Assembly: GCA_017463765.1 (NCBI GenBank) | Contig: JAFTON010000002.1 | Coordinates: 206 to 64,205 of the forward strand | Length of the DNA: 64,000 nucleotides | Source of the DNA: Clostridia bacterium | GTDB taxonomy: Bacteria; Bacillota; Clostridia; Oscillospirales; CAG-272 | Direction: 5' to 3' | Shown: in pieces, positions 1 through 64,000 of the stretch | How positions within the stretch are numbered: position 1 is the stretch's first letter | Layout: every line of letters begins with the position of its first letter | Notes under the pieces: model-generated | Seen by the model: the letters and a program-made list of their open reading frames with translations, nothing else | What the model was told of the DNA's origin: nothing | Databases searched by the model: none | Program-made: the position numbers and the translations under genes

Positions 1-134
1 ATAATCTTTTAGCAAATTGAGATTTTTGGTATATGATTGCGATATGGGCAAACGTTTCTACAAACCGCCGAGAATGGTTGACTACCGAATATTGATCGGA
101 GTTGACATTTATTTTTCGGAGGTTTTTTATTTTT

Positions 135-461
135 ATGAATCCAAAAATCGCACTTGAAGTATTCGGCTATTTCGGCACGGCTCTTGTGCTGCTTTCCTTT
201 GTGATGAAGGATATAAAGTGGCTTAGAGCTATCAATATGGCAGGTGGGTTTATCAGTCTTATTTACGCTATATGTGTAAACACCATGCCTGTGGTTGTGC
301 TTAACGCATCGCTTATCACTATTAACGGCATACAGCTTATAAGAATTCTCAGAGAAGAAAGAAAAAAATGCGCTGTTGTCAATAAAAACGAAGATATCGC
401 ATACGATAAAGAAGATATCGCATACGATAAAGAAAAAAGCAAGAAAGAGGAAAATATATGA
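135..461 (+). CDS. small integral membrane protein, unknown function
   Basis: ORF 102..461. ATG at 135 is more plausible than TTG at 102. The N-terminal two thirds are hydrophobic (about 3 TM helices). The C-terminus carries EDIAYDK twice. The stop overlaps the next start (ATGA at 458-461). Confidence 0.55.
   Translation: MNPKIALEVFGYFGTALVLLSFVMKDIKWLRAINMAGGFISLIYAICVNTMPVVVLNASLITINGIQLIRILREERKKCAVVNKNEDIAYDKEDIAYDKEKSKKEENI
390..431 (+). repeat. perfect 21-bp tandem duplication inside a CDS
   Basis: GAAGATATCGCATACGATAAA occurs twice (390-410 and 411-431). In frame, giving EDIAYDK-EDIAYDK. Confidence 0.9.
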
Positions 462-2161
462 AGCTTATTATAGATGGCACAGAGGTCACCGTTCGTGCCG
501 ACCAATCGCTGCTCGATATAATCAAAGAGATGGGGCTTGTTACCGGCAAGCTGTCTACAGATCCCATTGCCGCGAAAATCGGTGGTGATATATTCACACT
601 TAACTATATTCCCCTTCGCGAGAAGGACGTTCGCCCCGACTCCGAGCGAGTCAGAGAGGCTGTTGCAGCATCGAATGGCGTGGTACGCCTTGTCAGATAT
701 ACCGATCCTGCAGGCGCAGAGGTCTATACCAGAACTGCTCAGTTCGTTATCTTCCTTGCCATAGAGCAGCTCTGGCCAAAATGCGATGCCACAATGAGCT
801 TTACCGTTGGCAGTGGTCTTTACGTTAAGGTAAGTGGTGCCGAGAACTTCTCTGCCGAGCTGCTGCGTGAGCGTGTAGACAAGATAGTTGATGAGGATAT
901 TCCCCTGCTCCGTCACAGGATCAGCACCACAGAGGCTATCGACTATTATAAAAATAACGGTCAGGAGGATAAGGCAAGGCTGCTTTCCTACCGTCCCCTT
1001 TCCACCTTTGACGTTTACACTCACGGGGATTACTCCGACTACTTCTACGGTGAGGTTGCCCCCTCCACCGGATACCTTCGCTCATATGATATACTGGAGG
1101 CAGACGAAGGCTTTATTTTCGTATTCCCACAGAAGAAATGCCCCGACCGTGTTTCGCAGTATAAGGAGCTGCCAAACCTCTTTGCCGTCTGCAACGAGGG
1201 TAAGGAATGGGGCGAGCTTATGGAATGCGAGACGGTTGCCGACCTTAACGAGCTTGTTGAGAACGGTGGCATAAGAGAGCTTATCCGTATAAACGAGGCT
1301 CTTCACGAGAAGAGATTTTCTGCAATCTCCGATGAAATATGCTCAAGAGGCGCGAAGGCAGTTATGCTGGCAGGCCCCAGCTCATCGGGTAAGACCACAT
1401 CGGCAAACCGACTGTCCACCCAGCTTCGCGTTCACGGCAAGAAGCCTATACTTATGAGCCTTGACGACTACTACGTAGACCGTGACAAGATTACACCCGG
1501 TCCCGACGGAAAGGTTGACCTTGAACATATCAACACCATAGATACCGAGCTTTTCGGTCAGCATCTCGAGGCACTGCTCCGAGGTGACGAGGTTGAGCTC
1601 CCCTCCTTCAATTTCAAGAAGGGACGCCGTGAGTGGCTGGGTCACAAGCTCCGTCTTAACGAGAAATCGGTTATTATCGTGGAGGGTCTGCACGCTATGA
1701 ACCCTGTCCTTCTGCCCGAGGGGCTTGATGCGAAGCTTGTATTCCGTCTGTTCGTAACCCCCCTCCTGCCCCTTAACCTTGACAACCACAACCGTATCCC
1801 CTCAAGCTATCTGCGTCTGCTTCGCAGAATTGTGCGTGACTACGAAACCCGTGGCTCGTCGGTTGCTCACACCCTCGATATGTGGCAGTCGGTAAGAGCA
1901 GGCGAGGAAAAATGGATTTATCCCTTCCAGGAGAATGCCGACGTTATGTTCAACAGCTCCACCCTCTATGAGCTTGCAGTGCTGAAAAAGCACATCTTCC
2001 CACTGCTCACCGAGATTGAGCCACATGACGAATGCTATGACCAGGTTCGCTCCATCGTAAAGGTATTAAACTTCGTCCATGAGGCAGACGTTGACTTCGA
2101 AATCCCCCCCACCTCCCTCGTCCGCGAGTTCATCGGTGGAAATACCTTCTACAAAAAGTAA
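458..2161 (+). CDS. uridine kinase/phosphoribulokinase-family P-loop protein with long N-terminal extension
   Basis: 567-aa ORF with Walker A GPSSSGKTT. The C-terminal half is nucleoside-kinase-like. Start is coupled to the upstream ORF. Confidence 0.8.
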   Translation: MKLIIDGTEVTVRADQSLLDIIKEMGLVTGKLSTDPIAAKIGGDIFTLNYIPLREKDVRPDSERVREAVAASNGVVRLVRYTDPAGAEVYTRTAQFVIFLAIEQLWPKCDATMSFTVGSGLYVKVSGAENFSAELLRERVDKIVDEDIPLLRHRISTTEAIDYYKNNGQEDKARLLSYRPLSTFDVYTHGDYSDYFYGEVAPSTGYLRSYDILEADEGFIFVFPQKKCPDRVSQYKELPNLFAVCNEGKEWGELMECETVADLNELVENGGIRELIRINEALHEKRFSAISDEICSRGAKAVMLAGPSSSGKTTSANRLSTQLRVHGKKPILMSLDDYYVDRDKITPGPDGKVDLEHINTIDTELFGQHLEALLRGDEVELPSFNFKKGRREWLGHKLRLNEKSVIIVEGLHAMNPVLLPEGLDAKLVFRLFVTPLLPLNLDNHNRIPSSYLRLLRRIVRDYETRGSSVAHTLDMWQSVRAGEEKWIYPFQENADVMFNSSTLYELAVLKKHIFPLLTEIEPHDECYDQVRSIVKVLNFVHEADVDFEIPPTSLVREFIGGNTFYKK

Positions 2162-2281
2162 GTCATCTCAGGCTCGCATAGCGATGCCTAAAACGCAGAA
2201 AGCAACAAAAAATGCAAACTAAACATAACAAAAACCACCCGTTCAGCTTATGCTTCGGGTGGCTTTAATTTTTTATAGTTC

Positions 2282-4201
2282 TTAATTTTCTTTCGAATAT
2301 GACCAGACTACAGGTAGAAATACAGTTCCGTTTTCATCTATTCCACTGGCGTTCCATGTTTTGATCCAGCCCTCCGGCTTGGTATCGGTTTCACAGTAAA
2401 GGGTCAGTCTGTTGCATTCCATAAACACCGATTTTCCGATAACCGAAACACTTTCGGGGATAACAAGCCTCGAAAGCTTCGAACAGTATGCAAAGGCAAA
2501 AGCACCGAATTCGGTTACAGAGTCTCCGAAATTCACCTCGTTAAGATTTTTACAATGCATAAACGTGCCCTCGCTGATTTTCGTTACTCCATCGGGCAAG
2601 GTAATACTTTCAAGAGAAATACAATTCTCGAACGCACGGTTACCGATTTCGGTCACGCCCTCGGGAATAGTAATGCTTTTAAGCCCCTCACAACGCTCAA
2701 ACGCGCCGTCACCGATCCTTACGATCCCATCGGGAAGAGTAATGCTATCAAGAGAGGTACACAGATAAAAGGTCTCTCCACCAATCTGGGTAATTCCATC
2801 GGGAAGCACTACCTCCTTAAGATCACTCCGTCGACGGAATGCACCACTGGAGATCACCCCTGTATCCTCATGAACGGTTATAGACTCAATATAATCAGGT
2901 ATAGGTTTACAAAACAGATGATAAGGATTTTCCTCATTTCCAAGATAAAGACCACCGTTCCATTCGGTAAAAGCCTCTCTTGGCAGATCACCGAACACCG
3001 AGTGTGAGATTGAAGAAAGAGAGCTCGGAACCGTAACCTTCTTAAGCGCATTACATGCATAGAATGCCGAGCCACTTATACTCTCCACGTTCTCAGGAAT
3101 ATGGATATAGGCAAGCCGATGACAGTTATCAAACGCCATTATTCCTATAGATTTAACCCCCGAGCCTATATGCACGGTAATAAGATTCCTACAACCTCTA
3201 AACATTTCATCTGATATTGCCGTAAGACTGTAGGGCAGAGTCAATTCGATCAGGTTGTCACAGCTTGAAAAGCACATATATCCCACCGACGTAATACCCT
3301 CGGGCAGTGTGATACCGGTAAGACTGTCGCATCCGTAAAACGCCTGATCACCGAGCCGTGTGACGCTTTTTGGAATATTTACCGATTTAAGAGCGCCACA
3401 GGAACGGAAGAGCATATTGCTTATTTCAGTAATGCCGTCGGGAAGTCTTACCTCGGTAAGATTATCGCATTCACAGAATGCCCACTCACCAATGCTCTCT
3501 ACCCCGTCGGGAATATATATGGTTTCAAGCGATTCACATCCCTGAAAGGCGTTGTAGCCTATTTTCTTAAGCCCCTTCGGCAGATCAATTTCAGCAAGTC
3601 TTACGCATTCCCGAAAGGCGTAAATGCCGATTTCACTGACGGAATCCGGAATATCAACGGTGGTCAGCATTTTGCAACCGGCAACCATAGACTCGGGAAT
3701 AAGGGTAAGATTCGACCTGATAATTAATCTCTGAAGCGCGTATGCATTCACGACAGCCGCCACTTCAATCTCGGTAACACTCTCGGGAATAAGCAGACTT
3801 CGTATCTGTACGCCTTCAAATGCGCCATTGCATATTTTCCTTACCGGGAGTCCATCGAACTCCGATGCAATAACTACGTGAAGTTCATCACCATTGTATC
3901 TCGTCACCTCGGCATATTGCCCATCCTTTGCCTTACGGTAAACAACCCCCTCGGTAGAAGGAACGGAATCACATTTCTCGCATGCACCGGAATTCACATG
4001 AAACACGCTCGGTATATTTTCGCGCTCAACCTTGCCACAGTTACACTTTCTTTCGTTTATTCCATCTCTGTCACAGGTCGGCTCGCGCTTAGTATACCAA
4101 TCTCCAAATATATGGTCGTGCTCAGTACATGAAGAAAGAAGAAGGGTAACGATAAACACTACGAAACACAAAACAAAACTTAAAGCTCTTTTCATTCTCA
4201 T
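2282..4201 (-). CDS. BspA-type leucine-rich-repeat surface lipoprotein
   Basis: Lipobox LLLSSC. Many tandem ~23-aa LRR units (IP..V..IG..AF..C..L). N-terminal His/Cys mini-module. Start ATG is ambiguous (4207, 4201 or 4195). Confidence 0.85.
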   Translation of the reverse strand: MRMKRALSFVLCFVVFIVTLLLSSCTEHDHIFGDWYTKREPTCDRDGINERKCNCGKVERENIPSVFHVNSGACEKCDSVPSTEGVVYRKAKDGQYAEVTRYNGDELHVVIASEFDGLPVRKICNGAFEGVQIRSLLIPESVTEIEVAAVVNAYALQRLIIRSNLTLIPESMVAGCKMLTTVDIPDSVSEIGIYAFRECVRLAEIDLPKGLKKIGYNAFQGCESLETIYIPDGVESIGEWAFCECDNLTEVRLPDGITEISNMLFRSCGALKSVNIPKSVTRLGDQAFYGCDSLTGITLPEGITSVGYMCFSSCDNLIELTLPYSLTAISDEMFRGCRNLITVHIGSGVKSIGIMAFDNCHRLAYIHIPENVESISGSAFYACNALKKVTVPSSLSSISHSVFGDLPREAFTEWNGGLYLGNEENPYHLFCKPIPDYIESITVHEDTGVISSGAFRRRSDLKEVVLPDGITQIGGETFYLCTSLDSITLPDGIVRIGDGAFERCEGLKSITIPEGVTEIGNRAFENCISLESITLPDGVTKISEGTFMHCKNLNEVNFGDSVTEFGAFAFAYCSKLSRLVIPESVSVIGKSVFMECNRLTLYCETDTKPEGWIKTWNASGIDENGTVFLPVVWSYSKEN

Positions 4202-4488
4202 ATACATTCCTTTCGATTTTCAAATTGTTTAACCTCGGCTGATCTTTGTGTACTCGCGTTGCATATATAACAAAACCTCAAAAGACGGTTTTAAAACAGA
4301 AATCACGAGCTTTTCTTTATTTAAAACAAATTATATCACATAAAAACTTTCGTGTCAATAATTTAAAAACTTAATTAAAAAAGAGAAAACCGAAGGCTTT
4401 GACCTTAATTTTCTCTTGAGTATTAAATTGTTTAATGAAGCAGTCACTTAAGATAATTATATCATAGTCGGTTGTCTGCATCAAAGTA

Positions 4489-5262
4489 CTAAATTGGCAG
4501 GTCAAGCCTGCTCAGTCTGTCGAGCAGCTCATCATCCTCGGTGGGAATATCCTCGGCAGCCTCTATACGACGGCGAAGCGAAAGCATACGGCTGTCTGTT
4601 TCGGCAATCCTCTCGGCGCATTCCTTAAGCTCGGAGGAAACAAGCTCGGCATCCGGAATCTCCTTTTTATACTTCATCTGATGCTCAAGACTTGCCCAAT
4701 AATCCATGGCAATCGTGCGTATCTGTACCTCAACCTTAACGTTTTTCTTGGTTTCGGAAAGAAACACCGGGATCGATACGATAAGATGCAGGCTGCGATA
4801 GCCGTTCGGCTTCGGATTTTCAATATAATCCTTACGCGCCACAAGCGTTACGTCATCCTGGCTGAGAAGCGAATCGGCGATAAGATAAATGTCGTCAACG
4901 TAGGGGCATATTACACGCACACCTGCGATATCGTTTATATTCTCCTCAATGCTCTCCATACTGAAGGGATATCCACGGCGCAAAAGCTTTTCAATCACGC
5001 TCTCGGTCCTTTTCAGACGGGAAGCGATCGAGCTGATGGGATTACGCTTATATTTCAGCTTGAACTCGCAGTCAAGCACCTCGAGCTTCGTCTTTATTTC
5101 CTTCATGGCGCAGGTGTAGATCATCTGCATTTCCTTGTATTCAACCACCGACCACATCATGCGCTTGGTCTGGTCTATAAGCATATCCATAGCACCACTG
5201 TCGGAAAGCATTTTCATCATACCCATGGCAGTTTTATCCATTAAGGAACGGTCGTCATTCAT
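4489..5262 (-). CDS. small alarmone synthetase (RelA/SpoT-domain GTP pyrophosphokinase)
   Basis: Motifs DIAGVRVICPYVDDIY, YRSLHLIV and VEVQIRTIAMDYWASLEH. An AGGAG lies 8 nt before the ATG at 5262. The longer ORF to 5355 is less likely. Confidence 0.85.
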   Translation of the reverse strand: MNDDRSLMDKTAMGMMKMLSDSGAMDMLIDQTKRMMWSVVEYKEMQMIYTCAMKEIKTKLEVLDCEFKLKYKRNPISSIASRLKRTESVIEKLLRRGYPFSMESIEENINDIAGVRVICPYVDDIYLIADSLLSQDDVTLVARKDYIENPKPNGYRSLHLIVSIPVFLSETKKNVKVEVQIRTIAMDYWASLEHQMKYKKEIPDAELVSSELKECAERIAETDSRMLSLRRRIEAAEDIPTEDDELLDRLSRLDLPI

Positions 5263-5394
5263 AGTCATTTCTCCTTTAGTTGATTTATCTGACATTTTAA
5301 TTATATCAAAAACTGATTTCCATTTCTTGCTTTTTTTATGAACGAATATTAACACCTTGTAAAGAAAAATGCCACGCTTAGTGGCATTTTCATA

Positions 5395-5850
5395 TTATTC
5401 GGCTGCGCTGTCATCATTGGAAACGGCAGGCTCTTTCGATTTTTCGGCTGTGTCGCAGGAATCCCTGTAGATAACGAAACGGCAGAAGAGAAATTCCAGG
5501 ACAAAGTTAAGTATCATCGTCACTGCCTCCACGATTACACCGTTTACACCGAGTCCCTCGATCCACTGCCCACCGACCATGGTGACCGGCGTGAATACTG
5601 CATAGAAGCCGAGGAGCTGTGCCATCGCTTTTGGCACGTTGTTTGCCGACTTGAAGGTAACCTTACGGTTAACGGTAAAGTTCCAGATGATTGAGAGAAG
5701 CAGGCTGACAAGATAAGCAAGCCAATACTTCCAGCTGAATACCTCATAAAACAGAGTAAAGGAGCCGATCTGAATTATTCCTGCGCTGATTGAGATAATA
5801 GTAAATTTCGCAGCACGGATTAGCTCCTTGATTTTTTCTGATTTCTGCAT
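5395..5850 (-). CDS. GtrA-family membrane protein
   Basis: 151 aa with 4 hydrophobic helices and the typical NFTVNRKVTFKS motif between helices. Confidence 0.75.
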   Translation of the reverse strand: MQKSEKIKELIRAAKFTIISISAGIIQIGSFTLFYEVFSWKYWLAYLVSLLLSIIWNFTVNRKVTFKSANNVPKAMAQLLGFYAVFTPVTMVGGQWIEGLGVNGVIVEAVTMILNFVLEFLFCRFVIYRDSCDTAEKSKEPAVSNDDSAAE

Positions 5851-5942
5851 AAAAGTCTTTCTCCTTTCGGAAGTTGCAAGACAATTATAACATATTTGTC
5901 AACAAAAGGCAATACAAATAGCCGATGTTGAGCTTTTGTGAA

Positions 5943-6719
5943 TTATCCAAGCAGGAAGTCCATACACAGCATCAGCGCAAATCCACCGAGAAGCGCATAG
6001 GTTGCGCCACGTTGTGCGCCGTGAGCGTGGGTCTCGGGTATCATCTCATCGGAGATAACGTAAAGCATCGTTCCACCTGCGAAGGCAAGAGCGAATGGCA
6101 ATATTGCCTCCGAAACACTTACGGCAAGATAACCGATAAAAGTACCCACAACCTCTACAAGTCCGGTAAGCGATGCAATAAGCAGCGTACGCTTCTTGCT
6201 CACGCCTGCAGCCAGCATCGGCGCAATAATTACCATACCCTCGGGGATATTCTGAAGCGCAATACCGAAAGCAATAACGAGCGCCCTCGATACGTCGGCA
6301 GGATTACCCGAACCAAAGCCAACACCTGCTGCAATTCCCTCCGGCAGATTATGTATGGCGATAGCCATAACAAAAAGAAGCACCTTTGAAAGACCTGCGT
6401 TTTTGTGTTCCTCGCTATCCACACCTGCAAGAGCATGAAGGTGTGGCACAAGCTTGTCTATAAGGTTAAGGCAGAGTGCGCCAACAAACATTCCCACCAC
6501 GGTCATCAGCAATGCAACGCCAACTCCGTAATCCTCCATACCGTACTCAACAGACGGAATAATAAGTCCGATCACTGCTGCCGCAAGCATTACTCCCGCA
6601 GCAAAGGAAAGTATAATATCCGAAAACTTATGGGATATGTTTTTAAATGCGAAGCCGATAAGCGCACCGATAACGGTTGCGCCACCGACACCTAAGGCTG
6701 TAAGCAATACTAAATCCAT
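5943..6719 (-). CDS. ZIP-family metal (zinc) transporter
   Basis: 258 aa, polytopic. HNLPEGIAAG and QNIPEG ZIP signature motifs. Confidence 0.85.
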   Translation of the reverse strand: MDLVLLTALGVGGATVIGALIGFAFKNISHKFSDIILSFAAGVMLAAAVIGLIIPSVEYGMEDYGVGVALLMTVVGMFVGALCLNLIDKLVPHLHALAGVDSEEHKNAGLSKVLLFVMAIAIHNLPEGIAAGVGFGSGNPADVSRALVIAFGIALQNIPEGMVIIAPMLAAGVSKKRTLLIASLTGLVEVVGTFIGYLAVSVSEAILPFALAFAGGTMLYVISDEMIPETHAHGAQRGATYALLGGFALMLCMDFLLG

Positions 6720-6786
6720 TATTAATATCCTTTCGCTGCCTCCACCGAACTAAAGGCAGAAGGGCGAGTTTCCTCGCCCTGTTTTT

Positions 6787-7296
6787 TTATAAAACCAGAC
6801 TGGGTGCGCTGTAAACTCTCGCTGCAAGCTCCTGGTTAAGCATATAGAGACTCTTAGGATCAGAGCCGAAAAGCTCCATCTTGGTAATCATATCGTTAGC
6901 GTTGGTCTCCTCCTCGCCCTGCTCCTTAACAAACCAATCAAGGAACTGCATGGTACGGAAGTCATGGATCTTATAAGCCTCGGCATAGATATCGTGAATA
7001 AGGCTGGTAACGTACTTCTCATGCTCAAGGCCTGCCTCAAGAACTGCCATATGGCTGTTAAGCTCCTTATCGGGCTTATCAATCGCCTTAAGGGTTACGA
7101 CCTGATTCTCGTTCTGAAGATACTGATAGAAGAGCATTGCGTGATCGCGCTCCTCCTGTGCCTGAATCATATACCAATTTGCAAAGCCGTCAAGTCCAAC
7201 GCGCTTGAAATAGTTAGAAAAATCAAGATAAAGGTATGCGCTGTAAAGCTCTTTGTTAATCTGATCGTTTAAAAGCTCATGTACTCTTTCGTTCAT
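6787..7296 (-). CDS. ferritin (non-haem, ferritin-like diiron)
   Basis: 169 aa. LNDQINKELYSAYLY, QAQEERDHA and LEHEK motifs. Confidence 0.9.
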   Translation of the reverse strand: MNERVHELLNDQINKELYSAYLYLDFSNYFKRVGLDGFANWYMIQAQEERDHAMLFYQYLQNENQVVTLKAIDKPDKELNSHMAVLEAGLEHEKYVTSLIHDIYAEAYKIHDFRTMQFLDWFVKEQGEEETNANDMITKMELFGSDPKSLYMLNQELAARVYSAPSLVL

Positions 7297-7333
7297 TTTT
7301 ATACTCCTTTTGTAAACTTAAGTTCACTTTTTA

Positions 7334-7714
7334 TCAAATATCCACTTTCCAGAGGCCGTGGAGATTACAGTAAGCGTAAACCTCAAGAGGCTTCTCATCG
7401 GCGAGTGCAAAAACAACCTTTGGTTCTTCGCCTGGGTTAAGGTGCTTTCTCTGAACGCCACGATCGGTCTTAAGCTCGATCCAGAGGATAGAGTGCTCCT
7501 CTACCATAGGATGCTCTACCGATCCCACAACAACCTTCACGGTATTTCCCTCTACGGTTGCAACGGGAATGTGCTTCTCACGGCTTGCCTCAACGGTGCC
7601 TGCCTCAATGGGAGTCATCTTCTGACCGCAGCATACTACGGGAACTCCGGAATCATCGATCTTCTCAATTACGTTGCCACACTTTTCACAGATATAAAAT
7701 TTGGTTTTAGACAT
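7334..7714 (-). CDS. dfx: desulfoferrodoxin (superoxide reductase)
   Basis: 126 aa. N-terminal desulforedoxin-like CEKCGN...VVCCGQ, and a C-terminal SOR domain ending in CNLHGLW. Confidence 0.9.
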   Translation of the reverse strand: MSKTKFYICEKCGNVIEKIDDSGVPVVCCGQKMTPIEAGTVEASREKHIPVATVEGNTVKVVVGSVEHPMVEEHSILWIELKTDRGVQRKHLNPGEEPKVVFALADEKPLEVYAYCNLHGLWKVDI

Positions 7715-7784
7715 TATTTTATTCCTCCATAGGTTTGTATTTTTGTTTTGTGATTATATTATAGCATATTTTTTCGCATTTGTG

Positions 7785-7799
7785 TGTGACTTTGTCACA
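7785..7799. promoter_or_regulatory. 15-bp palindrome TGTGAC-TTT-GTCACA, Crp/Fnr-type site in the dfx / MBL-crp divergent region
   Basis: Perfect palindrome. On the minus strand it lies exactly 21 nt upstream of TATAAT (7758-7763) in front of dfx, and there is no -35 hexamer. Confidence 0.6.
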
Positions 7800-7830
7800 T
7801 TTTTTTATTTTTTTTATTATTTTTATTTTA

Positions 7831-7859
7831 TTGACATAAATGGAAAATAGTGCTATAAT
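7831..7859 (+). promoter_or_regulatory. consensus sigma-A promoter of the MBL-hydrolase/crp operon
   Basis: TTGACA-17 nt-TATAAT, preceded by a long T-rich tract (7800-7830). Confidence 0.65.
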
Positions 7860-7886
7860 TTTTATATTAATATATGGAGTGAAAAA

Positions 7887-8648
7887 ATGAGAATAATCTC
7901 ACTTGCAGAAAACACCTCGCGAAGAGATGACATCAGGTCCGAACACGGTCTGTCGCTGTATATTGAGGCGTGTGGAAAGAAAATCCTTTTCGACATGGGA
8001 CAGAGTGATATTTTCTATGATAACGCCCTTGCTCTTGGCGTTGATATTTCCTCGGTAGACATTGCCATAATTTCCCACGGTCACTACGACCACGGTGGTG
8101 GACTTAAAAGGTTTCTTGAGATAAACGGGAGTGCACCGATATATATAAGAAGGACTGCCACCCTTCCCTACTACAACGGTGAAAGATACATCGGACTTGA
8201 TCCAACCCTTACCGATTGTGACAGGCTGATCTTTACCGATGGCGAGCTTTCTGTATGCGAGGGAATACGTCTTGTCTCCATAGACAGTGCGCCGGATGAC
8301 GTTGGCGAAATGAAATTGCGTGTTGGTGACAGATTCATTCCCGACAGCTTTAACCACGAGCAGTATCTGCTTATAGAAGAGGGTGAAAGGCGCACGCTTA
8401 TCAGTGGCTGCTCCCACAAGGGAATTATTGCCATTGCAGAGCATTTTAAACCGAATGTGCTTATCGGTGGATTTCACTTTATGAATATGGAGACGGGAGA
8501 TGAGCTTAAAGAACGCGCCGAAAGACTTGACGCCATAGATTGCGACTACTACACCTGTCACTGCACAGGAGTATTACAGTATGAGTATCTTACCAAATAT
8601 ATAAAAAGGATAAAATACCTGTCGGCAGGCGACAGTATAGAGATTTAG
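7887..8648 (+). CDS. MBL-fold metallo-hydrolase
   Basis: ISHGHYDHGGG metal-binding motif. 253 aa. Confidence 0.8.
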   Translation: MRIISLAENTSRRDDIRSEHGLSLYIEACGKKILFDMGQSDIFYDNALALGVDISSVDIAIISHGHYDHGGGLKRFLEINGSAPIYIRRTATLPYYNGERYIGLDPTLTDCDRLIFTDGELSVCEGIRLVSIDSAPDDVGEMKLRVGDRFIPDSFNHEQYLLIEEGERRTLISGCSHKGIIAIAEHFKPNVLIGGFHFMNMETGDELKERAERLDAIDCDYYTCHCTGVLQYEYLTKYIKRIKYLSAGDSIEI

Positions 8649-8660
8649 GAATCGAAAAAA

Positions 8661-9338
8661 ATGAACGAAACAGAGCTTACTGAATTATTCGAAAAAGCAT
8701 TTCCCTTCTGGGAAGGACTCACCGATTGGGACAGGAACACCTTTATTCACTCATCCCAAAAGGTAAAATTTTCAAAGGGCGCAAACGTACACGACGGTGG
8801 CGAGTGCACCGGTGTTATTCTTATTAAATCGGGCGTGCTGCGCCTTTACCTTTTATCCGACGAAGGCAAGGAGGTCACACTCTACAGGCTTTTCCCCGGA
8901 GAGATGTGCATTTTCTCAGCGTCCTGCGTTCTTGACAGCATAACCTTCGACGTTTTTATTGACGCCGAGGAGGACAGCCAATGCGTCGTTGTGGGTGGCT
9001 GCGCTTATGAGGGTGTGTGGCAGAAATCCGATGCAGTTAAGATTTTCACCTATGAAACTGCGCTCAGCCGTTTTTCCGACGTAATGTGGGTAATGCAGCA
9101 GATACTCTTTATGAGCATGGACAAGCGTCTTGCCATCTTCTTGCTTGACGAAACCTCAAAAAACGGCAGCGATACAGTAAAGCTCACCCATGAGCAGATA
9201 GCAAAATATATGGGCTCTGCCCGTGAGGTCGTAACCCGAATGCTGAAATACTTTGTCTCCGAGGGTCTTATCTCGGCTTCAAGGAGCGAGGGAATAAAGA
9301 TAATTGACAAGAAAAGATTAAGAAGCCTGGCAATCTAA
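8661..9338 (+). CDS. Crp/Fnr-family transcriptional regulator
   Basis: N-terminal cNMP-binding-like beta-roll. C-terminal HTH with SAREVVTRMLK (RE..R, as in the CRP recognition helix). No N-terminal FNR-type Cys cluster. Confidence 0.85.
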   Translation: MNETELTELFEKAFPFWEGLTDWDRNTFIHSSQKVKFSKGANVHDGGECTGVILIKSGVLRLYLLSDEGKEVTLYRLFPGEMCIFSASCVLDSITFDVFIDAEEDSQCVVVGGCAYEGVWQKSDAVKIFTYETALSRFSDVMWVMQQILFMSMDKRLAIFLLDETSKNGSDTVKLTHEQIAKYMGSAREVVTRMLKYFVSEGLISASRSEGIKIIDKKRLRSLAI

Positions 9339-9358
9339 TAAACACGTAATTCAAAAAA

Positions 9359-9381
9359 CCTCCCGAACGGGAGGTTTTTTT
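9359..9381 (+). terminator. intrinsic terminator after the Crp/Fnr gene
   Basis: CCTCCC-GAAC-GGGAGG followed by TTTTTTT, with an A-run upstream. Confidence 0.8.
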
Positions 9382-9411
9382 GCGAGAAAACAAACTCGAA
9401 AATCTGCTCTT

Positions 9412-9560
9412 TCATACGTCGAGTGGGAGAAAGCGAGGTTTTTAACCAAAAATAGCAAGTTTCAGTGCGAAGATAGTTTTGAGGTAAAAAGCTTGATTGC
9501 GACCCGAAGGCGTATTCTCATACGTCGAGTGGGAGAAAGCGAGGTTTTTAACCAAAAATA
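9412..9560. repeat. intergenic repeat family, locus A (43-bp exact direct repeat, period 106 bp; one half copy plus one full copy)
   Basis: TCATACGTCGAGTGGGAGAAAGCGAGGTTTTTAACCAAAAATA at 9412-9454 and 9518-9560. The full copy carries the TTGCGACCCGAAGG core from 9497. Confidence 0.85.
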
Positions 9561-9869
9561 TCAAGCACCAACGAGATCGAGGATTTGATCTTTGCTCCTC
9601 GCTCCACTTACCTTTTTCAGAATCTTGCCCTCTTTCATAACCACAAGCGTGGGAATGCTGAGGACTCCGAACTCACGGGCAAGGTCCGGGTTATCGTTTA
9701 CGTTTATCTTTCCAACCAGGAGATCTTCTCTCTCTGCTGCGATCTCATCCACAAGAGGAAGCACCATACGGCACGGACCACACCAATCAGCATAGAAATC
9801 GAGAAGCGAAAGTCCCTTGTTGTTTCTTACCTGATTAAAATTTTCGTTATTAAGTCTAATAGCTGACAT
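9561..9869 (-). CDS. trxA: thioredoxin
   Basis: 102 aa with the WCGPC active site. Confidence 0.9.
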   Translation of the reverse strand: MSAIRLNNENFNQVRNNKGLSLLDFYADWCGPCRMVLPLVDEIAAEREDLLVGKINVNDNPDLAREFGVLSIPTLVVMKEGKILKKVSGARSKDQILDLVGA

Positions 9870-9937
9870 AAAATATCTCCTTTTCGTTTAAAATTTTGTT
9901 TTGTGAGTACATTATACCAACAAATCGGCGATCCGTC

Positions 9938-9952
9938 TGTGATAAAGTCACA
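9938..9952. promoter_or_regulatory. 15-bp near-palindrome TGTGAT-AAA-GTCACA, Crp/Fnr-type site in the trxA promoter
   Basis: On the minus strand, TGTGACTTTATCACA lies exactly 21 nt upstream of TATAAT (9911-9916). This is the same spacing as at dfx. Confidence 0.6.
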
Positions 9953-10108
9953 AAGGCGTATGCGAGCTTTATAAAAAGAAAGGGCTATCTCGCGTGAGAT
10001 AGCTCCTTTTATAACCTTAATTTATTTCGCGTTCAACAGAGATTTCCAGTTCCGCTTCCTCTGCGAGTATCTGCTCATTAGTGCAGATTATTTCTTCTCC
10101 GTCCGAGA

Positions 10109-10603
10109 CTACTTAATTACAATTGTCTCGCCGTTTTCCAAGGTAATAATTGCCTTGTCTGTAGTTAAACTTAAATTCTCTAACGCATAGGAAAAGATAT
10201 CGTATTTTACAATGCGGTTCAATTTTATAGAAAAATGAAGTAATTCACCTTCACATATAATAAAAACAAATTCATTATTGGCAAAAAAATCAACACATGG
10301 AGTTATTAAGTCATATTCAAAAACAATTTCGTTTTTAATATAATCAATAATGTAAAGATTAAAAGTTGTAGCAACAAATAACAAATTTAATTTGTTGTAT
10401 AACATATATGGAATGTTTTCTAATCCAACATCTACTTGATCTATTAGCCACTGTTTCTTCCCGTTAATGTCAATAATGTAATAGGATCTTGGGTTCATAT
10501 CTCTACTAAATAGAACAGGAATAGAACTTCTTTCTTGCAAAAATTCCTCTTCTGTTATTTTATTAATGTTAATTTCTAACAATTCATTAACCCCACTTTC
10601 CAT
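10109..10603 (-). CDS. hypothetical cytoplasmic protein in AT-rich island
   Basis: 164-aa ORF with no signal peptide or TM. Acidic and AT-rich codon usage. No motif recognised. Confidence 0.5.
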   Translation of the reverse strand: MESGVNELLEININKITEEEFLQERSSIPVLFSRDMNPRSYYIIDINGKKQWLIDQVDVGLENIPYMLYNKLNLLFVATTFNLYIIDYIKNEIVFEYDLITPCVDFFANNEFVFIICEGELLHFSIKLNRIVKYDIFSYALENLSLTTDKAIITLENGETIVIK

Positions 10604-10836
10604 AAATAAAAACAGTTTTTAGAACACCATTTCCCCAATGAGTCACCATGTTTAATATTCCACCTGATAATTGTTCTAAGTAAAAAGTCAAAATATTTAT
10701 AAAACTAGGTATAAAATGATTCTCTTTATACACCTCTTGGCAATTGAATGGCATTTTATAAAGAATTAATTATGCACAACTAATATATCTCAATTATAAT
10801 GTCACCAATAAAAAGTTCTTCATTATACATTTCGCT

Positions 10837-11163
10837 TTAATCAGCTTTAAAATACTCAAATTCATATAACACGCCATTTGATAAATACATATGAAATACT
10901 GTTGGAGGAAGATTTTCACATACAACTTGAATCTCAATAATTTTATCGCAAAAATCTTCATAAACTCCGTTATGATAAAACTTCATAATGCAATAATAAG
11001 GTGTGCTTTCTATGGCAATAGTTGCACTATTAATTTGTTGTAACAAATCATCGTAATTTACAGGTAATTTCTCTACTATATCACTGATATTTTCTTCCAT
11101 AGTTTTCAAGAAGAAAATAATCGCATCTTTGTAAATCCCCTCTAAAAATGTGTTGTTTACCAT
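10837..11163 (-). CDS. hypothetical small acidic protein in AT-rich island
   Basis: 108-aa ORF. Own near-consensus promoter (TTGACA-18-TATAAT at 11283-11312, minus strand). No motif recognised. Confidence 0.5.
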   Translation of the reverse strand: MVNNTFLEGIYKDAIIFFLKTMEENISDIVEKLPVNYDDLLQQINSATIAIESTPYYCIMKFYHNGVYEDFCDKIIEIQVVCENLPPTVFHMYLSNGVLYEFEYFKAD

Positions 11164-11525
11164 AACAATCCTCTCGTTTTATTTTATCGGACGATAAGTT
11201 CCGACACTTATCCAATTTGTGTCCCTTGTAAAATAATTGTAAAAGATATCAACTCCACTTACATTTACATTTATTTTATTTCATTATAACACACGGCTAA
11301 ATACCTTGTCAACAAAAAGTAATTAACCCATCGGACTATACCGTCTTTCTTGTTATTTTTTCAAAAAACATAGCATATCTACGTTATTTTAAAAAATCTC
11401 TCTTTTTAATGTCCCCTCCTATATATTAATACGAAAAAATGGCGAAGAATGCTGCGGAAAATGGTATTTTTTCAAAAAAATAAAAAAGGCAGGGGTATAA
11501 GCACCCCTGCCAAATCGTTATTAAA

Positions 11526-14500
11526 TTACTTCTTCTTGAAAATACCGAAGATCATTCTGAAGAAATCTGCAATTGCCTTGAAGATTCTCTGGAAGAAGTT
11601 AAGCTTTTCTTCAGGCTGCTCGATATCGTCATCCTTGGAATCGTCGGGATCGGTGCAATCCATGCCTGGATCTTCATCATCAGGATTACCGGGGTTGGGT
11701 GTAGGATCGGGAGAAACGGAAATACCGTTGTAGCAATTATCGCAGATAGCATCGCCGTTTTCATCTATGCAACCGTCCTCGCAGGGTGGCAGCGCAGGAG
11801 GAATCAACCCACCTGAGCCACAGTTGTCGCAAATTTTATCGCCGTCTTCATCCTTCCAGCAATCGCAGACGGGATTGTCTTCGCCGGGATTATCCTCGCC
11901 ACCAAGATCTATTGAAATCTCATAGAGGCGAACACCACGGTCGAACTCTGCATGATCGGGAGACACAACCTTATACGTACCTGCCGAAAGCTCGTAGGTG
12001 ACGGTAATTCTGGAATCCATGCTGCCGTAAACGGTATCAACACCCTCGTTGTTATTAACAACGTTACCGTTTGCATCAATAATAGCAAATGCAGAGGTAT
12101 TGTTTCCACCGGTAGAGCTTACAACTATAGTAACCTTACCGTCAGCACCGATGGTAAATACCACAGCGCCCTTAAGATCCTTACCGATCTCAATAGATTT
12201 TACAAAGCTTGCACCACTGTCAACACGCTTAATAACGTTCCCCTCAATGATGAAGAGACCGTCTGCATAAGTGCTGCCTGCAGAAATGGCATCCTTATCT
12301 GCACCAAGCTCAACGTCTGATGCCTCAAACTTATGAATGCCCTGGGTAGGTCCTACAGGTGTATCGGGAAGGAAGCCCTCTACGATTTTCTTGGTAATAA
12401 CAACGTCGCCGTCGCCCATCACGAATACATATTCCCAATAATCTGCGTCAGCGTGAGTCTGCTGAATCTTGACGCCGTTTGCATAAAGCTCAAGATCGGC
12501 ATCCATTATAGGATTGGTACGAAGGACAACGCGCTCTCCCTCAGCCATCTCGGTAGGAGCAAAGCCCTCAAGGAGCCAGCCGTCAAGACCGTCGTAGGTG
12601 ATGGTATGCTTCTCGTTATAGGAGGAGTCGTCAATTCCACAATCCACACAGAAGCCGTCAACAAAGCTATGTCCCTTTGCAGCTACGGTCTCGGTGTAGC
12701 TGTCGCCACACTCGCAGGTGTAGGTGATAATACCTGTCTCTGTACAGGTTGCTTCCTTGGTTTCCTCGTCAATATAGTTATGGGTATGACCGTCAGCAGG
12801 CACGTACGCCATATAGAAGAGATTTATAGAATCGTCCTTAGTAACCGAATGAGAGCCTGCATCAAGGGCGACTTCAAGTATCTGATTAGTGGGAATATCA
12901 AAGGAGGTTCCGTCTATCTTGATAGCCTTACCCGATGCGTTTGTCGAGCCACCGAATATAAGAACGAGAACGCCCTTTTCCGTTGCGCTGAAGGATATGT
13001 TTGTAGAGGATTCTATCTTAAGACATACGTCGAGAGTTTCACCGTTTAAGGTTATGCTACCCTTGGAGGAGGAAGTATTACCGGTAATCGAGAAGAAGCC
13101 CTCGGGGTCGGTCTTGCCGTTTGCTTTAAAGCTGTGAACCTGAGAATCGGGAGTGATTACGGTACCACCCGTAACAGTGCCACCTGTGCTGCCACTGCCT
13201 GTATTTCCACTGTCGCCACTACCGGTGTTTCCGCCCTCGCCATCATTATTGCCACCGTCATCGGGCTCGGTTGTGGGGGGAGGAGTGATAGGATTGGGAG
13301 CAGCATCAGGGTCTACTGCATAAATGCTGAGCGAAGAAATCTTAGCTTCCTTAAACTTAGCAGAGCCGATGTCATAGGTGCCTGCCTGAATGAAGTAGAA
13401 GCCCGAGGGCAGATTGTTCGCGCTGCCTGTACCCACTATAATAGCCTCACCGTATTCATTACAAAGTACGGGATGATAGGTAGAGGTAACCTCGGTCATA
13501 GAAATGTTAACCTCGGTGTCAACGTAGAATACGATATCGCATCCATTGGGGGTGCCACCTACGGTGATGCAATCAGAGGCAACCTTCTTAACGTTAAAAA
13601 CAATGTTATCGTATGTACCACTTGTAGATGTGATATAGGATTTGTTAAGATCTTTAACGTAATCGAGAGAAACGGCAGCCTCGGGATAACGGCCGGAGGG
13701 AATTTCGGAAAGATTTACTTCATCGGGAGTAATAATCTCATCCTTCTGTGTACCTGCGTAAGCAAGAACAACAGCCTTCATCTCTCTGATGCTCTCCTGA
13801 ATGATATAATCACCCGATGGGATATAGCTGAGAGAGGAGTTTGTATCAAAATTCTCGAACTTATTGCCCGAAGAAACCTTCTCGCCCCTGCTTGTAACAA
13901 TGACAGCATGGTTATTTCCCGTACAGCTTGCGAAGGAGTCGCCATAGCTCTTTACTGCGCCTGAATCAACGTCTACGGGGTTCTTGCTCTTATAGAACAT
14001 ATTATATTCAGAGAAAATATAAGCATTTGCTCTGGGATTCATACAGTAGCTGGTCTGTCCGTCAAAGATATTGTTATACATATGGATATTCGCCTGACGG
14101 GCAAGAGGACCACGGGATTCGCAATCCTTCCAGTAGTTGTGATGATAGGTAAGATGATACTGGAGCGAGGAGTCGGACGAACCTACAAGGTTGGTCTTAT
14201 GATAACCCTTGTAGTAGCAGTAAGAATTGGTGAAATACTGACCACGCTTAAAGTCACACGCACCGTCACCACCGTCCTTATCGCTCTCGGCAGGATTGGA
14301 AATTACGGGAGCATAGAAGGTACAGTGATGAATCCAACAACGCTCAACAGGAGCAGTAAGGGTAGAGCCCTCCTGCTGACCCTCCATTCCGACACAATCC
14401 TCGGGAACGTTTTTGAAGGAGAGGTTTCTTACCTCAAAGCTCTTACCGATACCGGCAGGGTAGTCTGCAGTCTGGCAGATGAAGTGAAGACCCCAACCGT

Positions 14501-15311
14501 TCATAACGGCATCAGAGCCAATACCCTCGATAGTAATATCCTTACCACCCGACATTCTTGCCATAAAGCCATTGTCACCAACGCTTCCGCCGTAATTGAC
14601 AGAGTCAAATTCGGTAAGTCCCACGGGAGCAGTAACGTTACCGATAATACGGACTACAAGAGGAGTTCCCTCCTTAGCAAGCTTGCGTATAATATCTTTA
14701 TTTGAGTTAGCGATACCACCTTTTGAGTTTTTTCCACCACCAACGTCCTGACCTACGGAATTGAGAATATTACCGATACCGGTAACCGTAGTTCCATCCT
14801 TCGCAGTAACCGAAACGGTGTTCTTGTTAGCATCGGTAACGTAGATAACGATTGCATTCGCCTTAAGAGTTCCGTCGTCGTTGTATGCGCCAACGCCCTC
14901 GGTGTAGTTGAAATGAGCATAACCCGAACGGTCGTATGCAGTAACGGTAAGCGTCTCGGTTACAAGAGCCTTATCCGTCATCTCCACACCCGACGAGGTG
15001 GGAACGACCTTAATCTGATAATTACCTGCCTTAATGCCAACGGCGTCAACACGGTAGTAGGATGTATAGCTGCGAACAAGCTGGCTGTCAAGCTTACTCC
15101 AAGCCGAAGAGCCTGCCGAAGCAATATAGGCATTATAGCCGTCAGCACCCGAAACGGGAGCCCACTCGGCATAGGCAGATTCAAACCAGCCTGCCGCCTC
15201 GGTTATTCCACTGCCTGTCGCAAAGGAGCTGATGCCCAAAGCAGCAAATACAGACAGAACAATTGTGAAAATTAATACTGCTGTGAGTATTTTTTTCTGT
15301 GTAGCCTTCAT
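11526..15311 (-). CDS. secreted multidomain polysaccharide lyase family 1 (pectate lyase-like) protein
   Basis: N-terminal signal/TM. PL1-like motifs WIHHCTF, DGACDFKRG, HKTNLVGSSD and RGPLARQANIHMYNNIF. Gly/Thr/Ser linker, His/Cys module, Asp/Cys-rich C-terminus. GAGGAA lies before the ATG at 15311. Confidence 0.8.
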   Translation of the reverse strand: MKATQKKILTAVLIFTIVLSVFAALGISSFATGSGITEAAGWFESAYAEWAPVSGADGYNAYIASAGSSAWSKLDSQLVRSYTSYYRVDAVGIKAGNYQIKVVPTSSGVEMTDKALVTETLTVTAYDRSGYAHFNYTEGVGAYNDDGTLKANAIVIYVTDANKNTVSVTAKDGTTVTGIGNILNSVGQDVGGGKNSKGGIANSNKDIIRKLAKEGTPLVVRIIGNVTAPVGLTEFDSVNYGGSVGDNGFMARMSGGKDITIEGIGSDAVMNGWGLHFICQTADYPAGIGKSFEVRNLSFKNVPEDCVGMEGQQEGSTLTAPVERCWIHHCTFYAPVISNPAESDKDGGDGACDFKRGQYFTNSYCYYKGYHKTNLVGSSDSSLQYHLTYHHNYWKDCESRGPLARQANIHMYNNIFDGQTSYCMNPRANAYIFSEYNMFYKSKNPVDVDSGAVKSYGDSFASCTGNNHAVIVTSRGEKVSSGNKFENFDTNSSLSYIPSGDYIIQESIREMKAVVLAYAGTQKDEIITPDEVNLSEIPSGRYPEAAVSLDYVKDLNKSYITSTSGTYDNIVFNVKKVASDCITVGGTPNGCDIVFYVDTEVNISMTEVTSTYHPVLCNEYGEAIIVGTGSANNLPSGFYFIQAGTYDIGSAKFKEAKISSLSIYAVDPDAAPNPITPPPTTEPDDGGNNDGEGGNTGSGDSGNTGSGSTGGTVTGGTVITPDSQVHSFKANGKTDPEGFFSITGNTSSSKGSITLNGETLDVCLKIESSTNISFSATEKGVLVLIFGGSTNASGKAIKIDGTSFDIPTNQILEVALDAGSHSVTKDDSINLFYMAYVPADGHTHNYIDEETKEATCTETGIITYTCECGDSYTETVAAKGHSFVDGFCVDCGIDDSSYNEKHTITYDGLDGWLLEGFAPTEMAEGERVVLRTNPIMDADLELYANGVKIQQTHADADYWEYVFVMGDGDVVITKKIVEGFLPDTPVGPTQGIHKFEASDVELGADKDAISAGSTYADGLFIIEGNVIKRVDSGASFVKSIEIGKDLKGAVVFTIGADGKVTIVVSSTGGNNTSAFAIIDANGNVVNNNEGVDTVYGSMDSRITVTYELSAGTYKVVSPDHAEFDRGVRLYEISIDLGGEDNPGEDNPVCDCWKDEDGDKICDNCGSGGLIPPALPPCEDGCIDENGDAICDNCYNGISVSPDPTPNPGNPDDEDPGMDCTDPDDSKDDDIEQPEEKLNFFQRIFKAIADFFRMIFGIFKKK

Positions 15312-15692
15312 ATTAGTTTCCTCACTTTTTTGATATGTTTTCATAATGTAATTCCCATCCATTTTACATTATATCACCAAAAATATCAAATGTCAATTTT
15401 TTTATTTATAATAATTAACATATTAAAGTTTAGTTTAACTATAAAAATTGTTTAATATAAATAAATCAAAAAAATCAAGAAAACAAAGAACGAATATCAA
15501 TTTTATTAATATTAACAAGTTTACTGTTGACAAAATGCTATGGAATTTGCTATAATTTATAATTAAGAGAAGAGTTTGAAGATAATTTTTCAAACCGTCG
15601 TTTATGCTTTTTGTTTTCAAAACAATCGGGTTCTCCTACCCACAAAAAGTCAAAAAACAAACGACCTCGGATACGAAAGGAATGGTATAAAA

Positions 15693-16364
15693 ATGGCAAA
15701 GCAAAAGAAAAATTCAAACTACGTCACAGAAAAAACAGTTGCAGCCAAGGCAGAGCGTGACGCAGCAAAGATTAAGGAAGAAAAGGATAGAAAAACCAAG
15801 ATTCTCGCAATCTCTATCGGCTCGGCTGTGGCAGCGATAGCATTGATTGTAGGTCTGCTCTTCGCCTTCGGTGCTTTTGAGTATAAGCCCGAGCCCACCT
15901 ATCACGCAACCTTTAATTTTGACAACGGCAGCTCGCTTCATATTGAGCTCTATGGCAATGATGCTCCCGAAACCGTAAAGCACTTCCGTAAGCTTTGTGA
16001 GGACGGACACTTTGACGGTCGAAGTGCAAACAGCCTTATCGACGAGCTGCTCTATTTCGGCAAGGACGTTGAAGGCGTTGAGGGCATTAAGGGCGAGTTT
16101 GCAGACAACGGTGTTGAAAACAAGATTCCTATGAAGAAGGGTGTTCTTTGTATGGCGAGAGGCTCTGAGTACAACTCTGCATACGGTCAGTTCTTCGTTC
16201 TGACAAAGAACAACTCCTCCCTTAAGGGACAGTATGCTGCATTCGGAAGAATAACCGAGCTTGACGGACTTGAAAATCTGCTCGACAGCATCACTGTTTC
16301 CGACGATGGCAAGGTTACCGAGTCACCAAAGATCACAGGCGTATCGCTTCACGCAGCTCATTAA
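15693..16364 (+). CDS. cyclophilin-type peptidyl-prolyl isomerase, membrane anchored
   Basis: ATG at 15693 (MAKQKK). One TM helix, then LHIELYGNDAPETVKHFRKLCEDGHFDG and a QFFVL cyclophilin core. Confidence 0.85.
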   Translation: MAKQKKNSNYVTEKTVAAKAERDAAKIKEEKDRKTKILAISIGSAVAAIALIVGLLFAFGAFEYKPEPTYHATFNFDNGSSLHIELYGNDAPETVKHFRKLCEDGHFDGRSANSLIDELLYFGKDVEGVEGIKGEFADNGVENKIPMKKGVLCMARGSEYNSAYGQFFVLTKNNSSLKGQYAAFGRITELDGLENLLDSITVSDDGKVTESPKITGVSLHAAH

Positions 16365-16451
16365 TTGTGTTGATTGATGTAGTTATGTAAATTTTTGTTG
16401 TCAAAAAACGACTATCCCGGAGTTTTTTCGAAGGGATAGTCGTTTCATTTT

Positions 16452-17912
16452 TTATTTTTTCTTTTCAAGTTTTTTGATTTTTTCTATGGCAGCCTTACCC
16501 TGCGATGCAGCTACAGGAAGTCCACCGGGTGATTGCTGCCACTGGGTTGCAATAAAGAGATTTTTCACTCCATCAACAGCACAGTCGAGGGGTATGGGAA
16601 TAAAGCTCTCGGGGATTGCGAAGCTCATAAATGAGCCAACCTCCGAGCCGATAAACCTCTCATAGCTTGCCGGTGTCCAGAAATCAATAAGCGAAAGTCT
16701 GCCTTTAAGAGTGGGACAGTGCTCCTCAATAAGCATCTGCAGTATTCCGGCAAGATGCTGCTTTTTTAGATTATACGCCTCTTTGTTTTCATTTCTCAGC
16801 CTGATAAAATCGACGCAGTCCTCATCAAAGCAGAAGGTGAGCGTCTGAAGAATGTTTTTAGCCTCGGGAGCATATGAGGGCTCGTGTGAAAACTCGCGCA
16901 GTATAAGCTGCTTTGTACCAAGTGTATCAACATATTCCTTCGGGACGTCGAAAATAAGATCCCCCTCAAAGGGCAGCTCGGCAAGGTCGCAGGAGAAGGC
17001 TGCGTGATATGCTGAAAAACGGCGCAGCTTCGGGTTGTCATAGTGTTTTCTCAGCTTCTTTGGCATCGGGACGTCAAGCAGCTTGCCAAAGGTTACAGCC
17101 GTATCGGTTGTAAGTATTATATAGTCCCCCGAAGCAACCGATCCGTCGGAGAAGCTGACCGACACAGCGCGACCTCCCTCCAGATTAACCTTCACTGCCT
17201 CACGATTAAGATACAGCCTGCCACCCAGCGACTCAAACCTCTCGGCAAGTCTTTTCGCTGTCTTAAGCGAGCCACCCTCGGGAAGTGCACCGTTCCTGCC
17301 ACAGTAGGTAGCAAAAACGAAAATCAGCGCAAATGCACCAAAATCATCTCCCCAGAAGCCTGTAATAAAGCTCTGAAGTGCAGTACTTTTAAATCGCCTT
17401 GCAAGCTGACTTGTGGTGAGTCCTAAATATTTCAGGATAGGAAATGCGCCACGAAGCACTCTACCGATTGAAACTCCCTCGTCACAGCCCTCGCCTGCAA
17501 TATTATCTGCCGCCATAACAAGCTCAATGGCATTACAAAACCTGTTTATCTCTGCCTTATCCTCGGGAGAAACGCGAAGCATTCCCTCACGAAGCTCGGG
17601 AAGTGAAGGTGGCAGGCAAACACGCACACCGTCTCTGTCACAGGTAAAAAGACTGTTTCCCTGAAGGATACCAACCCCGTCGCCAAGAACACCGAGATCG
17701 ACCCACATCTGATGAAGCGAGGAATTCTCATTTGTTCCGGTCAACCAATGGATACAGTTATCGATATGATACTCGCCCCTCTGCCAGCCTGTCAGATTTC
17801 CACCGGGAACGAAATGCTTCTCATAAATCTCTGCATCATATCCGGCAAGTCGGGCATAAATTCCGGCACTGAGACCGGCAACACCACCACCGATAATAAC
17901 GATTTTTCTCAT
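16452..17912 (-). CDS. FAD-dependent oxidoreductase, phytoene desaturase (CrtI-like) family
   Basis: MRKIVIIGGGVAGLSAG dinucleotide-binding start. About 487 aa from the ATG at 17912. Confidence 0.8.
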   Translation of the reverse strand: MRKIVIIGGGVAGLSAGIYARLAGYDAEIYEKHFVPGGNLTGWQRGEYHIDNCIHWLTGTNENSSLHQMWVDLGVLGDGVGILQGNSLFTCDRDGVRVCLPPSLPELREGMLRVSPEDKAEINRFCNAIELVMAADNIAGEGCDEGVSIGRVLRGAFPILKYLGLTTSQLARRFKSTALQSFITGFWGDDFGAFALIFVFATYCGRNGALPEGGSLKTAKRLAERFESLGGRLYLNREAVKVNLEGGRAVSVSFSDGSVASGDYIILTTDTAVTFGKLLDVPMPKKLRKHYDNPKLRRFSAYHAAFSCDLAELPFEGDLIFDVPKEYVDTLGTKQLILREFSHEPSYAPEAKNILQTLTFCFDEDCVDFIRLRNENKEAYNLKKQHLAGILQMLIEEHCPTLKGRLSLIDFWTPASYERFIGSEVGSFMSFAIPESFIPIPLDCAVDGVKNLFIATQWQQSPGGLPVAASQGKAAIEKIKKLEKKK

Positions 17913-18144
17913 TTTCACGCCTCGATTCTTAGTCGCAATTTTAATTAACAAACCATCGTATATGTAATTTTTCTTATAAATATTATAGATAGTTTTAATT
18001 CTGTTGTCAACAACCAAAGTGTAATTTTTTGCTATTAAAACTGTAAACTTTTTCGCAAGAAATGTAATCGTATATTTTGTAAAAGCAAAAAATATCCACC
18101 ATTATGTAATCTATACTTTACATTTTGGTGGATTTTATGATTAT

Positions 18145-18696
18145 TTAAAGTCTTAACGTAGATTTTATCTGTTCCAGCTTTTTTGCAAGAAACAAAAACA
18201 GCGTGGGGAAAACCACTCCATTGGTGGCAAGCTGTACAAGATAAAACACAAGCCCCCTGACATAATAAAGGCAGAAGTTGGGAAGATAATTTTCATTGAT
18301 ACCAAGATAAAATGCCGTATCTATCAAACTGGATAGAACGCCAAACAGAACGGTTAATCCAAGCGCCGTCAGAGTTAACAAAATCCGACTATTAACACCC
18401 TTCTTACGAAGCAGCAGGAATACCAATGCTACCAATGGCCAATAAATAATATATGTAAGAATCCAGCTGCCTATTCCGTAAATCAGTGGCTCAATGCAGA
18501 CAAAAATAACCGTTGCGATAACTCCGTATATCCCGAACACGTAGCCGTACAGAGCACAAAGCAAAGTGACAACCTCGATATTAGGCAGGAAGGAGAGAGC
18601 CAGCTTTCCACACTCGAGAGTAGCAGCCATAATACCCACGAGAGCCACGCTTCTTGCGTTAAATTTTATATTATTTTCAAAAAGTTTCAAAAGCAT
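18145..18696 (-). CDS. polytopic membrane protein, ECF-transporter S-component-like (putative cobalamin uptake)
   Basis: 183 aa with 5-6 TM helices. Second gene behind a cobalamin riboswitch and a DUF4430 lipoprotein. The function is inferred from context. Confidence 0.6.
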   Translation of the reverse strand: MLLKLFENNIKFNARSVALVGIMAATLECGKLALSFLPNIEVVTLLCALYGYVFGIYGVIATVIFVCIEPLIYGIGSWILTYIIYWPLVALVFLLLRKKGVNSRILLTLTALGLTVLFGVLSSLIDTAFYLGINENYLPNFCLYYVRGLVFYLVQLATNGVVFPTLFLFLAKKLEQIKSTLRL

Positions 18697-18744
18697 CCCC
18701 TCCCCTTAGTATTCTACTTTTTGTATGCTATTTACTACACCGGA

Positions 18745-19218
18745 TCAATAGGGTGATTTCTCAAGCCTGAAGAGAATTACTCCCCCCTCCGAAACCTGCA
18801 TACCACTGAGTCCTACACCTGCCTGGTACAGAGTCATACCGTCATACTGAACCGTGGGTGCACCCTCATAGCTGTCGGATGCCACAGAAGTATAAACGAT
18901 AACGTACATCTTATCGGCAGTGCTTTCCTTTATAGAGCCAATTGCCGAGACGTATGCGCCATAGGTGCTGTCTATCATTTCAACGTAAAAGCCGTCGTTG
19001 TTTTCTTTCAGATATTCTATAACTCCCTTCGCGCCCTCTTTGTTATTTTCAAGAGCCGAAAGCTCTACCTTGTAGTCGGTGTAGCTTCCGTCGGCAGCTT
19101 CAACAACCACAGTGAATGCGCCACTATCGTCAACCTGTCCGAACAGGAGGTGGCAGGACGAGAGAGTCAAAAGCGAGATCACTAAGACTAAAATTAATGC
19201 TAATCGCATTTTTTTCAT
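18745..19218 (-). CDS. DUF4430-like lipoprotein (transcobalamin-like fold family)
   Basis: Lipobox LTLSSC. 157 aa. The C-terminal GGVILFRLEK pattern is typical of DUF4430. First gene after the B12 riboswitch. Confidence 0.7.
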   Translation of the reverse strand: MKKMRLALILVLVISLLTLSSCHLLFGQVDDSGAFTVVVEAADGSYTDYKVELSALENNKEGAKGVIEYLKENNDGFYVEMIDSTYGAYVSAIGSIKESTADKMYVIVYTSVASDSYEGAPTVQYDGMTLYQAGVGLSGMQVSEGGVILFRLEKSPY

Positions 19219-19306
19219 TGTTTTTTACCTCTTTTTCTTTGTTTTATTATAGAAAAAGCATATTACCGACAAGGATAATTTGTAGGATTATCCTTGTAGT
19301 ACGGGT

Positions 19307-19333
19307 AAAAGAAAACCACCCTGTCGGGTGGTG
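19307..19333 (-). terminator. intrinsic terminator candidate in riboswitch expression platform
   Basis: Minus-strand CCACCC-GACA-GGGTGG followed by TTTTCTTTT, about 90 nt upstream of the DUF4430 start. Confidence 0.5.
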
Positions 19334-19486
19334 GATAGTAAAAATAAGCGCAGGAAAAGAGAGCGCAAAAAGCACTCTGAAATCCAAGCTGTTTTCTACG
19401 TCATCCTCCGTTTGCCCAAGGAATATGCATATATAAGAGCAAGGACCGAAAGCCCATAACAAGCTTTTATAAGATCCTCTCTTACG

Positions 19487-19665
19487 AGCATTCGGCAGGC
19501 CTTCCGACTGAGAAGCGTGGCTGCACAAAAACATTTTATCAAGCGAGACCACCGAGGTGGTTTTATGACAAAGGCTTCTGTCGCTTCATCACGGCAATGG
19601 CTGTTGCGACGGATTTTCACCGTACTTTCCCTGCCAGGATATTAGAGATTTCTCTCCCGAATGCT
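19487..19665 (-). promoter_or_regulatory. cobalamin (B12) riboswitch aptamer
   Basis: Minus strand reads GGCAGGGAAAGTACGGTGAAAATCCGTCGCAACAGCC ... B12 box CAGTCGGAAGGCCTGCC. The P1 helix is closed by AGCATTCGG / CCGAATGCT. Confidence 0.85.
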
Positions 19666-19670
19666 AATTA

Positions 19671-19699
19671 AGTATACAATAAACACAGTAAAATGTCAA
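19671..19699 (-). promoter_or_regulatory. sigma-A type promoter of the B12-riboswitch leader
   Basis: Minus strand TTGACA-17 nt-TATACT immediately upstream of the aptamer. Confidence 0.55.
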
Positions 19700-19730
19700 G
19701 AACAAAATCTGTTTTATTTTCCAACCGACG

Positions 19731-20132
19731 TTATTTTGCCGATTTATCCGACCTTCCACTCCTTTGTGGCTTACCCTCATGAACCGTAAGATACATGTTG
19801 ATAGTAACCTCAAGGGTTTCTTTAAGTGCCAGACGGTGCTTTTTTGGCAAAACGTGCGCCTTACGGTAGAGGGTCAGAAGCTCAAGCTCCTCGTCGGAAA
19901 GCTCCGAGCTGTCATCTCTGATCGGAATATCCAAAAGCTCGCCGATATTTACGCCAAACAGCTCTGAAAGCTCAGGCAAAATACGCATAAAAGAGGAGGA
20001 GCGACCCCTACGCCAATTATTAACCGTCTTTTCACCGAGCTCCATTTCTCTCTCAAACGCTGCATCACTCTCAAACTCCGAGTCGATAAGCGACAGGACA
20101 CGTTCCCTTATTTTTTCGGTATTTTCTTTCAT
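19731..20132 (-). CDS. XRE-family helix-turn-helix protein
   Basis: 133 aa. HTH region EKTVNNWRRGRSSSFMRILPELSELFGVNIGELL. Start overlaps the upstream stop by 4 nt. Confidence 0.7.
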   Translation of the reverse strand: MKENTEKIRERVLSLIDSEFESDAAFEREMELGEKTVNNWRRGRSSSFMRILPELSELFGVNIGELLDIPIRDDSSELSDEELELLTLYRKAHVLPKKHRLALKETLEVTINMYLTVHEGKPQRSGRSDKSAK

Positions 20133-20878
20133 TTCTCAGATGCCCTTCTCTTTCCGTGTGGTGCACCCTTATTCTTGTCTGACGGTCTTCTTTTTGCCGA
20201 TTTTCCTCGTGGCGCATTTTTATAAAAGGGTGTATGCTCCTCACTTACCTTTTGTGTTTTTTCCATGTTTTCGCCTGTTTTTTGAGGATTTTTCTTTGTT
20301 TTCTCCTGCTTTTTGGGCTTATCGGTAGAAAATCCGAAACGGCCTACAATCTCGCCGAGAGAATAATATTCGCCATGTGAATATGCCAGAAGATCTGCAC
20401 GTTCAAAGTGTATTTTACCCTTCTCGTCAATTATACTTTCATGGCAGGAAACACTCAGAATATCTGCAACGAAAACGTCGTGAGAGCCCATAGGGACAAT
20501 CTGACACACGCGACACTCAATTGCAATCGGACACTCGGCTATGGTGGGAGGAGAAACCTTCTCACTTTTCTGCTTGGTAAGATGGCACTTCTCAAACTTA
20601 TCCAGCTTCGCCCCGGTATAAATACCGACAAAGTCGGTTTCCCTCGCAAGAGCAACCGATGGCAGATTGATGACAAACTCGCCGTGTTCCTTAAGAATTC
20701 CGTAGGAATGACGGGAGGGTCTTACCGATATATAGGTTTTGGGAGGTATGGACGCAAGTATTCCGGTCCAGGCTATAGTTATTATATTCGCATTTTCAAA
20801 ATCGCCCACCGTTACCATTGCAGGTGGAACAGGCGCAAGAAGCGTACCGGGTGCAAGACTTTTTCTCTTATTTTCCAT
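20129..20878 (-). CDS. flavin reductase-like (FMN-binding split barrel) protein with basic C-terminal tail
   Basis: From ATG 20878 (MENKRKSLAPGTLLAPVPPAMVTVG). The last ~65 aa are Lys/Arg/Pro-rich and look disordered. Overlaps the SDR gene by 11 nt. Confidence 0.7.
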   Translation of the reverse strand: MENKRKSLAPGTLLAPVPPAMVTVGDFENANIITIAWTGILASIPPKTYISVRPSRHSYGILKEHGEFVINLPSVALARETDFVGIYTGAKLDKFEKCHLTKQKSEKVSPPTIAECPIAIECRVCQIVPMGSHDVFVADILSVSCHESIIDEKGKIHFERADLLAYSHGEYYSLGEIVGRFGFSTDKPKKQEKTKKNPQKTGENMEKTQKVSEEHTPFYKNAPRGKSAKRRPSDKNKGAPHGKRRASEK

Positions 20879-21653
20879 TTTCTTCCCCCTTCTCAAGCAT
20901 ACCGAGCCATAAGCGTGTAAGAATCGGATCGGGCAGTATTTTGAACAAAAGATGCTGCAATTTGGTATACCAGTTTGTAACGTACATCGCTCTTCCCTTA
21001 TCTGATGCCCTGATGCACCCCTTAACAACCCTTTCGCAGTTCAGCAGGGGCTTCATTGCAGAGTCACGGGGACGTGTTACTCCTGCCTTTGCAGTAGCCT
21101 TACCGAGAAACTCGGTATGTACCCAGCCGGGACAGAAGCATGTGGCACGAAGTCCGTATTTCTTAATCTCATAATTAAGCGACTTAGTGTAATGAAGCAC
21201 AAACACCTTTCCCGACGAGTAGGTATTGAAATATGGGAGAGGCGTGAAGCAGGAACCCGAGCCGAGCTGAATAATTCTGCCACCACGCTCCATATAGGGA
21301 ATAGTCATATGTGTAATAAGCACAAGCGCCTTTACGTTAAGGTCGATCATCATTCTGACCTTGTTTTCATCAATCTCGTCAAAAGAGCCGAAATCACCGA
21401 AGCCGGCAGCGTTAACAAGATACCTAACACTCGGCCTTTCGCTCTCAAGCGCCCGACGTATAGCCTCAATTCCCTCGTCGGTACAAAGGTCAGCAGGGAT
21501 AACCCTGTATTTCACACCCAGACTCTCACCGAGAGCAGTCATTCTGTCTACGCGCCTTGCAACCAGCCATACTTCGTCAACTCTGTCTTTATATCCTTTA
21601 GCAAATTCGGCACCGATGCCACTGGATGCACCGGTAATAATCGCAACAGTCAT
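20868..21653 (-). CDS. SDR-family oxidoreductase
   Basis: TGASSGIG cofactor motif and YSSGK catalytic motif. Confidence 0.85.
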   Translation of the reverse strand: MTVAIITGASSGIGAEFAKGYKDRVDEVWLVARRVDRMTALGESLGVKYRVIPADLCTDEGIEAIRRALESERPSVRYLVNAAGFGDFGSFDEIDENKVRMMIDLNVKALVLITHMTIPYMERGGRIIQLGSGSCFTPLPYFNTYSSGKVFVLHYTKSLNYEIKKYGLRATCFCPGWVHTEFLGKATAKAGVTRPRDSAMKPLLNCERVVKGCIRASDKGRAMYVTNWYTKLQHLLFKILPDPILTRLWLGMLEKGEENGK

Positions 21654-21843
21654 ATTTTTTCCTCCAAATATAAGAATTTACATTTATTTATTGAATAATT
21701 AAATTATTTCTGATATAATTAATATAAAATAATTACACTCTACCTTCAGGTATCAAAATCATTTTATCATCAATAATATAAAATGTCAATATAAAATTCG
21801 TAAAATATGCGAATTTATCTTTACTTACGAAAGGAATTACGAA

Positions 21844-23088
21844 ATGAAAAACAACAGCAAAAGAACCCTGCGTCTTGTGGCTGCGATACTTGTTGTTATT
21901 TCGATGACAGCATCGCTTTCCTCCTGCTTTTTATTCGACTTCGGCTTCTCATATGGTGATTACATTCCCGACTTCGAATATGATGACAATCAGGGTGGCA
22001 ACCAGCTTATTCCCGGCACAGGAAACACCACAAACGATGAGATTACCAGCGAAAACTACGGAGAATTTTATCCCGGAAGTGGTCAGGGCAATACCGAAAA
22101 CCTTACCCCACTGACAAAAACTATGCTCTCCACGGTAACAATAATCTGCAGTAACAATCTTACAAGCAGTGCCGGCTCGGGCATAATTTATTCTATTGAC
22201 AAGACAAAGGGCGACGCCTATATCATAACAAATCAGCACGTTGTTCACAACGCAAAGAAAATAGAGATATTTCTCTATGGCATGCAGCTTGCTCCCTATT
22301 CTATTCTCGCAACCTATGTCGGTGGCTCTGTTACCTATGACATTGCAGTACTTAAGATTGAGGGCAGCGAGGTTCTCAAAAACAGTTATGCCTGCGCAGC
22401 AGAGTTTGCAGACTCGGATAAGCTTCGCGTATACGACAGAGTATACGCAGTGGGAAATCCCGAGGGCAGTGGTCTTTCTGCCACCGAAGGTATTGTAAGT
22501 GTTGAGAGCGAGAACATCAGTATCACCGGTGCAGACGGCAGCCTTGTTTCAATGCGTGTTATGAGAATTGATGCCGCAGTAAACCACGGAAACTCGGGTG
22601 GTGGTCTTTATGACGAAAACGGAAGACTTGTCGGTATCGTATCGGCTAAGGAGGTAAGCGAGGATATCGACAATATGGGCTATGCAATCCCCTCCAATTT
22701 AGTAAAAAGCGTAGCGAAGAGCATTATCCGTCAGTGTAACGGCAGCTCGGTAACCAAGATCAGCAAGGCGCTTATGGGTATTACCATTACTGCATACGTA
22801 TCGGGACTTGAGATTGGTGAGGACGGAAGCGTTTATCAGGTGGATCTTGTAGAGGTTATAGAAATTTCCGGTGGCAGTCTTGCTGACGGAAAGGTGCAGG
22901 TAGGCGACGTTATCAATTCCATCACGGTAGATGGAATAAAGCGCGACGTAACCCGAGTTCATCACGTAACAGACGCTATGCTCGATGCCCAAAGCGGCAG
23001 CTCTGTTGTGCTTAACATCACAAGAGACGGCAAGACGATGAACCTGACCTTTAGCATCTCCTCTGCCAACATGTCTACTGTAAAATAA
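21844..23088 (+). CDS. S1C (HtrA/trypsin-like) serine protease lipoprotein with C-terminal PDZ-like region
   Basis: Lipobox SLSSC. HVV...D...GNSGGGL catalytic context. Confidence 0.8.
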   Translation: MKNNSKRTLRLVAAILVVISMTASLSSCFLFDFGFSYGDYIPDFEYDDNQGGNQLIPGTGNTTNDEITSENYGEFYPGSGQGNTENLTPLTKTMLSTVTIICSNNLTSSAGSGIIYSIDKTKGDAYIITNQHVVHNAKKIEIFLYGMQLAPYSILATYVGGSVTYDIAVLKIEGSEVLKNSYACAAEFADSDKLRVYDRVYAVGNPEGSGLSATEGIVSVESENISITGADGSLVSMRVMRIDAAVNHGNSGGGLYDENGRLVGIVSAKEVSEDIDNMGYAIPSNLVKSVAKSIIRQCNGSSVTKISKALMGITITAYVSGLEIGEDGSVYQVDLVEVIEISGGSLADGKVQVGDVINSITVDGIKRDVTRVHHVTDAMLDAQSGSSVVLNITRDGKTMNLTFSISSANMSTVK

Positions 23089-23104
23089 CAGAAAAAAGCA
23101 AAGC

Positions 23105-23147
23105 AAAACGCATATTTGTACGCTAAGGTTTACAAATATGCGTTTTT
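23105..23147. terminator. bidirectional intrinsic terminator between convergent protease and addA genes
   Basis: AAAACGCATATTTGTA-loop-TACAAATATGCGTTTTTTT. Confidence 0.7.
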
Positions 23148-23150
23148 TTA

Positions 23151-26100
23151 TTAAATAATCGAAACTGTATCTCCGAGAGGCAGAGAATAAATTTCTATTC
23201 GTTCGGGAACCTTACCAAAGATTTTTTCGATAGCAAGAGAGTAGAGCCCCAGCTGCATCGAATGCTTTTCACGCAGCTTTGTTTCAGCGAGGGCACGGTT
23301 GCCAAGCTCCTCTCTTGAGAGTCTGTCGGTCTTATAATCGCAGAGAATTATACTGCCGTCATCGCGCTCGATAATACAGTCGATAACGCCCTGAACAAGA
23401 ATCTCTCTGTCACGGTATGCATCGCGCTTCTTCTCATCCGAAGTAAAGGCTTTTGCAGGAAGATACACGTTAAAACGAAGCTCACGATGAATTTTCTTAG
23501 CCGAAAGCATGTCGCAAAGAAGGCTTGATTTACGGAACAGCTCGATCTCACGAAGCCTTACCCTCTCGGCATCCTCGGGACTGATAAATCCACTGTTCTT
23601 AAGGCGTTCAAGCTCGGAGGATGCACCGTTGTCCCTGAGATTTTCAAGATCGCAGAACTGCATAAACAGATGGGTGGCAATTCCACGCTTTGCGCTCTCA
23701 TCCTCCTCGCTTCCCACAGCAAAGGACGGGAGTGTTTTTCTTTCCTCTACCCCGAACATTGCCTCAAGGTCTATAGACTCGGTATCATCGGTCAGCTCGA
23801 AGCTTACTTCATCGGTCTCACTGCCGTCAAGAACCGTAGGTGACATTGCAGATACCGACATTTTCTCGGGTAGGACAGTCAGGTGAGGATCGTGATACTC
23901 ATATGAAAATCTTTCTTTAAGAATCTGACAGAGTCTGTCGCTTTCTACGCGCTCCCTGACTCCCTGCTGCACAGCCTCTAACCCCGGATCATCCTGCGAC
24001 TCCACGTATCCACAAAAGCTATCTGAGGAAAGGGGCTCGCTGCCCTCACAGGCAAGTATAATTTCCAGATAGGAGCTGAGATTACGGAAGGAATACTCAG
24101 AAAGATTTTCACGGATAACCGAAAGCTTTGTTTCATACTCATCACGCTTGACGGTAGGACAACGTCCCACAACGTACAGCTGTTCTCTGGCTCTGGTAAG
24201 CGCAACGTAAAGAATACGGAGCTCCTCCTCGTAAAGCTTTCTTCCTATTCTATGATTGATAATATCCTGAACGGGACTGTTTACCACAGCAAGTCCCGAT
24301 GGTGAGCGAAGCCTGAAGGATATTCCGAAGTCCTCGCACAGAACAACTCTCTTGTCCTTATCCTTATTATAAATCCTGCCATCAGACTCAACGAGAAATA
24401 CCACGGGATACTCAAGTCCCTTTGAGGAATGGGCAGTGATAATCTTTACGGCATCAATACCGGTACGAGCTCTGGCATCGTCGAAGGTGGTCTTTTTATC
24501 AATGATGCTGTTAATGAAGCTGATGAAATTATAAAGACCTTTGAAGGAGCCTGCTTCATAGCCTCTTGCATAATCATAAAGAATGGTCAGATTTTCCTTA
24601 CCTCCACTTTTCGATGCAAGCGACATAAGTCCCGTCTCGCGATAAAGCTTATGAATAAGGCTGTCAACGCCGATACCCTCGGCAATCGAGCGATAATAAT
24701 CAAGCGTCTTAAGGAATGATTCACCCTTGGAAAAATCGGGATTGTCCTGAGTATAGCTTACCAAAGACTCGTAAAGGCTCTCGCAGCCCTGTTTTCCAAT
24801 AAGATACAGCTCGTCGGCAGTAAAATCAAACAGGGGTGAGCAAAGGAGTCCTGCAAGATAAATATCACGCCTCGGATTATCGATGGTGTTAAGCAGGCAG
24901 AGTGCGAGAAGCACCTCGGGAGAGAGGAAAAAGTCCTTTGCGCCCGAAATACAGGAAGGTATTCCCTGTGCCTCAAGCGCAGATGCGTACTTTCCATCCT
25001 TGCCACTTGCATTACGGAGTATGATGGCAATATCGGATGGTCTGACAGGACTACCGTCGTTAAGCTTACCTTCTCTCAGCAGCTCGGCAATCTTCATTGC
25101 AACCACCTCGGAAGAGCTTACCTCATCGTTTCCACCCTTGTCGGTCATGCAAACGGTGGGATATCTGTACTCGGGCTCGCCATGCTCCTGCAGCTTCGAA
25201 TACTTAAGCTTGTCGCTGTCAACATAGCCGATAGATTCCGAGACGAAGCCGAAGGCACGGTCGAATATTTTATTTACAAAATCAACGACACCCTTGTCGC
25301 AACGGAAATTACGCGACATAAATATAGACGCACAGTCGCCCGTGGCATTCTCAAGCAAGGGGAAGGAGCTCTTCATCGAGGCGAATATCTCTGGGCAGGC
25401 AGAACGGAAGCTGTAAATGCTCTGCTTTATGTCACCAACCATAAATCTGTTGTTCGGACGTGAGATCGCCTCAAAAATACGGTTCTGCAGGCTATTTACG
25501 TCCTGATACTCGTCGATATAGATAGCATCAAACTGTGCAGCAACACTGAGTGCAATATCTGTAGGCTTACCATCCTTAATAAGACAATTATAGGTATATC
25601 TCTCAATATCGGCGTAGGAAAGCGCGCCACGACGACGTTTTTCCTCTGTAAAGAGCTGATCAAATTTAACCTCAAAGCGACAGAGAACACCCATCAGACG
25701 ATAAAGCGAAGCAAAAAGGCTATGCCACTGCTCTGTGGTATAGAGGAAGTAATTTTTCATATCTGCAAGGTCATCCTTCATCATCTCACGAAGCAGCGAA
25801 AACCTCTCTATATTCGGAGTGGGATCTGCTCCTCTGACGGTAGCCTTACGCTCGAAACGGTAGCTGAGCATCTCATCCCTTGCCGACTCATAGCTATCTG
25901 CCCTTGCAAGTCTTAAAAGCAGCTTATAGTCACTGTCAGCAGTGGTAAGCATCTGAATTTCAGCCTTATCTCCTACTCTGAACAGCTCAACGTATCTCTT
26001 GCAGCACTCGGCATAATGCTTTATCATCTCGCCGTAACGCTCCATAAGATAGCTGCCGTAGACCGTCTTTTCCACAGGAGCATCAGCACAGTTATAGTTC

Positions 26101-26708
26101 TCCCTGAGCCTTTCGAGAAGATGTATACCTTCCTCTGCACAATCGCACTTCAGATGTATAAAGCGAAGCACCTCGGCAAGCTCCTCGGTACGACCCGAAT
26201 CGGTAAGACAGTCGGCAAGCTCCTCGAACTCATCGGGTGAGGCGATTTCAGGCATTGTGCCGTTGTATACAGCCTCGATAAGACCCTCGATAATAGAGAT
26301 TGCAAGCAGCTCACACTCTGCAGTATCGGCAATACGGTATCCGGGTGAAACACCTACACGGTCACAGTTTGCACGCAGAATATCGTTGCAGAATGAGTCA
26401 ATGGTTCGTATTTTTGCCGACGGAAGCAGGTGTAACTGACGCTTCAGGTGCTTATCGGTGGGGTTTTCCTCCACTGCCTTGTTAAGCGCGCGCGAAATCT
26501 TTGCACGAAGCTCTGCTGCTGCAGCGTTGGTAAAGGTAACGACCAGAATAGAGTCTATATCCATATGAGAAACCGGATCGGTAAGAGAACGAATAATTCT
26601 CTCCGTCAACGTAGCAGTTTTTCCCGAGCCGGCAGCTGCCGAAACAAGCAAGGTCTTGTCACGGGTATTTATCGCAGAAAGCTGTTCATCTGTCCATTTT
26701 GTTGCCAT
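23151..26708 (-). CDS. addA: AddA-type helicase-nuclease (UvrD-like helicase plus C-terminal PD-(D/E)XK nuclease)
   Basis: Start MATKWTDEQLSAIN. Walker A AAAGSGKT. C-terminal GVIDCIIERDDGSIILCDYKTD nuclease motif. Confidence 0.85.
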   Translation of the reverse strand: MATKWTDEQLSAINTRDKTLLVSAAAGSGKTATLTERIIRSLTDPVSHMDIDSILVVTFTNAAAAELRAKISRALNKAVEENPTDKHLKRQLHLLPSAKIRTIDSFCNDILRANCDRVGVSPGYRIADTAECELLAISIIEGLIEAVYNGTMPEIASPDEFEELADCLTDSGRTEELAEVLRFIHLKCDCAEEGIHLLERLRENYNCADAPVEKTVYGSYLMERYGEMIKHYAECCKRYVELFRVGDKAEIQMLTTADSDYKLLLRLARADSYESARDEMLSYRFERKATVRGADPTPNIERFSLLREMMKDDLADMKNYFLYTTEQWHSLFASLYRLMGVLCRFEVKFDQLFTEEKRRRGALSYADIERYTYNCLIKDGKPTDIALSVAAQFDAIYIDEYQDVNSLQNRIFEAISRPNNRFMVGDIKQSIYSFRSACPEIFASMKSSFPLLENATGDCASIFMSRNFRCDKGVVDFVNKIFDRAFGFVSESIGYVDSDKLKYSKLQEHGEPEYRYPTVCMTDKGGNDEVSSSEVVAMKIAELLREGKLNDGSPVRPSDIAIILRNASGKDGKYASALEAQGIPSCISGAKDFFLSPEVLLALCLLNTIDNPRRDIYLAGLLCSPLFDFTADELYLIGKQGCESLYESLVSYTQDNPDFSKGESFLKTLDYYRSIAEGIGVDSLIHKLYRETGLMSLASKSGGKENLTILYDYARGYEAGSFKGLYNFISFINSIIDKKTTFDDARARTGIDAVKIITAHSSKGLEYPVVFLVESDGRIYNKDKDKRVVLCEDFGISFRLRSPSGLAVVNSPVQDIINHRIGRKLYEEELRILYVALTRAREQLYVVGRCPTVKRDEYETKLSVIRENLSEYSFRNLSSYLEIILACEGSEPLSSDSFCGYVESQDDPGLEAVQQGVRERVESDRLCQILKERFSYEYHDPHLTVLPEKMSVSAMSPTVLDGSETDEVSFELTDDTESIDLEAMFGVEERKTLPSFAVGSEEDESAKRGIATHLFMQFCDLENLRDNGASSELERLKNSGFISPEDAERVRLREIELFRKSSLLCDMLSAKKIHRELRFNVYLPAKAFTSDEKKRDAYRDREILVQGVIDCIIERDDGSIILCDYKTDRLSREELGNRALAETKLREKHSMQLGLYSLAIEKIFGKVPERIEIYSLPLGDTVSII

Positions 26709-26841
26709 AAAGCGCATCTCCCATTTCATTTTTATATATTTTATCACAAATAACGCTTCATTTCAAGTGAAAGACCGATTAATGCTTGAAAAAAGCAAAA
26801 TAATGTGTTAAAATGTTTAAAAAGAAAAGGGAGGGCTTAAA

Positions 26842-27819
26842 GTGGGAATCAAGCTTGGCTCAATTGAGATGAAGCACGGTATATGTCTTGCGCCTATGGC
26901 AGGATATACCGACAGTGCAATGCGTGTTGTATGTCATAACTACGGTGCAGAATATTCGGTCACCGAGATGGTCAGCGCAAAGGCAGTGGTATACGGCGAC
27001 AAAAAAACCTTTTCGCTTGCAAGAATCCACTACGACGAGGGGCCTGTGGCAGTACAGATATTCGGCAGTGAGCCCGATATTATGGCAGAGGCTGCTTACA
27101 CCCTGTCAAACACCCTTGACGGCATGCGCCCCGTGGCGATAGATATAAATATGGGCTGTCCTGTGAATAAGATTTTTTCAAACGGTGAGGGCTCTGCACT
27201 GATGAAAAGCCCCGAGCTTATCGAAAGGATAACCAAAGCCGTAAGCGGTGCAATTAAAATCCCTGCCACGGTAAAAATACGCTCGGGAATCAACGGGTCA
27301 TCTATCAACGCCGTTGAGTGCGCTCTTGCTGCCGAGGAGGGTGGAGCTTCGCTTATTTGCATACACGGTCGCACCCGTGAGCAGATGTACGGAGGCGTTG
27401 CAGACCGTGAAATTATCAAAAATGTAAAGTCAGCTTTACAAATACCCCTGATTGCAAACGGAGATATAGTTGACGGCGAGTCAGCTCTCGCCATGCTTCG
27501 CGATACAGGCGCTGACGGAATTGCCGTAGGACGAGGTGCCGTAGGCAACCCCTTTATCTTCTCGGAGATTATCGCTGCTATAGAGGGTATTGATTACAAA
27601 GCACCAACAATTGAAGAACGGGTAAGCACTGCGCTGCTTCAGATAAGGCTGGCAGTGGAGGAAAAGGGCGAGCGCATCGCAATCCCCGAGGCAAGAAAGC
27701 AGATTGCCCTGTACCTTCGCTCATTCCACGGCGCAGCACGCATCCGCGCCGAGATCAACCGCGCCACGACCTACGAAGAAGTAGAAAAGGCGCTTAAGAG
27801 TGCCTTATATAATGAGTAA
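26842..27819 (+). CDS. tRNA-dihydrouridine synthase
   Basis: LAPMAGYTD, DINMGCP and IHGRT motifs. GTG start with GGGAGGG 6 nt upstream; an alternative ATG lies at 26869. Confidence 0.85.
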   Translation: MGIKLGSIEMKHGICLAPMAGYTDSAMRVVCHNYGAEYSVTEMVSAKAVVYGDKKTFSLARIHYDEGPVAVQIFGSEPDIMAEAAYTLSNTLDGMRPVAIDINMGCPVNKIFSNGEGSALMKSPELIERITKAVSGAIKIPATVKIRSGINGSSINAVECALAAEEGGASLICIHGRTREQMYGGVADREIIKNVKSALQIPLIANGDIVDGESALAMLRDTGADGIAVGRGAVGNPFIFSEIIAAIEGIDYKAPTIEERVSTALLQIRLAVEEKGERIAIPEARKQIALYLRSFHGAARIRAEINRATTYEEVEKALKSALYNE

Positions 27820-27903
27820 AGCCTGCGGAGAGAATCTGCAGGCTTTCTGTTTTAGTTTAGCATACATTTTTAGCGTGGATACATATCGGTAAGGACAGGC
27901 AAA

Positions 27904-28632
27904 TTATTTCATAAGCTCGGAAAACGTTGTTCCGTAAATCTCATAATAACCGTTGAGGTATTCAGCGCTATGAACCGTATCAATATAACACAAGGTATCC
28001 GAATAGATATAAACAGTTCCAAATGACGCTTCCAAATAATGAGTTGGCTCGGTGCTTGGCTCTTGCGCATCAATCAGACGAACAAAGCCAAGATCCTCGG
28101 CTCCGCTTTCAGCTTCCTTTACCAAAGTTGGATTTTCACCGTATGTATAAATCGAATAACTGTTATCGCTAACATTGAAACGATAAAAGCTGTCCATATC
28201 TTTTGTATCAAAATCAGAGCCGTGCATGTTGAATGAAAGCAAAAAGGCTGTATAAAAAACCCCATGCTTCGTAGATATTATCTTGGTGCTACCGTCAGCA
28301 AATGTGAAAACCATAGAGGTTGATCCACCGCCTGCAACTCCAATTCTCGGAAACGTGGGCACAAGCTTTAAGCTACCGCACCATTCCATATAATCTGCAA
28401 TAACGTCCTTGTCAACCGAATAATAGCTTCTCATTTCCTGATTTGGAGCAATACCGTAATATGTATGTATCTCTTCAACTTTGACAACAGCATCGAAATC
28501 GTTCTTAAGCCAAGGGTTAAGCGTTGACATTTTCATTGATATCAGAGGATCTGAATTTGCATCGCAAGAGGACAAAAGCATAGTTGAGGCTAACAAAATA
28601 ACAATCAGAATTAAAGAAGTGATTTTCTTCAT
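27904..28632 (-). CDS. hypothetical lipoprotein
   Basis: Lipobox LLSSC. 242 aa. No motif recognised. Confidence 0.6.
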   Translation of the reverse strand: MKKITSLILIVILLASTMLLSSCDANSDPLISMKMSTLNPWLKNDFDAVVKVEEIHTYYGIAPNQEMRSYYSVDKDVIADYMEWCGSLKLVPTFPRIGVAGGGSTSMVFTFADGSTKIISTKHGVFYTAFLLSFNMHGSDFDTKDMDSFYRFNVSDNSYSIYTYGENPTLVKEAESGAEDLGFVRLIDAQEPSTEPTHYLEASFGTVYIYSDTLCYIDTVHSAEYLNGYYEIYGTTFSELMK

Positions 28633-28708
28633 ATAAAACTCCTTTTTTATTTAAGTATAAATGTTTTTTCGCTTTTTGTCAAGCATATATTATGACAGAA
28701 GGCACTTT

Positions 28709-30292
28709 TTAGTTCAAGGAATCGCCGTTATTGTTAACTAGAGAATAAATATCAAGTTCCCCCGCAAGGTAAAGAGACATATCACTTTCAACAAGGTAGA
28801 TAATTCCGTCACCGTCAACGTAGCTCCCCGCATCGGTTATGTAGGTAATCTGACTTGTGGATTGTATGCCCGGTCCCGGAGTGGGAAGTAAAACTTCTCC
28901 TATATTCACTCTTTCGCCACAATGAATACAAAGCCTAAAAAAGCCATTGCCTACAGCAGGAACAACATGGTAACTTGTTCCCATATACCATCCGCACTCG
29001 CAATAAATGCGATGGGTTGTAGTGTCTTTTCGTGCGTAATGGTGATCGTAATGTTCTTCTATTTCTCCCGTCCAACCACAAGAGCAAGTACCCCTATGAC
29101 CGTTTGAATTAATAGTAAACTCAACATAAGAGTGACCAACTGTTGCCTTGTAATTACAACCTACACATCTCTCAAAGTGATTCATTGCTCCTATGCCAGA
29201 ATATCTCAAATTATGAGGAGCGCTCTCTATAGTATTACCGCAAATGCACTCACCAAAATGGCTCACGCTATCATATGAATCGTAATGAAAATGAGTGTGT
29301 GAAGCATGGCTTTCGTAATATACATTACATGCACATACATACGAGTTTGTTGCTGAATCGTAATAATTATTCGAACAATTATGAGGTAATAAGTCCTCAT
29401 TTATTTCCAACCATATTGCAATATTTACATATTGATATTCAGTATCTTCTACCGTTGTGTAAGGATTGTTTAATTCACTTGCAGGACTTCCATTGTATCC
29501 CTTATGAAGAAAAATTGTCCTATCTTCATAGTTTTGCTCATCCGATGTATCATATGCCAGCATTACATGTCCTTGTTTTATCTTTAACAAATCATCAAGA
29601 GAATTAATTCCATTATCTAAGTTAATCGTAAATCCACGATAAATAACAGGGAAACCTTTGGAAATTTGTTCTATTACTGCTTGATTTACTTCAGATTGAG
29701 TTGCTCCAAATATACATTCTGCCTTATAGCAAACCTGAATCTGTTCTTCCGTAAATCCACGAACATTATAAAGATATGATTTCAAAAAGTTAATAACCTC
29801 TTGTGGCGATAAACCATACCCGTTTTCTTCTATATTAGAATGATAACCAGCAAATCTACCCAAAGAAATCAAATATGGTTGTAAAAATTCACTTTGATTT
29901 GCAAGTTCGTAATCTATAAAGTCGGAATCTGGATGAGTTATTTTCCAATCTATCCACGACTGATACTCGGAAGATGCAGAAAACGTTCTTGATAATGTTT
30001 CTGTTGAAGAATCAAAGATTCCGCTATCCCAATCAAGATCTTCAACAATAAAATCATCATCCCAATAAGAATCGTAAAACGACAAAAGCATGCTCATCGC
30101 AACATAAGGACAACTACCGATTACGTTGGGTGGAACGTATGCTCCAGACAAAGAGTTTAAGTTGGAAAAATGATCTTTCACACAGGTTGCCGGTTCTGTT
30201 TCGTCAGCACTAACAAGTAACGAAAATATTCCCGAAAACATAAATACAAGAGATAAAAGAGCGGCTGTTAATTTTATTGTTGTCTTTTTCAT
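28709..30292 (-). CDS. secreted papain-fold (C39/C10-like) cysteine peptidase candidate with C-terminal His/Cys module array
   Basis: Signal peptide. GSCPYVAMSMLLSFYD (candidate Cys nucleophile) and QGHVMLAYD (candidate His). Then five ~27-aa H...H..CxCG modules. Confidence 0.6.
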   Translation of the reverse strand: MKKTTIKLTAALLSLVFMFSGIFSLLVSADETEPATCVKDHFSNLNSLSGAYVPPNVIGSCPYVAMSMLLSFYDSYWDDDFIVEDLDWDSGIFDSSTETLSRTFSASSEYQSWIDWKITHPDSDFIDYELANQSEFLQPYLISLGRFAGYHSNIEENGYGLSPQEVINFLKSYLYNVRGFTEEQIQVCYKAECIFGATQSEVNQAVIEQISKGFPVIYRGFTINLDNGINSLDDLLKIKQGHVMLAYDTSDEQNYEDRTIFLHKGYNGSPASELNNPYTTVEDTEYQYVNIAIWLEINEDLLPHNCSNNYYDSATNSYVCACNVYYESHASHTHFHYDSYDSVSHFGECICGNTIESAPHNLRYSGIGAMNHFERCVGCNYKATVGHSYVEFTINSNGHRGTCSCGWTGEIEEHYDHHYARKDTTTHRIYCECGWYMGTSYHVVPAVGNGFFRLCIHCGERVNIGEVLLPTPGPGIQSTSQITYITDAGSYVDGDGIIYLVESDMSLYLAGELDIYSLVNNNGDSLN

Positions 30293-30521
30293 TTTAAGTT
30301 CTCCTTCGTTTTAATTTTCTTAATTATAATTTTGTTTTCATTCTTAATAACCCATTGGCGTAATCCTCCCTTTTTAAATTTGTCTGTATATATTACTCTG
30401 TTTTTATATTTTTTCTTCAATTATTTCAAAAACGTTTATTTTCAACCCAAGTTTTTTAAAATTATATCGTTAACTTCGTTTATAATAGTCCATTGGTGTA
30501 ATACCCTCGTTAATTAGTTGT

Positions 30522-30938
30522 TCATTTCTTTGCTTCAATTTCATCCGTAATTACATCTGCTTCACCACCGGAACCGTAAATTGTATATTCAACCTGCACC
30601 CTGTATGTACCCGAAGAAACAGAAATAGAGTGACTATTTGAATAATACACACCAGATGCGTAATCAGTCCAATAAGCGCCGTCTACATCCTGCCAGAAGA
30701 ATAGCAAAAACTTTTTTTGAATTTTGGTGGTAATTACTGCATTGGTTGTGATTCCATCATATCCATTGTACGAAATGGTAGCATATGCAACACCATCTAT
30801 GATTACAAACACCGTATTAGTAGATGCAGTATTATTAGCATAAGTAGAAATGCCTGGTTCGTCCAAAGCAAAAACAGTGGTGCTAACACAACTAAAAATC
30901 ACGATAAAACAAATAAAATTAATAAACATTTTTTTCAT
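30522..30938 (-). CDS. small secreted protein, unknown function
   Basis: 138 aa. Signal peptide ending VFA-LDE. Mature part is beta-rich, Tyr/Thr-rich. Confidence 0.55.
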   Translation of the reverse strand: MKKMFINFICFIVIFSCVSTTVFALDEPGISTYANNTASTNTVFVIIDGVAYATISYNGYDGITTNAVITTKIQKKFLLFFWQDVDGAYWTDYASGVYYSNSHSISVSSGTYRVQVEYTIYGSGGEADVITDEIEAKK

Positions 30939-31068
30939 ATTTTTATACCTCCTTATATATTAATACGGAAAAAGTATATCAAAAGGGTTCAACTTTTTTG
31001 AAAAATATTGACTTTTTTAGAAATTTTTTTTATAATTAATAAAAATTACTATAAAAATAGGTTTATTT

Positions 31069-31611
31069 ATGATTTCATTAATATTACTCACCCTCGAAAC
31101 AGAAGAAAAACGTTCAAAATTTGAAACGATATATAACGAATACCATAAAAGAATGATGAGTATCGCTTTCGGAATAACAAAGGATCAATATGACGCTGAA
31201 GAAGCTATGAACATTGCACTTTTTGCTATAGCCGAAAACATTGATAAAGTTCAAGTCGATAACCCACATATGTTAAAATCCTATCTATATAAGGTGGTTA
31301 AAAATGCGGCAATCGATTTAGTGCGAGATAAAAAAAGTGACCCTGTAATTTTATATCCGGACTACAGCTTTGTTACTCTGGAAAGTGAAGAAATAATCGA
31401 TTCTTTAATTGATAACGAACAGTACGCCAGAATTGTCAATAGGATTCAAAATATGCCGGATATATATCGCGACGTTTTGGTTTTACGATTTTTACACAAT
31501 TTTTCGGTTAACGAAATTGCATCAATGCTTCGAAGAAAAAGAAGCACGATTAAAACTCAGATAAAAAGAGGAATTAAGATGCTGAGAACCGAGCTTGAGG
31601 AGAGAAAATAA
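31069..31611 (+). CDS. sigma-70 family (ECF-like) RNA polymerase sigma factor
   Basis: 180 aa. Region 2 (YLYKVVKNAAIDLVR) and region 4 HTH (FSVNEIASMLRRKRSTIKTQIKRG). TTGACT-17-TATAAT promoter at 31008-31036. Confidence 0.8.
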   Translation: MISLILLTLETEEKRSKFETIYNEYHKRMMSIAFGITKDQYDAEEAMNIALFAIAENIDKVQVDNPHMLKSYLYKVVKNAAIDLVRDKKSDPVILYPDYSFVTLESEEIIDSLIDNEQYARIVNRIQNMPDIYRDVLVLRFLHNFSVNEIASMLRRKRSTIKTQIKRGIKMLRTELEERK

Positions 31612-31612
31612 A

Positions 31613-32284
31613 ATGACAGAGTCTCAGGTTAAAGTAATAAAAAAAGCCCTGCTTGACGTAGAGCTTATAGAAATTAAAAATTTAGAAAAATACCCCACTA
31701 TCGACTTTGAGCTTTCTGCAAAATACAGCAAACAGGTAAATGAACTCATAAGGCTTGAACAAAAACGAGAAAGCTCATTTTTAAAATTAACCGTTAGAAA
31801 GAAGGTAACTCTGCTTGTAGCTTCAGTATTGATTCTTTTATTCGTGCTGACAGCCTGCCTTTTCGGAGGACAAATCAAAGAGTTTGTTATTGAAATTTAT
31901 GACTCAATGACCCGATTGTTCTCTCCTTCCGACGATTCATTATCCGACTTTACCGAATATGATTTTTCATATATTCCCGACAAATATGCTTTGGTCGACG
32001 AAACTAAATGTCCCGGTTATTTCAGTAAAAATTACAGCAACGGATTGCATACATTGATAATCACTCAGAATATTGCATCGGGAAACAGTATACAAATAGA
32101 TACCGAAGATGCCTCGTATGATACAATAAACATTGATGATCGTACACTTCACCGTGTGAAAAAGAATAATACCTATACAATTGTTTGGAAAAACGAAACA
32201 AATGCTTTTTCTTTATCCTGCCACGATTCTCTGCCGTGGGAAGAAATTGAAAAAATCATCTTAAATGCCGTTCCAAAAGAATAA
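31613..32284 (+). CDS. anti-sigma factor candidate (single TM, DUF4367-like extracytoplasmic domain)
   Basis: ATG at 31613, 2 nt after the sigma stop. TM helix VTLLVASVLILLFVLTACLF. Confidence 0.65.
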   Translation: MTESQVKVIKKALLDVELIEIKNLEKYPTIDFELSAKYSKQVNELIRLEQKRESSFLKLTVRKKVTLLVASVLILLFVLTACLFGGQIKEFVIEIYDSMTRLFSPSDDSLSDFTEYDFSYIPDKYALVDETKCPGYFSKNYSNGLHTLIITQNIASGNSIQIDTEDASYDTINIDDRTLHRVKKNNTYTIVWKNETNAFSLSCHDSLPWEEIEKIILNAVPKE

Positions 32285-32362
32285 TACAAAAAGCACCTAT
32301 GTCCCGAAGGGGTCACATAGGTGCTTTATTTCGAGAAGGGAGAACCCTCCTACGAAGGATTT

Positions 32363-35300
32363 TTATACCTTTTCTACAGAGATTACAACCTTCTCACCGT
32401 TGATATTCCACTCCTTAGAGTGAGTGAGGGTTGTGCCGATAGTAAGCTCGACAGCAAGGGTTTCATCCTTGATTTCCTCGGCGTTTCTCGATGCGATCTC
32501 GGCGATAACGTCATTACCACTGAAGGCGATACGAATGTTATCCATAACCTCAAAGCCGGAGTCCTTACGCATTGTCTGAATCTTGGAGATAATCTCACGC
32601 ACGTTACCCTCCTCGATAAGCTCGGGAGTGAGGTTCTTGTCGATTACCACGGTAACACCTCTGTCACCCAGGCTCTCATAGCCCTCCTTCTTTGTCATCT
32701 CGATAAGAAGGTCTTCTTCTGCGAGGACTATTTCATCACCGTTTACGGTGAACCTGATGCATCCGTTAGCCTTAAGCTCGGCATATGCTGCGTTACCGTC
32801 AATCTCAGCAAGGGTGGTTCTGATACCACCGAGATACTTACCGTACTTGGGTCCGACGGTACGAAGCTGGGGCTTGAAGTTATAGGTAGTAAACTCGGAT
32901 ACGTTATCGGTGAATATGACCTCCTTAACGTTAAGCTCCTCGGAAATAACCGAGATAAAGCTCTCGTCGGGAGTCTTTTCTGCCTTAACGTACATCTTTG
33001 CCACAGGCTGACGGTTCTTGATGGCAGCTGCGTTACGGCATGCACGTCCGAGAACAACAATGTCGATAACCTCGTCCATATTCTCCTCAAGATCCTTATC
33101 AATAAGGCTCTCGTCTACCTCGGGATAGTCACAAAGGTGGATAGAGATAGGAGCGCTCTTATCAACCGAGCAAACAAGATTACGATAGATATCCTCTGTC
33201 ATGAAGGGGATCATGGGAGCTGCAGTCTTTGCAATAGTAACAAGCGCTGTGTAAAGGGTGAGATATGCATTTACCTTATCGGTGGGCATATCCTTTACCC
33301 AGAAGCGCTCACGGCTGCGACGAACGTACCAGTTGGAAAGCTCGTCAACAAAGCCCTCAAGAGCTCTGGAAGCCTCGGGAAGCTTATAGTTAGCAAGACA
33401 GCTGTCAACCGTCTTTACGGTGGAATTAAGCTTCGAGAGCAGCCACTTATCCATTACCGAAAGGGTGGATCTGTCAAGGCTGTACTTAGTGGGATCAAAG
33501 CCGTCGATATTAGCATAGAGAACGTAGAATGCATAGGTGTTCCAGAGAGTACCCATAAGCTTTCTCTGTCCCTCTACAACTGCATCACCGAAGAAACGGT
33601 TAGGCAGCCAGGGCGCAGAGTTTGAGTAGAAGTACCAACGGATAGCGTCTGCTCCGTATGCCTCAAGCGCCTCGAAGGGATCGACAGCATTGCCCTTTGA
33701 CTTAGACATCTTCTGACCCTCTTTATCAAGCACGTGACCCAGAACGAGAACGTTCTTATAGGGGGCTTTATCAAAGATAAGGGTAGAGATCGCCATCAGG
33801 GAATAGAACCAACCACGTGTCTGGTCAACACCCTCGGAGATGAAGTCTGCAGGGAACTGACTCTCGAACACTTCCTTGTTTTCAAAGGGATAGTGCCACT
33901 GCGCGAAGGGCATTGAGCCCGAGTCAAACCAGCAGTCGATAACCTCGCTTACACGCTTCATCTCTCCACCACACTTCTCACACTTGATGGTAACGGCATC
34001 GATGAAGGGACGGTGAAGCTCGATATTTTCGGGACAGTTGGAGCTCATAGCCTTAAGCTCCTCGATAGAGCCGATAGCGTGCTTATGGCCACACTCACAC
34101 TCCCAGATGTTAAGGGGAGTACCCCAATATCTGTTACGGGACAGACCCCAGTCCTGAACGTTCTGAAGCCAGTCGCCGAAGCGTCCCTTACCGATATTCT
34201 CGGGAATCCAGTTTACGGTGTTGTTATTCTTTATAAGGTTGTCACGCACCTTTGTCATCTCGATGAACCAGGTATCGCGTGCATAATAGATAAGAGGAGT
34301 ATTACATCTCCAGCAGTGAGGATAGTCGTGCTCGAACTTAGGCGCAGAGAAGAGCTTGCCCTCCTTTTCAAGATCTGCAAGGATCACAGGGTCTGCCTTC
34401 TTAACGAAGAGACCTGCATAAGGTGTTTCCTTAGTCATCTCGCCTTTACCGTCAACAAACTGAACGAAGGGGAGACCGTAACGGCGACCAACCTTGTTAT
34501 CGTCCTCACCGAAGGCGGGAGCGATGTGTACGATACCGGTACCGTCGGACATGGTAACATAGTTATCGGCAGTGATATAGTGAGCCTTTTTGCCCTGCTT
34601 TTCAGCACATTCTTTTGTGCAATCCCAAAGCGCCTCATAGCCTCTGCCCTCAAGCTCGATACCCTTCATTTCTTCGAGTATCTCATAGGCAGCTACGCCC
34701 TCCTCACGCTTGATAGAGCCAAGAACAGAATCGAGCAGAGCCTTCGCCATATAGTAGGTGTAACCGTCAGCAGCCTTAACCTTACAGTAGGTATCGGAGG
34801 GGTTAACGCAGAGAGCAACGTTTGAAGGAAGAGTCCAGGGAGTGGTTGTCCATGCAAGGAAATATGCGTCCTCGTCTACGCACTTAAAGCGAACAACTGC
34901 AGATCTTTCCTTAACAGCCTTATAGCCCTGCGCAACCTCGTGTGAGGAGAGAGGTGTACCACATCTGGGGCAATAAGGAACAATCTTAAAGCCCTTATAG
35001 AGCAGACCCTTATCCCAGATCTTCTTAAGCGCCCACCACTCCGACTCAATAAAGTCGTTGGTATAGGTAACGTAGGGGTTATCCATATCAGCCCAGAAGC
35101 CAACAGTGCCCGAGAAGTCCTCCCACATACCCTTGTAGGTCCATACCGACTCCTTACAGTGCGCGATAAAGGGCTCAAGGCCGTATGCCTCGATCTGATC
35201 CTTGCCATCAATGCCAAGCTTCTTCTCAACCTCAAGCTCAACAGGAAGGCCGTGTGTATCCCAGCCTGCCTTACGAAGAACACGTCTGCCTTTCATGGTA

Positions 35301-35521
35301 TGGTATCTGGGAATCATATCCTTGATTACTCTGGTAAGAACGTGGCCGATATGAGGCTTGCCGTTCGCAGTAGGGGGACCGTCGAAGAAGGTGTAGTTTT
35401 CTCCACCCTCGCGCATCTCGATAGACTTCTCAAAAACGCCGTTATCCTCCCAGAATTTTCTGGTCTGTTTTTCTCTTTCAACGAAATTCAGGTTCGTTGA
35501 CACCTTCTCATAGATTTCCAT
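32363..35521 (-). CDS. ileS: isoleucine--tRNA ligase
   Basis: 1052 aa. HIGH motif (PHIGHV), KMSKS motif and Zn-binding CPRCG/CWRC. Confidence 0.95.
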   Translation of the reverse strand: MEIYEKVSTNLNFVEREKQTRKFWEDNGVFEKSIEMREGGENYTFFDGPPTANGKPHIGHVLTRVIKDMIPRYHTMKGRRVLRKAGWDTHGLPVELEVEKKLGIDGKDQIEAYGLEPFIAHCKESVWTYKGMWEDFSGTVGFWADMDNPYVTYTNDFIESEWWALKKIWDKGLLYKGFKIVPYCPRCGTPLSSHEVAQGYKAVKERSAVVRFKCVDEDAYFLAWTTTPWTLPSNVALCVNPSDTYCKVKAADGYTYYMAKALLDSVLGSIKREEGVAAYEILEEMKGIELEGRGYEALWDCTKECAEKQGKKAHYITADNYVTMSDGTGIVHIAPAFGEDDNKVGRRYGLPFVQFVDGKGEMTKETPYAGLFVKKADPVILADLEKEGKLFSAPKFEHDYPHCWRCNTPLIYYARDTWFIEMTKVRDNLIKNNNTVNWIPENIGKGRFGDWLQNVQDWGLSRNRYWGTPLNIWECECGHKHAIGSIEELKAMSSNCPENIELHRPFIDAVTIKCEKCGGEMKRVSEVIDCWFDSGSMPFAQWHYPFENKEVFESQFPADFISEGVDQTRGWFYSLMAISTLIFDKAPYKNVLVLGHVLDKEGQKMSKSKGNAVDPFEALEAYGADAIRWYFYSNSAPWLPNRFFGDAVVEGQRKLMGTLWNTYAFYVLYANIDGFDPTKYSLDRSTLSVMDKWLLSKLNSTVKTVDSCLANYKLPEASRALEGFVDELSNWYVRRSRERFWVKDMPTDKVNAYLTLYTALVTIAKTAAPMIPFMTEDIYRNLVCSVDKSAPISIHLCDYPEVDESLIDKDLEENMDEVIDIVVLGRACRNAAAIKNRQPVAKMYVKAEKTPDESFISVISEELNVKEVIFTDNVSEFTTYNFKPQLRTVGPKYGKYLGGIRTTLAEIDGNAAYAELKANGCIRFTVNGDEIVLAEEDLLIEMTKKEGYESLGDRGVTVVIDKNLTPELIEEGNVREIISKIQTMRKDSGFEVMDNIRIAFSGNDVIAEIASRNAEEIKDETLAVELTIGTTLTHSKEWNINGEKVVISVEKV

Positions 35522-35577
35522 AATGTATCTCCAATATAATTAATTTTTTAGTCAAGGCTCCCTTGTGTAAAGGGAGG

Positions 35578-35840
35578 CTAAAAAGAAAAGCCCCGACGGT
35601 CAAAAAACCATCGGGGCGCAAAAAGCACGGTACCACCCGAAATTACGAAGCAACACTTCGCATCTCATTACGCCTTAACGCAGCATACGGCGAGGCTTAC
35701 TTAGTTTCAGCCACGCAACTCGGGAGTGATTTTCACAAAACCGACAGCAAAATCCTGCCATCAGTAAAGGGTTACTTACCTACGGCTCGCACCAAACGCC
35801 GTTTCTCTGCGCGCTTTTACCCTCGCTACTGTCTCCGTCA
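35578..35840 (-). promoter_or_regulatory. T-box leader (Ile specifier AUC) of ileS
   Basis: Minus strand shows AGTA...GAAA-ATC-A in the specifier loop (ATC at 35728-35730), the T-box TTTCGGGTGGTACCGTG, and then the terminator GCCCCGATGG-loop-CCGTCGGGGC TTTT. Confidence 0.85.
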
Positions 35841-35846
35841 CAGTTA

Positions 35847-35875
35847 TTACCTCATTATTATAGATTATTATTTTT
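35847..35875 (-). promoter_or_regulatory. consensus sigma-A promoter of the ileS leader
   Basis: Minus strand TTGACA-17 nt-TATAAT. Confidence 0.65.
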
Positions 35876-35902
35876 AAAATGTCAATACCCGACTAAACTT
35901 TT

Positions 35903-36112
35903 TTATTTACCTTTTTTATGATATTCCTCAAAAAGATCGTTTGGGGTACATTCAAGAATATCGCACAGAGCCTCAAGATTATCAAACTTTATTCCACTGG
36001 TCTCGTTGTTGATTATCTTATTGAAGTTCTGATAGCTAAGTCCAAGCTGAATATATAACCAATATTTCGTCTTTCCCTTTTCCTCAAGAATTTCCTTTAT
36101 CCTCAGCTTCAT
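35903..36112 (-). CDS. small XRE/Cro-type HTH transcriptional regulator
   Basis: 69 aa. KGKTKYWLYIQLGLSYQNFNKIINNET HTH. Confidence 0.8.
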   Translation of the reverse strand: MKLRIKEILEEKGKTKYWLYIQLGLSYQNFNKIINNETSGIKFDNLEALCDILECTPNDLFEEYHKKGK

Positions 36113-36132
36113 TAAACTTCCTCCACTATCTT

Positions 36133-36215
36133 ATGTACACATTACATACTTTTTTAATCATTATATAATATTAACCTCTTGACAAATAGACATTCGCATT
36201 ATATAATGTATACAT
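36133..36215. promoter_or_regulatory. divergent control region with two ATGTAYACAT boxes
   Basis: ATGTACACAT at 36133-36142 and palindromic ATGTATACAT at 36206-36215. The second overlaps the end of the -10 of TTGACA-17-TATAAT (36179-36207), which faces the surface-protein gene. Confidence 0.45.
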
Positions 36216-36255
36216 TAGATACCTTCAAAAAGAAGGTATACTTAAGGAGGACGAA

Positions 36256-38286
36256 ATGAAAAGAAAATTAGCGTTATTCATCACACTTGCGCTTGCGGCA
36301 TTGCTTCTGCTTACAGCCTGCAGCGGCGCAAAATTCGGTCTGCACAAGGTGACCTTTGATGCCGACGGCGGCGAGCTCGGATTCTTCGAGGGCAGCGCGC
36401 TTGTTCAGACCTACGGAATGGTAGATCTTCCCATACCCACAAAGGAGGGCTACGTATTTGAAGGCTGGTTTATCGGCGAGGGCGTAAACGAGGATCAGTT
36501 TACCGCAACCTCAATGGTAACAAGCGATATTACACTTAAGGCTAAGTGGAGAAAGGCGGAGTATACCGTAACATTCCTTGACCACTATGACAACGTTATC
36601 GCACGCGAAACCGTAAGTCACGGTGAAGCGGCAAATGCTCCTTCTGTTCCTCGTATAAGCGAGGAGCGTCTTAGATTTGATGCTTGGGATACCGATATTT
36701 CGGCTGTAAAGTCCGACCTTACCGTAAAGGCGCTTTATGTAATTGATGCTTACAAGATCACTTACGTTACAAACAACAGCCAGACAATTCCCGACACCTC
36801 TTATTTCTTCGATGAAACACCCGTAGCACCCGCCGAACCCGGTCTTGGTGGTCACTACTTCATCGGTTGGTATCTTGACGAGGCGTTTACAACCGAATAT
36901 CATTTTGATGCTCCTCTTACCGAGGATATTACTCTCTACGCATACTTTAACGAAAGTATTCCTATCGAAACTCTTGATGACCTTCTTGCGATCCCCGAGC
37001 ACTCCAACAACAAGTACTTCATCAAGAATGACATTGACTGTGAGGGTGCAGTTATTACCACATCGATCGTAGGCTTTACGGGCATGCTCGACGGTGAAGG
37101 ACATACTATCTCTAACTTCGTTTATCAGCCTGCCCAAGCCGAAAACGTCGGTCTCTTCGCAACAAACGGCGGAACTATCAAAAACCTTAACTTTAAGGAT
37201 TTCTCCTACACACTCGCTCATTTACATATTAGTTCAAACGTTGGCTTCCTTGTAGGAAACAATACGGGAACTATTGAGAATGTTCATATTACCAATGCAT
37301 CAACCTCATTTGACCACTATGCATACTCCAGAGAATCTCACATTGCATATTATGGTAGTATTTCAGGAAATAACAGTGGAAATATAATTAATTGCTCAAT
37401 CGCAGATAGTTCTATGTATTTTGATGTTCATGCCGAATCGTGGTATTCAGATTATCCCGAGTCGTATATTTACGGAGGCTCTCTTGTAGGAATTAATAAA
37501 GGAACCGTCAATAATTCCACATCCGAAATTAAAGCTACCACAAACATCACAAAAAATATAGTTCACGGTGGCTGGCCGTACTCCCGAATATATCTCGGTG
37601 GTCTTATTTCCATAAATGATAACGTTGTTAAAGAATGCAAGTCAACTCTCGAAGTAACTTCAACTGCCGGAGGAGATGGTAACAAGGGAGTATGCATCGG
37701 AGGATTTGTTGCTTACAACAATTCCGAAATTGAAAGCTGTTCTTCCACAGTAAATGCAAAAATTGACGCCAACCATAATAGTAGTGGAACCTCTGCATCA
37801 GGTTTTGCTTATGAGAATAAAGGAACTATTAAAAACTCTCACGCAAAGGCAGAAATCGAAAATGCATCCTCCAGTTCTATCTTCGGTGGCTTTGCTGCAT
37901 ACAACTATGGTGGAATTGTTAACTGCTACACTTACGGCAATATGAACGTTGGTGCAGCAACAGCTGGCAAGGGCGGATTTGCAGGATATAACAATGGCAG
38001 CATTAATTCCTGCTTTGCAGATGTAAACATCACTGCTACCGATGCCACACTGTACGGTCCCTTCGTTGGTAGTGCAGATACCGCATCATACATCACAAAC
38101 TGCTACTATAATAATAAGTCCACCTTTATTACAAACGGCGAGCCTCAGGTATTCGATGTTACACACGCAGAAGCAACCGATCCTCTTAACCTTACTGATA
38201 AGGACTTTATCATAGGTACTCTCGGTTGGAGCGAGGATGTTTGGGAATTCGATCCCAACAAGTTCAACCATCCCACACTTAAATAA
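36256..38286 (+). CDS. surface lipoprotein with InlB-B (Listeria-Bacteroides) repeats and GLUG-like repeats
   Basis: Lipobox LLTACS. VTFDADGGEL...GYVFEGWF type repeats x4, then repeated GG(F/L)(V/I/A) motifs. Confidence 0.75.
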   Translation: MKRKLALFITLALAALLLLTACSGAKFGLHKVTFDADGGELGFFEGSALVQTYGMVDLPIPTKEGYVFEGWFIGEGVNEDQFTATSMVTSDITLKAKWRKAEYTVTFLDHYDNVIARETVSHGEAANAPSVPRISEERLRFDAWDTDISAVKSDLTVKALYVIDAYKITYVTNNSQTIPDTSYFFDETPVAPAEPGLGGHYFIGWYLDEAFTTEYHFDAPLTEDITLYAYFNESIPIETLDDLLAIPEHSNNKYFIKNDIDCEGAVITTSIVGFTGMLDGEGHTISNFVYQPAQAENVGLFATNGGTIKNLNFKDFSYTLAHLHISSNVGFLVGNNTGTIENVHITNASTSFDHYAYSRESHIAYYGSISGNNSGNIINCSIADSSMYFDVHAESWYSDYPESYIYGGSLVGINKGTVNNSTSEIKATTNITKNIVHGGWPYSRIYLGGLISINDNVVKECKSTLEVTSTAGGDGNKGVCIGGFVAYNNSEIESCSSTVNAKIDANHNSSGTSASGFAYENKGTIKNSHAKAEIENASSSSIFGGFAAYNYGGIVNCYTYGNMNVGAATAGKGGFAGYNNGSINSCFADVNITATDATLYGPFVGSADTASYITNCYYNNKSTFITNGEPQVFDVTHAEATDPLNLTDKDFIIGTLGWSEDVWEFDPNKFNHPTLK

Positions 38287-38376
38287 AAATTTCAAATGCC
38301 GTCTGTAAAACAGGCGGCATTTTCTTGACAAAAAGGATTATCAATGCTATACTTTAAGAAAAAACGGAGGTGGCGT

Positions 38377-39156
38377 ATGCTTGATCGGGTAAAAATAATT
38401 GAAGAGCTTGAAAAACTTGGTGTTATTCCACCCGAGATAATTTTTTACGAGTCCACCGACTCCACCAACACGAGGGCGAAGGAGTATGCGAGGGAGAAGT
38501 ACAGTGCCGAGAAGAGACCGGTTGTTTTTATCGCAAACGAGCAGACCGGGGGGCGAGGACGCCGTGGGCGCAGCTTTGTTTCGGAAAAGGGGGCAGGAAT
38601 ATATCTTAGCATACTTACCTATCCCGATGAACGCTGTGCAGATGCCACGGCTGCAACAGCAAGAGCGGCAGTTATGCTGTCAGAAGCTATCGAATCGCTG
38701 TGCGACTGCAGTATAAAGATAAAATGGGTTAACGATCTGTACCTCGGTGGCAAAAAGCTTGCCGGAATTTTAACCGAGGGAGAAATGGGAGAGAATGGAA
38801 AAATCGCCTATCAAGTGGTCGGAATGGGAATAAATGTTTACAAAAATGCTATTTCCGAGGAGATTTCTCACATTGCCACATCTCTTGAGAGCGAAACAAA
38901 TAATCCACCCGACAGATCTGTTCTCGTCGCAAAAATAATCGAGAAGTTCTTTACAGAGCAGAGCGACTGCTACCGGAAATACAAGGCGCGCTCCTTTATT
39001 ATCGGTAAGACCGTAACAGTAATCAAGCTTACCGAAAGCTATGAGGCAAAGGTGCTCGACATAACCCCCGACTTTTCGCTTTTAATAGAATGCGACGGCA
39101 AACAGGAACGCCTTTTCACAGGTGAAATCAGCCTAAGGGTGAATGAAAAACAGTAA
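38377..39156 (+). CDS. birA: biotin--protein ligase (no N-terminal HTH domain)
   Basis: GGRGRRGRSF biotin-loop motif. GGAGG lies 6 nt before the ATG at 38377. Confidence 0.85.
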   Translation: MLDRVKIIEELEKLGVIPPEIIFYESTDSTNTRAKEYAREKYSAEKRPVVFIANEQTGGRGRRGRSFVSEKGAGIYLSILTYPDERCADATAATARAAVMLSEAIESLCDCSIKIKWVNDLYLGGKKLAGILTEGEMGENGKIAYQVVGMGINVYKNAISEEISHIATSLESETNNPPDRSVLVAKIIEKFFTEQSDCYRKYKARSFIIGKTVTVIKLTESYEAKVLDITPDFSLLIECDGKQERLFTGEISLRVNEKQ

Positions 39157-39258
39157 ATTCTGAAGGATAAAACGGTTTGAATTCAAGCCGAGAGATAACA
39201 AAAACCGACATAACAGCCTTGCGTAATGTGGCAATTTGCTGATAAGTCGGTTTTGTTT

Positions 39259-40623
39259 TTATTCCTTTTTCGCTTTTGGTTCAATCACAACGCTTACCTT
39301 TTCGATACCGTAGTGCTTGAAAAGTCTTATATCCTCTTTTGTGATTCTCTCGCCACTCATTACAATGGGAACGGCAGGAGGACAGGATACCAGAGGTGCA
39401 GCGCAGATGCGTCCCAGCGAATTTTTCGCCAGAATCACCCTGCTGGGTGCAAAGGTAGCCTCGCGAATTGTCATCGCCTGCTCATGAGCTATAGGCAAAG
39501 CGTATATGGGATCGGGAACACACCTCTCCCCTTCGTAAGCATCAAGCGCCACGAGCAATCGTTGGATATCCTCGTCGGTATTCCGTGGTGAAAGCATAAG
39601 AACGGTGTACTCAAAGTCTGAATATTCGGGCTCTATTCCCCGGCTGCGAAGGTGTTCTGCAAGCTCCTTCCCCACTCTGATGGCTATTTTGAATGGCTCT
39701 ACCTTATTCATTCCGAAAAGATCATCATAATTAAGCTTATAGCCTAACGCCCTGATTTTACTCTTCAGCTCCTCCATCTTTATTTCAAACTCTTTAATTT
39801 CCTCAGCATAACCGTTTGCAAGCATTTCATTACACAAATCAAGCGAAGCAAGCGTCAGATAGGAAGGACTCGTTGAGGCAAAAAGCTTAAAAGCGCCTCT
39901 CGCCCTCTCGATATACTTTGGATATTTTTTTGAGATATGCAGATATGCACCACCCGTCAGCACAGGCAGCGTCTTGTGCGCAGAATCAACACACATGGCA
40001 GCCCCTAGAGCTATAGGATGAAAATCCGTCTTCAAGAACTTCAAATACGCACCGTGAGCATTATCTACAATAATCGGAATCTTAAGCCAGCGACAATACC
40101 TGAAAATAGTTTCTATATTGGTCATGTTACCAAGATAGTCAGGCGAGGTGATATAGACGGCAGTGGGAATTTTTCCGAGATTTTCGACGCCGGTCTGAAC
40201 GTCGCGTGGATATATGGTACCGGAGCAGAGATGTATCTGCTCGTTATACTGCATCCACAAAACGTCGATATCCAGCATTGCTGCTGCGTGAATAAATGAA
40301 ACGTGAGCATTTCTGCTTGCAAGAATAATCGGACGTTCGCCCTCTTTCCTGTCGGCTGTAACAATGGCAAGCATAGCCTTTATCGCAAGGGTCGAGCCCT
40401 CGGTGGAATAGAAGCTGTGCCCGGTGTCGTAAAGCTCGGTGAGATTATTTTCGCTCTCCTCGATAATTCCCTCGGCAGAATAAAGCACGTCTGCACCCTT
40501 AACCTCGGTTATATCATACATCTCGCAGCCAAGCTGCCCCACGCCCTTGTGACCCGGCATATGAAAACGCGTGGTCTTGCTCTCGGCGTATTTTTTTACA
40601 AAATCATAAATTGGTGTTGTCAT
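39259..40623 (-). CDS. PLP-dependent Orn/Lys/Arg decarboxylase-family protein
   Basis: FHMPGHKG near the N-terminus and SAHKTLP (PLP lysine). The ATG at 40623 overlaps the scfB stop (ATGA). Confidence 0.8.
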   Translation of the reverse strand: MTTPIYDFVKKYAESKTTRFHMPGHKGVGQLGCEMYDITEVKGADVLYSAEGIIEESENNLTELYDTGHSFYSTEGSTLAIKAMLAIVTADRKEGERPIILASRNAHVSFIHAAAMLDIDVLWMQYNEQIHLCSGTIYPRDVQTGVENLGKIPTAVYITSPDYLGNMTNIETIFRYCRWLKIPIIVDNAHGAYLKFLKTDFHPIALGAAMCVDSAHKTLPVLTGGAYLHISKKYPKYIERARGAFKLFASTSPSYLTLASLDLCNEMLANGYAEEIKEFEIKMEELKSKIRALGYKLNYDDLFGMNKVEPFKIAIRVGKELAEHLRSRGIEPEYSDFEYTVLMLSPRNTDEDIQRLLVALDAYEGERCVPDPIYALPIAHEQAMTIREATFAPSRVILAKNSLGRICAAPLVSCPPAVPIVMSGERITKEDIRLFKHYGIEKVSVVIEPKAKKE

Positions 40624-41993
40624 TCTTCTGAGTTTGCTATATTTAGCATCACGGCGCACTCAATCCTCTTCTTGAACAGCTCGCAGCCATATTTATACAC
40701 ACCACCGATAGAGCCGGTCGCATGATAGGAGTTGGCAGCACAGCCACCCGAGCAGTAAAGACGTGCCCAACAATCCTTACACTCCTCACGGGCATAGGCA
40801 TTGCAAGAACGGAACTCGTCCTGAACCTCGGTGTTCTTCACACCGTTCCAGATGTCACCCAAGCTATACTTCTCGTCACCCACGAACTGATGGCAGGGGA
40901 AAAGCTCACCCCAAGGAGTTACTGCCATATATTCGGTACCCGAGCCACAACCGGTAATGCGCTTATAGATACAGGGGCCGTGCTTCAGGTCGATCATATA
41001 GTGATAGAAGGTAAAGGGGCGTCCCTCTCTCTTTCTCTTTATCATTTCCTTGGCAAGTATCTCATACTGCTCAAAGAGCTTCGGAAGATCCTCATCCGTC
41101 AATGCGTAAGGATCGCCGGGAGGACAAACAACAGGCTCCATAGAAAGCTCGGTAAAGCCAAGATCTGCCATGTGGAAAATATCGTTGGTAAAGTCAACGT
41201 TGTTATGCGTATAAGTACCACGCACGTAGTATCCCTTACCACCTCGGCTCTCAACAAGTCGCTTGAAATTAGGAACTATGGTATCATAGCTTCCCTTACC
41301 GGCATAGTCAACACGGAAATGGTCGTTGACTTCCTTTCTTCCGTCAAGCGAGAGAACCACGTTGTGACACTCTTTATTAAGGAACTCAATCATCTCGTCG
41401 GTAAGAATCATACCGTTGGTGGTATAGGTAAACCTGAAGTTCTTTCCACGCTCTCCCTCAACCGAACGTGCGTACTCAACAAGACGCTTCACCACGTCAA
41501 AATTAAGCGAAGGCTCGCCACCGAAGAAGTCTACCTCCAGATTGCGTCTTGTACCCGAGTTTTCCATAAGGAAATCGAGAGCACGCTTACCAACCTCGAA
41601 GGACATAAGAGCCCTCTCGCCCTGATACTTACCCTGGCTTGCAAAGCAGTATGAGCAGTTAAGGTTACAGGTGTGAGCAACGTGAAGGCAAAGTGCCTTT
41701 ACCACCTTGCTGTTATTTTTGAAATTGGTAGCAAGACCCTCATAGGCATCAACCGAGAAGAGCTTACCTGCCTCCTCAAGCGATCTGACGTCCTCGATGC
41801 ATTCGAGAATCTCACCCTCGTTTACGTCATCAAGATGACCGTATCTTTTCATTATCTCGCCAACAATTTCCTCAGGCGAGTGTGTCTTATACATAGCGAT
41901 AATATCATATGCCACCTCATCAACCGTATGTACCGATCCCGATGCTGTGTCAAGAACTATGTTATATCCGTTTAATTTATACTGATGTACCAT
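40620..41993 (-). CDS. scfB: radical SAM/SPASM SCIFF peptide maturase
   Basis: Start MVHQYKLNGYNIVLD. CNLNCSYC radical SAM cluster. C-terminal Cys-rich SPASM region (CGSG...CxxCWARLYCSGGC). Immediately downstream of a SCIFF precursor. Confidence 0.9.
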   Translation of the reverse strand: MVHQYKLNGYNIVLDTASGSVHTVDEVAYDIIAMYKTHSPEEIVGEIMKRYGHLDDVNEGEILECIEDVRSLEEAGKLFSVDAYEGLATNFKNNSKVVKALCLHVAHTCNLNCSYCFASQGKYQGERALMSFEVGKRALDFLMENSGTRRNLEVDFFGGEPSLNFDVVKRLVEYARSVEGERGKNFRFTYTTNGMILTDEMIEFLNKECHNVVLSLDGRKEVNDHFRVDYAGKGSYDTIVPNFKRLVESRGGKGYYVRGTYTHNNVDFTNDIFHMADLGFTELSMEPVVCPPGDPYALTDEDLPKLFEQYEILAKEMIKRKREGRPFTFYHYMIDLKHGPCIYKRITGCGSGTEYMAVTPWGELFPCHQFVGDEKYSLGDIWNGVKNTEVQDEFRSCNAYAREECKDCWARLYCSGGCAANSYHATGSIGGVYKYGCELFKKRIECAVMLNIANSEE

Positions 41994-42036
41994 TTCTTCT
42001 CCGTTCTTATAAAGCCCCATACACAGGGGGCAAAAC

Positions 42037-42066
42037 TAAAGGCGTCGCACAGTAAGCGACGCCCTT
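42037..42066 (-). terminator. attenuator/partial terminator hairpin between scfA and scfB
   Basis: Minus strand GGCGTCGC-TTACTGT-GCGACGCC followed by TTTAGTTTT. Confidence 0.55.
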
Positions 42067-42099
42067 GTCTTCGGTGCGGACAAACCGCGAGTGAATAAA

Positions 42100-42249
42100 T
42101 TACTTCTGGTTCTTATTCTCGCACTGCTGGTTTGCAACGCCACAAGAGGTCTTGCAAGCAGACTGGCAGGAAGTCTGGCACTCGCCACAGCCACCGTTCT
42201 CTACGGTCTTTGCAATATCCTTAGTTTCAATAGTGTTGATTCTCTTCAT
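42100..42249 (-). CDS. scfA: SCIFF (six cysteines in forty-five residues) ribosomal peptide precursor
   Basis: Not in the ORF track. Hand translation gives MKRINTIETKDIAKTVENGGCGECQTSCQSACKTSCGVANQQCENKNQK (49 aa, 6 Cys). GGAGGA lies 9 nt upstream of the ATG. Confidence 0.9.
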   Translation of the reverse strand: MKRINTIETKDIAKTVENGGCGECQTSCQSACKTSCGVANQQCENKNQK

Positions 42250-42334
42250 TTTATAAATCCTCCGATTTGAGTTTATAGATTAACATTGTTATTATAGCAT
42301 AAGATAAAAATAATGTCAATACTATAATTAATTT

Positions 42335-44467
42335 TTATTTTACCTCAAGGTAAATATAGCTCTGTGCCAGGCCGTCGGAGGTTTTAAGATAACACATCAT
42401 TCTGTACTCACCACGTCCGAGCTCTGCTCCATCGGGAATCTGCTCGCCATTCCTGTATTCAAGAACTGCACCTGCAAAGGGAGCACCGTACTGAAGAATT
42501 TCCCTGATAGCTATTCTCTCAAGCTCCTTCGCAGTATAGCTGTCCTTGGTGGCACTTACGGTCAAGTTATGGAAATTCTTGATAACATATTTTACGTGAA
42601 GATTGCCGTCTACACTAAGCACGTTAATATCCATAGCGGTCGACTCAAGCTTCTCATTATAGGTGGAGAAGGAGCCAATCTTTACCATCTCGGTAACCCT
42701 GATGCCACTATCGGCACCTGCACCGTAAACCACCAGGGCGTAATCTCCCTCGTGCAGATTCTTTGGTACGGTAAAGCTGCCTGATACAGAGAGAGTGATT
42801 GCATCGCCGTTATACTTGGTTTTTACAGCGTTGCCACCAACAAGGGGAACCACGTTTACACTGCTGGGATTACCGTTCTCATCGCATAGCGCCAGAGCAA
42901 TCTTAAGGGTATATTCCTTTCCGGACTCGAGGAGAGTATTTCCTAAAACCTGTGTGCTGATATTTCCAATAGTAATCACACCGTCGGAATATTCGTTTGC
43001 AGCTACATCAAGTATACCGAGATTCTCAAAATGAACACCGTCATCAAGTCGCTGTCTGATAAATGCAGTTTCAAAGTCCTTTGCCTCGTCAAAATCTGCT
43101 TTCGCCTTATCGATCTGCTCAAGGAGAGCGTTGTTTGCTGCCATAAAGTTCTCTACCGAGGACAGCTTATAGCCGTTCCACTCGAAAATACTGCCAAATT
43201 CCTTGCCAACAAGAGATGCGTGCTCAATACCACCTGCCATAGTTTCCACATCACCGCGAAGGGTAAGTCCCATATCGCCAAGATGGTTAACAAGTCTTGT
43301 GAGCGCCGAGCGAAGCGAAACATCCTCGGTATCCATATCGGTTCGGAAGTTCAGTTCGCCACCGTAGGTCTCTGTTAAATAATCGTACTGTACGAAACCG
43401 TTAGAGAAACGGATATCATCTTCACTGCTATAGTCACTCCCGTAGCTGCCCTTAACGGTATTTATCACGTTAATCATACCGGAGTCTGTAATACCTTCCT
43501 CGCCAATATGCGCCTCATCACCACCTACCGAAACAAGTCCACTTGAAATAGCTGAAAGAGGAACGTCGAAGGAGTACCGATCGCCACTCATCATAGCAGT
43601 AATAAGCTCACATCCGTTTTCCATATCAACAACGGTAAACATCATTGAATTAGGCTGATTCGGTGTTAAGGCCTCAGTTCTCTCATTCGACAGGGTGACG
43701 AATGCTGCGCAACCAAGTCCGTCCTTAATAATCATGGTGGTAAAGCTGGCATCAATAATACCGTTTTCTCTCGTAACGTAGCCAAATCTTGTGATCATCC
43801 AGTATCCACGGGTGTTCTCCATAATAAAGTAATCGCACATACCTTCTGAATTAATATTGTAGGTCTCATAACGCTCGCCGGGGATACAAAGGAACTTACC
43901 CTTGCCACTTGTGCCGTCATCGTAATCTATAAAGGAGTACATCTCATAGACATTATTAGCATTCTCATCGGTATATCTGTAGATAACGTCGTCCTGAGCG
44001 CCACCACCGGTTACAAGAAGCATATCGCGACTCTCAAATACGCGAAGCATATGCTTTTCAAAACCGACCTGAACCCATTTGTCCACGATTCCGACTCTGT
44101 TTTTCATATTGTCAATATCCTTAGAAGCATGTGCTGCATAATTCTGAGTATTCAGAACAAAGGACTCAAACTGACTTGCAACGCTGTTATCTATTGCGAA
44201 ATCGCTCCATGTATACTTAGTGCTCCTATTGCCTCTGTCGGCATAATAGGTTGGAAGGCTGACCTCCCTCTCAAAAGAGGACGTATTCAAAAAACCACCC
44301 AACCCCAGATCAATATCATGGCTGAGAATCTCTGCATCAAGTCGCTCGTTTGCCAGCAGCAGCTTTGCAGCCTCGGTGCCACCCTTAACCTTTTTGCATC
44401 CACTCAGCATAGATGTCATACCAAGCATCAATGCAACCACTAAAACCATAGATACTATTTTTTTCAT
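42335..44467 (-). CDS. large hypothetical lipoprotein
   Basis: Lipobox MLSGCK. 710 aa. No motif recognised. Begins 12 nt after the TetR stop. Confidence 0.6.
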   Translation of the reverse strand: MKKIVSMVLVVALMLGMTSMLSGCKKVKGGTEAAKLLLANERLDAEILSHDIDLGLGGFLNTSSFEREVSLPTYYADRGNRSTKYTWSDFAIDNSVASQFESFVLNTQNYAAHASKDIDNMKNRVGIVDKWVQVGFEKHMLRVFESRDMLLVTGGGAQDDVIYRYTDENANNVYEMYSFIDYDDGTSGKGKFLCIPGERYETYNINSEGMCDYFIMENTRGYWMITRFGYVTRENGIIDASFTTMIIKDGLGCAAFVTLSNERTEALTPNQPNSMMFTVVDMENGCELITAMMSGDRYSFDVPLSAISSGLVSVGGDEAHIGEEGITDSGMINVINTVKGSYGSDYSSEDDIRFSNGFVQYDYLTETYGGELNFRTDMDTEDVSLRSALTRLVNHLGDMGLTLRGDVETMAGGIEHASLVGKEFGSIFEWNGYKLSSVENFMAANNALLEQIDKAKADFDEAKDFETAFIRQRLDDGVHFENLGILDVAANEYSDGVITIGNISTQVLGNTLLESGKEYTLKIALALCDENGNPSSVNVVPLVGGNAVKTKYNGDAITLSVSGSFTVPKNLHEGDYALVVYGAGADSGIRVTEMVKIGSFSTYNEKLESTAMDINVLSVDGNLHVKYVIKNFHNLTVSATKDSYTAKELERIAIREILQYGAPFAGAVLEYRNGEQIPDGAELGRGEYRMMCYLKTSDGLAQSYIYLEVK

Positions 44468-44479
44468 AATTTTATCTCC

Positions 44480-45199
44480 TTATATAGGCTTATTTTTATT
44501 CTTTTTTCCGTTAATGATCTCCTCGTACATAGACTCGGTAGTATCGTTTACAAAATTAATAAATTCGGAGAGGATTTGCTGACCCATACTGCGATAGTCC
44601 ATCGAAAGCGCCTTGTTGATCTTATCCTTCCTTATCTCCTCCGGAACGTTGTATATCATCATAAGCGCATTCAGCGCCCCGGATATTCTCACGTCAAGAG
44701 GAGATGAGCTTTCGGTAGTCATCAGTGTGGAATACTCGATTCCGGAAATCAGCGTTTCTGCTTCAAGGAACTGCGTTTCATTCCAACCTATGCAATACTC
44801 ACCGAAAATCTCATGTGCTCTCTCAGCATCGTTCTTACGGATTTTCTCAAGAGTCAGTGGGTGAGTATATGAGGATATATAAAGGTCGCGAGCAATTTCG
44901 CTCGCCTCACAGGCAGCAGCCATCGTAGTAAGCTCGAAGCATATCGCCATAAGCTGACTTGCGCCCTCGTCGGTCACACGCCCGATAAGCTTCCATTGGA
45001 AGTCGCAGAGCATATCCACCACCTCGCAAAGCAGATGATCCTTGGTAGGAAAATAGAACATCAGATGACCGGGACTTATCTCAAGCTCGGCAGCAATCGC
45101 TCTTATCGTCGTCTTTGAATATCCGTCCTCCAGAAACATCCTCGATGCCACCTTGATGATCTCATATTTAGTAATATTGCCCTTACGATGAATTGCCAC
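44480..45199 (-). CDS. TetR/AcrR-family transcriptional regulator
   Basis: N-terminal HTH IIKVASRMFLEDGYSKTTIRAIAAELEISPGHLMFYF. Confidence 0.85.
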   Translation of the reverse strand: MAIHRKGNITKYEIIKVASRMFLEDGYSKTTIRAIAAELEISPGHLMFYFPTKDHLLCEVVDMLCDFQWKLIGRVTDEGASQLMAICFELTTMAAACEASEIARDLYISSYTHPLTLEKIRKNDAERAHEIFGEYCIGWNETQFLEAETLISGIEYSTLMTTESSSPLDVRISGALNALMMIYNVPEEIRKDKINKALSMDYRSMGQQILSEFINFVNDTTESMYEEIINGKKNKNKPI

Positions 45200-45225
45200 T
45201 TTAACTGTCCTTCTTTCTGCGTTTT

Positions 45226-45279
45226 TAGAATGTGTTCTAATTCTAAATTAATTATAGAACATATTCTATTATTTGTCAA
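45226..45279 (-). promoter_or_regulatory. TetR gene promoter with overlapping inverted-repeat operator candidate
   Basis: Arms TAGAATGTGTTCTA (45226-45239) and TAGAACATATTCTA (45255-45268) are 13/14 complementary. On the minus strand, TTGACA-17-TATAAT (45251-45279) overlaps the right arm. Confidence 0.55.
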
Positions 45280-45390
45280 TAGCTTTTTAAATAAAAAATA
45301 ACAATTAATCATTTTTGTCAAATCTACTAAAAAAACACCGTAAAAGCAGGCAAAAACCCCACTCTTACGGTGAAATATTACTATATTTAT

Positions 45391-46770
45391 TTAATTTTCT
45401 ATCTCTCGAAGCGCTTTTTTGAACTGAATAGCGAACAGCACTGCCGTGAAGGTTACGGCTAAGGTATCTGCAATAGGCTCGGCGAGGTAAACTCCCGTCG
45501 TCCTCATCTCTCCTTCAAAGAACAATGGAACGATATAGATTAACGGAAGGAGCAGCACAAATTTTCGCATTATGGCAACAGCCATAGATGACAGTGCCTT
45601 ACCAAGCGAAACAAAGGTCATCTGGCATGCCACCTGTATGCCGAAGATACCGATAACTGCACAGTAAATACGCAGTGCGCTTTCGGTATAATCAAGGTAT
45701 GCCACGTTTGATGTAAAGATTGCAGCGAAGGCGCGTGGGAAAATCATTATCAGAGCCCAAAGCGTCAATGAATAAACAAGGCTGGAGGTCAAAAGAATTC
45801 TAAATATTCCCTTTACACGCTCTTTATTTTTTGCCCCGTAGTTATAGCTGATTATAGGCTGGGCACCCGAAGCAAGTCCCTGCAACGGAAGCATGGCAAA
45901 CTGCATTACACTTGTCAGAACGGTCATAGCACCCACGGCAATATCACCACCGTAATTATAAAGCGATGAATTAAAGCAGATGGAAATGACGCTTTCGCTT
46001 GCCTGCATAATAAAGGGAGCAAGGCCCAATGCGATACAAGGCAATACCAGCTTTAAATCAAGACGAATGCTGCTTTTCTTAAGGCGAAGAATGCTATTTT
46101 TGCTATGAAGGAAGAATATTACCCACGCACACGAGATCGCCTGTGAGATGATCGTAGCGAGAGCTGCTCCACTAACGCCCATATCAAAGAGGAAGATAAA
46201 TATCGGGTCGAGAATAATATTTGCAATTGCACCGATAACTACGGTAAGCATACTCATTTTTGCATAGCCCTGCGCCGTAATATATGCATTCATACCTAAT
46301 GTAAGCTGAACGAATATCGTACCTATGGAATATATACTCATATATTCGGTTGCGTAGCCTATAGTGTTTTCACTTGCACCGAAGGCGAGAAGCATTGGCC
46401 TATGAAAAACAAGCATAACTGCCGTCAGGACAGCCGAGATAATACATTGAAGTGTAAAGCAAGCACCCATAGTACGCTCTGCAGACTCATAGTCACCCTG
46501 CCCCATAAAAATCGAAGCTCTCGGCGCGCCACCCGAGCTGATAAGCGCAGCAAAGGCAGAGATGATCATTATCAGTGGCATGCATACGCCAACACCCGTC
46601 AGTGCAAGCTCACCTATCTCATCCATGTGACCGATATATACACGGTCAACCACGTTGTAAAGCAGGTTGATTATCTGTGCAGTAATGGTAGGCAAGGCGA
46701 GACGGAATAAAAGTCTGCCAAGTGGATCTTTTCCTAAAAATTCGTTATTATTTACGTTTACGCCGTTCAT
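45391..46770 (-). CDS. MATE-family efflux transporter
   Basis: 459 aa, 12 TM. Typical N-terminus LALPTITAQIINLLYNVVDRVYIG. Confidence 0.85.
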   Translation of the reverse strand: MNGVNVNNNEFLGKDPLGRLLFRLALPTITAQIINLLYNVVDRVYIGHMDEIGELALTGVGVCMPLIMIISAFAALISSGGAPRASIFMGQGDYESAERTMGACFTLQCIISAVLTAVMLVFHRPMLLAFGASENTIGYATEYMSIYSIGTIFVQLTLGMNAYITAQGYAKMSMLTVVIGAIANIILDPIFIFLFDMGVSGAALATIISQAISCAWVIFFLHSKNSILRLKKSSIRLDLKLVLPCIALGLAPFIMQASESVISICFNSSLYNYGGDIAVGAMTVLTSVMQFAMLPLQGLASGAQPIISYNYGAKNKERVKGIFRILLTSSLVYSLTLWALIMIFPRAFAAIFTSNVAYLDYTESALRIYCAVIGIFGIQVACQMTFVSLGKALSSMAVAIMRKFVLLLPLIYIVPLFFEGEMRTTGVYLAEPIADTLAVTFTAVLFAIQFKKALREIEN

Positions 46771-46774
46771 ATGA

Positions 46775-47623
46775 TTAACTTTTTATTGTTTCCTTTATTA
46801 TGATTTCGCAGTTTTTTTCTTCGGTATCATAGATGATCTCACCGATGGATGTAGCAACTATTCTGCCACTCAAGGGATTTTTTACGCTGTCTATATGTCC
46901 TGTCACATCGGCATCTACGCTTGACAGCTCAAATGACAGGTCACAGTCATACATTTTGCAGTTGATAAGCTTAAGATTCTCACAGTAACAGAATGGCTGA
47001 GTGCCGGTGATCGTACAATTTTCAAGCGTAAGGTTCTTGGAATACCAACCGATATATTCTCCCTTTATCGTGCAATTGCGAAGCGTCACACCGTTCGCAT
47101 GCCAGAAGGCATCCTTGCTGAAAAAGTGAGAGTTCTCAAACACCGAATTCTCTATGTACTGAAAAGCATATTTGCCTTCAAAATCCACCAGATCAAAACG
47201 GATGTTTTTCGAGCGAAGCATACAGTAAAAGCTGTTGATAGAACAACCTACGGCACAGATATCAGAGCAGAACCAACCGAACTCATCGGAAAATACACTG
47301 CAATCGGTCATACGAATATCTTCGGACTCTCGCAGCGCCTTAGGACCGTGAATTTTCGTATTATTCATATTGATCGCTCTTGAATACCAAAGAGCAGCAC
47401 GGCAGCCAGAGGTCATCTCGCTGCTTCTGATATCCAGATCGTAGCAATGCCAGAAGGGATAGCGCAGGTTGAAATAACAGCTCTCTGCCCTGATGCTCTC
47501 TGCCTCCTTGAATGCGCTCTCGCCGTCAGCCGGGCCGTCAATCCTACAGTCACGCAGCCATATATCAAGCTCACCGTAAAATGCACGCTCGGCATCAAAG
47601 GATAAATTCTCTATACATTTCAT
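46775..47623 (-). CDS. DUF3737-like right-handed beta-helix protein
   Basis: 282 aa. Repeated ..C.I.G / N..F.. beta-helix turns. N-terminal FDAERAFYG pattern, as I recall for DUF3737. Confidence 0.6.
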   Translation of the reverse strand: MKCIENLSFDAERAFYGELDIWLRDCRIDGPADGESAFKEAESIRAESCYFNLRYPFWHCYDLDIRSSEMTSGCRAALWYSRAINMNNTKIHGPKALRESEDIRMTDCSVFSDEFGWFCSDICAVGCSINSFYCMLRSKNIRFDLVDFEGKYAFQYIENSVFENSHFFSKDAFWHANGVTLRNCTIKGEYIGWYSKNLTLENCTITGTQPFCYCENLKLINCKMYDCDLSFELSSVDADVTGHIDSVKNPLSGRIVATSIGEIIYDTEEKNCEIIIKETIKS

Positions 47624-47701
47624 AATTCACCTACAAAATAAATATTTATTATATAGTAACACACTTAAAATAAAATTTCAATATTTTTTTGCGAATTCCC
47701 C

Positions 47702-47730
47702 TTGACAAACGATAAAATGTCTGTTATAAT
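47702..47730 (+). promoter_or_regulatory. consensus sigma-A promoter of the tRNA operon
   Basis: TTGACA (47702-47707), 17-nt spacer, TATAAT (47725-47730). Sits 15 nt upstream of tRNA-Val. Confidence 0.75.
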
Positions 47731-47745
47731 TGTATAGCATTTGAC

Positions 47746-47821
47746 GGAAGGTTAGCTCAGTTGGGAGAGCATCTGCCTTACAAGCAGAGGGTCACAGGTT
47801 CGAGCCCTGTACTTTCCACCA
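47746..47821 (+). tRNA. tRNA-Val (anticodon TAC)
   Basis: Hand-folded cloverleaf: acceptor GGAAGGT/ACTTTCC, anticodon loop CTTACAA, T-loop TTCGAGC, encoded CCA. Confidence 0.9.
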
Positions 47822-47849
47822 AAGCTTAGAGCCTTAGGCTCTAAGCTTT
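47821..47849 (+). other. perfect 13-bp stem / 3-nt loop hairpin between tRNA-Val and tRNA-Asp
   Basis: AAAGCTTAGAGCC-TTA-GGCTCTAAGCTTT. It begins at the last A of the tRNA-Val CCA. Confidence 0.8.
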
Positions 47850-47863
47850 CAATTTTACTACTC

Positions 47864-47940
47864 GGCTTGGTAGCTCAGTTGGTTAGAGCGCTAGCCTGTC
47901 ACGCTAGAGGTCGTGGGTTCGAGCCCCATCCGAGTCGCCA
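47864..47940 (+). tRNA. tRNA-Asp (anticodon GTC)
   Basis: Acceptor GGCTTGG/CCGAGTC, anticodon loop CTGTCAC, T-arm GTGGG-TTCGAGC-CCCAT, encoded CCA. Confidence 0.9.
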
Positions 47941-48046
47941 CATTTTTATATCAGTCATTACCGGCTCGAACAGAGGAGGTAGTGAATGACAGTCCGGTGG
48001 ACTGTCAGAGCCGACGGCGACCAAGACGCGCAGTTCGCGTCGCGAC

Positions 48047-48067
48047 CGAGCCCCATCCGAGTCGCCA
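48047..48067 (+). repeat. 21-nt exact duplicate of the tRNA-Asp 3' end (T-loop to CCA)
   Basis: CGAGCCCCATCCGAGTCGCCA occurs at 47920-47940 (inside the tRNA) and again at 48047-48067. Confidence 0.85.
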
Positions 48068-48085
48068 TTTTAAAAATCAATACCT

Positions 48086-48161
48086 GCGGATTTAGCTCAT
48101 TTGGTAGAGCGCCACCTTGCCAAGGTGGAGGTGGCGGGTTCGAGCCCCGTAATCCGCTCCA
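48086..48161 (+). tRNA. tRNA-Gly (anticodon GCC)
   Basis: Acceptor GCGGATT/AATCCGC, anticodon loop TTGCCAA, T-arm GCGGG-TTCGAGC-CCCGT, encoded CCA. Confidence 0.9.
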
Positions 48162-48165
48162 AAAT

Positions 48166-48200
48166 AAAAACCGTACCCAAAGAGGTACGGTTTTTGTTTT
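48166..48200 (+). terminator. intrinsic terminator after tRNA-Gly
   Basis: AAAAACCGTACC-CAAAGA-GGTACGGTTTTTGTTTT. Confidence 0.8.
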
Positions 48201-48276
48201 GGACGGGAATGGGGCTTTCGTCGCACCAAAGCGACGATTAGCCCTTAAGTTTGCCTCGCAAACTTAACGTGTTGCT

Positions 48277-48343
48277 TCGCACCAAAGCGAAGCAACGCAG
48301 CGTAATACCGCTCTCAAGGACACTCCTTGTGGGTGTCCTTTTG
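48277..48343 (+). repeat. copy 1 of duplicated module (36-nt exact repeat plus AAGGACAC...GTGTCCTTTT hairpin)
   Basis: TCGCACCAAAGCGAAGCAACGCAGCGTAATACCGCT at 48277-48312 is identical to 48559-48594. It is followed by the hairpin AAGGACAC-loop-GTGTCCTTTTG. Confidence 0.8.
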
Positions 48344-48558
48344 TTTTGGACGGATAGGGGCGTCCACCCACCAAGAACCCTTTGGGTTCTGCGGATTCTC
48401 TCCCGTCTGCTTTTGTGTCGTCGCACTTCGCCTCGATTCGCTCGGCTCGTCCGACTCGCAACGCGAGACATCGCTTCACGAAAAATAGTTCTCAACTATT
48501 TTTCCCTCGCTCTCCCCGTAATCCGAGTGCCTCACCACAATGCTTGTTGGAGTTTTCA

Positions 48559-48665
48559 TCGCACCAAAGCGAAGCAACGCAGCGTAATACCGCTACAAAA
48601 AGTAATAGAAAGACTATTAATTTTATATAAATTATAGAAGGACACCCACGTAGGTGTCCTTTTTG
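48559..48665 (+). repeat. copy 2 of duplicated module, with an AT-rich 43-nt insertion before the hairpin
   Basis: 36-nt exact repeat at 48559-48594. Hairpin AAGGACACCC-ACGTA-GGTGTCCTTTTT at about 48638-48665. Confidence 0.8.
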
Positions 48666-48673
48666 GGTTATTA

Positions 48674-49846
48674 CTACGAAAGACTCTTCAGCGTTTCCAT
48701 TACGTAGTCGCCGAACTCGTGGCAGGTTGCGCCGGTGGGACGGCCGGTGATAACGAGCTTTTTCTCCTCAAAGGTACAGACGTCGAGGGCGCGTTCAAGT
48801 CTGTCGGCGCGATCCTGATATCCTATATGCGACAGGAGCATTACGCAGGCACGAAGCATCGAGCAGGGATCGGCATAAATGTCTCTGCCCTCCTTCACCA
48901 TTCTGGGTGCCGAGCCGTGAATTGCCTCAAACATGGCATACTTTTTACCGATATTGGCACAGCCTGCCGTACCTACGCCACCCTGAAATTCAGCAGCCTC
49001 ATCTGAAATAATATCGCCGTAGAGGTTTGGCAAAAGGAGAATCTGAAAATCTGCGCGACGCTTCTTATCCACCAGCTTTGCCGTCATAATATCAGCATAC
49101 CACTCATCTGTGGTGATCTCGGGATAAAGAGCAGCTACCTTATGACAATCCTCAAGGAAGTTGCCGTCGGTGGTCTTGATGATATTCGCTTTTGTAACAA
49201 GCGACACACGGGTGCGACCGTTCTTTCTCGCATAGTCATAGGCAATTCTGGCAATTCTGTCCGAGCCCTGCCTTGTGGTGATGGTGAAATCAACAGCAAG
49301 ATCCTCCGTTACGTTAAAGCCCGACGATCCAACGGCATATCCACCCTCGGTATTCTCACGGAAGATGCACCAATTTATACCCTCCTCGGGAACTTTTACG
49401 GGTCTGATATTTGCAAAAAGATCCAGCGCCTTACGCATAGCCACGTTTGCAGACTCGATATTCGGCATACCATCACCCTTCTGTGGCGTGGTGGTGGGAC
49501 CCTTCAGAATTACATCACACGCCTTCAGCTCTGCCATAACGTCATCGGGAATAGCCTTGCCACAAGCGATACGGTTTTCAATGGTAAGTCCATCTATTAC
49601 GCGAAACTCAACCTTGCCACTCGAAACAAGATCAGAAAGCATAAATTCAAGCACTCGCGCTGCTTCTTTCGTAATGATCGGGCCAATACCGTCACCACCA
49701 CACACACCGATTTTTATTGTATCGAGTGATGAGTAGTCGGTAAAGTCTCCCTGTGCCTTCATATCCTCAACTCTTTGAAGCTGCTTTTCAAGAATTGCCC
49801 TGAATTTTTCACACGCTTCATCAAGATTTTTTGTATAATCAATCAT
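48674..49846 (-). CDS. isocitrate dehydrogenase (isocitrate/isopropylmalate dehydrogenase family)
   Basis: 390 aa. NLYGDIISDEAA and IHGSAP motifs. Operon context with aconitase and a citrate synthase-like enzyme. Confidence 0.8.
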   Translation of the reverse strand: MIDYTKNLDEACEKFRAILEKQLQRVEDMKAQGDFTDYSSLDTIKIGVCGGDGIGPIITKEAARVLEFMLSDLVSSGKVEFRVIDGLTIENRIACGKAIPDDVMAELKACDVILKGPTTTPQKGDGMPNIESANVAMRKALDLFANIRPVKVPEEGINWCIFRENTEGGYAVGSSGFNVTEDLAVDFTITTRQGSDRIARIAYDYARKNGRTRVSLVTKANIIKTTDGNFLEDCHKVAALYPEITTDEWYADIMTAKLVDKKRRADFQILLLPNLYGDIISDEAAEFQGGVGTAGCANIGKKYAMFEAIHGSAPRMVKEGRDIYADPCSMLRACVMLLSHIGYQDRADRLERALDVCTFEEKKLVITGRPTGATCHEFGDYVMETLKSLS

Positions 49847-49867
49847 TTTTGTAAACCTCGCTTTACA

Positions 49868-51799
49868 TTATCCTTTGTTTTTAGTATAATTCAGCATTCC
49901 TCCTGCAAGAAGGATCTCTCGCTGTCTATCGGAAAGATTAAGCAGGAGTGGAATCTTTTCATCACGCTCACCAACCGTGAGATAAGCTAACTTCTCACCA
50001 TTTATTGCCTCACGGAAGCCGATTATGCTTACTCTGTCACCCTGCATAAGCCTTTCATAGTCATCTTCATTTTGAAGAAGGAGTGGAACAATGCCGAAAT
50101 TAATAAGATTTGCAACGTGGATACGGGCAAAGCTTTTTGCAATAACTGCCCTGACACCCAGATAAAGTGGAACAAGAGCTGCATGCTCACGTGAGGAGCC
50201 CTGGCCGTAGTTATGTCCACCGAGAATTATTCCACCGTCACTCGCCTTCGCTCTCTCGGGGAAGGTGGGATCACACACGGTAAAGCAGAACTCTGAAAGC
50301 TTAGGCACGTTGGAACGGTAGGGCAGAATTTTTGCTCCCGCAGGCATGATATGGTCGGTGGTTATATTGTCGCCGACCTTAAGGATCAGGTTGCATTCAA
50401 GCTCCTCATCAGGAGCTTTTCCTTTAGGAATAGGCTTAATATTGGGGCCTCGCTCAACCGTCACATCCCCTGCATACTCCACCGATGCAGGAAGCTCAAT
50501 AAGATTATCGTTTACCGTAAAGCTTTCCGGAATAACGATTTTTGGCGCAACGCCAAGCGAGGTGGGGTCTGTAAACACGCCCGAGATAGCAGAGGCTGCT
50601 GCAGTTTCCGGTGAAACAAGATAAACTCCCGCATCGGCAGTGCCTGAGCGAGCAAGAAAGTTTCGATTAAAGGTTCGAAGGCTGATTCCCTTCGATTTTG
50701 GAGAAAATCCCATACCTATACAAGGTCCACAGGCGCATTCAAGAATCCTTGCCCCCGCTGCAATAAGATCAGCAAGAGCACCACACTCAGCAAGCATAGT
50801 ATAAACCTGCTTTGAACCGGGCGAGATAGACAGTGATACATCAGGATGAACCGTCTTGCCCTTAAGAATTGCTGCCACGGTAAGCATATCCGAAAGAGAT
50901 GAGTTGGTACAGGAGCCGATACAAACCTGGTCTATCTTCATTCCCGATAGAGAGGAAACAGCCTTTACGTTATCCGGACTGTGAGGACAGGCTGCAAGAG
51001 GCTTAAGCATAGAAAGATCAATGGTATACTCTGCGTCATATTCGGCATCCGGGTCGGGATAAAGCTCTGTAAAATCAGACTCCCTGCCCTGCGCACGAAG
51101 AAAGGCAAGAGTATTTTCATCCGACGGGAACACCGAGCTTGTTGCGCCAAGCTCTGCTCCCATATTTGTTATCGTTGCTCTCTGTGGCACGCTGAGTGTC
51201 TTTACACCCTCGCCACCATATTCAATAACCGAGCCAACGCCCCCCTTTACTCCGAGGAGGCGAAGCACCTCTAAAATAACGTCCTTTGCCGACACGTAAT
51301 CGGGAAGCGAGCCTACCAGATTAATCCTGATAACCCGAGGCATTGTAATATAATAAGCGCCACCACCCATGGCAACGGCAACGTCAAGTCCACCTGCTCC
51401 GATACCAAGCATACCGATGCCTCCTGCAGTGGGTGTATGACTGTCAGAGCCGATCAGGGTTTTGCCGGGTATACCAAAGCGTTCAAGGTGCACCTGATGG
51501 CATATTCCGTTACCGGGTCTTGAAAAACGGATGCCGTGTTTTTTTGCAACCGTCTGAATGTATCTGTGATCGTCGGCATTCTCAAATCCGGACTGAAGCG
51601 TATTGTGGTCTATATATGCCACCGATAGCTCTGTCTTTACCCTGTCTATCTCCATCGCCTCGAGCTGAAGATATGCCATTGTACCCGTAGCATCCTGGGT
51701 CAAGGTCTGATCGATACGCAGGGCAATCTCCTCGCCCTTCTTCATCTCACCCGAAACAAGATGATTTTTTATTATTTTTTCTACTATTGTGTATCCCAT
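49868..51799 (-). CDS. aconitate hydratase
   Basis: Start MGYTIVEKII. GSDSHT and IGSCTN cluster ligand motifs. Swivel domain GGHNYGQGSSREHAA. Confidence 0.9.
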   Translation of the reverse strand: MGYTIVEKIIKNHLVSGEMKKGEEIALRIDQTLTQDATGTMAYLQLEAMEIDRVKTELSVAYIDHNTLQSGFENADDHRYIQTVAKKHGIRFSRPGNGICHQVHLERFGIPGKTLIGSDSHTPTAGGIGMLGIGAGGLDVAVAMGGGAYYITMPRVIRINLVGSLPDYVSAKDVILEVLRLLGVKGGVGSVIEYGGEGVKTLSVPQRATITNMGAELGATSSVFPSDENTLAFLRAQGRESDFTELYPDPDAEYDAEYTIDLSMLKPLAACPHSPDNVKAVSSLSGMKIDQVCIGSCTNSSLSDMLTVAAILKGKTVHPDVSLSISPGSKQVYTMLAECGALADLIAAGARILECACGPCIGMGFSPKSKGISLRTFNRNFLARSGTADAGVYLVSPETAAASAISGVFTDPTSLGVAPKIVIPESFTVNDNLIELPASVEYAGDVTVERGPNIKPIPKGKAPDEELECNLILKVGDNITTDHIMPAGAKILPYRSNVPKLSEFCFTVCDPTFPERAKASDGGIILGGHNYGQGSSREHAALVPLYLGVRAVIAKSFARIHVANLINFGIVPLLLQNEDDYERLMQGDRVSIIGFREAINGEKLAYLTVGERDEKIPLLLNLSDRQREILLAGGMLNYTKNKG

Positions 51800-51809
51800 T
51801 TTATATCTC

Positions 51810-52463
51810 CTAAATGTCGCTGACCGCAAGAAGATTATTTAACGCTGCCTCAATGTGTGACGAGGTAAGTCTGTCTGCCTCTTCTGCATCACCACGTTCT
51901 ATAGCGGCTAGAATCTCCTTATGCTCTGCAGCAGATTTTTCAAGTCTATCTACCACAGCAAGCGAACGTTTTCTATAAAAATGAATGTTTCTGTGTAGCT
52001 CAGAAAGTGTTTTGCACAGCAGTCGATTCCCCGAAGCGTAATAAATTATACTATGAAACTCCGAGTCAAGCTCTTTAAGATGATCGGCATCACGCTTTTC
52101 AATATAAAAATCGGCAAGATCTAACGTATCGTGAAGTCTTTTTATATCCTCGGTGGTAATTCTCCTTGCTGCCTCGGCAGAGGCAAGTCCCTCAAGTCGC
52201 ATTCTGATTTTGTAAATATCAATAAGCTCCTCACGACCTATACCCATAACAATCGCACCACGATTTGGATAAATCTCAATAAGTCCCTCCTCGGCAAGGC
52301 GGTGTAGCGCACCGCGAAGAGGCGTTCTGCTTACACCAAGTCTTTGGGACAGGGCGTTTTCTGTAAGCGTTTCTCCTCGCTTAAGCTTACCCGATAATAT
52401 TTCATCCTCAAGTGTCAAAAAAACCCTTTCCTCAAGAGATTTTGCATTTTTGTCAACTATCAT
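51810..52463 (-). CDS. GntR-family (FadR/FCD-type) transcriptional regulator
   Basis: N-terminal wHTH LTENALSQRLGVSRTPLRGALHRLAEEGLI. All-helical C-terminal domain. Confidence 0.85.
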   Translation of the reverse strand: MIVDKNAKSLEERVFLTLEDEILSGKLKRGETLTENALSQRLGVSRTPLRGALHRLAEEGLIEIYPNRGAIVMGIGREELIDIYKIRMRLEGLASAEAARRITTEDIKRLHDTLDLADFYIEKRDADHLKELDSEFHSIIYYASGNRLLCKTLSELHRNIHFYRKRSLAVVDRLEKSAAEHKEILAAIERGDAEEADRLTSSHIEAALNNLLAVSDI

Positions 52464-53840
52464 TTACTTATTCTCCTTATAATCAGGATAGAATCTATTG
52501 ATTATTTCCATAAGCTCCTCATTACCCATAAGGGTTGTTCTGCCATCCTCATAAAGCTTATCTATCTCCTCCTTAACCTTAATAACAAGGGGGGATTGCT
52601 TTGTCAACGCATCATCACCCAAAAGATCAAGGTGCTTATTTATCCAATAAGCGATACCCGCAGTACCAGAGGTGTTTGAAATTGCGACCTCAGCCTGGCG
52701 ATTAAGAATCTTCTCGGTGTCGAAAATATTATAAATCTCGGTATCCTTCATAATTCCATCAGCGTGAATACCCGCGCGAGTAAGATTGAAGGCAGATCCA
52801 ACGAAGGGAGTCATAGGTGGGATTTTATAATTCAGCTCGCGCTCAAAATACTCTGCAATCTCGGTAATAACGGTTGTATCCATTCCATCTGTTGTTCCGC
52901 GAATGGCGGCGTATTCCATAACCATAGCTTCAAGTGGAATATTTCCTGTTCTCTCACCTATACCGAGAAGAGAGCAGTTTACACCGGATGCACCGTAGAG
53001 CCAAGCGTTTACCGCATTTGTAACACCGTGATAAAAATCATTGTGACCGTGCCACTCCAGCATATCCGAGGAAACGTCGGCATAATGGTGCAGACCATAA
53101 ACTATACCTGGTACACTTCTCGGCAGAGCAACGCCGGGATAGGAAACGCCATAGCCCAAAGTGTCGCACATTCTTATTTTTACAGGAATGCCTGCCTCGT
53201 CAGAAAGCTCGTGCAGAGCGTTTACAAAGGGAACAACAAAGCCGTAAAAATCGGCACGTGTAATATCCTCAAGGTGACATCTCGGACGAATACCAGCATC
53301 AAAGGCACGCTTAACTACGCCAAGATAATGATCCATAGCCTCACCACGGGAAAGACCAAGCTTTTTGAAAATATGATAGTCCGAGCAGGAGACAAGTATA
53401 CCCGTCTCCTTAATGCCAAGATCGTGAACCAGCATAAAGTCCTCTTTCTTAGCTCTGATCCAGGTTGTTACCTCGGGAAACTTATAGCCGAGATCCATAC
53501 AGCGAAGCAGCGCTTCCCTATCCTTCTTGGTATAAACGAAGAACTCAGACTGACGAATAACTCCCTTCGGGCCACCAAGTCGATGAAGCATCTTATACAT
53601 CTCTACTATCTGATCTGCCGTATATGGCGCGCGCGACTGCTGACCGTCACGGAAGGTGGTATCGGTAATCCATATCTCCTCCGGCATACAGAGAGGCACG
53701 CGACGGTGGTTGAAGGCAACCTTAGGAATCTCGTCATATGGGTAAATCTCACGGTAAAGGTTAGGCTCGTCAACGTCCTGAAGCGAGTATTTATACTGGG
53801 ACTGCTCAAGCAGGTTCGTGTGTCTGTTCTTATCAAGCAT
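52464..53840 (-). CDS. homocitrate/2-isopropylmalate synthase-family enzyme, probable Re-citrate synthase
   Basis: DRE-TIM motifs ITDTTFRDGQQ and WHGHNDF. First gene of an operon with aconitase and IDH, as in the clostridial Re-citrate synthase context. Confidence 0.75.
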   Translation of the reverse strand: MLDKNRHTNLLEQSQYKYSLQDVDEPNLYREIYPYDEIPKVAFNHRRVPLCMPEEIWITDTTFRDGQQSRAPYTADQIVEMYKMLHRLGGPKGVIRQSEFFVYTKKDREALLRCMDLGYKFPEVTTWIRAKKEDFMLVHDLGIKETGILVSCSDYHIFKKLGLSRGEAMDHYLGVVKRAFDAGIRPRCHLEDITRADFYGFVVPFVNALHELSDEAGIPVKIRMCDTLGYGVSYPGVALPRSVPGIVYGLHHYADVSSDMLEWHGHNDFYHGVTNAVNAWLYGASGVNCSLLGIGERTGNIPLEAMVMEYAAIRGTTDGMDTTVITEIAEYFERELNYKIPPMTPFVGSAFNLTRAGIHADGIMKDTEIYNIFDTEKILNRQAEVAISNTSGTAGIAYWINKHLDLLGDDALTKQSPLVIKVKEEIDKLYEDGRTTLMGNEELMEIINRFYPDYKENK

Positions 53841-53868
53841 CTTGTGGCTTTCCTTTCGAAAATAGATT

Positions 53869-53886
53869 TTGTATACTTGTATACAA
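53869..53886 (-). promoter_or_regulatory. GntR-type operator candidate
   Basis: TTGTATAC-TTGTATACAA (the palindrome TTGTATACAA fits the GT-N-AC GntR pattern). Lies just downstream of the -10 of the promoter at 53902-53930. Confidence 0.5.
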
Positions 53887-53901
53887 TCTGATTATGAGTA
53901 T

Positions 53902-53930
53902 ATTATAGTATATGTTTATTGATTTGTCAA
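53902..53930 (-). promoter_or_regulatory. consensus sigma-A promoter of the citrate synthase-like operon
   Basis: Minus strand TTGACA-17 nt-TATAAT. Confidence 0.65.
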
Positions 53931-54043
53931 TAGTTATTTTTGTTATTCTGCTTTTAATGGAAGCATTGGTCTGCTCGAAGGATCGACTATAATTAAACAA
54001 AAAAAAGAGCCCGAAACCGAGCTCTTTTGCTATAAATAAAACT

Positions 54044-54883
54044 TTATCTTATTTCATCCCAGAAATCCTTTGTATCTGCCGATACGCCAAGAATAAACAT
54101 AGAGTAATCTTCGTTTATGGAGTAATAAATGTGACATTTGTTTTGTTTTATGTTGAAAAATTCTGGATAATATACCATAGTGGTATAAAGATACGCCCTT
54201 GCATTTTCACCCTCGGTCACGTAAAGCTGATAAACCGTAGAATAATCCTCCGATGCAAAAACGTACGTAGTGCTTTTCAAGTATAATCCCTCGTCATTAC
54301 TTTCACTTACATATTCATCTATAGCAGTATATCCCTTATTTTCTATTGATTTGAGAATATTATCCTTTGTTTTATCCGTATCTCTACGAGCGATACGCCA
54401 ATGTCGATTATTCTTCTGAAGATTAATCTGCTCTTCGGATATGCCGATTTCCTTTGCAAATTCAATAATTTTTCGGTTATTTTCCTCGCTCAATCCGAAA
54501 ATGACAGCGTTATCAATACGAATAGCCACAACGTAAGGGTTGTCAACCTTTATAAATGCATATTCTTCCTTAATATAACAGTGAGCTATCTTAGCGTCAT
54601 CTATACTCTCAAAAATACCAATCAGAAAACCCGTTTCGTCGGCATACTCTATAAAATATCCTGCCTCAGGTATTATTTCACCAAATAAATTATACCCATT
54701 GGATGGTAACGGTTCCACGGCTCCACCATTGCTTTCAACTCTCGCACTATACTCCTCAATATCAAAACCAACGCCGTCGTATTCGGCAAAATTCGACCAG
54801 GTTTCCTGCATCGGCCCTGCACTACAGCCGAAAAGAGAAAGTAATATTACCGAAATCAACAAAAGGCAAATTGTTTTTTTCAT
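54044..54883 (-). CDS. hypothetical lipoprotein (AT-rich gene)
   Basis: Lipobox LFGCSA. 279 aa. No motif recognised. Confidence 0.6.
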   Translation of the reverse strand: MKKTICLLLISVILLSLFGCSAGPMQETWSNFAEYDGVGFDIEEYSARVESNGGAVEPLPSNGYNLFGEIIPEAGYFIEYADETGFLIGIFESIDDAKIAHCYIKEEYAFIKVDNPYVVAIRIDNAVIFGLSEENNRKIIEFAKEIGISEEQINLQKNNRHWRIARRDTDKTKDNILKSIENKGYTAIDEYVSESNDEGLYLKSTTYVFASEDYSTVYQLYVTEGENARAYLYTTMVYYPEFFNIKQNKCHIYYSINEDYSMFILGVSADTKDFWDEIR

Positions 54884-55010
54884 GTTTTTCTCCCTTCAAA
54901 AAATGTTATTGCTATTACTATATATAGTATAAATCATTTATTTTTCGTTGTCAAGTGGATACAAAAAGACAGGCAAAGCGCTCGGTCTTTTCACAGTTAT
55001 TTTTTCATAT

Positions 55011-55240
55011 GCTCGCTTTTGGGATAGGGAAAATTGAGATAAAAAGGCCGCTTGCGACCCGAAGCTGTAGATAACTACTGCGAGTGGGAGCGAACGACTA
55101 TTTTAGCTATTTTTCACATTTCAAGAGCTCGCTTTTGGGATAGGGAAAATTTGGATAAAAAGGCCGCTTGCGACCCGAAGCTGTAGAAAACTACTGCGAG
55201 TGGGAGCAAACGGTCTTTTTAGCCAATTTTAACATTCCAA
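55011..55240. repeat. intergenic repeat family, locus B (two full tandem copies, period 116 bp)
   Basis: Units start at 55011 and 55127 (GCTCGCTTTTGGGATAGGGAAAATT...). Each contains TTGCGACCCGAAGCTGTAG-loop-CTACTGCGAGTGGGAGC. Confidence 0.85.
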
Positions 55241-55243
55241 AAG

Positions 55244-56956
55244 TTAGTCGATGGTCATATCCATCTTTCTCCTCAGAATCTTACGGAGTGTATTCTTGGG
55301 GAACTCCTCCTCACGAACCTTTACAAGACCTATCTTCTTATAGGGAACTGCTGTCTTGTTGTATTCGTTTACGAACTTCTGGAAGTATGCTTTTGCATCG
55401 GTGATGCCCTTTTCCTCAAGGAATGCCTTGTCGGGATAGATCTCTGCAACAATGGTATTGAAGGTAATACCACGACGGGACTTACCCTCGTATACTACGA
55501 TATCAACAAGGCCGGGCGTAGCACTGAGTGCGTCCTCAATCTCCTCGGGATATACGTTCTTACCGTTAGAAAGAATGATGATATTCTTGAATCTACCTGT
55601 AATATAGAGGATTCTGTCACCCTCTTTGGTTATTTCCATTTTACCTGCATCGCCGGTACGGAAGTAGCCGTCCTCAGTAAAGGCTTCGGCATTTGCCTCG
55701 TCGTTCTTATAGTAGCCAAGCATTACGTTAGGACCCTTAACCTGAATCTCACCCTCGCCGTTTTCGTCAGCGTCTGCGATACGGCAGTCAACGATGGGAA
55801 GAACGGGACCAACGCTCTTGGGAACGATGTAGTTGTTATGGTTTACCGCAAGAATAGGCGCACACTCGGTGATACCGTAGCCGTTAAGAACCTTAACACC
55901 CAGACCGTCGAAGAGCTCTGCCATCTCCTGATTAAGAGGAGCGCCACCCGAAATAATCATATTAAGCTCACCACCGAAGGCAGCGAGAACCATTTTCTTA
56001 AAGAAACCGTCGAAGGGCTAAAGACCGATCTTGTGACAGCTCTTGTTAAAGGAAATAAGACCCTTCATAAGACCTGCAACAAACTTACCCTTTTCGTCAA
56101 TACCCTTGAGAATTCTTCTGTAGAAGGTCTCAACGTAGAGAGGAACGGCAACAAGGTGACCCGGCTTATGCTCCTGAAGCTCCTTAAGAATATACTTAAC
56201 GCCTGAAGAAATATACACGTCACAGCCGATGCAGTTCTGTCCGTAGATAGATACAGAAGAACCGTAGGTGTGGTGGGGAGGAAGAACGTTCATACACTTA
56301 ACCGAGAAATCGATAAAGGGGATAACGTCTGCAAGGTCGGACATAAAGTTGCGCTGGGAGAGCATAACACCCTTGCCCTGTCCGGTTGTACCCGAGGTAA
56401 ACACAAGCTCTGCAAGCGCATCGGGATCAATAGGCGCATCGTAGTAAAGCGAGGGGTTTTCCTTAAACTTCACTGCACCTGCCTCACGCCATGCAAGAAG
56501 GCTGTCCTCACCGTCGCCGTTAAGGAACAGGGGGGCAGGCATACCAAGCTCGGTAGTAATATACTCACCTTTTTCTCTTATGTCAAGGTCACACATAAGA
56601 AAATCACACTCACCACTTCTCACGGTCTCGAGCAGATCCTCCTTTGACCAGTCACGGTCGAGGGGAACCCAGACAGAACCAACAGCCATCGTTGCGTAGT
56701 AGCTCTGAATAAGGTTGTAGGTATGCTTACCGATAACGCAGATCTTCTTACCCTGAAGACCTCTTGCAACAATCTCGGTAGCGAGAGCGCGTACGTGGTC
56801 GCGCATCTGGTCGTAGGTAACGACCACGGCCTCTTTGTCATGAGGCTTGATTCTGTAACGGTAAGCAGGCTTACCTGCATAAATATTGCCAATATCCTCA
56901 ACCATCTCTCGGATATTGAGATATTCCTTTTTCTCTCTTAATGCTTTTACTTTCAT
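55244..56956 (-). pseudogene. AMP-dependent acyl-CoA synthetase/ligase (long-chain fatty acid CoA ligase-like) interrupted by one in-frame TAG
   Basis: ORFs 56018..56956 and 55244..55993 are in the same frame and separated only by the TAG at 56018-56020. Motifs FTSGTTGQGKG (N-terminal part) and NGYGITE (C-terminal part). Confidence 0.75.
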
Positions 56957-57203
56957 ATTATTGAAATACCTTTCGTTCTTAATTCTCGGTTATCCGTACA
57001 GCTCTCCGCATAGCAGCCCGCCAGGATCGGGGGATGTCGGGAAGTGCTACGTCGGCTCTTATATCGGATTTCCTCGAAAATATTGTATAAACAGGAGTCC
57101 ATACGTAGTAATAATATCACACGCACAGTATTTTGTCAAGTAAATCAAGCTTTATTGAGCTTTTGTTTGACATTTTATATAATTTTGTCAATTTTCGTAA
57201 ATC

Positions 57204-57677
57204 TCAGAGCTTTTTGCGCTTATTTTTAAAGTAGGAGGAAAGAATTTCTGCACATTCCTCACCGAGAATTCCTCCCACAACCTCAGGATGATGGTTTAGT
57301 CCTGCCGAGTTTACGTCAAGAGCAGAGCCGAACGCACCGAAACGGTGATCTTTAGCTCCATAAACAACCCTTTCTATCCTCGCATTAATTATGGCGCCTG
57401 CACACATAACGCAGGGCTCCATCGTAACGTATAGCGTAACACCGGGCAGACGCCAGCCACCGAGAGCGCGACAGGCAGCCTCGATAGCAAGAATTTCGGC
57501 ATGGTGAGTAGCGCATTTCGATTCCTCACGAGTATTCGAAGCACTTGCGATGATCTCCCCGTTACGAACTGCAACTGCGCCCACAGGAACCTCATCTCTC
57601 TCGGCAGCGAGAAGTGCCAGACGCATTGCCTCTCTCATAAATTTTTCATCATCAATATTTATTTTTTCCATAATCAA
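57204..57677 (-). CDS. tadA: tRNA adenosine(34) deaminase
   Basis: HAE and PCVMCAGA zinc-binding motifs. 157 aa. Confidence 0.9.
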   Translation of the reverse strand: MIMEKINIDDEKFMREAMRLALLAAERDEVPVGAVAVRNGEIIASASNTREESKCATHHAEILAIEAACRALGGWRLPGVTLYVTMEPCVMCAGAIINARIERVVYGAKDHRFGAFGSALDVNSAGLNHHPEVVGGILGEECAEILSSYFKNKRKKL

Positions 57678-57684
57678 CCTCGTC

Positions 57685-58491
57685 TTACAGAAGTGACAAA
57701 ACTGCTATTGTCAGGGTCATAACAGCAAAAGCGAGCATTCCACCTGTAAATTTCACACCCTCGCCCTTCTCGCTTATCATCAGAAGCGCCATTTCATAGT
57801 CATCTTTTTTACGGAACATGGAAATAACCGACAATAAAGTAAGGCCGCCTATCCAAATGTAGAAGAAAATTATTATAGGCTCATACGGTGCAAACGACAT
57901 GCTGACAGACAGCGCATTGTTGATAAAGTGGATAACTATAGACGGAATAACACTCTCGGTAGCCAGGTCGATAGCCATAAATATAAGGCCACCGACAAAC
58001 GCATATGGAATGGTAAATAGCTCGTGATGTACCAATGCAAAGAAAAATGCAGAGATGAATATTGCTCCACGCTTTGAATAAGGGGCAAGCAGTCGCATGG
58101 GAACGTATCTGAACAATGCCTCCTCAAGTATAGCAGGAGCCAATGCATGGGTAAGCAGTGCGAGCAGATAAGAATCACCCATATCAATGCTGTTGGTCTT
58201 GCCCGTCAGTGTGAAAATCAAAAGCGAGGTAAGGTACGAAAGCAGTATTGTGACCGAAATCGTAGGAAAAACCAAGGGCCATGACAGCTTTATTCCCTCT
58301 ACGTTTATGGTGAGGTATTCCTTCGGATCCGAAATCTCCTCGCGTACTGTATACAACGCGATGACTATCGGTACAATAAAGGCAAGATAATATATCAGCT
58401 CCGAAAGAAATCCCGAAGAGGCTCCCGAAGAGAAAAGTAATATTAAAAACAGTGTATAGCAAGAAGTAAGAATATTTATGTTTTTCCTCAT
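57685..58491 (-). CDS. CPBP-family intramembrane glutamic endopeptidase (CAAX protease/Abi family)
   Basis: Polytopic. EEALFRY, FALVHH and HFINN motifs. Confidence 0.8.
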   Translation of the reverse strand: MRKNINILTSCYTLFLILLFSSGASSGFLSELIYYLAFIVPIVIALYTVREEISDPKEYLTINVEGIKLSWPLVFPTISVTILLSYLTSLLIFTLTGKTNSIDMGDSYLLALLTHALAPAILEEALFRYVPMRLLAPYSKRGAIFISAFFFALVHHELFTIPYAFVGGLIFMAIDLATESVIPSIVIHFINNALSVSMSFAPYEPIIIFFYIWIGGLTLLSVISMFRKKDDYEMALLMISEKGEGVKFTGGMLAFAVMTLTIAVLSLL

Positions 58492-58529
58492 TTTCTCTTC
58501 CTTTCTTATAATAATGTAAATAATTGTTG

Positions 58530-60635
58530 TCAGATTGTCTCTGCTACAGAAAAACGAAGCTTACCACGGATCATATTTGCCTCCTCAAGACGAACGGTTA
58601 TCCTTTCGGCTATACGATAGGTTCTGTGTCTCGATCTGAGGGTGAGATTTCTCTCATCAAAGGTAAATACCCCGTCAAGCTCGCTTATGGGGACAAGTCC
58701 CTCACAGGTGTTATCAAGGGTACAGAACATACCGAAGGAGGTAATAGAGCTTATTGTGGCTTCAAAGCTTTCGCCAATACGGTCTGCCATAAACATTACC
58801 TTATACATATCTTCGATTCGTCTCTCGGCAGTTATGGCGCGTATTTCTCCTTCGCTTGCAGCTGCAGCAGCCCTCTTAGCATATGAGTGATAGAGCTCGG
58901 CACGCTTTCCCTCAAAGAGTACACGCCTGATAATTCTGTGCGTTGCAAGGTCGGAAAGGCGTCGTATGGGCGAGGTGAAATGACAGTAATCCTCGATACC
59001 CAGACCGAAGTGGCCAAGCTTCTCCTCGGAGTACTTCGCCTTTGCCATAGCCCGAAGCATTGTATAGGAAACAGGCGCTGAGAGTCCCTTCTCCTCAGCC
59101 TTAGCGAGAATAGCCGAGAGATCCTTCGGCGTGGGATCCTTTTTTCTGAGCTCCCTGACATCAAATCCCAGACTCTCAAGATAGGAGAGGAAGGACTCAA
59201 AATGGTCGGGGGGTGGCGTCTCGTGAATACGGTATACGCATGGAATTCCATTACGGTGAAGATAGGCTGCCACAGCCTCGTTTGCAGTTATCATAAACTG
59301 CTCGATCATTCTCTCGGACAGACCTCTCTGTCGTCTTTCTATAGCTGTAGGAGTGCCGTTTTCATCAAGAATAATCACTGCCTCGTCACTGTCAAAATCT
59401 ATTGCACCACGCTTCAGACTTTTCTCAAGAAGAATATTATAAAGCTCGCGCATTTTTTCAAGGCTTTGAGCAACAGAACTATATTTTTTCTTTATCTCTT
59501 TAGGCGCATTGCCCGAGAGAAGCTCGTTAACCTCCGAATATACTCCTCTGACACGGCTGCAAATCACCGACGGACTAAGCTTCAGATCGGTAATGCTACC
59601 GTCCTTATCAATAGAAATTTTCGCACTGATTGCATATTTTTCTTCTCCTGCATTAAGAGAGCAGGCGCCGTTAGAAAGCGCCACAGGCAGCATGGGAACA
59701 ACCTTGTCGGTGAAATAAACGCTTGTGCCACGCTGCATTACCGAACGGTCGAGAGCTGTGCGCTCTCTGACGTAATATGAAACGTCGGCGATATGAACTC
59801 CAAGCTTAAAGCCACCTCCGGGAAGTCTACGAATTGAGATAGCGTCATCAAGGTCCTTGGCACCCTCACCGTCAATGGTGAAAATTGTTTCGCCCGTCAG
59901 ATCCTCGCGACCGTCAAATGATATAGGCTCGGCAGCCATTTCTTCTGCCTGCCTTAGCTCCTCGGGAGTAAATTCGGTAACAATCTCGCACTCGGAAAGA
60001 ATCGCCTCATAGTTCGCATCCTTATCCTCTGCGCCACCAAATACACGGATTATATCGCAGGATGGCTCGCCTGTACCGTCACGAAGAATAAGCGCCTCTA
60101 CCTTCTCACCGAGTCTGGCGCCACCAAGATCCCTGACGGGAAATACGGTTGATATTTTAGCGTCATCCGGCTGAATATAAAAGCTACGGAAATAACGTCT
60201 TCCATGACGGCGAAGCTCCTCGCAAAGTGTACCGATTACAGTTCTTCTGCCAATCTCTACAATTTTAACCACTCTGCCCTCGGTCTTTTCCTCACCATTG
60301 AGGCTCCTGTACTTGTGGTAAACAATCTCAACAAAATCACCGTCTATAGCACCACGACTTGAGCCACCGGGAATGAAAATATCCCTCTCGCCCGTCTCAA
60401 GCGTAACGAAGCCATAGCTGCTCTTAGACCCCGAATATATGCCTCTGGCAGTGATGCTTCTGCTCTTCTCAATATCACGTCCACGGCCAAGATCAATATC
60501 GCGTATCTTAACACCGTCATAATTTACGTTTGTCTCGCGAACAGCCTTCATCAGCTCACGCCTTGCCTGCTCCTTCGAGCGTCTTTTGTGAGTGTTTCTT
60601 TTAGTAAATTTAGCAAAATCTTTTTTCTTTTTCAT
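58530..60635 (-). CDS. rnr: ribonuclease R
   Basis: 701 aa. N-terminal OB/CSD-like region, RNB domain (DGEGAKDLDDAISI), C-terminal S1 domain. Confidence 0.9.
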   Translation of the reverse strand: MKKKKDFAKFTKRNTHKRRSKEQARRELMKAVRETNVNYDGVKIRDIDLGRGRDIEKSRSITARGIYSGSKSSYGFVTLETGERDIFIPGGSSRGAIDGDFVEIVYHKYRSLNGEEKTEGRVVKIVEIGRRTVIGTLCEELRRHGRRYFRSFYIQPDDAKISTVFPVRDLGGARLGEKVEALILRDGTGEPSCDIIRVFGGAEDKDANYEAILSECEIVTEFTPEELRQAEEMAAEPISFDGREDLTGETIFTIDGEGAKDLDDAISIRRLPGGGFKLGVHIADVSYYVRERTALDRSVMQRGTSVYFTDKVVPMLPVALSNGACSLNAGEEKYAISAKISIDKDGSITDLKLSPSVICSRVRGVYSEVNELLSGNAPKEIKKKYSSVAQSLEKMRELYNILLEKSLKRGAIDFDSDEAVIILDENGTPTAIERRQRGLSERMIEQFMITANEAVAAYLHRNGIPCVYRIHETPPPDHFESFLSYLESLGFDVRELRKKDPTPKDLSAILAKAEEKGLSAPVSYTMLRAMAKAKYSEEKLGHFGLGIEDYCHFTSPIRRLSDLATHRIIRRVLFEGKRAELYHSYAKRAAAAASEGEIRAITAERRIEDMYKVMFMADRIGESFEATISSITSFGMFCTLDNTCEGLVPISELDGVFTFDERNLTLRSRHRTYRIAERITVRLEEANMIRGKLRFSVAETI

Positions 60636-60731
60636 TTATCTATATTAAATCCTTATATTTATATCACATATATTTTGCCAAGTGATATAAAAAATAAAAG
60701 TAGTTTGATTATTTGTATTAATTTTTTTCTT

Positions 60732-60883
60732 TCGAGTGGGAGCAAACGGAGATTTTAACCATACCAAGCCCGACTCTGTATTCTCGGGTGGTTGGTTTGA
60801 GGAAAAATTTTCGCTTGCGACCCGAAGGCGTAGTTTCCTACGTCGAGTGGGAGCAAACGGAGATTTTAACCATACCAAGCCCC
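60732..60883. repeat. intergenic repeat family, locus C (40-bp exact direct repeat, period 111 bp; half copy plus full copy)
   Basis: TCGAGTGGGAGCAAACGGAGATTTTAACCATACCAAGCCC at 60732-60771 and 60843-60882. The full copy carries the core TTGCGACCCGAAGGCGTAGTTTCCTACG. Confidence 0.85.
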
Positions 60884-60923
60884 GAGAAAAACAAAAGGTG
60901 CCGTAGTCACGGCACCCTATGTC

Positions 60924-61238
60924 TTATTTAAACACATCGGAATAGTTGTTAATGTTGCTGTTCTGCCAATCTTCGAGAGAATAGGACGCAGCATAATCGG
61001 GCTGAATGATGAATACAGCCAAAACTGCAACTGCAAAAACAATCGCCGCAATAAGAGTCCACTTATAAAGCGCTCTGTCGGTATTAGAGGATTTGTCCTT
61101 GCCGTAGAAGGTCTCCGAACCACCGGAAATAGTACTGGAAAGGCCGTCCTCGTTACTTTTCTGAAGAACAACTGCAACAACGATAAACGCAGCCGAAACG
61201 AGAAGCAGTACAAGAAGTACGTATTCGATTACTAACAT
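60924..61238 (-). CDS. secG: preprotein translocase subunit SecG
   Basis: MLVIEYVLLVLLLVSAAFIVVAVVLQKSNEDGLSS, plus a second TM. AGGAAG lies 8 nt before the ATG at 61238. Confidence 0.85.
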   Translation of the reverse strand: MLVIEYVLLVLLLVSAAFIVVAVVLQKSNEDGLSSTISGGSETFYGKDKSSNTDRALYKWTLIAAIVFAVAVLAVFIIQPDYAASYSLEDWQNSNINNYSDVFK

Positions 61239-61405
61239 TATTTCGCTTCCTTTCATATTATTTCTCGCATAGCGAGTATGATTCACAGAGGTATTCTACC
61301 ATAAAAGAAAGAAAATTGCAATAGTTTTTTACTATTTTTTTATTTTTTTCATATTTTCTTTTAAAAAAGCCATACTAACCATAGTTTCAGAAAGGTTTTT
61401 TTATT

Positions 61406-62818
61406 ATGATTACAAAAAAAGAAGTACCTCCCTTTGGGATAAAAGATAAAATCGGTTATTTGTTCGGCGACTTTGGAAATGATTTTACGTTTATTCTTTC
61501 CTCCAGCTTCCTTCTTAAATTCTACACAGACGTTATGCACGTAAGTGCAGGTGTAGTGGGAATAGTTATGATGCTGGCAAGATTTGTCGACGCATTTACC
61601 GACGTTACAATGGGAAGAATTTGCGACAGAGCAAGGCCTACTCCTGCAGGAAAATTCAAGCCCTGGATACTCAGGATGTGTGCACCGGTGGCAATTGCCT
61701 CCTTTCTCATTTATCAGTCGGCGTTTGCAACTGCATCCTTGGGCTTCCGTATTTTCTGGCTGGTTGTGACCTACATTCTTTGGGGCTCAATTTTCTACAC
61801 CTCGATAAACATTCCCTACGGCTCTATGGCGTCAACCATATCGAGAGAACCGGGTGAGAGACAGTCGCTGTCAACCTTCCGTACCATGGGAAGCACGCTG
61901 GCAGGAGTTGTGGTTGGCGCAGGCGTGCCACTTGTGGCATATGATACACGGATAATTGACGGTGTGGAGATTGCCGAGATGAACGGTCAGAGATTTACGC
62001 TGATCGCAGGCGTTTTCTCGGTTCTTGCCATAATATCCTATCTGATATGCTACGTTCTGGTAAGCGAGAGAGTTATTCCCGAGCCGGTAGAAAAGGAAAA
62101 GAGTGGCAGTATAAAGCGTCTAATCGTCAGCGCAGCTACAAACCGTGCTCTGATATCAATAATTGTAGCGTCTATACTGATGCTTCTGTCACAGTTTACA
62201 CTTCAGCAGATGGCAAACTACGTTTACCCCGACTATTACGCAAATACTGCAGCCCAATCGGCATCCACAATAGCCATGATGGGTGGAATGGTGGTTGCAG
62301 CAATTCTTGCGCGCCCTCTATCCGAAAGATTCGGCAAGGCTGAAATCAGCGTGTTCTCAAATCTGCTGGCTGCAGTGATATGCATTGTTCTGTTTCTTGT
62401 CAGACCCCAGAACGTATGGGTATACGTTTTGGTAAACGTTTTTTCCTGGCTTGGACTCGGTGTGTTTGCAATGGTAAGCTGGGCACTGATTACAGACGTT
62501 ATCGACTACTCCGAAATAAAGAACGGTGTAAGAGAGGACGGCTCAATATATGCACTATACTCCTTCGCAAGAAAAATCGGACAGGCTGCTGCAGCCGGTC
62601 TTACAGGTCTGTTTCTTACCTTGATTGGTTACGAAAAGATAGAGGGAGCGCCGCTTTCGGAAGCTGTTAAGGAGGGCATTTTCAACATTTCCACCATAAT
62701 ACCTGCCATAGGCTTCATTTTACTGTCAACTGTGCTTTGGTTCTGGTATCCGCTTCACAAACGGGAGGTGGACAAAAACGTTCAGATCCTGAAAGAAAAG
62801 CACGCAAGCGATGGATAA
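61406..62818 (+). CDS. MFS transporter, glycoside-pentoside-hexuronide (GPH) cation symporter family
   Basis: 470 aa, 12 TM. DAFTDVTMGRICDR (the D..GR motif typical of MelB/GPH). Confidence 0.8.
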   Translation: MITKKEVPPFGIKDKIGYLFGDFGNDFTFILSSSFLLKFYTDVMHVSAGVVGIVMMLARFVDAFTDVTMGRICDRARPTPAGKFKPWILRMCAPVAIASFLIYQSAFATASLGFRIFWLVVTYILWGSIFYTSINIPYGSMASTISREPGERQSLSTFRTMGSTLAGVVVGAGVPLVAYDTRIIDGVEIAEMNGQRFTLIAGVFSVLAIISYLICYVLVSERVIPEPVEKEKSGSIKRLIVSAATNRALISIIVASILMLLSQFTLQQMANYVYPDYYANTAAQSASTIAMMGGMVVAAILARPLSERFGKAEISVFSNLLAAVICIVLFLVRPQNVWVYVLVNVFSWLGLGVFAMVSWALITDVIDYSEIKNGVREDGSIYALYSFARKIGQAAAAGLTGLFLTLIGYEKIEGAPLSEAVKEGIFNISTIIPAIGFILLSTVLWFWYPLHKREVDKNVQILKEKHASDG

Positions 62819-62849
62819 ATTGCAGTGAGAAAAAAGCATTATTTTGGTA

Positions 62850-62878
62850 AAAAAAGCAGGCTTTGTGCCTGCTTTTTC
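62850..62878. terminator. bidirectional terminator between convergent MFS and germination genes
   Basis: AAAAAAGCAGGC-TTTGT-GCCTGCTTTTT. Confidence 0.7.
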
Positions 62879-62895
62879 TAATTTTAGTTTACATT

Positions 62896-64000
62896 TTAGT
62901 TGTTTTTTTCCTCTTCTGAATCAAAATCTCGCTTTCTGCGACGAAGAAGAAGATGCGAAAGTTTCTTAGCATTAAAAGGTATCAGAGGATAGAGATAATG
63001 ATGTTTTTGCGACAGGGTACGGTTAGTGCATACGAAGAACACGAAAAGAAGCATACCTGCCACAAAGCCCCATATGCCGAGCAGATACACAAGCGCAAGT
63101 ATCATCATTCGCATAAACTTAAAGGCGTAGCCAAGCTCGTGATTCTGTTGAGCGAAATTGGCAATGGCAACGAATGCCATATAGAGTATAACATCCTCGC
63201 AAAGCCAGCCCACACCCACGGCAAAGTCACCGAGTATAAGCGCGCCCACCACCGAAAGCGAGTTTGATAGAATATCGGGGGTGTTCATCGAGGCGATTTT
63301 AAGACCGTCAATGGCTAATTCCACAAGAAAAAGCTGCAATATTATCGGTAATGCGCCCGGATCGTCAGGAACTAAGAAAGAAAGCGCATCCGGTAAAATG
63401 GCATCATACTCCAGCGACAGATACCAAAGAGGAGTGATTACCACCGAAAGCAACAAAATAGCCGTTCTGACAAGTCTGAGATAGGTTCCGGTAAGTGGTG
63501 GAAAGCAATAGTCGTCGGTTTCCTCAAGATAATCAAATATTGAGGTTGGCAGGATCATTGCCTGTGGCGAGGTATCACAGATAACTATTACCGAGCCTTC
63601 AAGCAGCTGCGCTGCTGCCGTATCGGGTCGCTCGGTTGTTCGGATTTTCGGAAAAGGGTTATACCAGCCGGAGCGAATCAGTGTTTCAGCAAGACTTTGA
63701 TAACCCAGAGTTAAGGATTTCGGACGGATGGAGGATATTTTTCTTTTAACCTCGTCAACCGTCTCCTTATCGGCAACATCATCCATGTAACAAACAACAA
63801 CGTCGGTCTCGGATGAGCCACCAAGCGAAAAATGCTCCATAGTCAGCCTCGGATCACGTATTCGCCTGCGAATCAACGCAGTGTTCACCACCAGCGTTTC
63901 CACAAAGCCATCTCGCGCCCCCTGCATAACTCTGTCGCTCTCAGGCTCCTGAGTGGGTCTTGCAGGATAGGTGCGCAAATCGAGGAGTATTGCCGTATCC
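62896..64000 (-). CDS. GerA-family spore germination protein / SpoVAF-like (5' end outside window)
   Basis: GARDGFVETLVVNTALIRRRIRDPRL motif and a C-terminal membrane domain. The ORF is open to the window edge. Confidence 0.75.
   Translation of the reverse strand, partial: DTAILLDLRTYPARPTQEPESDRVMQGARDGFVETLVVNTALIRRRIRDPRLTMEHFSLGGSSETDVVVCYMDDVADKETVDEVKRKISSIRPKSLTLGYQSLAETLIRSGWYNPFPKIRTTERPDTAAAQLLEGSVIVICDTSPQAMILPTSIFDYLEETDDYCFPPLTGTYLRLVRTAILLLSVVITPLWYLSLEYDAILPDALSFLVPDDPGALPIILQLFLVELAIDGLKIASMNTPDILSNSLSVVGALILGDFAVGVGWLCEDVILYMAFVAIANFAQQNHELGYAFKFMRMMILALVYLLGIWGFVAGMLLFVFFVCTNRTLSQKHHYLYPLIPFNAKKLSHLLLRRRKRDFDSEEEKNN

Follow-up and report, generated by a model that had tools for sequence, protein, structure and literature searches.

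In class-II activation, as known for CRP and FNR of Escherichia coli, a dimeric activator occupies a site near -41.5 that overlaps a degenerate -35 element. The canonical sites of these proteins, TGTGA-N6-TCACA and TTGAT-N4-ATCAA, share the form GT-N10-AC; the recognition helix of CRP is R180-E181-x-x-x-R185, and E. coli FNR, which binds the second of these sites, carries Cys20, Cys23, Cys29 and Cys122. CooA from Rhodospirillum rubrum is a haem-based CO sensor, with Pro2 and Cys75/His77 as haem ligands. To our knowledge, the sensing of oxygen, ROS or thiol stress in the dominant strictly anaerobic Firmicutes of gut and rumen is largely unknown; the known regulators, namely PerR, OxyR, Spx/OseR and sigma-B, come from other lineages.

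In Thermus thermophilus, the CRP/FNR protein SdrP (TTHA1359) is a class-II activator acting mainly in oxidative stress, with sites that adjoin or overlap the -35; it requires GT-N10-AC, and shortening of the spacer by 1 bp, which leaves a 5-bp spacer, abolishes binding (PMC8465061). PgRsp of Porphyromonas gingivalis, a haem-binding and redox-sensing Crp/Fnr protein of 'a novel family', has been implicated in the oxidative-stress response of this anaerobe; its best modelling template was 3DV8, and in its mutant the oxidative-stress genes were raised, not lowered (PMC6955866). In Clostridioides difficile, a gene set overlapping the one described below (thioredoxin system, superoxide reductase, rubrerythrin) is under the control of other regulators (PMC11481553). 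A 2013 survey of CRP/FNR motifs mentions neither clostridial members nor an N5 spacing (PMC3590769). The literature yielded no account of dfx or trx being regulated by a Crp/Fnr protein in Clostridia, and no published description was found there of the motif or of the regulon presented here.

The locus lies in a window of 64,000 nt, by which we mean the whole stretch of DNA that was analysed, from a Clostridia bacterium (CAG-272; assembly GCA_017463765.1, contig JAFTON010000002.1, positions 206-64,205). On the minus strand, dfx (7334..7714; Pfam PF01880, 1.4e-21, and PF06397) codes for desulfoferrodoxin, a superoxide reductase, and is followed after 37 nt by a ferritin gene (6787..7296; PF00210), which is probably co-transcribed with it. 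On the plus strand, a sigma-70 promoter TTGACA-17-TATAAT with TG (7831..7859), scoring 12/12 consensus matches in the promoter scan, precedes an operon in which an MBL-fold metallo-hydrolase gene (7887..8648; PF00753) lies upstream of the gene for a Crp/Fnr-family regulator of 225 aa (8661..9338; Pfam HTH_Crp_2, Crp and cNMP_binding). After the regulator gene, a hairpin CCTCCC-GAAC-GGGAGG with an A-run on one side and a T-run on the other (9359..9381), which was read from the sequence and is not listed by the terminator scan, represents a probable bidirectional terminator; a trxA-like thioredoxin gene (9561..9869; PF00085, 2.4e-26) is found next on the minus strand, convergent with the regulator gene. 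Coordinates and Pfam matches agree with the assignment of dfx, ferritin, MBL-fold and Crp/Fnr genes given in a preliminary description of this DNA; Pfam also identifies a ZIP transporter among the neighbourhood genes.

Upstream of dfx, positions 7785..7799 form a perfect 15-bp palindrome with 6-3-6 symmetry, here called operator 1. By direct reading, the plus strand is TGTGACTTTGTCACA and the minus strand, from 7799 to 7785, is TGTGACAAAGTCACA, corresponding to TGTGAC-AAA-GTCACA on the dfx strand. Downstream along the minus strand, exactly 21 nt (7784-7764) separate the palindrome from TATAAT (7763-7758), a hexamer that is preceded by TGC and belongs to the extended -10 TGcTATAAT (7758..7766) of the dfx-ferritin promoter. 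A usable -35 is absent: with a 17-bp spacer its position is taken by CACACA, which matches TTGACA in 3/6 bases, and the promoter scan called no sigma-70 promoter on the dfx strand. The predicted start is A7751 on the minus strand, the A of a conserved CA located 7 nt past the -10; it has not been mapped, and relative to it the operator centre, 7792, falls at about -41. The sequence thus reads as had been claimed previously, both for the perfect palindrome followed by 21 nt and TATAAT without a -35 and for its centre at about -41, the latter with respect to the unmapped start. The extended -10 is a detail that the preliminary description did not contain.

A second site, operator 2, went unnoticed in that description and lies beyond the regulator gene from operator 1, at 9938..9952. 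Its minus-strand reading is TGTGACTTTATCACA, i.e., TGTGAC-TTT-ATCACA on the trx strand, with 1 mismatch. With a geometry identical to that of operator 1, exactly 21 nt separate it from the extended -10 TGgTATAAT (9911..9919 on the minus strand, hexamer 9916-9911), which sits 41 nt upstream of the thioredoxin start; the centre of operator 2 is placed at about -41 of the trx promoter, for which transcription is predicted to start near 9904. Promoters of equal architecture are thus found on both sides of the regulator gene. In the 64-kb window, the palindrome with no more than one mismatch occurs 2 times vs 0.14 expected. A position matrix spanning 44 columns, which cover the palindrome, the spacer and the -10, assigns 45.4 bits to operator 1 and 34.5 bits to operator 2; the rest of the 64 kb stays entirely below 12 bits, and 20 shuffles all remain below 8 bits. 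Matches with two mismatches at 1632, 53042 and 56579, as well as core matches at 16314 and 60898, fail the matrix with its -10 geometry and were discarded as chance occurrences.

Conservation within the regulator's family is very high: the 120 best-matching database clusters share 77-99% identity with the window protein. The comparison set, built with one genome per species, comprised 80 loci (814 kb) with regulators 62-85% identical to it, mostly from MAGs that carry the label Oscillospiraceae, Eubacteriales or Clostridia and in many cases derive from ruminant guts. Allowing one mismatch at most, 70 copies of TGTGAC-N3-GTCACA are present in these sequences, distributed over 52 loci, vs about 2 expected by arithmetic for 12 specified bases; the same half-sites at the other spacings from N0 to N8 are found 0-2 times each. 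The enrichment is at least 35-fold and specific to one spacing, although site counts overstate the number of independent events, since the loci come from related genomes. Exact TGTGA-N5-TCACA is present 47 times near the 80 regulators vs 0 for the canonical TGTGA-N6-TCACA, and neither the canonical CRP spacing nor any other spacing could be retained as the true motif, as none is enriched. The preliminary description had pointed out a half-site distance one base shorter than in the classical CRP site; the shortening proved to be real and systematic.

The distance to the -10 is equally constant. When every spacing from 12 to 30 nt was scanned on either side of each site, a hexamer within 1 mismatch of TATAAT was found at exactly 21 nt in 57/72 sites, and in the 80 loci this geometry precedes six different gene families; the class II-like geometry first suspected at the dfx promoter is the same architecture that recurs at these related sites. 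The genes located 3' of the sites are thioredoxin (26), dfx (23), thioredoxin reductase (6) and ferritin (4 loci, in which ferritin has its own site), and more rarely rubredoxin (1) and a CcdA/DsbD-type membrane protein (1). Sites orthologous to operator 1 are present in L001-L003 and in many other loci, and trx sites orthologous to operator 2 in 26 related loci. Absence of the motif upstream of orthologous dfx genes had been indicated as an outcome that would refute the original proposal; the comparison was run and the outcome did not occur, with dfx as the first gene downstream of the site in 23 related loci. A dfx-ferritin tandem whose genes are 17-60 nt apart is kept in 27 loci, a finding that supports the co-regulation of ferritin previously inferred from the 37-bp gap alone. 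The MBL-fold gene accompanies the regulator in only 7/80 related loci and represents a clade-specific arrangement.

The reading that we favour, with a probability of roughly 75%, is that the neighbouring Crp/Fnr regulator binds both sites and activates dfx-ferritin and trx in a class-II manner, as a sensor of redox or thiol stress. What has been observed is the motif with its geometry and conservation, the genes that make up the regulon, and the linkage of the motif to the regulator family; binding, sign of regulation, transcription starts and signal are inferred. According to the proposed mechanism, a dimer of the regulator (8661-9338) would bind at 7785-7799 and 9938-9952, on either side of its gene, and from -41 it would recruit RNA polymerase to promoters having a good -10 and no usable -35, and would so switch on thioredoxin and dfx-ferritin. 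Elsewhere among related genomes, this arrangement would control thioredoxin reductase, rubredoxin, rubrerythrin and CcdA, and in more distant relatives genes for the handling of sulfane sulfur. Binding, transcription-start or expression data do not exist for any member of the subfamily, and the odd 15-bp palindrome does not fit the GT-N10-AC of characterised family members; both points weigh against this reading. In its favour, SdrP of Thermus provides a precedent for class-II activation in oxidative stress (PMC8465061).

Alignment of the oriented promoters revealed that the distal half-site TGTGAC is almost invariant, whereas the last base of the promoter-near half-site varies. The G and A directly past the palindrome are conserved as well, also in the diverse metagenome set described below; given a 17-bp spacer, they correspond to the G and A of a remnant -35 (caGAca; caGAnn). 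A CA found 6-7 nt past the -10 (alignment positions 48-49), with C in 43/57 and A in 41/57 promoters, likely marks the start, and the palindrome centre would thereby be located at -41, as far as a predicted start allows. The sites combine features of class II, i.e., a centre at -41, a poor -35 and a good -10, with the reservation that all starts are predictions; this architecture is most likely the signature of class-II activation, which itself remains an inference.

The same regulator, bound to the same sites, might act with the opposite sign, as a repressor placed at -41 on self-sufficient extended -10 promoters and released by oxidative stress, and this explanation, although improbable, has to be weighed. 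Extended -10 promoters can function without a -35. Since both window promoters carry TGnTATAAT, a protein at -41 could repress rather than activate them, and the TG of the extended -10 is also present in about half of the near-set promoters. The up-regulation of oxidative-stress genes in the PgRsp mutant would agree with such a sign (PMC6955866); however, the link of PgRsp with the window subfamily rests only on the shared 3DV8 modelling template. Moreover, neither a -35 nor an extended -10 is present in about one half of the near-set promoters and in the majority of those of the diverse set, and promoters of this kind would be very weak unaided. The 21-nt distance is fixed to the single base pair across unrelated targets and distant taxa, which argues for a contact between the bound protein and the polymerase, while a repressor acting by steric blocking needs no such constancy. 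Finally, the regulators' own promoters, located in the same intergenic regions at 4-63 nt from the palindrome, are near-perfect TTGACA-17-TATAAT, indicating that, where transcription requires no helper, a normal -35 is in use in these organisms. Activation by the regulator at -41 is thus preferred over repression.

Autoregulation through the fixed geometry was also considered and found to be unsupported: the regulator's own promoter has the consensus sequence, and its distance from the site varies, so that autoregulation is not indicated. A site directly before the regulator gene occurs in a few distant relatives (L091, L124, L149 and L166).

Metagenomes were searched with the DNA pattern TGTGAC-N3-GTCACA-N21-TATAAT, without using the regulator for selection, and at least 120 loci were obtained. 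A few of the pattern matches look like chance. Among the matches listed, a homologue of the regulator (24-80% identity) is encoded in the same, often short, locus for 68/123 sites, and the distance between site and regulator has a median of 227 bp, 48 being within 500 bp. The downstream genes, again among the matches listed, include thioredoxin (36), YgaP-like membrane proteins (16), small 2x[4Fe-4S] ferredoxins (15) and pyridine-nucleotide disulfide oxidoreductases (12), the last comprising thioredoxin reductase and an 820-aa CoA-disulfide-reductase-rhodanese-TusA-DsrE fusion; they further include rubredoxin (6), YeeE/YedE sulfur-transport proteins (6) and dfx (3), together with rubrerythrin, a CcdA-type protein, a ferredoxin-thioredoxin-reductase-like protein and rhodaneses. 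The gene most often seen 3' of the motif is that of thioredoxin, with 62 cases in all (26 in the near set and 36 among the metagenome matches listed). Judged by comparative genomics and in the absence of binding data, the standard criterion for the pairing of a transcription factor with a motif is fulfilled across a wide phylogenetic range. The window sites do not have the canonical GT-N10-AC spacing.

The AlphaFold2 model of the regulator (pLDDT 92.5) displays the expected beta-roll strands and the CRP fold. Foldseek gave 3dv8 as the top match (TM-score 0.83), followed by GlxR, CRP, CooA and FNR, and 50/50 of the matches listed are CRP/FNR proteins. The sensor domain is recognised by Pfam PF00027 with 27.9 bits vs a cut-off of 27.5, and the Crp-type HTH by PF13545 (4.3e-16) and PF00325 (3.6e-9). 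No curated NCBIfam family fits the protein, all scores being far under the cut-offs: it matches neither the CRP equivalog NF008732 (33.6 bits, cut-off 266) nor Fnr (20.9 bits, cut-off 228). The regulator is a superfamily member by fold and domains, it stands outside the named subfamilies, and it fails the criterion of canonical spacing.

Its recognition helix, GSAREVVTR, contains R188-E189-x-x-x-R193; across 36 diverse members (32-52% identity to the window protein), R188 and E189 are never replaced, and at least 90% of the sequences keep R193. This R-E-x-x-x-R arrangement, the same as in CRP, fits TGTGA half-sites; the CRP-like helix noticed in the preliminary description is thus invariant, or nearly so, throughout the subfamily.

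Further indications came from the branch of Eubacterium rectale, since the closest solved structure is EUBREC_1222 (PDB 3dv8; phmmer E = 1.3e-61, 46% identity), a structural-genomics deposit without described function. Sequences sharing 80-93% identity with 3dv8 are very abundant; a single cluster comprises 25,610 members. In a sample of nine E. rectale-type loci (L202-L210), which encode five different regulator proteins, GTGAT-N3-ATCAC is followed by GAA and by a -10 at 21 nt in 9/9 cases; the hexamer is TATAAT in eight and TACAAT in L209, and the sites precede trx, trx-rhodanese-CoA-disulfide-reductase or SDR-trx operons. The helix of these proteins is GSHREVITR, in which His replaces Ala187, just before the R-E pair, whereas position 187 is occupied by Ala, Ser or Val in all regulators encoded next to exact TGTGAC...GTCACA sites. 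The helix change co-occurs with the change of base 6, as direct recognition predicts; the independent lineages, however, are few.

These data also bear on whether the palindrome is the target of another transcription factor coded for at a different place in the genome, for example of Rex-, Fur/PerR- or Rrf2-type, the Crp/Fnr gene being merely a member of the regulon. Odd 15-bp palindromes are typical of 7-1-7 Fur/PerR boxes and atypical of CRP/FNR, and a binding experiment for the Crp/Fnr regulator does not exist. We nevertheless regard this possibility as very unlikely, because the linkage between the Crp/Fnr gene and the motif holds across 24-85% identity, including the loci chosen by DNA pattern only, the RExxxR helix matches the half-sites and varies together with base 6, and the regulator gene is usually not 3' of the site and has a consensus promoter of its own. 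That the palindrome is only a chance inverted repeat, an RNA hairpin or a terminator, with no protein-binding role, hardly deserves credit and was rejected, for although the terminator scan flags 7784-7800 on the plus strand, with a T-run after the palindrome, and the palindrome folds at -5.7 to -7 kcal/mol, this hairpin is weak, no plus-strand gene ends there, the trx copy has no T-run, the palindrome lies upstream of the predicted start, the enrichment concerns one spacing only, and it is sequence, not just pairing, that is conserved, eight positions being invariant in 57/57 sites.

If the regulator binds these sites, its signal has to be sought in the protein. Because its gene is read from a consensus constitutive promoter, control is expected to act on the activity of the protein. 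The preliminary description stated that the regulator lacks the FNR Cys cluster; this holds for the N-terminal cluster, which is absent, the first Cys being residue 49, but the sensor domain does contain Cys49, Cys83, Cys89, Cys108 and Cys114, all five invariant in the window clade, and the triad C49, C83 and C89 is kept by at least 90% of the proteins in the wider subfamily. A strand of the model terminates at C83, and C89 is found in a short helix at the position of the phosphate-binding cassette; this region is the lowest-confidence part of the AlphaFold2 model. That the pocket binds no nucleotide, and carries a thiol switch or a Cys-ligated cofactor, is an inference only. The likeliest input would be oxidation, or the loss or gain of a cofactor, at C49-C83-C89, which would line the former cyclic-nucleotide pocket; the regulator may then be a redox or thiol-stress sensor of an obligate anaerobe. 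Such a signal is inferred solely from the regulon content and from the conserved cysteines. In relatives at a greater distance, the regulon moves towards CoA-disulfide reductase-rhodanese, YeeE and YgaP-like proteins, which hints that the ancestral signal may have been sulfane sulfur or thiol oxidation rather than oxygen.

A pair of regulator and operator can now be proposed, binding being inferred, for which the motif, the promoter architecture and a core regulon of thioredoxin, thioredoxin reductase, superoxide reductase, ferritin and rubredoxin are defined. The pair extends to Eubacterium rectale, whose orthologue has already been crystallised (3dv8), so that the hypothesis is directly testable. 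A broader interpretation, which we put forward tentatively and rate slightly below an even chance, is that an undescribed and widespread CRP/FNR subfamily represents the main thiol/oxidative-stress activator of obligately anaerobic gut Clostridia, sensing through the Cys triad and binding GT-N9-AC with a new dimer geometry. The taxa concerned would be Oscillospiraceae and Lachnospiraceae, including Eubacterium rectale; oxidants or reactive sulfur would be sensed via a disulfide/persulfide switch, an Fe-S cluster or a Cys-ligated haem, and the odd 15-bp palindrome would need a dimer geometry unlike that of every characterised family member.

Compared with class-II activation by E. coli CRP, the window system has in common the TGTGA half-sites and the RExxxR helix; it differs in having N5 instead of N6 between the half-sites, so that the two-fold axis coincides with a base pair, which puts the centre at -41. 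This fixed spacing, one base shorter, is a structural puzzle for a family in which the members characterised so far have GT-N10-AC. SdrP resembles the window protein only in the DNA-binding domain (E = 1.1e-4), requires no effector and, unlike the window protein, has no Cys triad. The closest characterised relative by sequence is CooA (PDB 1ft9; E = 2.6e-9, about 23% identity). In the phmmer alignment C83 and C89 fall on the haem-ligand segment of CooA (Cys75, His77): C89 is opposite Cys80, Ser86 is opposite His77 and Cys83 is one residue off Cys75. The window protein begins with M-N-E-T and is devoid of the N-terminal Pro ligand, although haem binding via other ligands is not excluded; DNA motif and regulon of CooA are also different.

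PgRsp may be a distant relative of the window regulator, the only link being the 3DV8 template; no DNA motif has been reported for it, and the identity between the window protein and 2gau, a Crp/Fnr structure from P. gingivalis, is only 18% by Foldseek. The E. rectale protein 3dv8 shares Cys49, Cys83 and Cys89 with the window regulator and lacks C108 and C114; likewise, the E. rectale-type loci have the same 21-nt geometry before trx, but not the dfx-ferritin targets. OseR of C. difficile was considered as a known counterpart and set aside as unrelated, being a Spx/YusI-type protein with no common motif. More generally, Spx, PerR, OxyR and OseR control trx, trxB and dfx-type genes in Firmicutes and Bacteroides, as proposed here for the Crp/Fnr regulator; however, they belong to unrelated protein families and act through unrelated motifs.

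The sequence TCACAAAACAAAA is found in identical form at the predicted transcription start of two promoters of the window, the one preceding dfx-ferritin (7740-7753, minus strand) and the one preceding trx (9894-9906, minus strand). This leader is A-rich and includes a TCACA half-site. It is conserved in the close relatives, where it corresponds to positions 47-54 of the promoter alignment; among the matches listed for the diverse metagenome set, which was selected by DNA pattern alone, no such conservation was present.

The gene coding the MBL-fold hydrolase (7887-8648), located between the consensus promoter and the Crp/Fnr-type regulator gene, was found in only seven of the 80 related loci, and the regulator is monocistronic in those that lack it. 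On the other side of the region, a ZIP-family metal transporter gene (5943-6719) lies 67 nt 3′ of ferritin on the same strand, and the interval between the two comprises a single hairpin (6761-6780), devoid of a clear T-run. Since a ZIP homologue is present in 18 of the 80 related loci, this gene may be part of the dfx-ferritin transcript.

The regulator gene is followed at its 3′ side by a clear GC-rich hairpin (9359-9381), flanked by an A-run and a T-run, which looks like a bidirectional terminator and which is not among the results of the terminator scan of the window. The stretch separating this terminator from the trx 3′ end holds a direct repeat of 48 nt, whose two copies (9412-9459 and 9518-9565) are 98% identical and begin 106 nt apart; the second of them extends over the trx stop codon. 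Apart from L201, which belongs to the same contig, none of the fetched loci has a further copy, and neither does the rest of the window. The window also contains a purine riboswitch aptamer (7-104, plus strand), which matches Rfam RF00167 at 50.7 bits where the gathering score is 37, and three consecutive tRNA genes (47746-48158, plus strand; Rfam RF00005). An ORF of 288 aa (4489-5355, minus strand), judged by eye alone, resembles a small alarmone synthetase, with apparent RelA/SpoT-like motifs.

Two loci with an Eubacterium rectale-type regulator, L208 and L209, carry a gene cluster (7091-10295) adjoining the regulator and its SDR-trx target, which codes for a flavin reductase-rubredoxin fusion, hemerythrin, desulfoferrodoxin and rubrerythrin. 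A relaxed scan revealed no site for this cluster, which may be regulated in another way or by means of a weaker site.

In more distant relatives, among the matches listed for the pattern-selected metagenome loci (L081-L200), the same site, with unchanged geometry, precedes a different set of genes, as in L102, L155, L121, L085 and L164. Their products are YgaP-like (DUF2892) membrane proteins, YeeE/YedE sulfur-transport proteins, a CoA-disulfide-reductase-rhodanese-TusA-DsrE fusion and rhodaneses, a gene set that speaks more for the handling of sulfane sulfur or persulfide than for the detoxification of oxygen. In at least four of these loci (L091, L124, L149 and L166) the first gene past the site codes for a Crp/Fnr-type regulator of 227-230 aa; thus, some distant members of the subfamily are probably autoregulated, in contrast to the clade of the window.

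Follow-up and report, generated by a model that had tools for sequence, protein, structure and literature searches.

Hairpin units behind a clostridial tRNA-Gly(GCC) gene form an array resembling the tRNA-linked repeats of E. coli

E. coli has been known since 1978 to carry tRNA-linked repeats (TLRs) (Egan & Landy 1978, in PMC8144298). Twenty-two units are distributed over ten loci, at one to five units per locus, behind tRNA or rRNA genes, and a unit closes with 18-19 bp that match the 3' terminus of the gene upstream exactly (PMC8144298). They include the 178-bp repeats of tyrT, with the RttR/rtT RNA, and the rrnA/B/D units RrA/RrB/RrF (Egan & Landy 1978, Rudd 1999, in PMC8144298). The units in rrn operons lie between terminators T1 and T2 and are produced via read-through of T1 (PMC8144298). 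Another RNA from an E. coli tRNA operon, 3'ETS-leuZ, is an sRNA sponge cut from the 3' external transcribed spacer of glyW-cysT-leuZ (Lalaouna 2015, in PMC8144298), and it pairs with RyhB and RybB (PMC8144298). We found no literature on DNA mobility of TLRs.

Here we describe an array of comparable layout in an uncultured lineage of Clostridia (Oscillospirales). The window (the whole stretch of DNA analysed, 64,000 nucleotides) holds a + strand operon (47746-48161) of tRNA-Val(TAC) (47746-47821), tRNA-Asp(GTC) (47864-47940) and tRNA-Gly(GCC) (48086-48161), with a consensus promoter, TTGACA-17-TATAAT (47702-47730), 5' of tRNA-Val. Converging on it from the - strand is an operon whose last gene, of the Iso_dh family (IDH), has its stop codon at 48674-48676. 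An initial annotation had described the tract between the two as packed with stable stems and free of credible open reading frames, and the latter judgement held, no ORF of the tract having a Pfam match. A coding reading was rejected on this basis and because the 'genes' annotated in relatives overlap tRNAs; gene callers laid 'genes' of 151-199 aa over the arrays of three relatives (L010-L012). The Rfam search that the annotation had proposed returned the three tRNAs and no other family, both at the gathering threshold and with cmscan of 47600-48750 at E values up to 10. Of some 22 distinct perfect hairpins with stems of 8 bp or more that the window contains, about seven fall within 47821-48661, and the fold of 48196-48346 is unusually stable on either strand (z = -7.6 on the + strand, -7.45 on the - strand). 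The tract proved to consist of three units added to the tRNA-Val/Asp/Gly operon behind tRNA-Gly, with a fourth behind tRNA-Asp.

Each unit linked to tRNA-Gly follows an intrinsic terminator, contains one to four near-perfect hairpins and is closed by an echo of the tRNA-Gly 3' end in direct orientation; in the alpha and X units the same end, inverted, also stands at the start. Units start 5-35 nt past tRNA-Gly and immediately past tRNA-Asp. Terminator T0, a + strand stem-loop (48166-48195), follows tRNA-Gly and is the centre of an imperfect palindrome (48143-48216; 32 predicted pairs, z = -8.9) made up of the 3' part of tRNA-Gly with an A-tract, the T0 stem-loop, a T-tract and an inverted tRNA-Gly 3' end (48200-48216). 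The alpha unit (48196-48315, + strand) begins with this inverted end, TGGACGGGAATGGGGCT, continues through hairpins A, B and C, and closes with the echo CGTAATaCCGCTC (48301-48313), which comprises 13 nt of the tRNA-Gly 3' end with one A inserted; in relatives the match is 13-14 nt long and exact. The stem that the inverted copy and the echo would close is weak in the alpha unit of the window. The three hairpins are those noticed in the initial annotation: A at 48211-48244 (core 48212-48244), B at 48247-48265, extendable to 48245-48267, and C at 48272-48295, extendable to 48271-48296. Hairpins A and C share the loop ACCAAA, the exact complement of the tRNA-Gly D-loop TTTGGT (48100-48105). Neither carries a T-tract and they are not terminators, while B is a weak match to the terminator pattern (5 T in its tail). 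Terminator T1 (48316-48347, + strand; hairpin 48316-48340) follows as AAGGACAC..GTGTCCTT and then TTTGTTTT, with a T-tract on the + side only. The period of alpha is 147 nt, which is also the distance between the two occurrences of TTTTGTTTTGGACGG, at 48192 and 48339, a recurrence that had already been pointed out.

The X unit (48344-48525, + strand) opens with an inverted, decayed copy of tRNA-Gly (48347-48373 plus the hairpin 48374-48390), carries a second hairpin at 48480-48504 and ends in the echo CCCCGTAATCCG (48514-48525), which matches 12 of 12 nt of tRNA-Gly (48145-48156). Both stems and the 12-nt echo had been listed from the outset and were found again. Over its first 27-55 nt, X can be aligned with reverse-complemented tRNA-Gly (shuffle p = 0.016 in the window, <=0.002 in two relatives), and significant alignment of this 5' part to forward tRNA-Gly was absent. 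Support for alpha itself being an inverted tRNA-Gly copy was weak (p = 0.04 in L012, 0.32 in the window), and ARAGORN output at 70% thresholds for pseudo-tRNAs within the units was noisy and was set aside.

The third unit is a truncated alpha copy (48548-48594, + strand) in which the left arm of hairpin A runs into the right arm of C at their common 13-mer CGCACCAAAGCGA, with 56 nt missing between the two direct repeats, and ends in the echo GTAATACCGCT. An exact 36-nt repeat reported earlier (48277-48312 = 48559-48594) extends to 41 nt at 95% identity, and the truncated ACCAAA copy reported with it was located at 48559-48572. The nested duplication that the initial annotation suggested thus takes the form of a tandem unit array in which the third ACCAAA copy descends from the first unit by deletion; the 56 nt were lost through recombination between the ACCAAA cores within one unit. 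An AT-rich spacer (48595-48637) leads to terminator T2 (48638-48666, + strand), which is common to the convergent IDH operon and whose hairpin (48638-48661) is, with that of T1, one of the two AAGGACAC...GTGTCCTT terminator-like hairpins first seen. T0, T1 and T2 all combine a GC-rich hairpin with a T-tract, and in the arrays inspected the terminators between units carry their T-tract on the + side only. For the 12-mer CGCACCAAAGCG, 0.13 occurrences were expected in 64 kb and three were seen, all of them in the tract. Every element of the initial annotation was recovered where it had been placed, and the set goes well past what chance would give. The units are at least partly derived from rearranged copies of tRNA-Gly and its terminator. 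New relative to the first description are the 21-nt tRNA-Asp echo (below), the inverted tRNA-Gly 3' end after each T-tract, the chimeric nature of the third ACCAAA copy, the tRNA-linked-repeat architecture and copy-number variation at the strain level.

Behind tRNA-Asp, the delta unit (47941-48067, + strand) is a 106-nt hairpin module followed by an exact echo, the last 21 nt of tRNA-Asp (47920-47940) recurring at 48047-48067 (21/21). The unit is present in L011 and L020, absent from L002, L003 and L009/L010, and vestigial in L016-L019 and L021, where the 5' part is all that is left. The closest relative, L001, is 99.7% identical to the window and has the same tract; it differs by a compensated A-T to G-C change at 48026/48040, in the GACGCG/CGCGTC stem of delta, and by six more differences clustered at 48068-48078, which suggests a recombination tract or a templated double mutation.

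The core of delta, GTAGTGAATGACAGTCCGGTGGACTGTCAGAGCC, was also found elsewhere. It is conserved letter for letter behind tRNA-Gly in L016, its group extends to L011, L020, L016-L018, L028-L031 and L077, and a scan of IMG/VR gave four real but uninformative hits which, like one gut contig, carry the core with no tRNA nearby. It always sits within a longer hairpin with a covarying closing stem, and four core-bearing loci returned no Rfam match apart from tRNAs. The delta core looks like a widespread, undescribed structured element of Clostridia. Other features of the operon are a perfect 13-bp hairpin between tRNA-Val and tRNA-Asp (47821-47849), AAAGCTTAGAGCC-TTA-GGCTCTAAGCTTT, and the string CTTTCCACCAAAGC (tRNA-Val 3' end plus trailer), which resembles the 5' arm and loop of hairpin C at 12 of 14 nt. 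Gene content of the operon is variable too, L003 having an additional tRNA-Phe(GAA) between tRNA-Asp and tRNA-Gly (5077-5152).

The likeness to E. coli TLRs is one of architecture. In both, the units stand directly behind a tRNA gene and within its operon, and a unit ends in a repeat of the 3' terminus of the gene before it, as the delta, X and alpha echoes show. Both occur as one to several tandem copies, with a period of ~150-180 bp, between successive terminators; the three units behind tRNA-Gly, the one behind tRNA-Asp, and the one to at least three found in relatives are within the one to five described for E. coli. The array and the E. coli tyrT units also both hold decayed forward or inverted tRNA pieces: the K-12 tyrT/tyrV unit contains decayed tRNA-Tyr in forward (p = 0.004) and inverted (p = 0.002) orientation in addition to its 19-nt echo. 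Our echo search recovered this known 19-nt echo at tyrV, used as a control, and in the clostridial loci it gave 16 locus instances of a tRNA-end echo on the downstream side of tRNA-Gly or tRNA-Asp and none on the upstream side. The systems differ in that echoes here are 12-21 nt long against 18-19 nt in E. coli, those of tRNA-Gly being shorter than in E. coli, and in that perfect hairpins with a conserved ACCAAA loop predominate in an array known from sequence alone and hosted by an uncultured Clostridia/Oscillospirales lineage. Homology to E. coli TLR RNAs was not found (cmscan of 47600-48750, E up to 10). Because no Rfam family beyond tRNA matches, the array is an analogue and not a homologue of E. 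coli TLRs, and it is best filed as their clostridial counterpart, a new non-homologous variant. We hold with moderate confidence that the tract is a TLR-type array at the 3' end of tRNA-Gly(GCC), probably expressed via terminator read-through.

Two other described systems invite comparison. 3'ETS-leuZ is likewise a functional RNA from a tRNA-operon trailer that lacks a promoter of its own, but it sits before the terminator and has neither a tRNA-end echo nor tandem units. REP/BIME elements share with the array clustered stable palindromic hairpins at the 3' ends of convergent transcription units. REPs are dispersed, with tens to hundreds of copies per genome, whereas the array hairpins, unlike REP/BIME elements or MITEs, occur at one locus only. 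A search for further ACCAAA-loop hairpins, as the initial annotation had advised, found the core restricted to the tract within the 64 kb and, where it turned up among 185,579 species scanned, to a single locus in the genome.

Conservation was examined in relative loci gathered via IDH homologues and a DNA pattern scan of those 185,579 species genomes. Covariation was scored over the three stems of eight distinct but related alpha units, with 500 shuffles. Paired cells made up 96.8% of the total and both sides had changed in 14 of 28 pairs, a result equalled by 0/500 shuffles, with the caveat that each hairpin has two or three stem variants only; sliding the registers dropped the paired fraction to 29-44%. 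The covariation of the ACCAAA hairpins that had been proposed from the window is therefore borne out. Between lineages, alpha is 74-92% identical and its hairpin-C/echo segment 88-100%, against 55-67% at third codon positions of IDH, and at least six lineages keep the three-hairpin plan on differing stems. All 35 nt of the window's hairpin A are shared (100% identity) with its counterpart in a beta unit from a lineage with ~79% flank identity. Because its stems covary and its identity exceeds that of IDH third codon positions, alpha is not a decayed remnant. Recombination from lineage to lineage may add to this apparent conservation, since unit types are mosaic relative to IDH relatedness. Watson-Crick pairs fill 203 of the 222 stem cells counted, and such near-pure Watson-Crick pairing is commoner in DNA palindromes than in RNA helices under selection; of the G-U cells, 12 favour the + strand and 2 the - strand. 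In L129 the loop of hairpin C is ACTAAA, which argues against a strict CCA mimic; readings of the hairpins as ordinary tRNA junctions or mimics of the CCA end were rejected. Uncompensated changes mark a decay of alpha in L118 and L129b, and alpha is dispensable in some strains.

The alignment with relatives revealed modular arrays whose unit number varies between strains. L002, with flanks 92% identical to the window, has X alone and neither delta nor alpha. Alpha is present in L007 and missing from L003 and L006 despite 99.4% identical flanks, and in the P0021 species, strains with 98.7-99.4% identical flanks bear one, two or three alpha/beta units; L129 has at least three alpha units. Unit number and composition thus vary within species. 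In more distant relatives the ends are the same and the unit types differ (gamma; delta behind tRNA-Gly), and recombination between two terminator copies (AGCAGACC) would suffice to turn an L012-like array into that of L009. Alpha was found at a single locus per genome, adjoining tRNA-Gly or IDH, in four GTDB species in addition to the lineages found through IDH. A metagenome scan with IDH gave 80 loci, which yielded no units because they were at most 93% identical and had no tRNA cluster.

We find it plausible that the array gives rise to structured RNAs ending at + strand terminators, as the initial annotation had suggested, because the T-tracts are on the + side, conservation is high and E. 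coli offers a precedent. The well-conserved alpha is likely a small RNA. Under this model the strong tRNA promoter would drive read-through of T0, and transcription would continue through alpha and stop at T1, giving a ~150-nt + strand RNA that carries three hairpins of very high stability; the TLR RNAs of E. coli (RttR from tyrT; RrA/B/F from rrn) arise likewise, by read-through of a first terminator. The direction is inferred from the + side T-tracts and from G-U counts that lean weakly to the + strand. Against read-through, T0 appears to be an efficient terminator and no promoter stands in front of alpha. The complementary inverted and direct copies of the tRNA end may form a tRNA-like junction and mark processing sites, and the conserved ACCAAA loops could serve as a recognition surface, for which candidate partners are the tRNA-Gly D-loop UUUGGU, the UUUUGG segment after each T-tract, or a protein.

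We know of no accepted origin for TLRs, and of a tentative function for one subgroup only. The same architecture, non-homologous, in distant uncultured Clostridia suggests that the design recurs and is maintained. A lineage with natural presence/absence variants, several unit types and the ACCAAA loop as a handle makes both the function of TLRs and their origin testable, the origin at issue being palindromic duplication of a tRNA end plus terminator. Such arrays also interrupt assemblies at tRNA loci and draw spurious gene calls.

The units might instead be functionless DNA palindromes. On this account the convergent intergenic region is a 'safe haven' in which template switching and unequal crossing-over build up duplications, both inverted and tandem, of the tRNA end and its terminator, and quasipalindrome correction keeps the arms complementary, imitating covariation. 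The nearly exclusive Watson-Crick pairing of the stems would follow, as would the 32-bp palindrome of tRNA end, T0 and inverted copy, the compensated 48026/48040 change between strains 99.7% identical, the within-species differences in unit number, and the decay seen in L118, L129b and a remnant in L003. The most conserved positions, however, are the unpaired loops and linkers, which are beyond the reach of templated correction; the hairpin-C/echo segment is far more conserved than synonymous sites, and the three-hairpin plan is retained with different stems across lineages. We consider this explanation possible but unlikely.

A more ambitious version of the favoured small-RNA reading makes alpha a tRNA-derived, cloverleaf-like RNA of a cross-phylum tRNA-operon class. 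Its two ACCAAA hexaloops would pair with the D-loop UUUGGU of the upstream tRNA-Gly, or with 5' fragments of it, and the RNA would act as a cis-encoded sponge or chaperone that binds tRNA, or as a processing decoy. The complementarity between ACCAAA and the D-loop is a post-hoc observation that descent from an inverted D-arm could also explain, and we regard the proposal as improbable. If true, TLRs would no longer be a peculiarity of E. coli but a device of general occurrence that evolved convergently.

A duplicated tRNA 3' end is a classical signature of integration, and the initial annotation had suggested integration scars. The echoes would then be attR-type remnants of since-deleted phages, ICEs or islands that used the 3' ends of tRNA-Gly and tRNA-Asp. 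The likeness is real, in that a direct repeat of the tRNA 3' end lies downstream of an intact gene at a strain-variable site, and relatives at 93% identity have gene islands (AraC/HTH plus a 197-aa protein; a 416-aa protein) between the tRNA-Gly array and IDH. As stated, however, the suggestion was not supported. Gene lists and Pfam scans of about 30 related loci gave no integrase or recombinase. The units, at 100-230 bp, are far too small, each has its own terminator, tRNA-end copies are inverted as well as direct, and the junctions are unlike those of a clean core-site crossover. BLAST against phages gave no match for the tract or the delta unit, three IMG/VR hits to the hairpin-A pattern were judged to be chance matches, and conservation exceeds the neutral level, far above synonymous sites. 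Scars are, in our estimate, a very improbable account of the array.

Remoter still is a non-autonomous mobile cassette, MITE- or integron-cassette-like, that has the tRNA-Gly 3' end as its specific target and depends for movement in trans on a recombinase encoded elsewhere. The inverted and direct tRNA-end copies resemble terminal inverted repeats, presence and absence vary within species, and identity across lineages is high in a mosaic pattern at odds with IDH relatedness; the delta core follows tRNA-Asp in the window and tRNA-Gly in L016, and has unrelated surroundings in other sequences. Yet alpha keeps to a single locus per genome, beside tRNA-Gly or IDH only, target-site duplications other than the echo and an associated enzyme are absent, and the L009 array is explicable by homologous recombination of repeated terminators. 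An attC/integron origin was rejected, the GTT...AAC core being wrongly oriented and integrase absent.

A function on the - strand has an equally remote probability: the array would be a bank of 3' UTR stabilisers or terminators for the IDH operon, or would encode a tRNA-like RNA (alpha read backwards is a sense tRNA-Gly-like cloverleaf ending TCCA plus T0), in line with an equally stable - strand fold, a promoter-like site on that strand (48660-48631) and, in the P0021 group, a hairpin beside the IDH stop without a U-tract in the IDH direction, because of which IDH mRNA may enter the array; but the internal terminators inspected face the + direction, the G-U counts weakly favour that strand, and in L125 the array moves with tRNA-Gly and not with IDH.

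Several further observations were made. The - strand site at 48660-48631 reads AGGACA-18-TATAAT, overlaps T2 and is directed into the array. The small gene islands of L016-L024 (93% IDH identity), located between the tRNA-Gly array and IDH and devoid of integrase, are of two types, one with AraC, the 197-aa B-box/2TM-like protein and an HTH protein, the other with the 416-aa protein, which belongs to no clear family. Two MAGs of Oscillospiraceae and Clostridia (L119, 6400-6790; L120, reverse complement, 350-560) have three to four tandem units of ~97 nt with convergent genes on either side and no tRNA nearby; these units contain both motifs of the beta unit, CGCACCAAAGCG and CGCAACAAAG, and are flanked by halves of a GGAGGGGC..GCCCCTCC terminator. 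At the other end of the window, positions 7-104 of the + strand contain a purine riboswitch aptamer (Rfam RF00167, 50.7 bits).

Follow-up and report, generated by a model that had tools for sequence, protein, structure and literature searches.

Introduction

Interspersed palindromic repeats are well studied in Proteobacteria. REPs lie mostly downstream of open reading frames, sometimes overlap stop codons and contain G-T pairs (Di Nocera et al. 2013, PMC3733652), and REPINs are hairpins of about 100 nt, predicted for single-stranded DNA or RNA, that form tandem clusters including their flanks, decay to singlets and persist vertically over long periods (PMC3116915; 10.1101/2021.07.10.451892). 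The REPIN/RAYT literature that we found by search makes no mention of Firmicutes, and no such repeat family has been described for rumen or gut Clostridia in the literature searched.

Several other repeat families, including ERIC/IRU, Correia/NEMIS, pneumococcal BOX, RUP and SPRITE, are intergenic elements of 100-150 bp that form long RNA hairpins and are often co-transcribed with their neighbours. BOX is built from modular or tandem sub-units, and MITE-like families carry conserved terminal inverted repeats, several of them with TA duplications. Integron attC sites are imperfect hairpins of 57-141 nt behind a stop codon, variable in sequence and conserved in structure; their functional strand is the complement of the coding strand and folds as single-stranded DNA, with R''/R' boxes (RYYYAAC/GTTRRRY) at the base and a variable tip. 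Class C group II introns, reportedly, insert after intrinsic terminators, an observation attributed to Robart et al. in 2007.

Here we compare with these systems a tandem array from a 64-kb stretch of DNA, which we refer to in full as the window. The array belongs to a hairpin family that has come to occupy the 3' ends of numerous housekeeping genes with no relation to one another.

Results

A tandem array and its relatives in the window

A repeat finder resolved array B (55003-55240) into two head-to-tail units, 55003-55118 and 55119-55234, that are 88% identical at a period of 116. This is what the first-pass annotation had described, together with recurrence at two other loci, and motif counts bore out the recurrence. 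The proposed right flank of six copies, CGAGTGGGAG, occurs exactly six times in the window and only on the + strand (9420, 9526, 55081, 55197, 60733 and 60844); allowing at most one mismatch gave 8 matches against 2.04 expected, a count reached in 0 of 100 shuffles. The proposed left flank, TTGCGACCCGAAG, was found in all four full copies (55051, 55167, 9497 and 60815). When the window was searched with the covariance model described below, the four full units scored 87-105 bits, and the next-best match, at 24 bits, was a true copy read on its reverse strand. The two additional right flanks are indeed present on the + strand, but they belong to 5'-truncated units (9412-9459 and 60725-60772) that immediately precede the full units at loci A and C (Table 1).

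At locus A, the 3' arm of the full unit overlaps the thioredoxin stop codon (TGA, appearing as TCA at 9561-9563) and the last codons of that gene. Locus C is an exception to the order usually found along the gene, as the secG terminator stands between secG and the element. The weak terminator-like site 5' of array B lies between the array and the minus-strand promoter of the next gene (54954-54926) and received no call in strict terminator scans.

Table 1. Element units and adjoining features in the window.
Feature	Position	Strand	Remarks
Locus A, bidirectional intrinsic terminator	9354..9381		Between crp-family gene (8661..9338, +) and array A
Locus A, 5'-truncated unit	9412..9462	+	3' half only, begins in apical loop; 98% identical to 9518-9565
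Locus A, full unit	9463..9569	+	Core 9497-9540; 87.2 bits
Weak terminator-like A-tract/hairpin/T-tract	54963..54994		Just 5' of array B; read from sequence
Locus B, unit 1 (B1)	55003..55118	+	Model match 55018-55124, 91.1 bits; core 55051-55095
Locus B, unit 2 (B2), stop-codon-proximal	55119..55240	+	Core 55167-55211; hairpin base to 55242; 105.4 bits
TAA of convergent AMP-binding (acyl-CoA synthetase-like) gene 55244..55993	55244..55246	-	4 nt from end of unit B2
Locus C, 5'-truncated unit	60725..60772	+	Begins exactly at CGAGTGGGAG
Locus C, full unit	60781..60887	+	Core 60815-60858; 99.1 bits
secG intrinsic terminator	60895..60918	-	secG at 60924..61286, minus strand

The whole unit is one imperfect hairpin

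The hairpin had initially been placed in a core of about 50 nt, which is too short: on folding, the whole unit forms a single imperfect hairpin of 107 to about 125 nt with arms of 33-38 nt. The predicted fold of unit B2 had an energy of -46.1 kcal/mol (z = -5.1), that of unit C -54.6 kcal/mol (z = -7.9) and that of unit A -28 kcal/mol (z = -3.2); the fold of unit B1 was weaker (-26 kcal/mol, z = -0.6).

From the base inward, the outermost 7-14 bp of the stem are locus-specific and are followed by a conserved ATTTTGAG / CCAAAAT segment and then by a variable inner stem. Below the tip lies a module that is invariant and contains two internal loops rich in purines (5' TTGC-GA-CCCG-AA ... GAG-TGGG-A-GCAA 3'), ordered as the helix TTGC/GCAA, the internal loop GA/A, the helix CCCG/TGGG, which is closed by G.T, and the internal loop AA/GAG. 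The apical stem of 7 bp occurs in two types, GGCGTAG/CTACGTC or GCTGTAG/CTACTGC, the second with a T.T mismatch, and carries a terminal loop of 4-6 nt that is free in sequence; the earlier description of these stems and loops was correct. The invariance of the 21 bases in our search pattern is partly due to how copies were found; in copies found by the model alone, C-GAAG ... C-GA(G/T) beside the apical stem was the most persistent part. Known K-turn, loop E/sarcin-ricin and UAA/GAN motifs were compared by hand with the two internal loops, and none fits.

Pairing is maintained on the element strand

Covariation was assessed in an alignment of 54 copies. In this alignment, 86.6% of cells were paired, against 37-48% when the partner was slid by 1-3 columns, and the covariation score was 0.47, against at most 0.14 in the slid controls. 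Double-sided changes were found at 32 of 41 pairs. The compensatory nature of the stem changes, suspected from the few copies in the window, is thus seen in the alignment and also in the orthologue pairs described below.

Several measures identified the + strand as the folding strand, as the G.U pairs had led the first-pass annotation to propose. In a test of the outer-arm duplex, which includes no loop and uses arms that are independent of the search pattern, the element strand formed the stabler duplex for 36 of 42 copies, with a mean advantage of 5.6 kcal/mol. The RNAalifold consensus was -21.3 kcal/mol for the element strand and -10.2 kcal/mol for the opposite strand, and DNA energy parameters gave the same strand direction as RNA parameters. 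Minus-strand RNA still folds, at -20 to -43 kcal/mol. Non-canonical oppositions on the element strand are mainly purine-purine. In the window, the + strand has more C than G and at least as much A as T; such a C- and A-rich strand would favour A.C oppositions, so the excess of G.T is probably not a product of mutational bias. We infer that the strand asymmetry of pairing reflects selection.

Elements are placed and oriented by gene ends

Among the 32 arrays with the 3' flank present, 26 have the stop codon of a convergent gene 22-39 nt after GGGAG, placed at the hairpin base or up to about 12 nt inside it. These stop codons are TAA in 21 cases, TGA in 3 and TAG in 2, and neither a junction motif nor a target duplication was seen beside them (duplications were sought by eye only). 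Arm length is fixed at about 33-38 nt and the position of the hairpin base is uncorrelated with that of the stop codon (r = 0.06), a value that led us to reject the idea that the base tracks the stop codon. The flanking genes elsewhere, identified by reading translations, include pgk (four species), hprK (three), ileS (two), pfkA, purL, dut and trpB, among others.

A strict terminator-like site was called 5' of 7 of 28 arrays, compared with 2.1% of control windows, and a few more were visible by eye. Along the gene, the stop codon is therefore usually followed first by the reverse complement of the element and then by the terminator. Given this position, the neighbouring mRNA is expected to include the element's reverse complement. 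At one locus (L051), the element alone fills the space between two convergent genes. No sigma-70-like promoter on the + strand was found at the three window loci, and nothing was found conserved in the upstream sequence among orthologues.

We also considered a replication-strand rule. GC skew on the element strand was negative at 25 loci and positive at 11, so the agreement extended to only 25 of 36 loci and the gene-orientation rule is preferred. In the window, GC skew identifies the folding strand as the template of the leading strand. The full hairpin length, the strict position at stop codons and an mRNA expected to carry the element's reverse complement are newly recognised here.

An undescribed family of herbivore-gut Clostridia

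One genome per species was scanned with the exact pattern, which gave 70 loci, and about 37 matches have the hairpin. The hairpin carriers are about 30 MAGs of Eubacteriales/Clostridia/Ruminococcus from ruminant guts (sheep, goat, yak, deer and other gut samples) and one Kiritimatiellae MAG. About 30 genome-scan matches in high-G+C genomes (Actinomycetota and others) were without the hairpin, had coding-like sequence and were set aside as chance matches, as were most matches of the metagenome scan, which likewise lacked the hairpin and fell within coding-like sequence. The covariance model was built from 38 aligned copies, with the structure written by hand from the fold of unit B2. Applied to the fetched loci, it revealed further copies that the exact pattern had missed, and showed that the units often stand in head-to-tail arrays of 2-5: L034 and L054 have 4 units each, L030 has 3 and L064 has 5 (the last by reading). 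Internal units of arrays often have variant or degenerate cores. Between copies of the same genome the arms are only about 60-70% alike, a degree of divergence that gives no sign of recent movement in Clostridia. The pattern and model scans thus supplied the additional copies in relatives that a dispersed family should have, and support the original reading of a non-coding, strand-specific, imperfect hairpin.

Searches of described sequences gave no match. At the gathering threshold, Rfam 15 reported in the window only three tRNAs and a purine riboswitch; at E<=10, positions 54900-55300 gave four chance matches of 11.7-17.6 bits, and the Kiritimatiellae loci gave nothing relevant. The failure of the first-pass annotation to place the element in any RNA family was therefore justified as far as Rfam 15 extends. 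BLASTN with the units against plasmid and phage collections found no match, and a pattern scan of viral contigs gave four matches with gaps of 14 and 26 nt, compared with 16-20 nt in true copies. Literature searched by sequence and by topic contained no description of such an element. The family is undescribed, an interspersed hairpin repeat of herbivore-gut Clostridia.

Gain, decay and selection at orthologous loci

The spacer between thioredoxin (trx) and crp is filled by the element in the window and in two relatives whose thioredoxins are 90% (L117) and 87% (L118) identical. It is empty in two more distant relatives, L119 (thioredoxin 83% identical) and L121 (78%), in which it measures 41 and 30 nt and holds one bidirectional terminator. 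The terminator of array A (9354..9381) is conserved in L118 and is the sole intergenic feature at the empty L119 and L121 sites. In L119-L121, no copy of the element was found within 60 kb. The filled and empty sites indicate that the element was gained in one lineage; comparing them by eye, we saw no target-site duplication or junction motif.

Once present, the stop-proximal unit is conserved well beyond synonymous sites. Between the window and L118, unit identity is 0.98 and identity at third codon positions of trx is 0.53. Five other orthologue pairs have unit identities of 0.83-0.96 versus 0.56-0.73 at third codon positions, and for the two most distant pgk pairs the respective values are 0.72 versus 0.55 and 0.68 versus 0.69. 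Stem changes between orthologues comprised 43 compensatory exchanges between Watson-Crick pairs, 31 between Watson-Crick and G.U, 7 between Watson-Crick and A.C, and 17 to a mismatch, counted over 13 orthologue comparisons that are not all independent. The tolerance of G.U and the scarcity of A.C indicate that selection in situ preserves the hairpin on the element strand. Where the 3' arm extends into a coding region (pgk, trx), it is matched by the intergenic 5' arm, and in a small sample the two arms change together between species.

Distal copies of arrays decay, usually by losing the 5' half up to the hairpin tip, and the truncated distal unit of locus A has decayed in L118. At four or more independent loci (window A, window C, L045 and L058), the start of the truncated units coincides with the 3' strand of the apical stem or falls inside it. 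Such starts are consistent with a break or a deletion at the hairpin tip, and also with copying that stalled. Units of an array share locus-specific arms, which indicates that arrays grow by local duplication. Together, these data show that the stop-proximal copy is under purifying selection for pairing on the element strand only.

Partner genes and the Kiritimatiellae repeat

Scanning the window and about 110 fetched loci for Y1/HUH transposase motifs gave no match, and all-against-all clustering of 225 ORFs from 40 loci found no recurrent family beyond orthologous neighbours. No reverse transcriptase gene was found near any copy; one locus (L113) has a weak RVT_1 match away from any hairpin. 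A Y1 lead at L081 was rejected as a separate element. It is an IS200-like N-terminal fragment, truncated, that precedes a Kiritimatiellae copy by about 600 nt; it carries 22-nt inverted repeats of its own, each of its 28 homologues is a short ORF, and the contigs read for these homologues contained no hairpin.

In the Kiritimatiellae genome (MAG46) and its source metagenome, a 37-nt core of the element is embedded in a second long hairpin of a repeat of at least 500 nt. Copies of this repeat are near-identical and highly structured (z = -8.5), end in ...AACCGCTTAC and lie upstream of co-oriented genes, always at contig ends. These features suggest that the repeat has multiplied recently in that genome and that the module has probably passed from one phylum to another; the alternative is contamination of the MAG.

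Discussion

Comparison with known systems

The element resembles REPs and REPINs in its hairpin of about 100 nt with G-T pairs, its place behind genes with some overlap of stop codons, its many dispersed extragenic copies, tandem clusters, decaying half-element remnants, persistence at orthologous sites and lack of coding capacity. It differs from them in design, in that a REPIN consists of two inverted REPs of 20-40 nt, whereas the element has a single central module at the hairpin tip, with arms that are neither palindromic nor conserved between loci. A REP is a palindrome of 20-40 nt with terminal GTAG/CGTC; the module here is an imperfect palindrome of about 45 nt in which GTAG/CTAC is not terminal and stands at the top of the stem beside the loop, varying between GTAG, GTAC and GTAT. 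Further differences are an orientation fixed relative to the neighbouring gene and a host in Bacillota.

Unlike MITEs, the element has termini that are locus-specific and covary, with no duplication seen, and in contrast to MITE-like repeats in general, selection acts on its pairing in the strand that is antisense to the gene. The likeness to attC is a hairpin behind the stop codon with conserved structure, on the strand opposite to the coding one; the differences are that the tip of the element is invariant and that its flanking genes are housekeeping genes rather than cassettes. The R''/R' boxes of attC are absent from the unit ends in both orientations, in the sequences and in the consensus. 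As with class C group II introns, the array on the element strand often follows a terminator hairpin and T-tract, but the element has no intron RNA domain and no reverse transcriptase, and Rfam gave no group II match. The neighbours are unrelated housekeeping genes, which sets the arrays apart from type III toxin-antitoxin RNA repeats, as these immediately precede the gene of a toxin endoribonuclease.

Origin and function of the element

We tentatively favour, with somewhat less than even confidence, the reading that array B consists of two tandem copies of a non-coding, non-autonomous, REP/REPIN-like hairpin element of about 107-116 nt, of which the gene-proximal copy has been retained under selection. 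The working form would be a folded single strand of + polarity, recognised through its invariant loop module by a protein acting in trans. This protein may be an enzyme that mobilises the element, such as a RAYT-like transposase of the Y1/HUH type that works on single-stranded DNA, or a host factor, and after the spread of the element a copy beside a gene end might have been kept because structure matters there. Against this reading, no RAYT/Y1 transposase or other candidate enzyme was found in the loci scanned, and the single tip module, the GTAG internal to the stem and the lack of a visible target duplication are all untypical of REPs and REPINs. An orientation tied to the gene is not predicted by the IS200/IS605 model of single-stranded DNA transposition, and the strong selection in situ fits a genuine structured RNA equally well.

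Such an RNA of + polarity is the chief rival and best explains the strand-specific selection in situ; overall we consider it possible but clearly the less probable account. The RNA would come from read-through of a bidirectional terminator or from antisense transcription, and a protein bound to the invariant loops would stop, process or stabilise it. It could insulate the gene from convergent transcription, or it could be a cis-antisense RNA with full complementarity to the 3' UTR of the gene, a version for which 3'-overlapping type I antitoxin RNAs provide a model. Pairing selected on the + strand only, G.U pairs, purine-rich unpaired positions, and an orientation tied to the gene and not to replication all suit an RNA, as do the conservation of the stop-proximal unit alone, the lack of a linked protein gene and the L051 element that is the sole sequence between convergent genes. 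What holds us back is the source of the transcript: the window loci have no recognisable + strand promoter, upstream sequence is not conserved in orthologues, and a terminator immediately precedes the element on the + strand in a quarter or more of the arrays, which should let little + RNA reach it. In addition, a U-tract after the hairpin is not conserved, and the empty sites, the arrays and the core shared across phyla point to mobile DNA.

We give a similarly modest chance to the possibility that the family is a new kind of gene-end device: an antisense-strand hairpin tag at housekeeping stop codons, selected by the host and read by a protein through the two-loop module. Such a device would act on transcription that converges on the gene; alternatively, a mobilisation mechanism directed at the gap that separates the stop codon from the terminator might use the hairpin as its substrate. 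Neither function is described for REPs, MITEs or any RNA family.

The same gap invites an explanation at the level of the mRNA, in which a 3' UTR element of minus polarity blocks 3' exonucleases and could stall terminating ribosomes. Liang, Rudd and Deutscher are said to have described, in Molecular Cell in 2015, ribosome stalling at E. coli REPs no more than 15 nt from the stop codon. At many loci the stop codon and the terminator do have the element between them, the stop codon is placed at or within the hairpin base, minus-strand RNA folds, and the flanking genes are well-known housekeeping genes. However, selection for an mRNA hairpin predicts the opposite G.U/A.C bias to the one counted between orthologues, and the minus strand pairs more weakly by both the duplex and the alifold measures. 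A role in mRNA polarity is contradicted by this bias, and we regard the explanation as improbable.

More improbable still is a SINE-like retroelement, whose + RNA would be bound by a reverse transcriptase through the tip module and copied behind stop codons, incomplete reverse transcription yielding the 5'-truncated copies. Structural selection on the + strand at the level of the family fits this model, and so do the 5' truncation of distal units and the recurrent breakpoint in the apical stem. However, breakpoints at the tip are also expected from cleavage or deletion there, and the locus-specific arms shared within arrays denote local duplication; copies have no reverse transcriptase nearby, the RVT_1 match in L113 being weak and not beside a hairpin, and there is no evidence for + strand transcription. 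Least credible is an unusually long, duplicated (bidirectional) intrinsic terminator, which would account for the A-tract, hairpin and T-tract architecture of the window copies, their place at gene 3' ends and the minus-strand terminator-like site called inside units B1 and B2, but not for a T-run that is missing in most family members, the canonical terminators that adjoin the element at loci A, C and many others, or an invariant 24-nt module and cross-phylum core that are untypical of terminators.

Meaning for gut Clostridia

The family combines spread and array formation of the REP/REPIN type with a fixed position and orientation at the stop codons of core metabolic genes, and its positional and strand rules are unusual within interspersed palindromic repeats. 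Conservation well above synonymous sites, together with pairing selected on the strand that is not the mRNA, makes it testable as more than junk. The repeats also break short-read assemblies, many copies standing at contig ends, and the covariance model built here can be used to annotate them. If the folded strand is single-stranded DNA, the family points to an unrecognised mobilising enzyme in Bacillota; if it is RNA, gut Clostridia would possess a widespread RNA with a regulatory or insulating role that annotation has missed.

Hairpin elements at gene ends

In L051, a locus fetched from another genome, the gap between two convergent genes is exactly the hairpin element (1076-1182), and the TAA stop codons of both genes pair with each other at the base of its stem (TTAATCG...CGATTAA). 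At the orthologous thioredoxin (trx) locus of another genome, L117, the hairpin (10301-10407) carries a different type of apical stem from the window copy (9463-9569): when L117 was compared with the window, GCTGTAG/CTACTGC stood against GGCGTAT/ATACGTC, amounting to about five coordinated changes. The arms of the hairpin are still orthologous between the two despite this switch. Either conversion from a different copy of the element or coordinated change at a rapid pace could have caused the switch.

Adjoining array B on the minus strand is an AMP-binding (acyl-CoA synthetase-like) gene with an in-frame TAG at 56018-56020, which splits it into two ORFs (56018..56956 and 55244..55993). Its orthologues at two fetched loci, L069 and L045, are each one unbroken ORF of 571-575 aa, and that of L069 has Lys where the window has TAG. 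The TAG is one of three things: a nonsense mutation, the mark of a pseudogene, or a sequencing error.

Other non-coding features

Two riboswitches were observed, and three tRNA genes in the window are followed by a non-coding stretch that contains G+C-rich palindromes. This stretch carries the 41-nt sequence TTGCTTCGCACCAAAGCGAAGCAACGCAGCGTAATACCGCT twice (48272-48312 and 48554-48594; 95% identical), and window positions 48141-48217 match the hairpin covariance model weakly (21.7 bits).

Non-coding features in the window and in fetched loci
Feature	Location	Strand	Support or source
Purine riboswitch aptamer	window 7-104	+	Rfam RF00167, 50.7 bits (gathering score 37)
ZMP/ZTP riboswitch	L062 3280-3376	minus	RF01750, 43 bits
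Three tRNA genes, then ~500-bp non-coding stretch	window 47746-48158 and 48160-48660
37-nt core inside near-identical multicopy repeat	L081 8100-8498; also L062, L066, L070, L022, L024, L067		Kiritimatiellae MAG46 and metagenome JAEIGA01

Mobile-element traces and the Kiritimatiellae repeat

The Kiritimatiellae locus L081 holds a truncated N-terminal piece of an IS200-like Y1 transposase (7691-7897; MRRCRINLPNRCYHLISRVAHR...) with 22-nt inverted repeats on both sides. Its homologues form 28 clusters and are all short ORFs (37-72 aa each), which suggests that the fragment is MITE-like and derives from an element of the IS200 family. At another fetched locus, L113, a 164-aa ORF (3211-3705) with a weak RVT_1 (reverse transcriptase) match was seen directly downstream of one such short Y1-like ORF.

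The Kiritimatiellae repeat that contains the 37-nt core of the hairpin element is at least 500 nt in size, consisting of two long hairpins and a tail of about 110 nt that terminates in ...AACCGCTTAC. An Rfam search with this repeat returned no match. Its fold z-score is -8.5, and in every case the repeat lies where the contig ends. One possibility is that the repeat is a mobile element, large and structured, made of RNA or of DNA.
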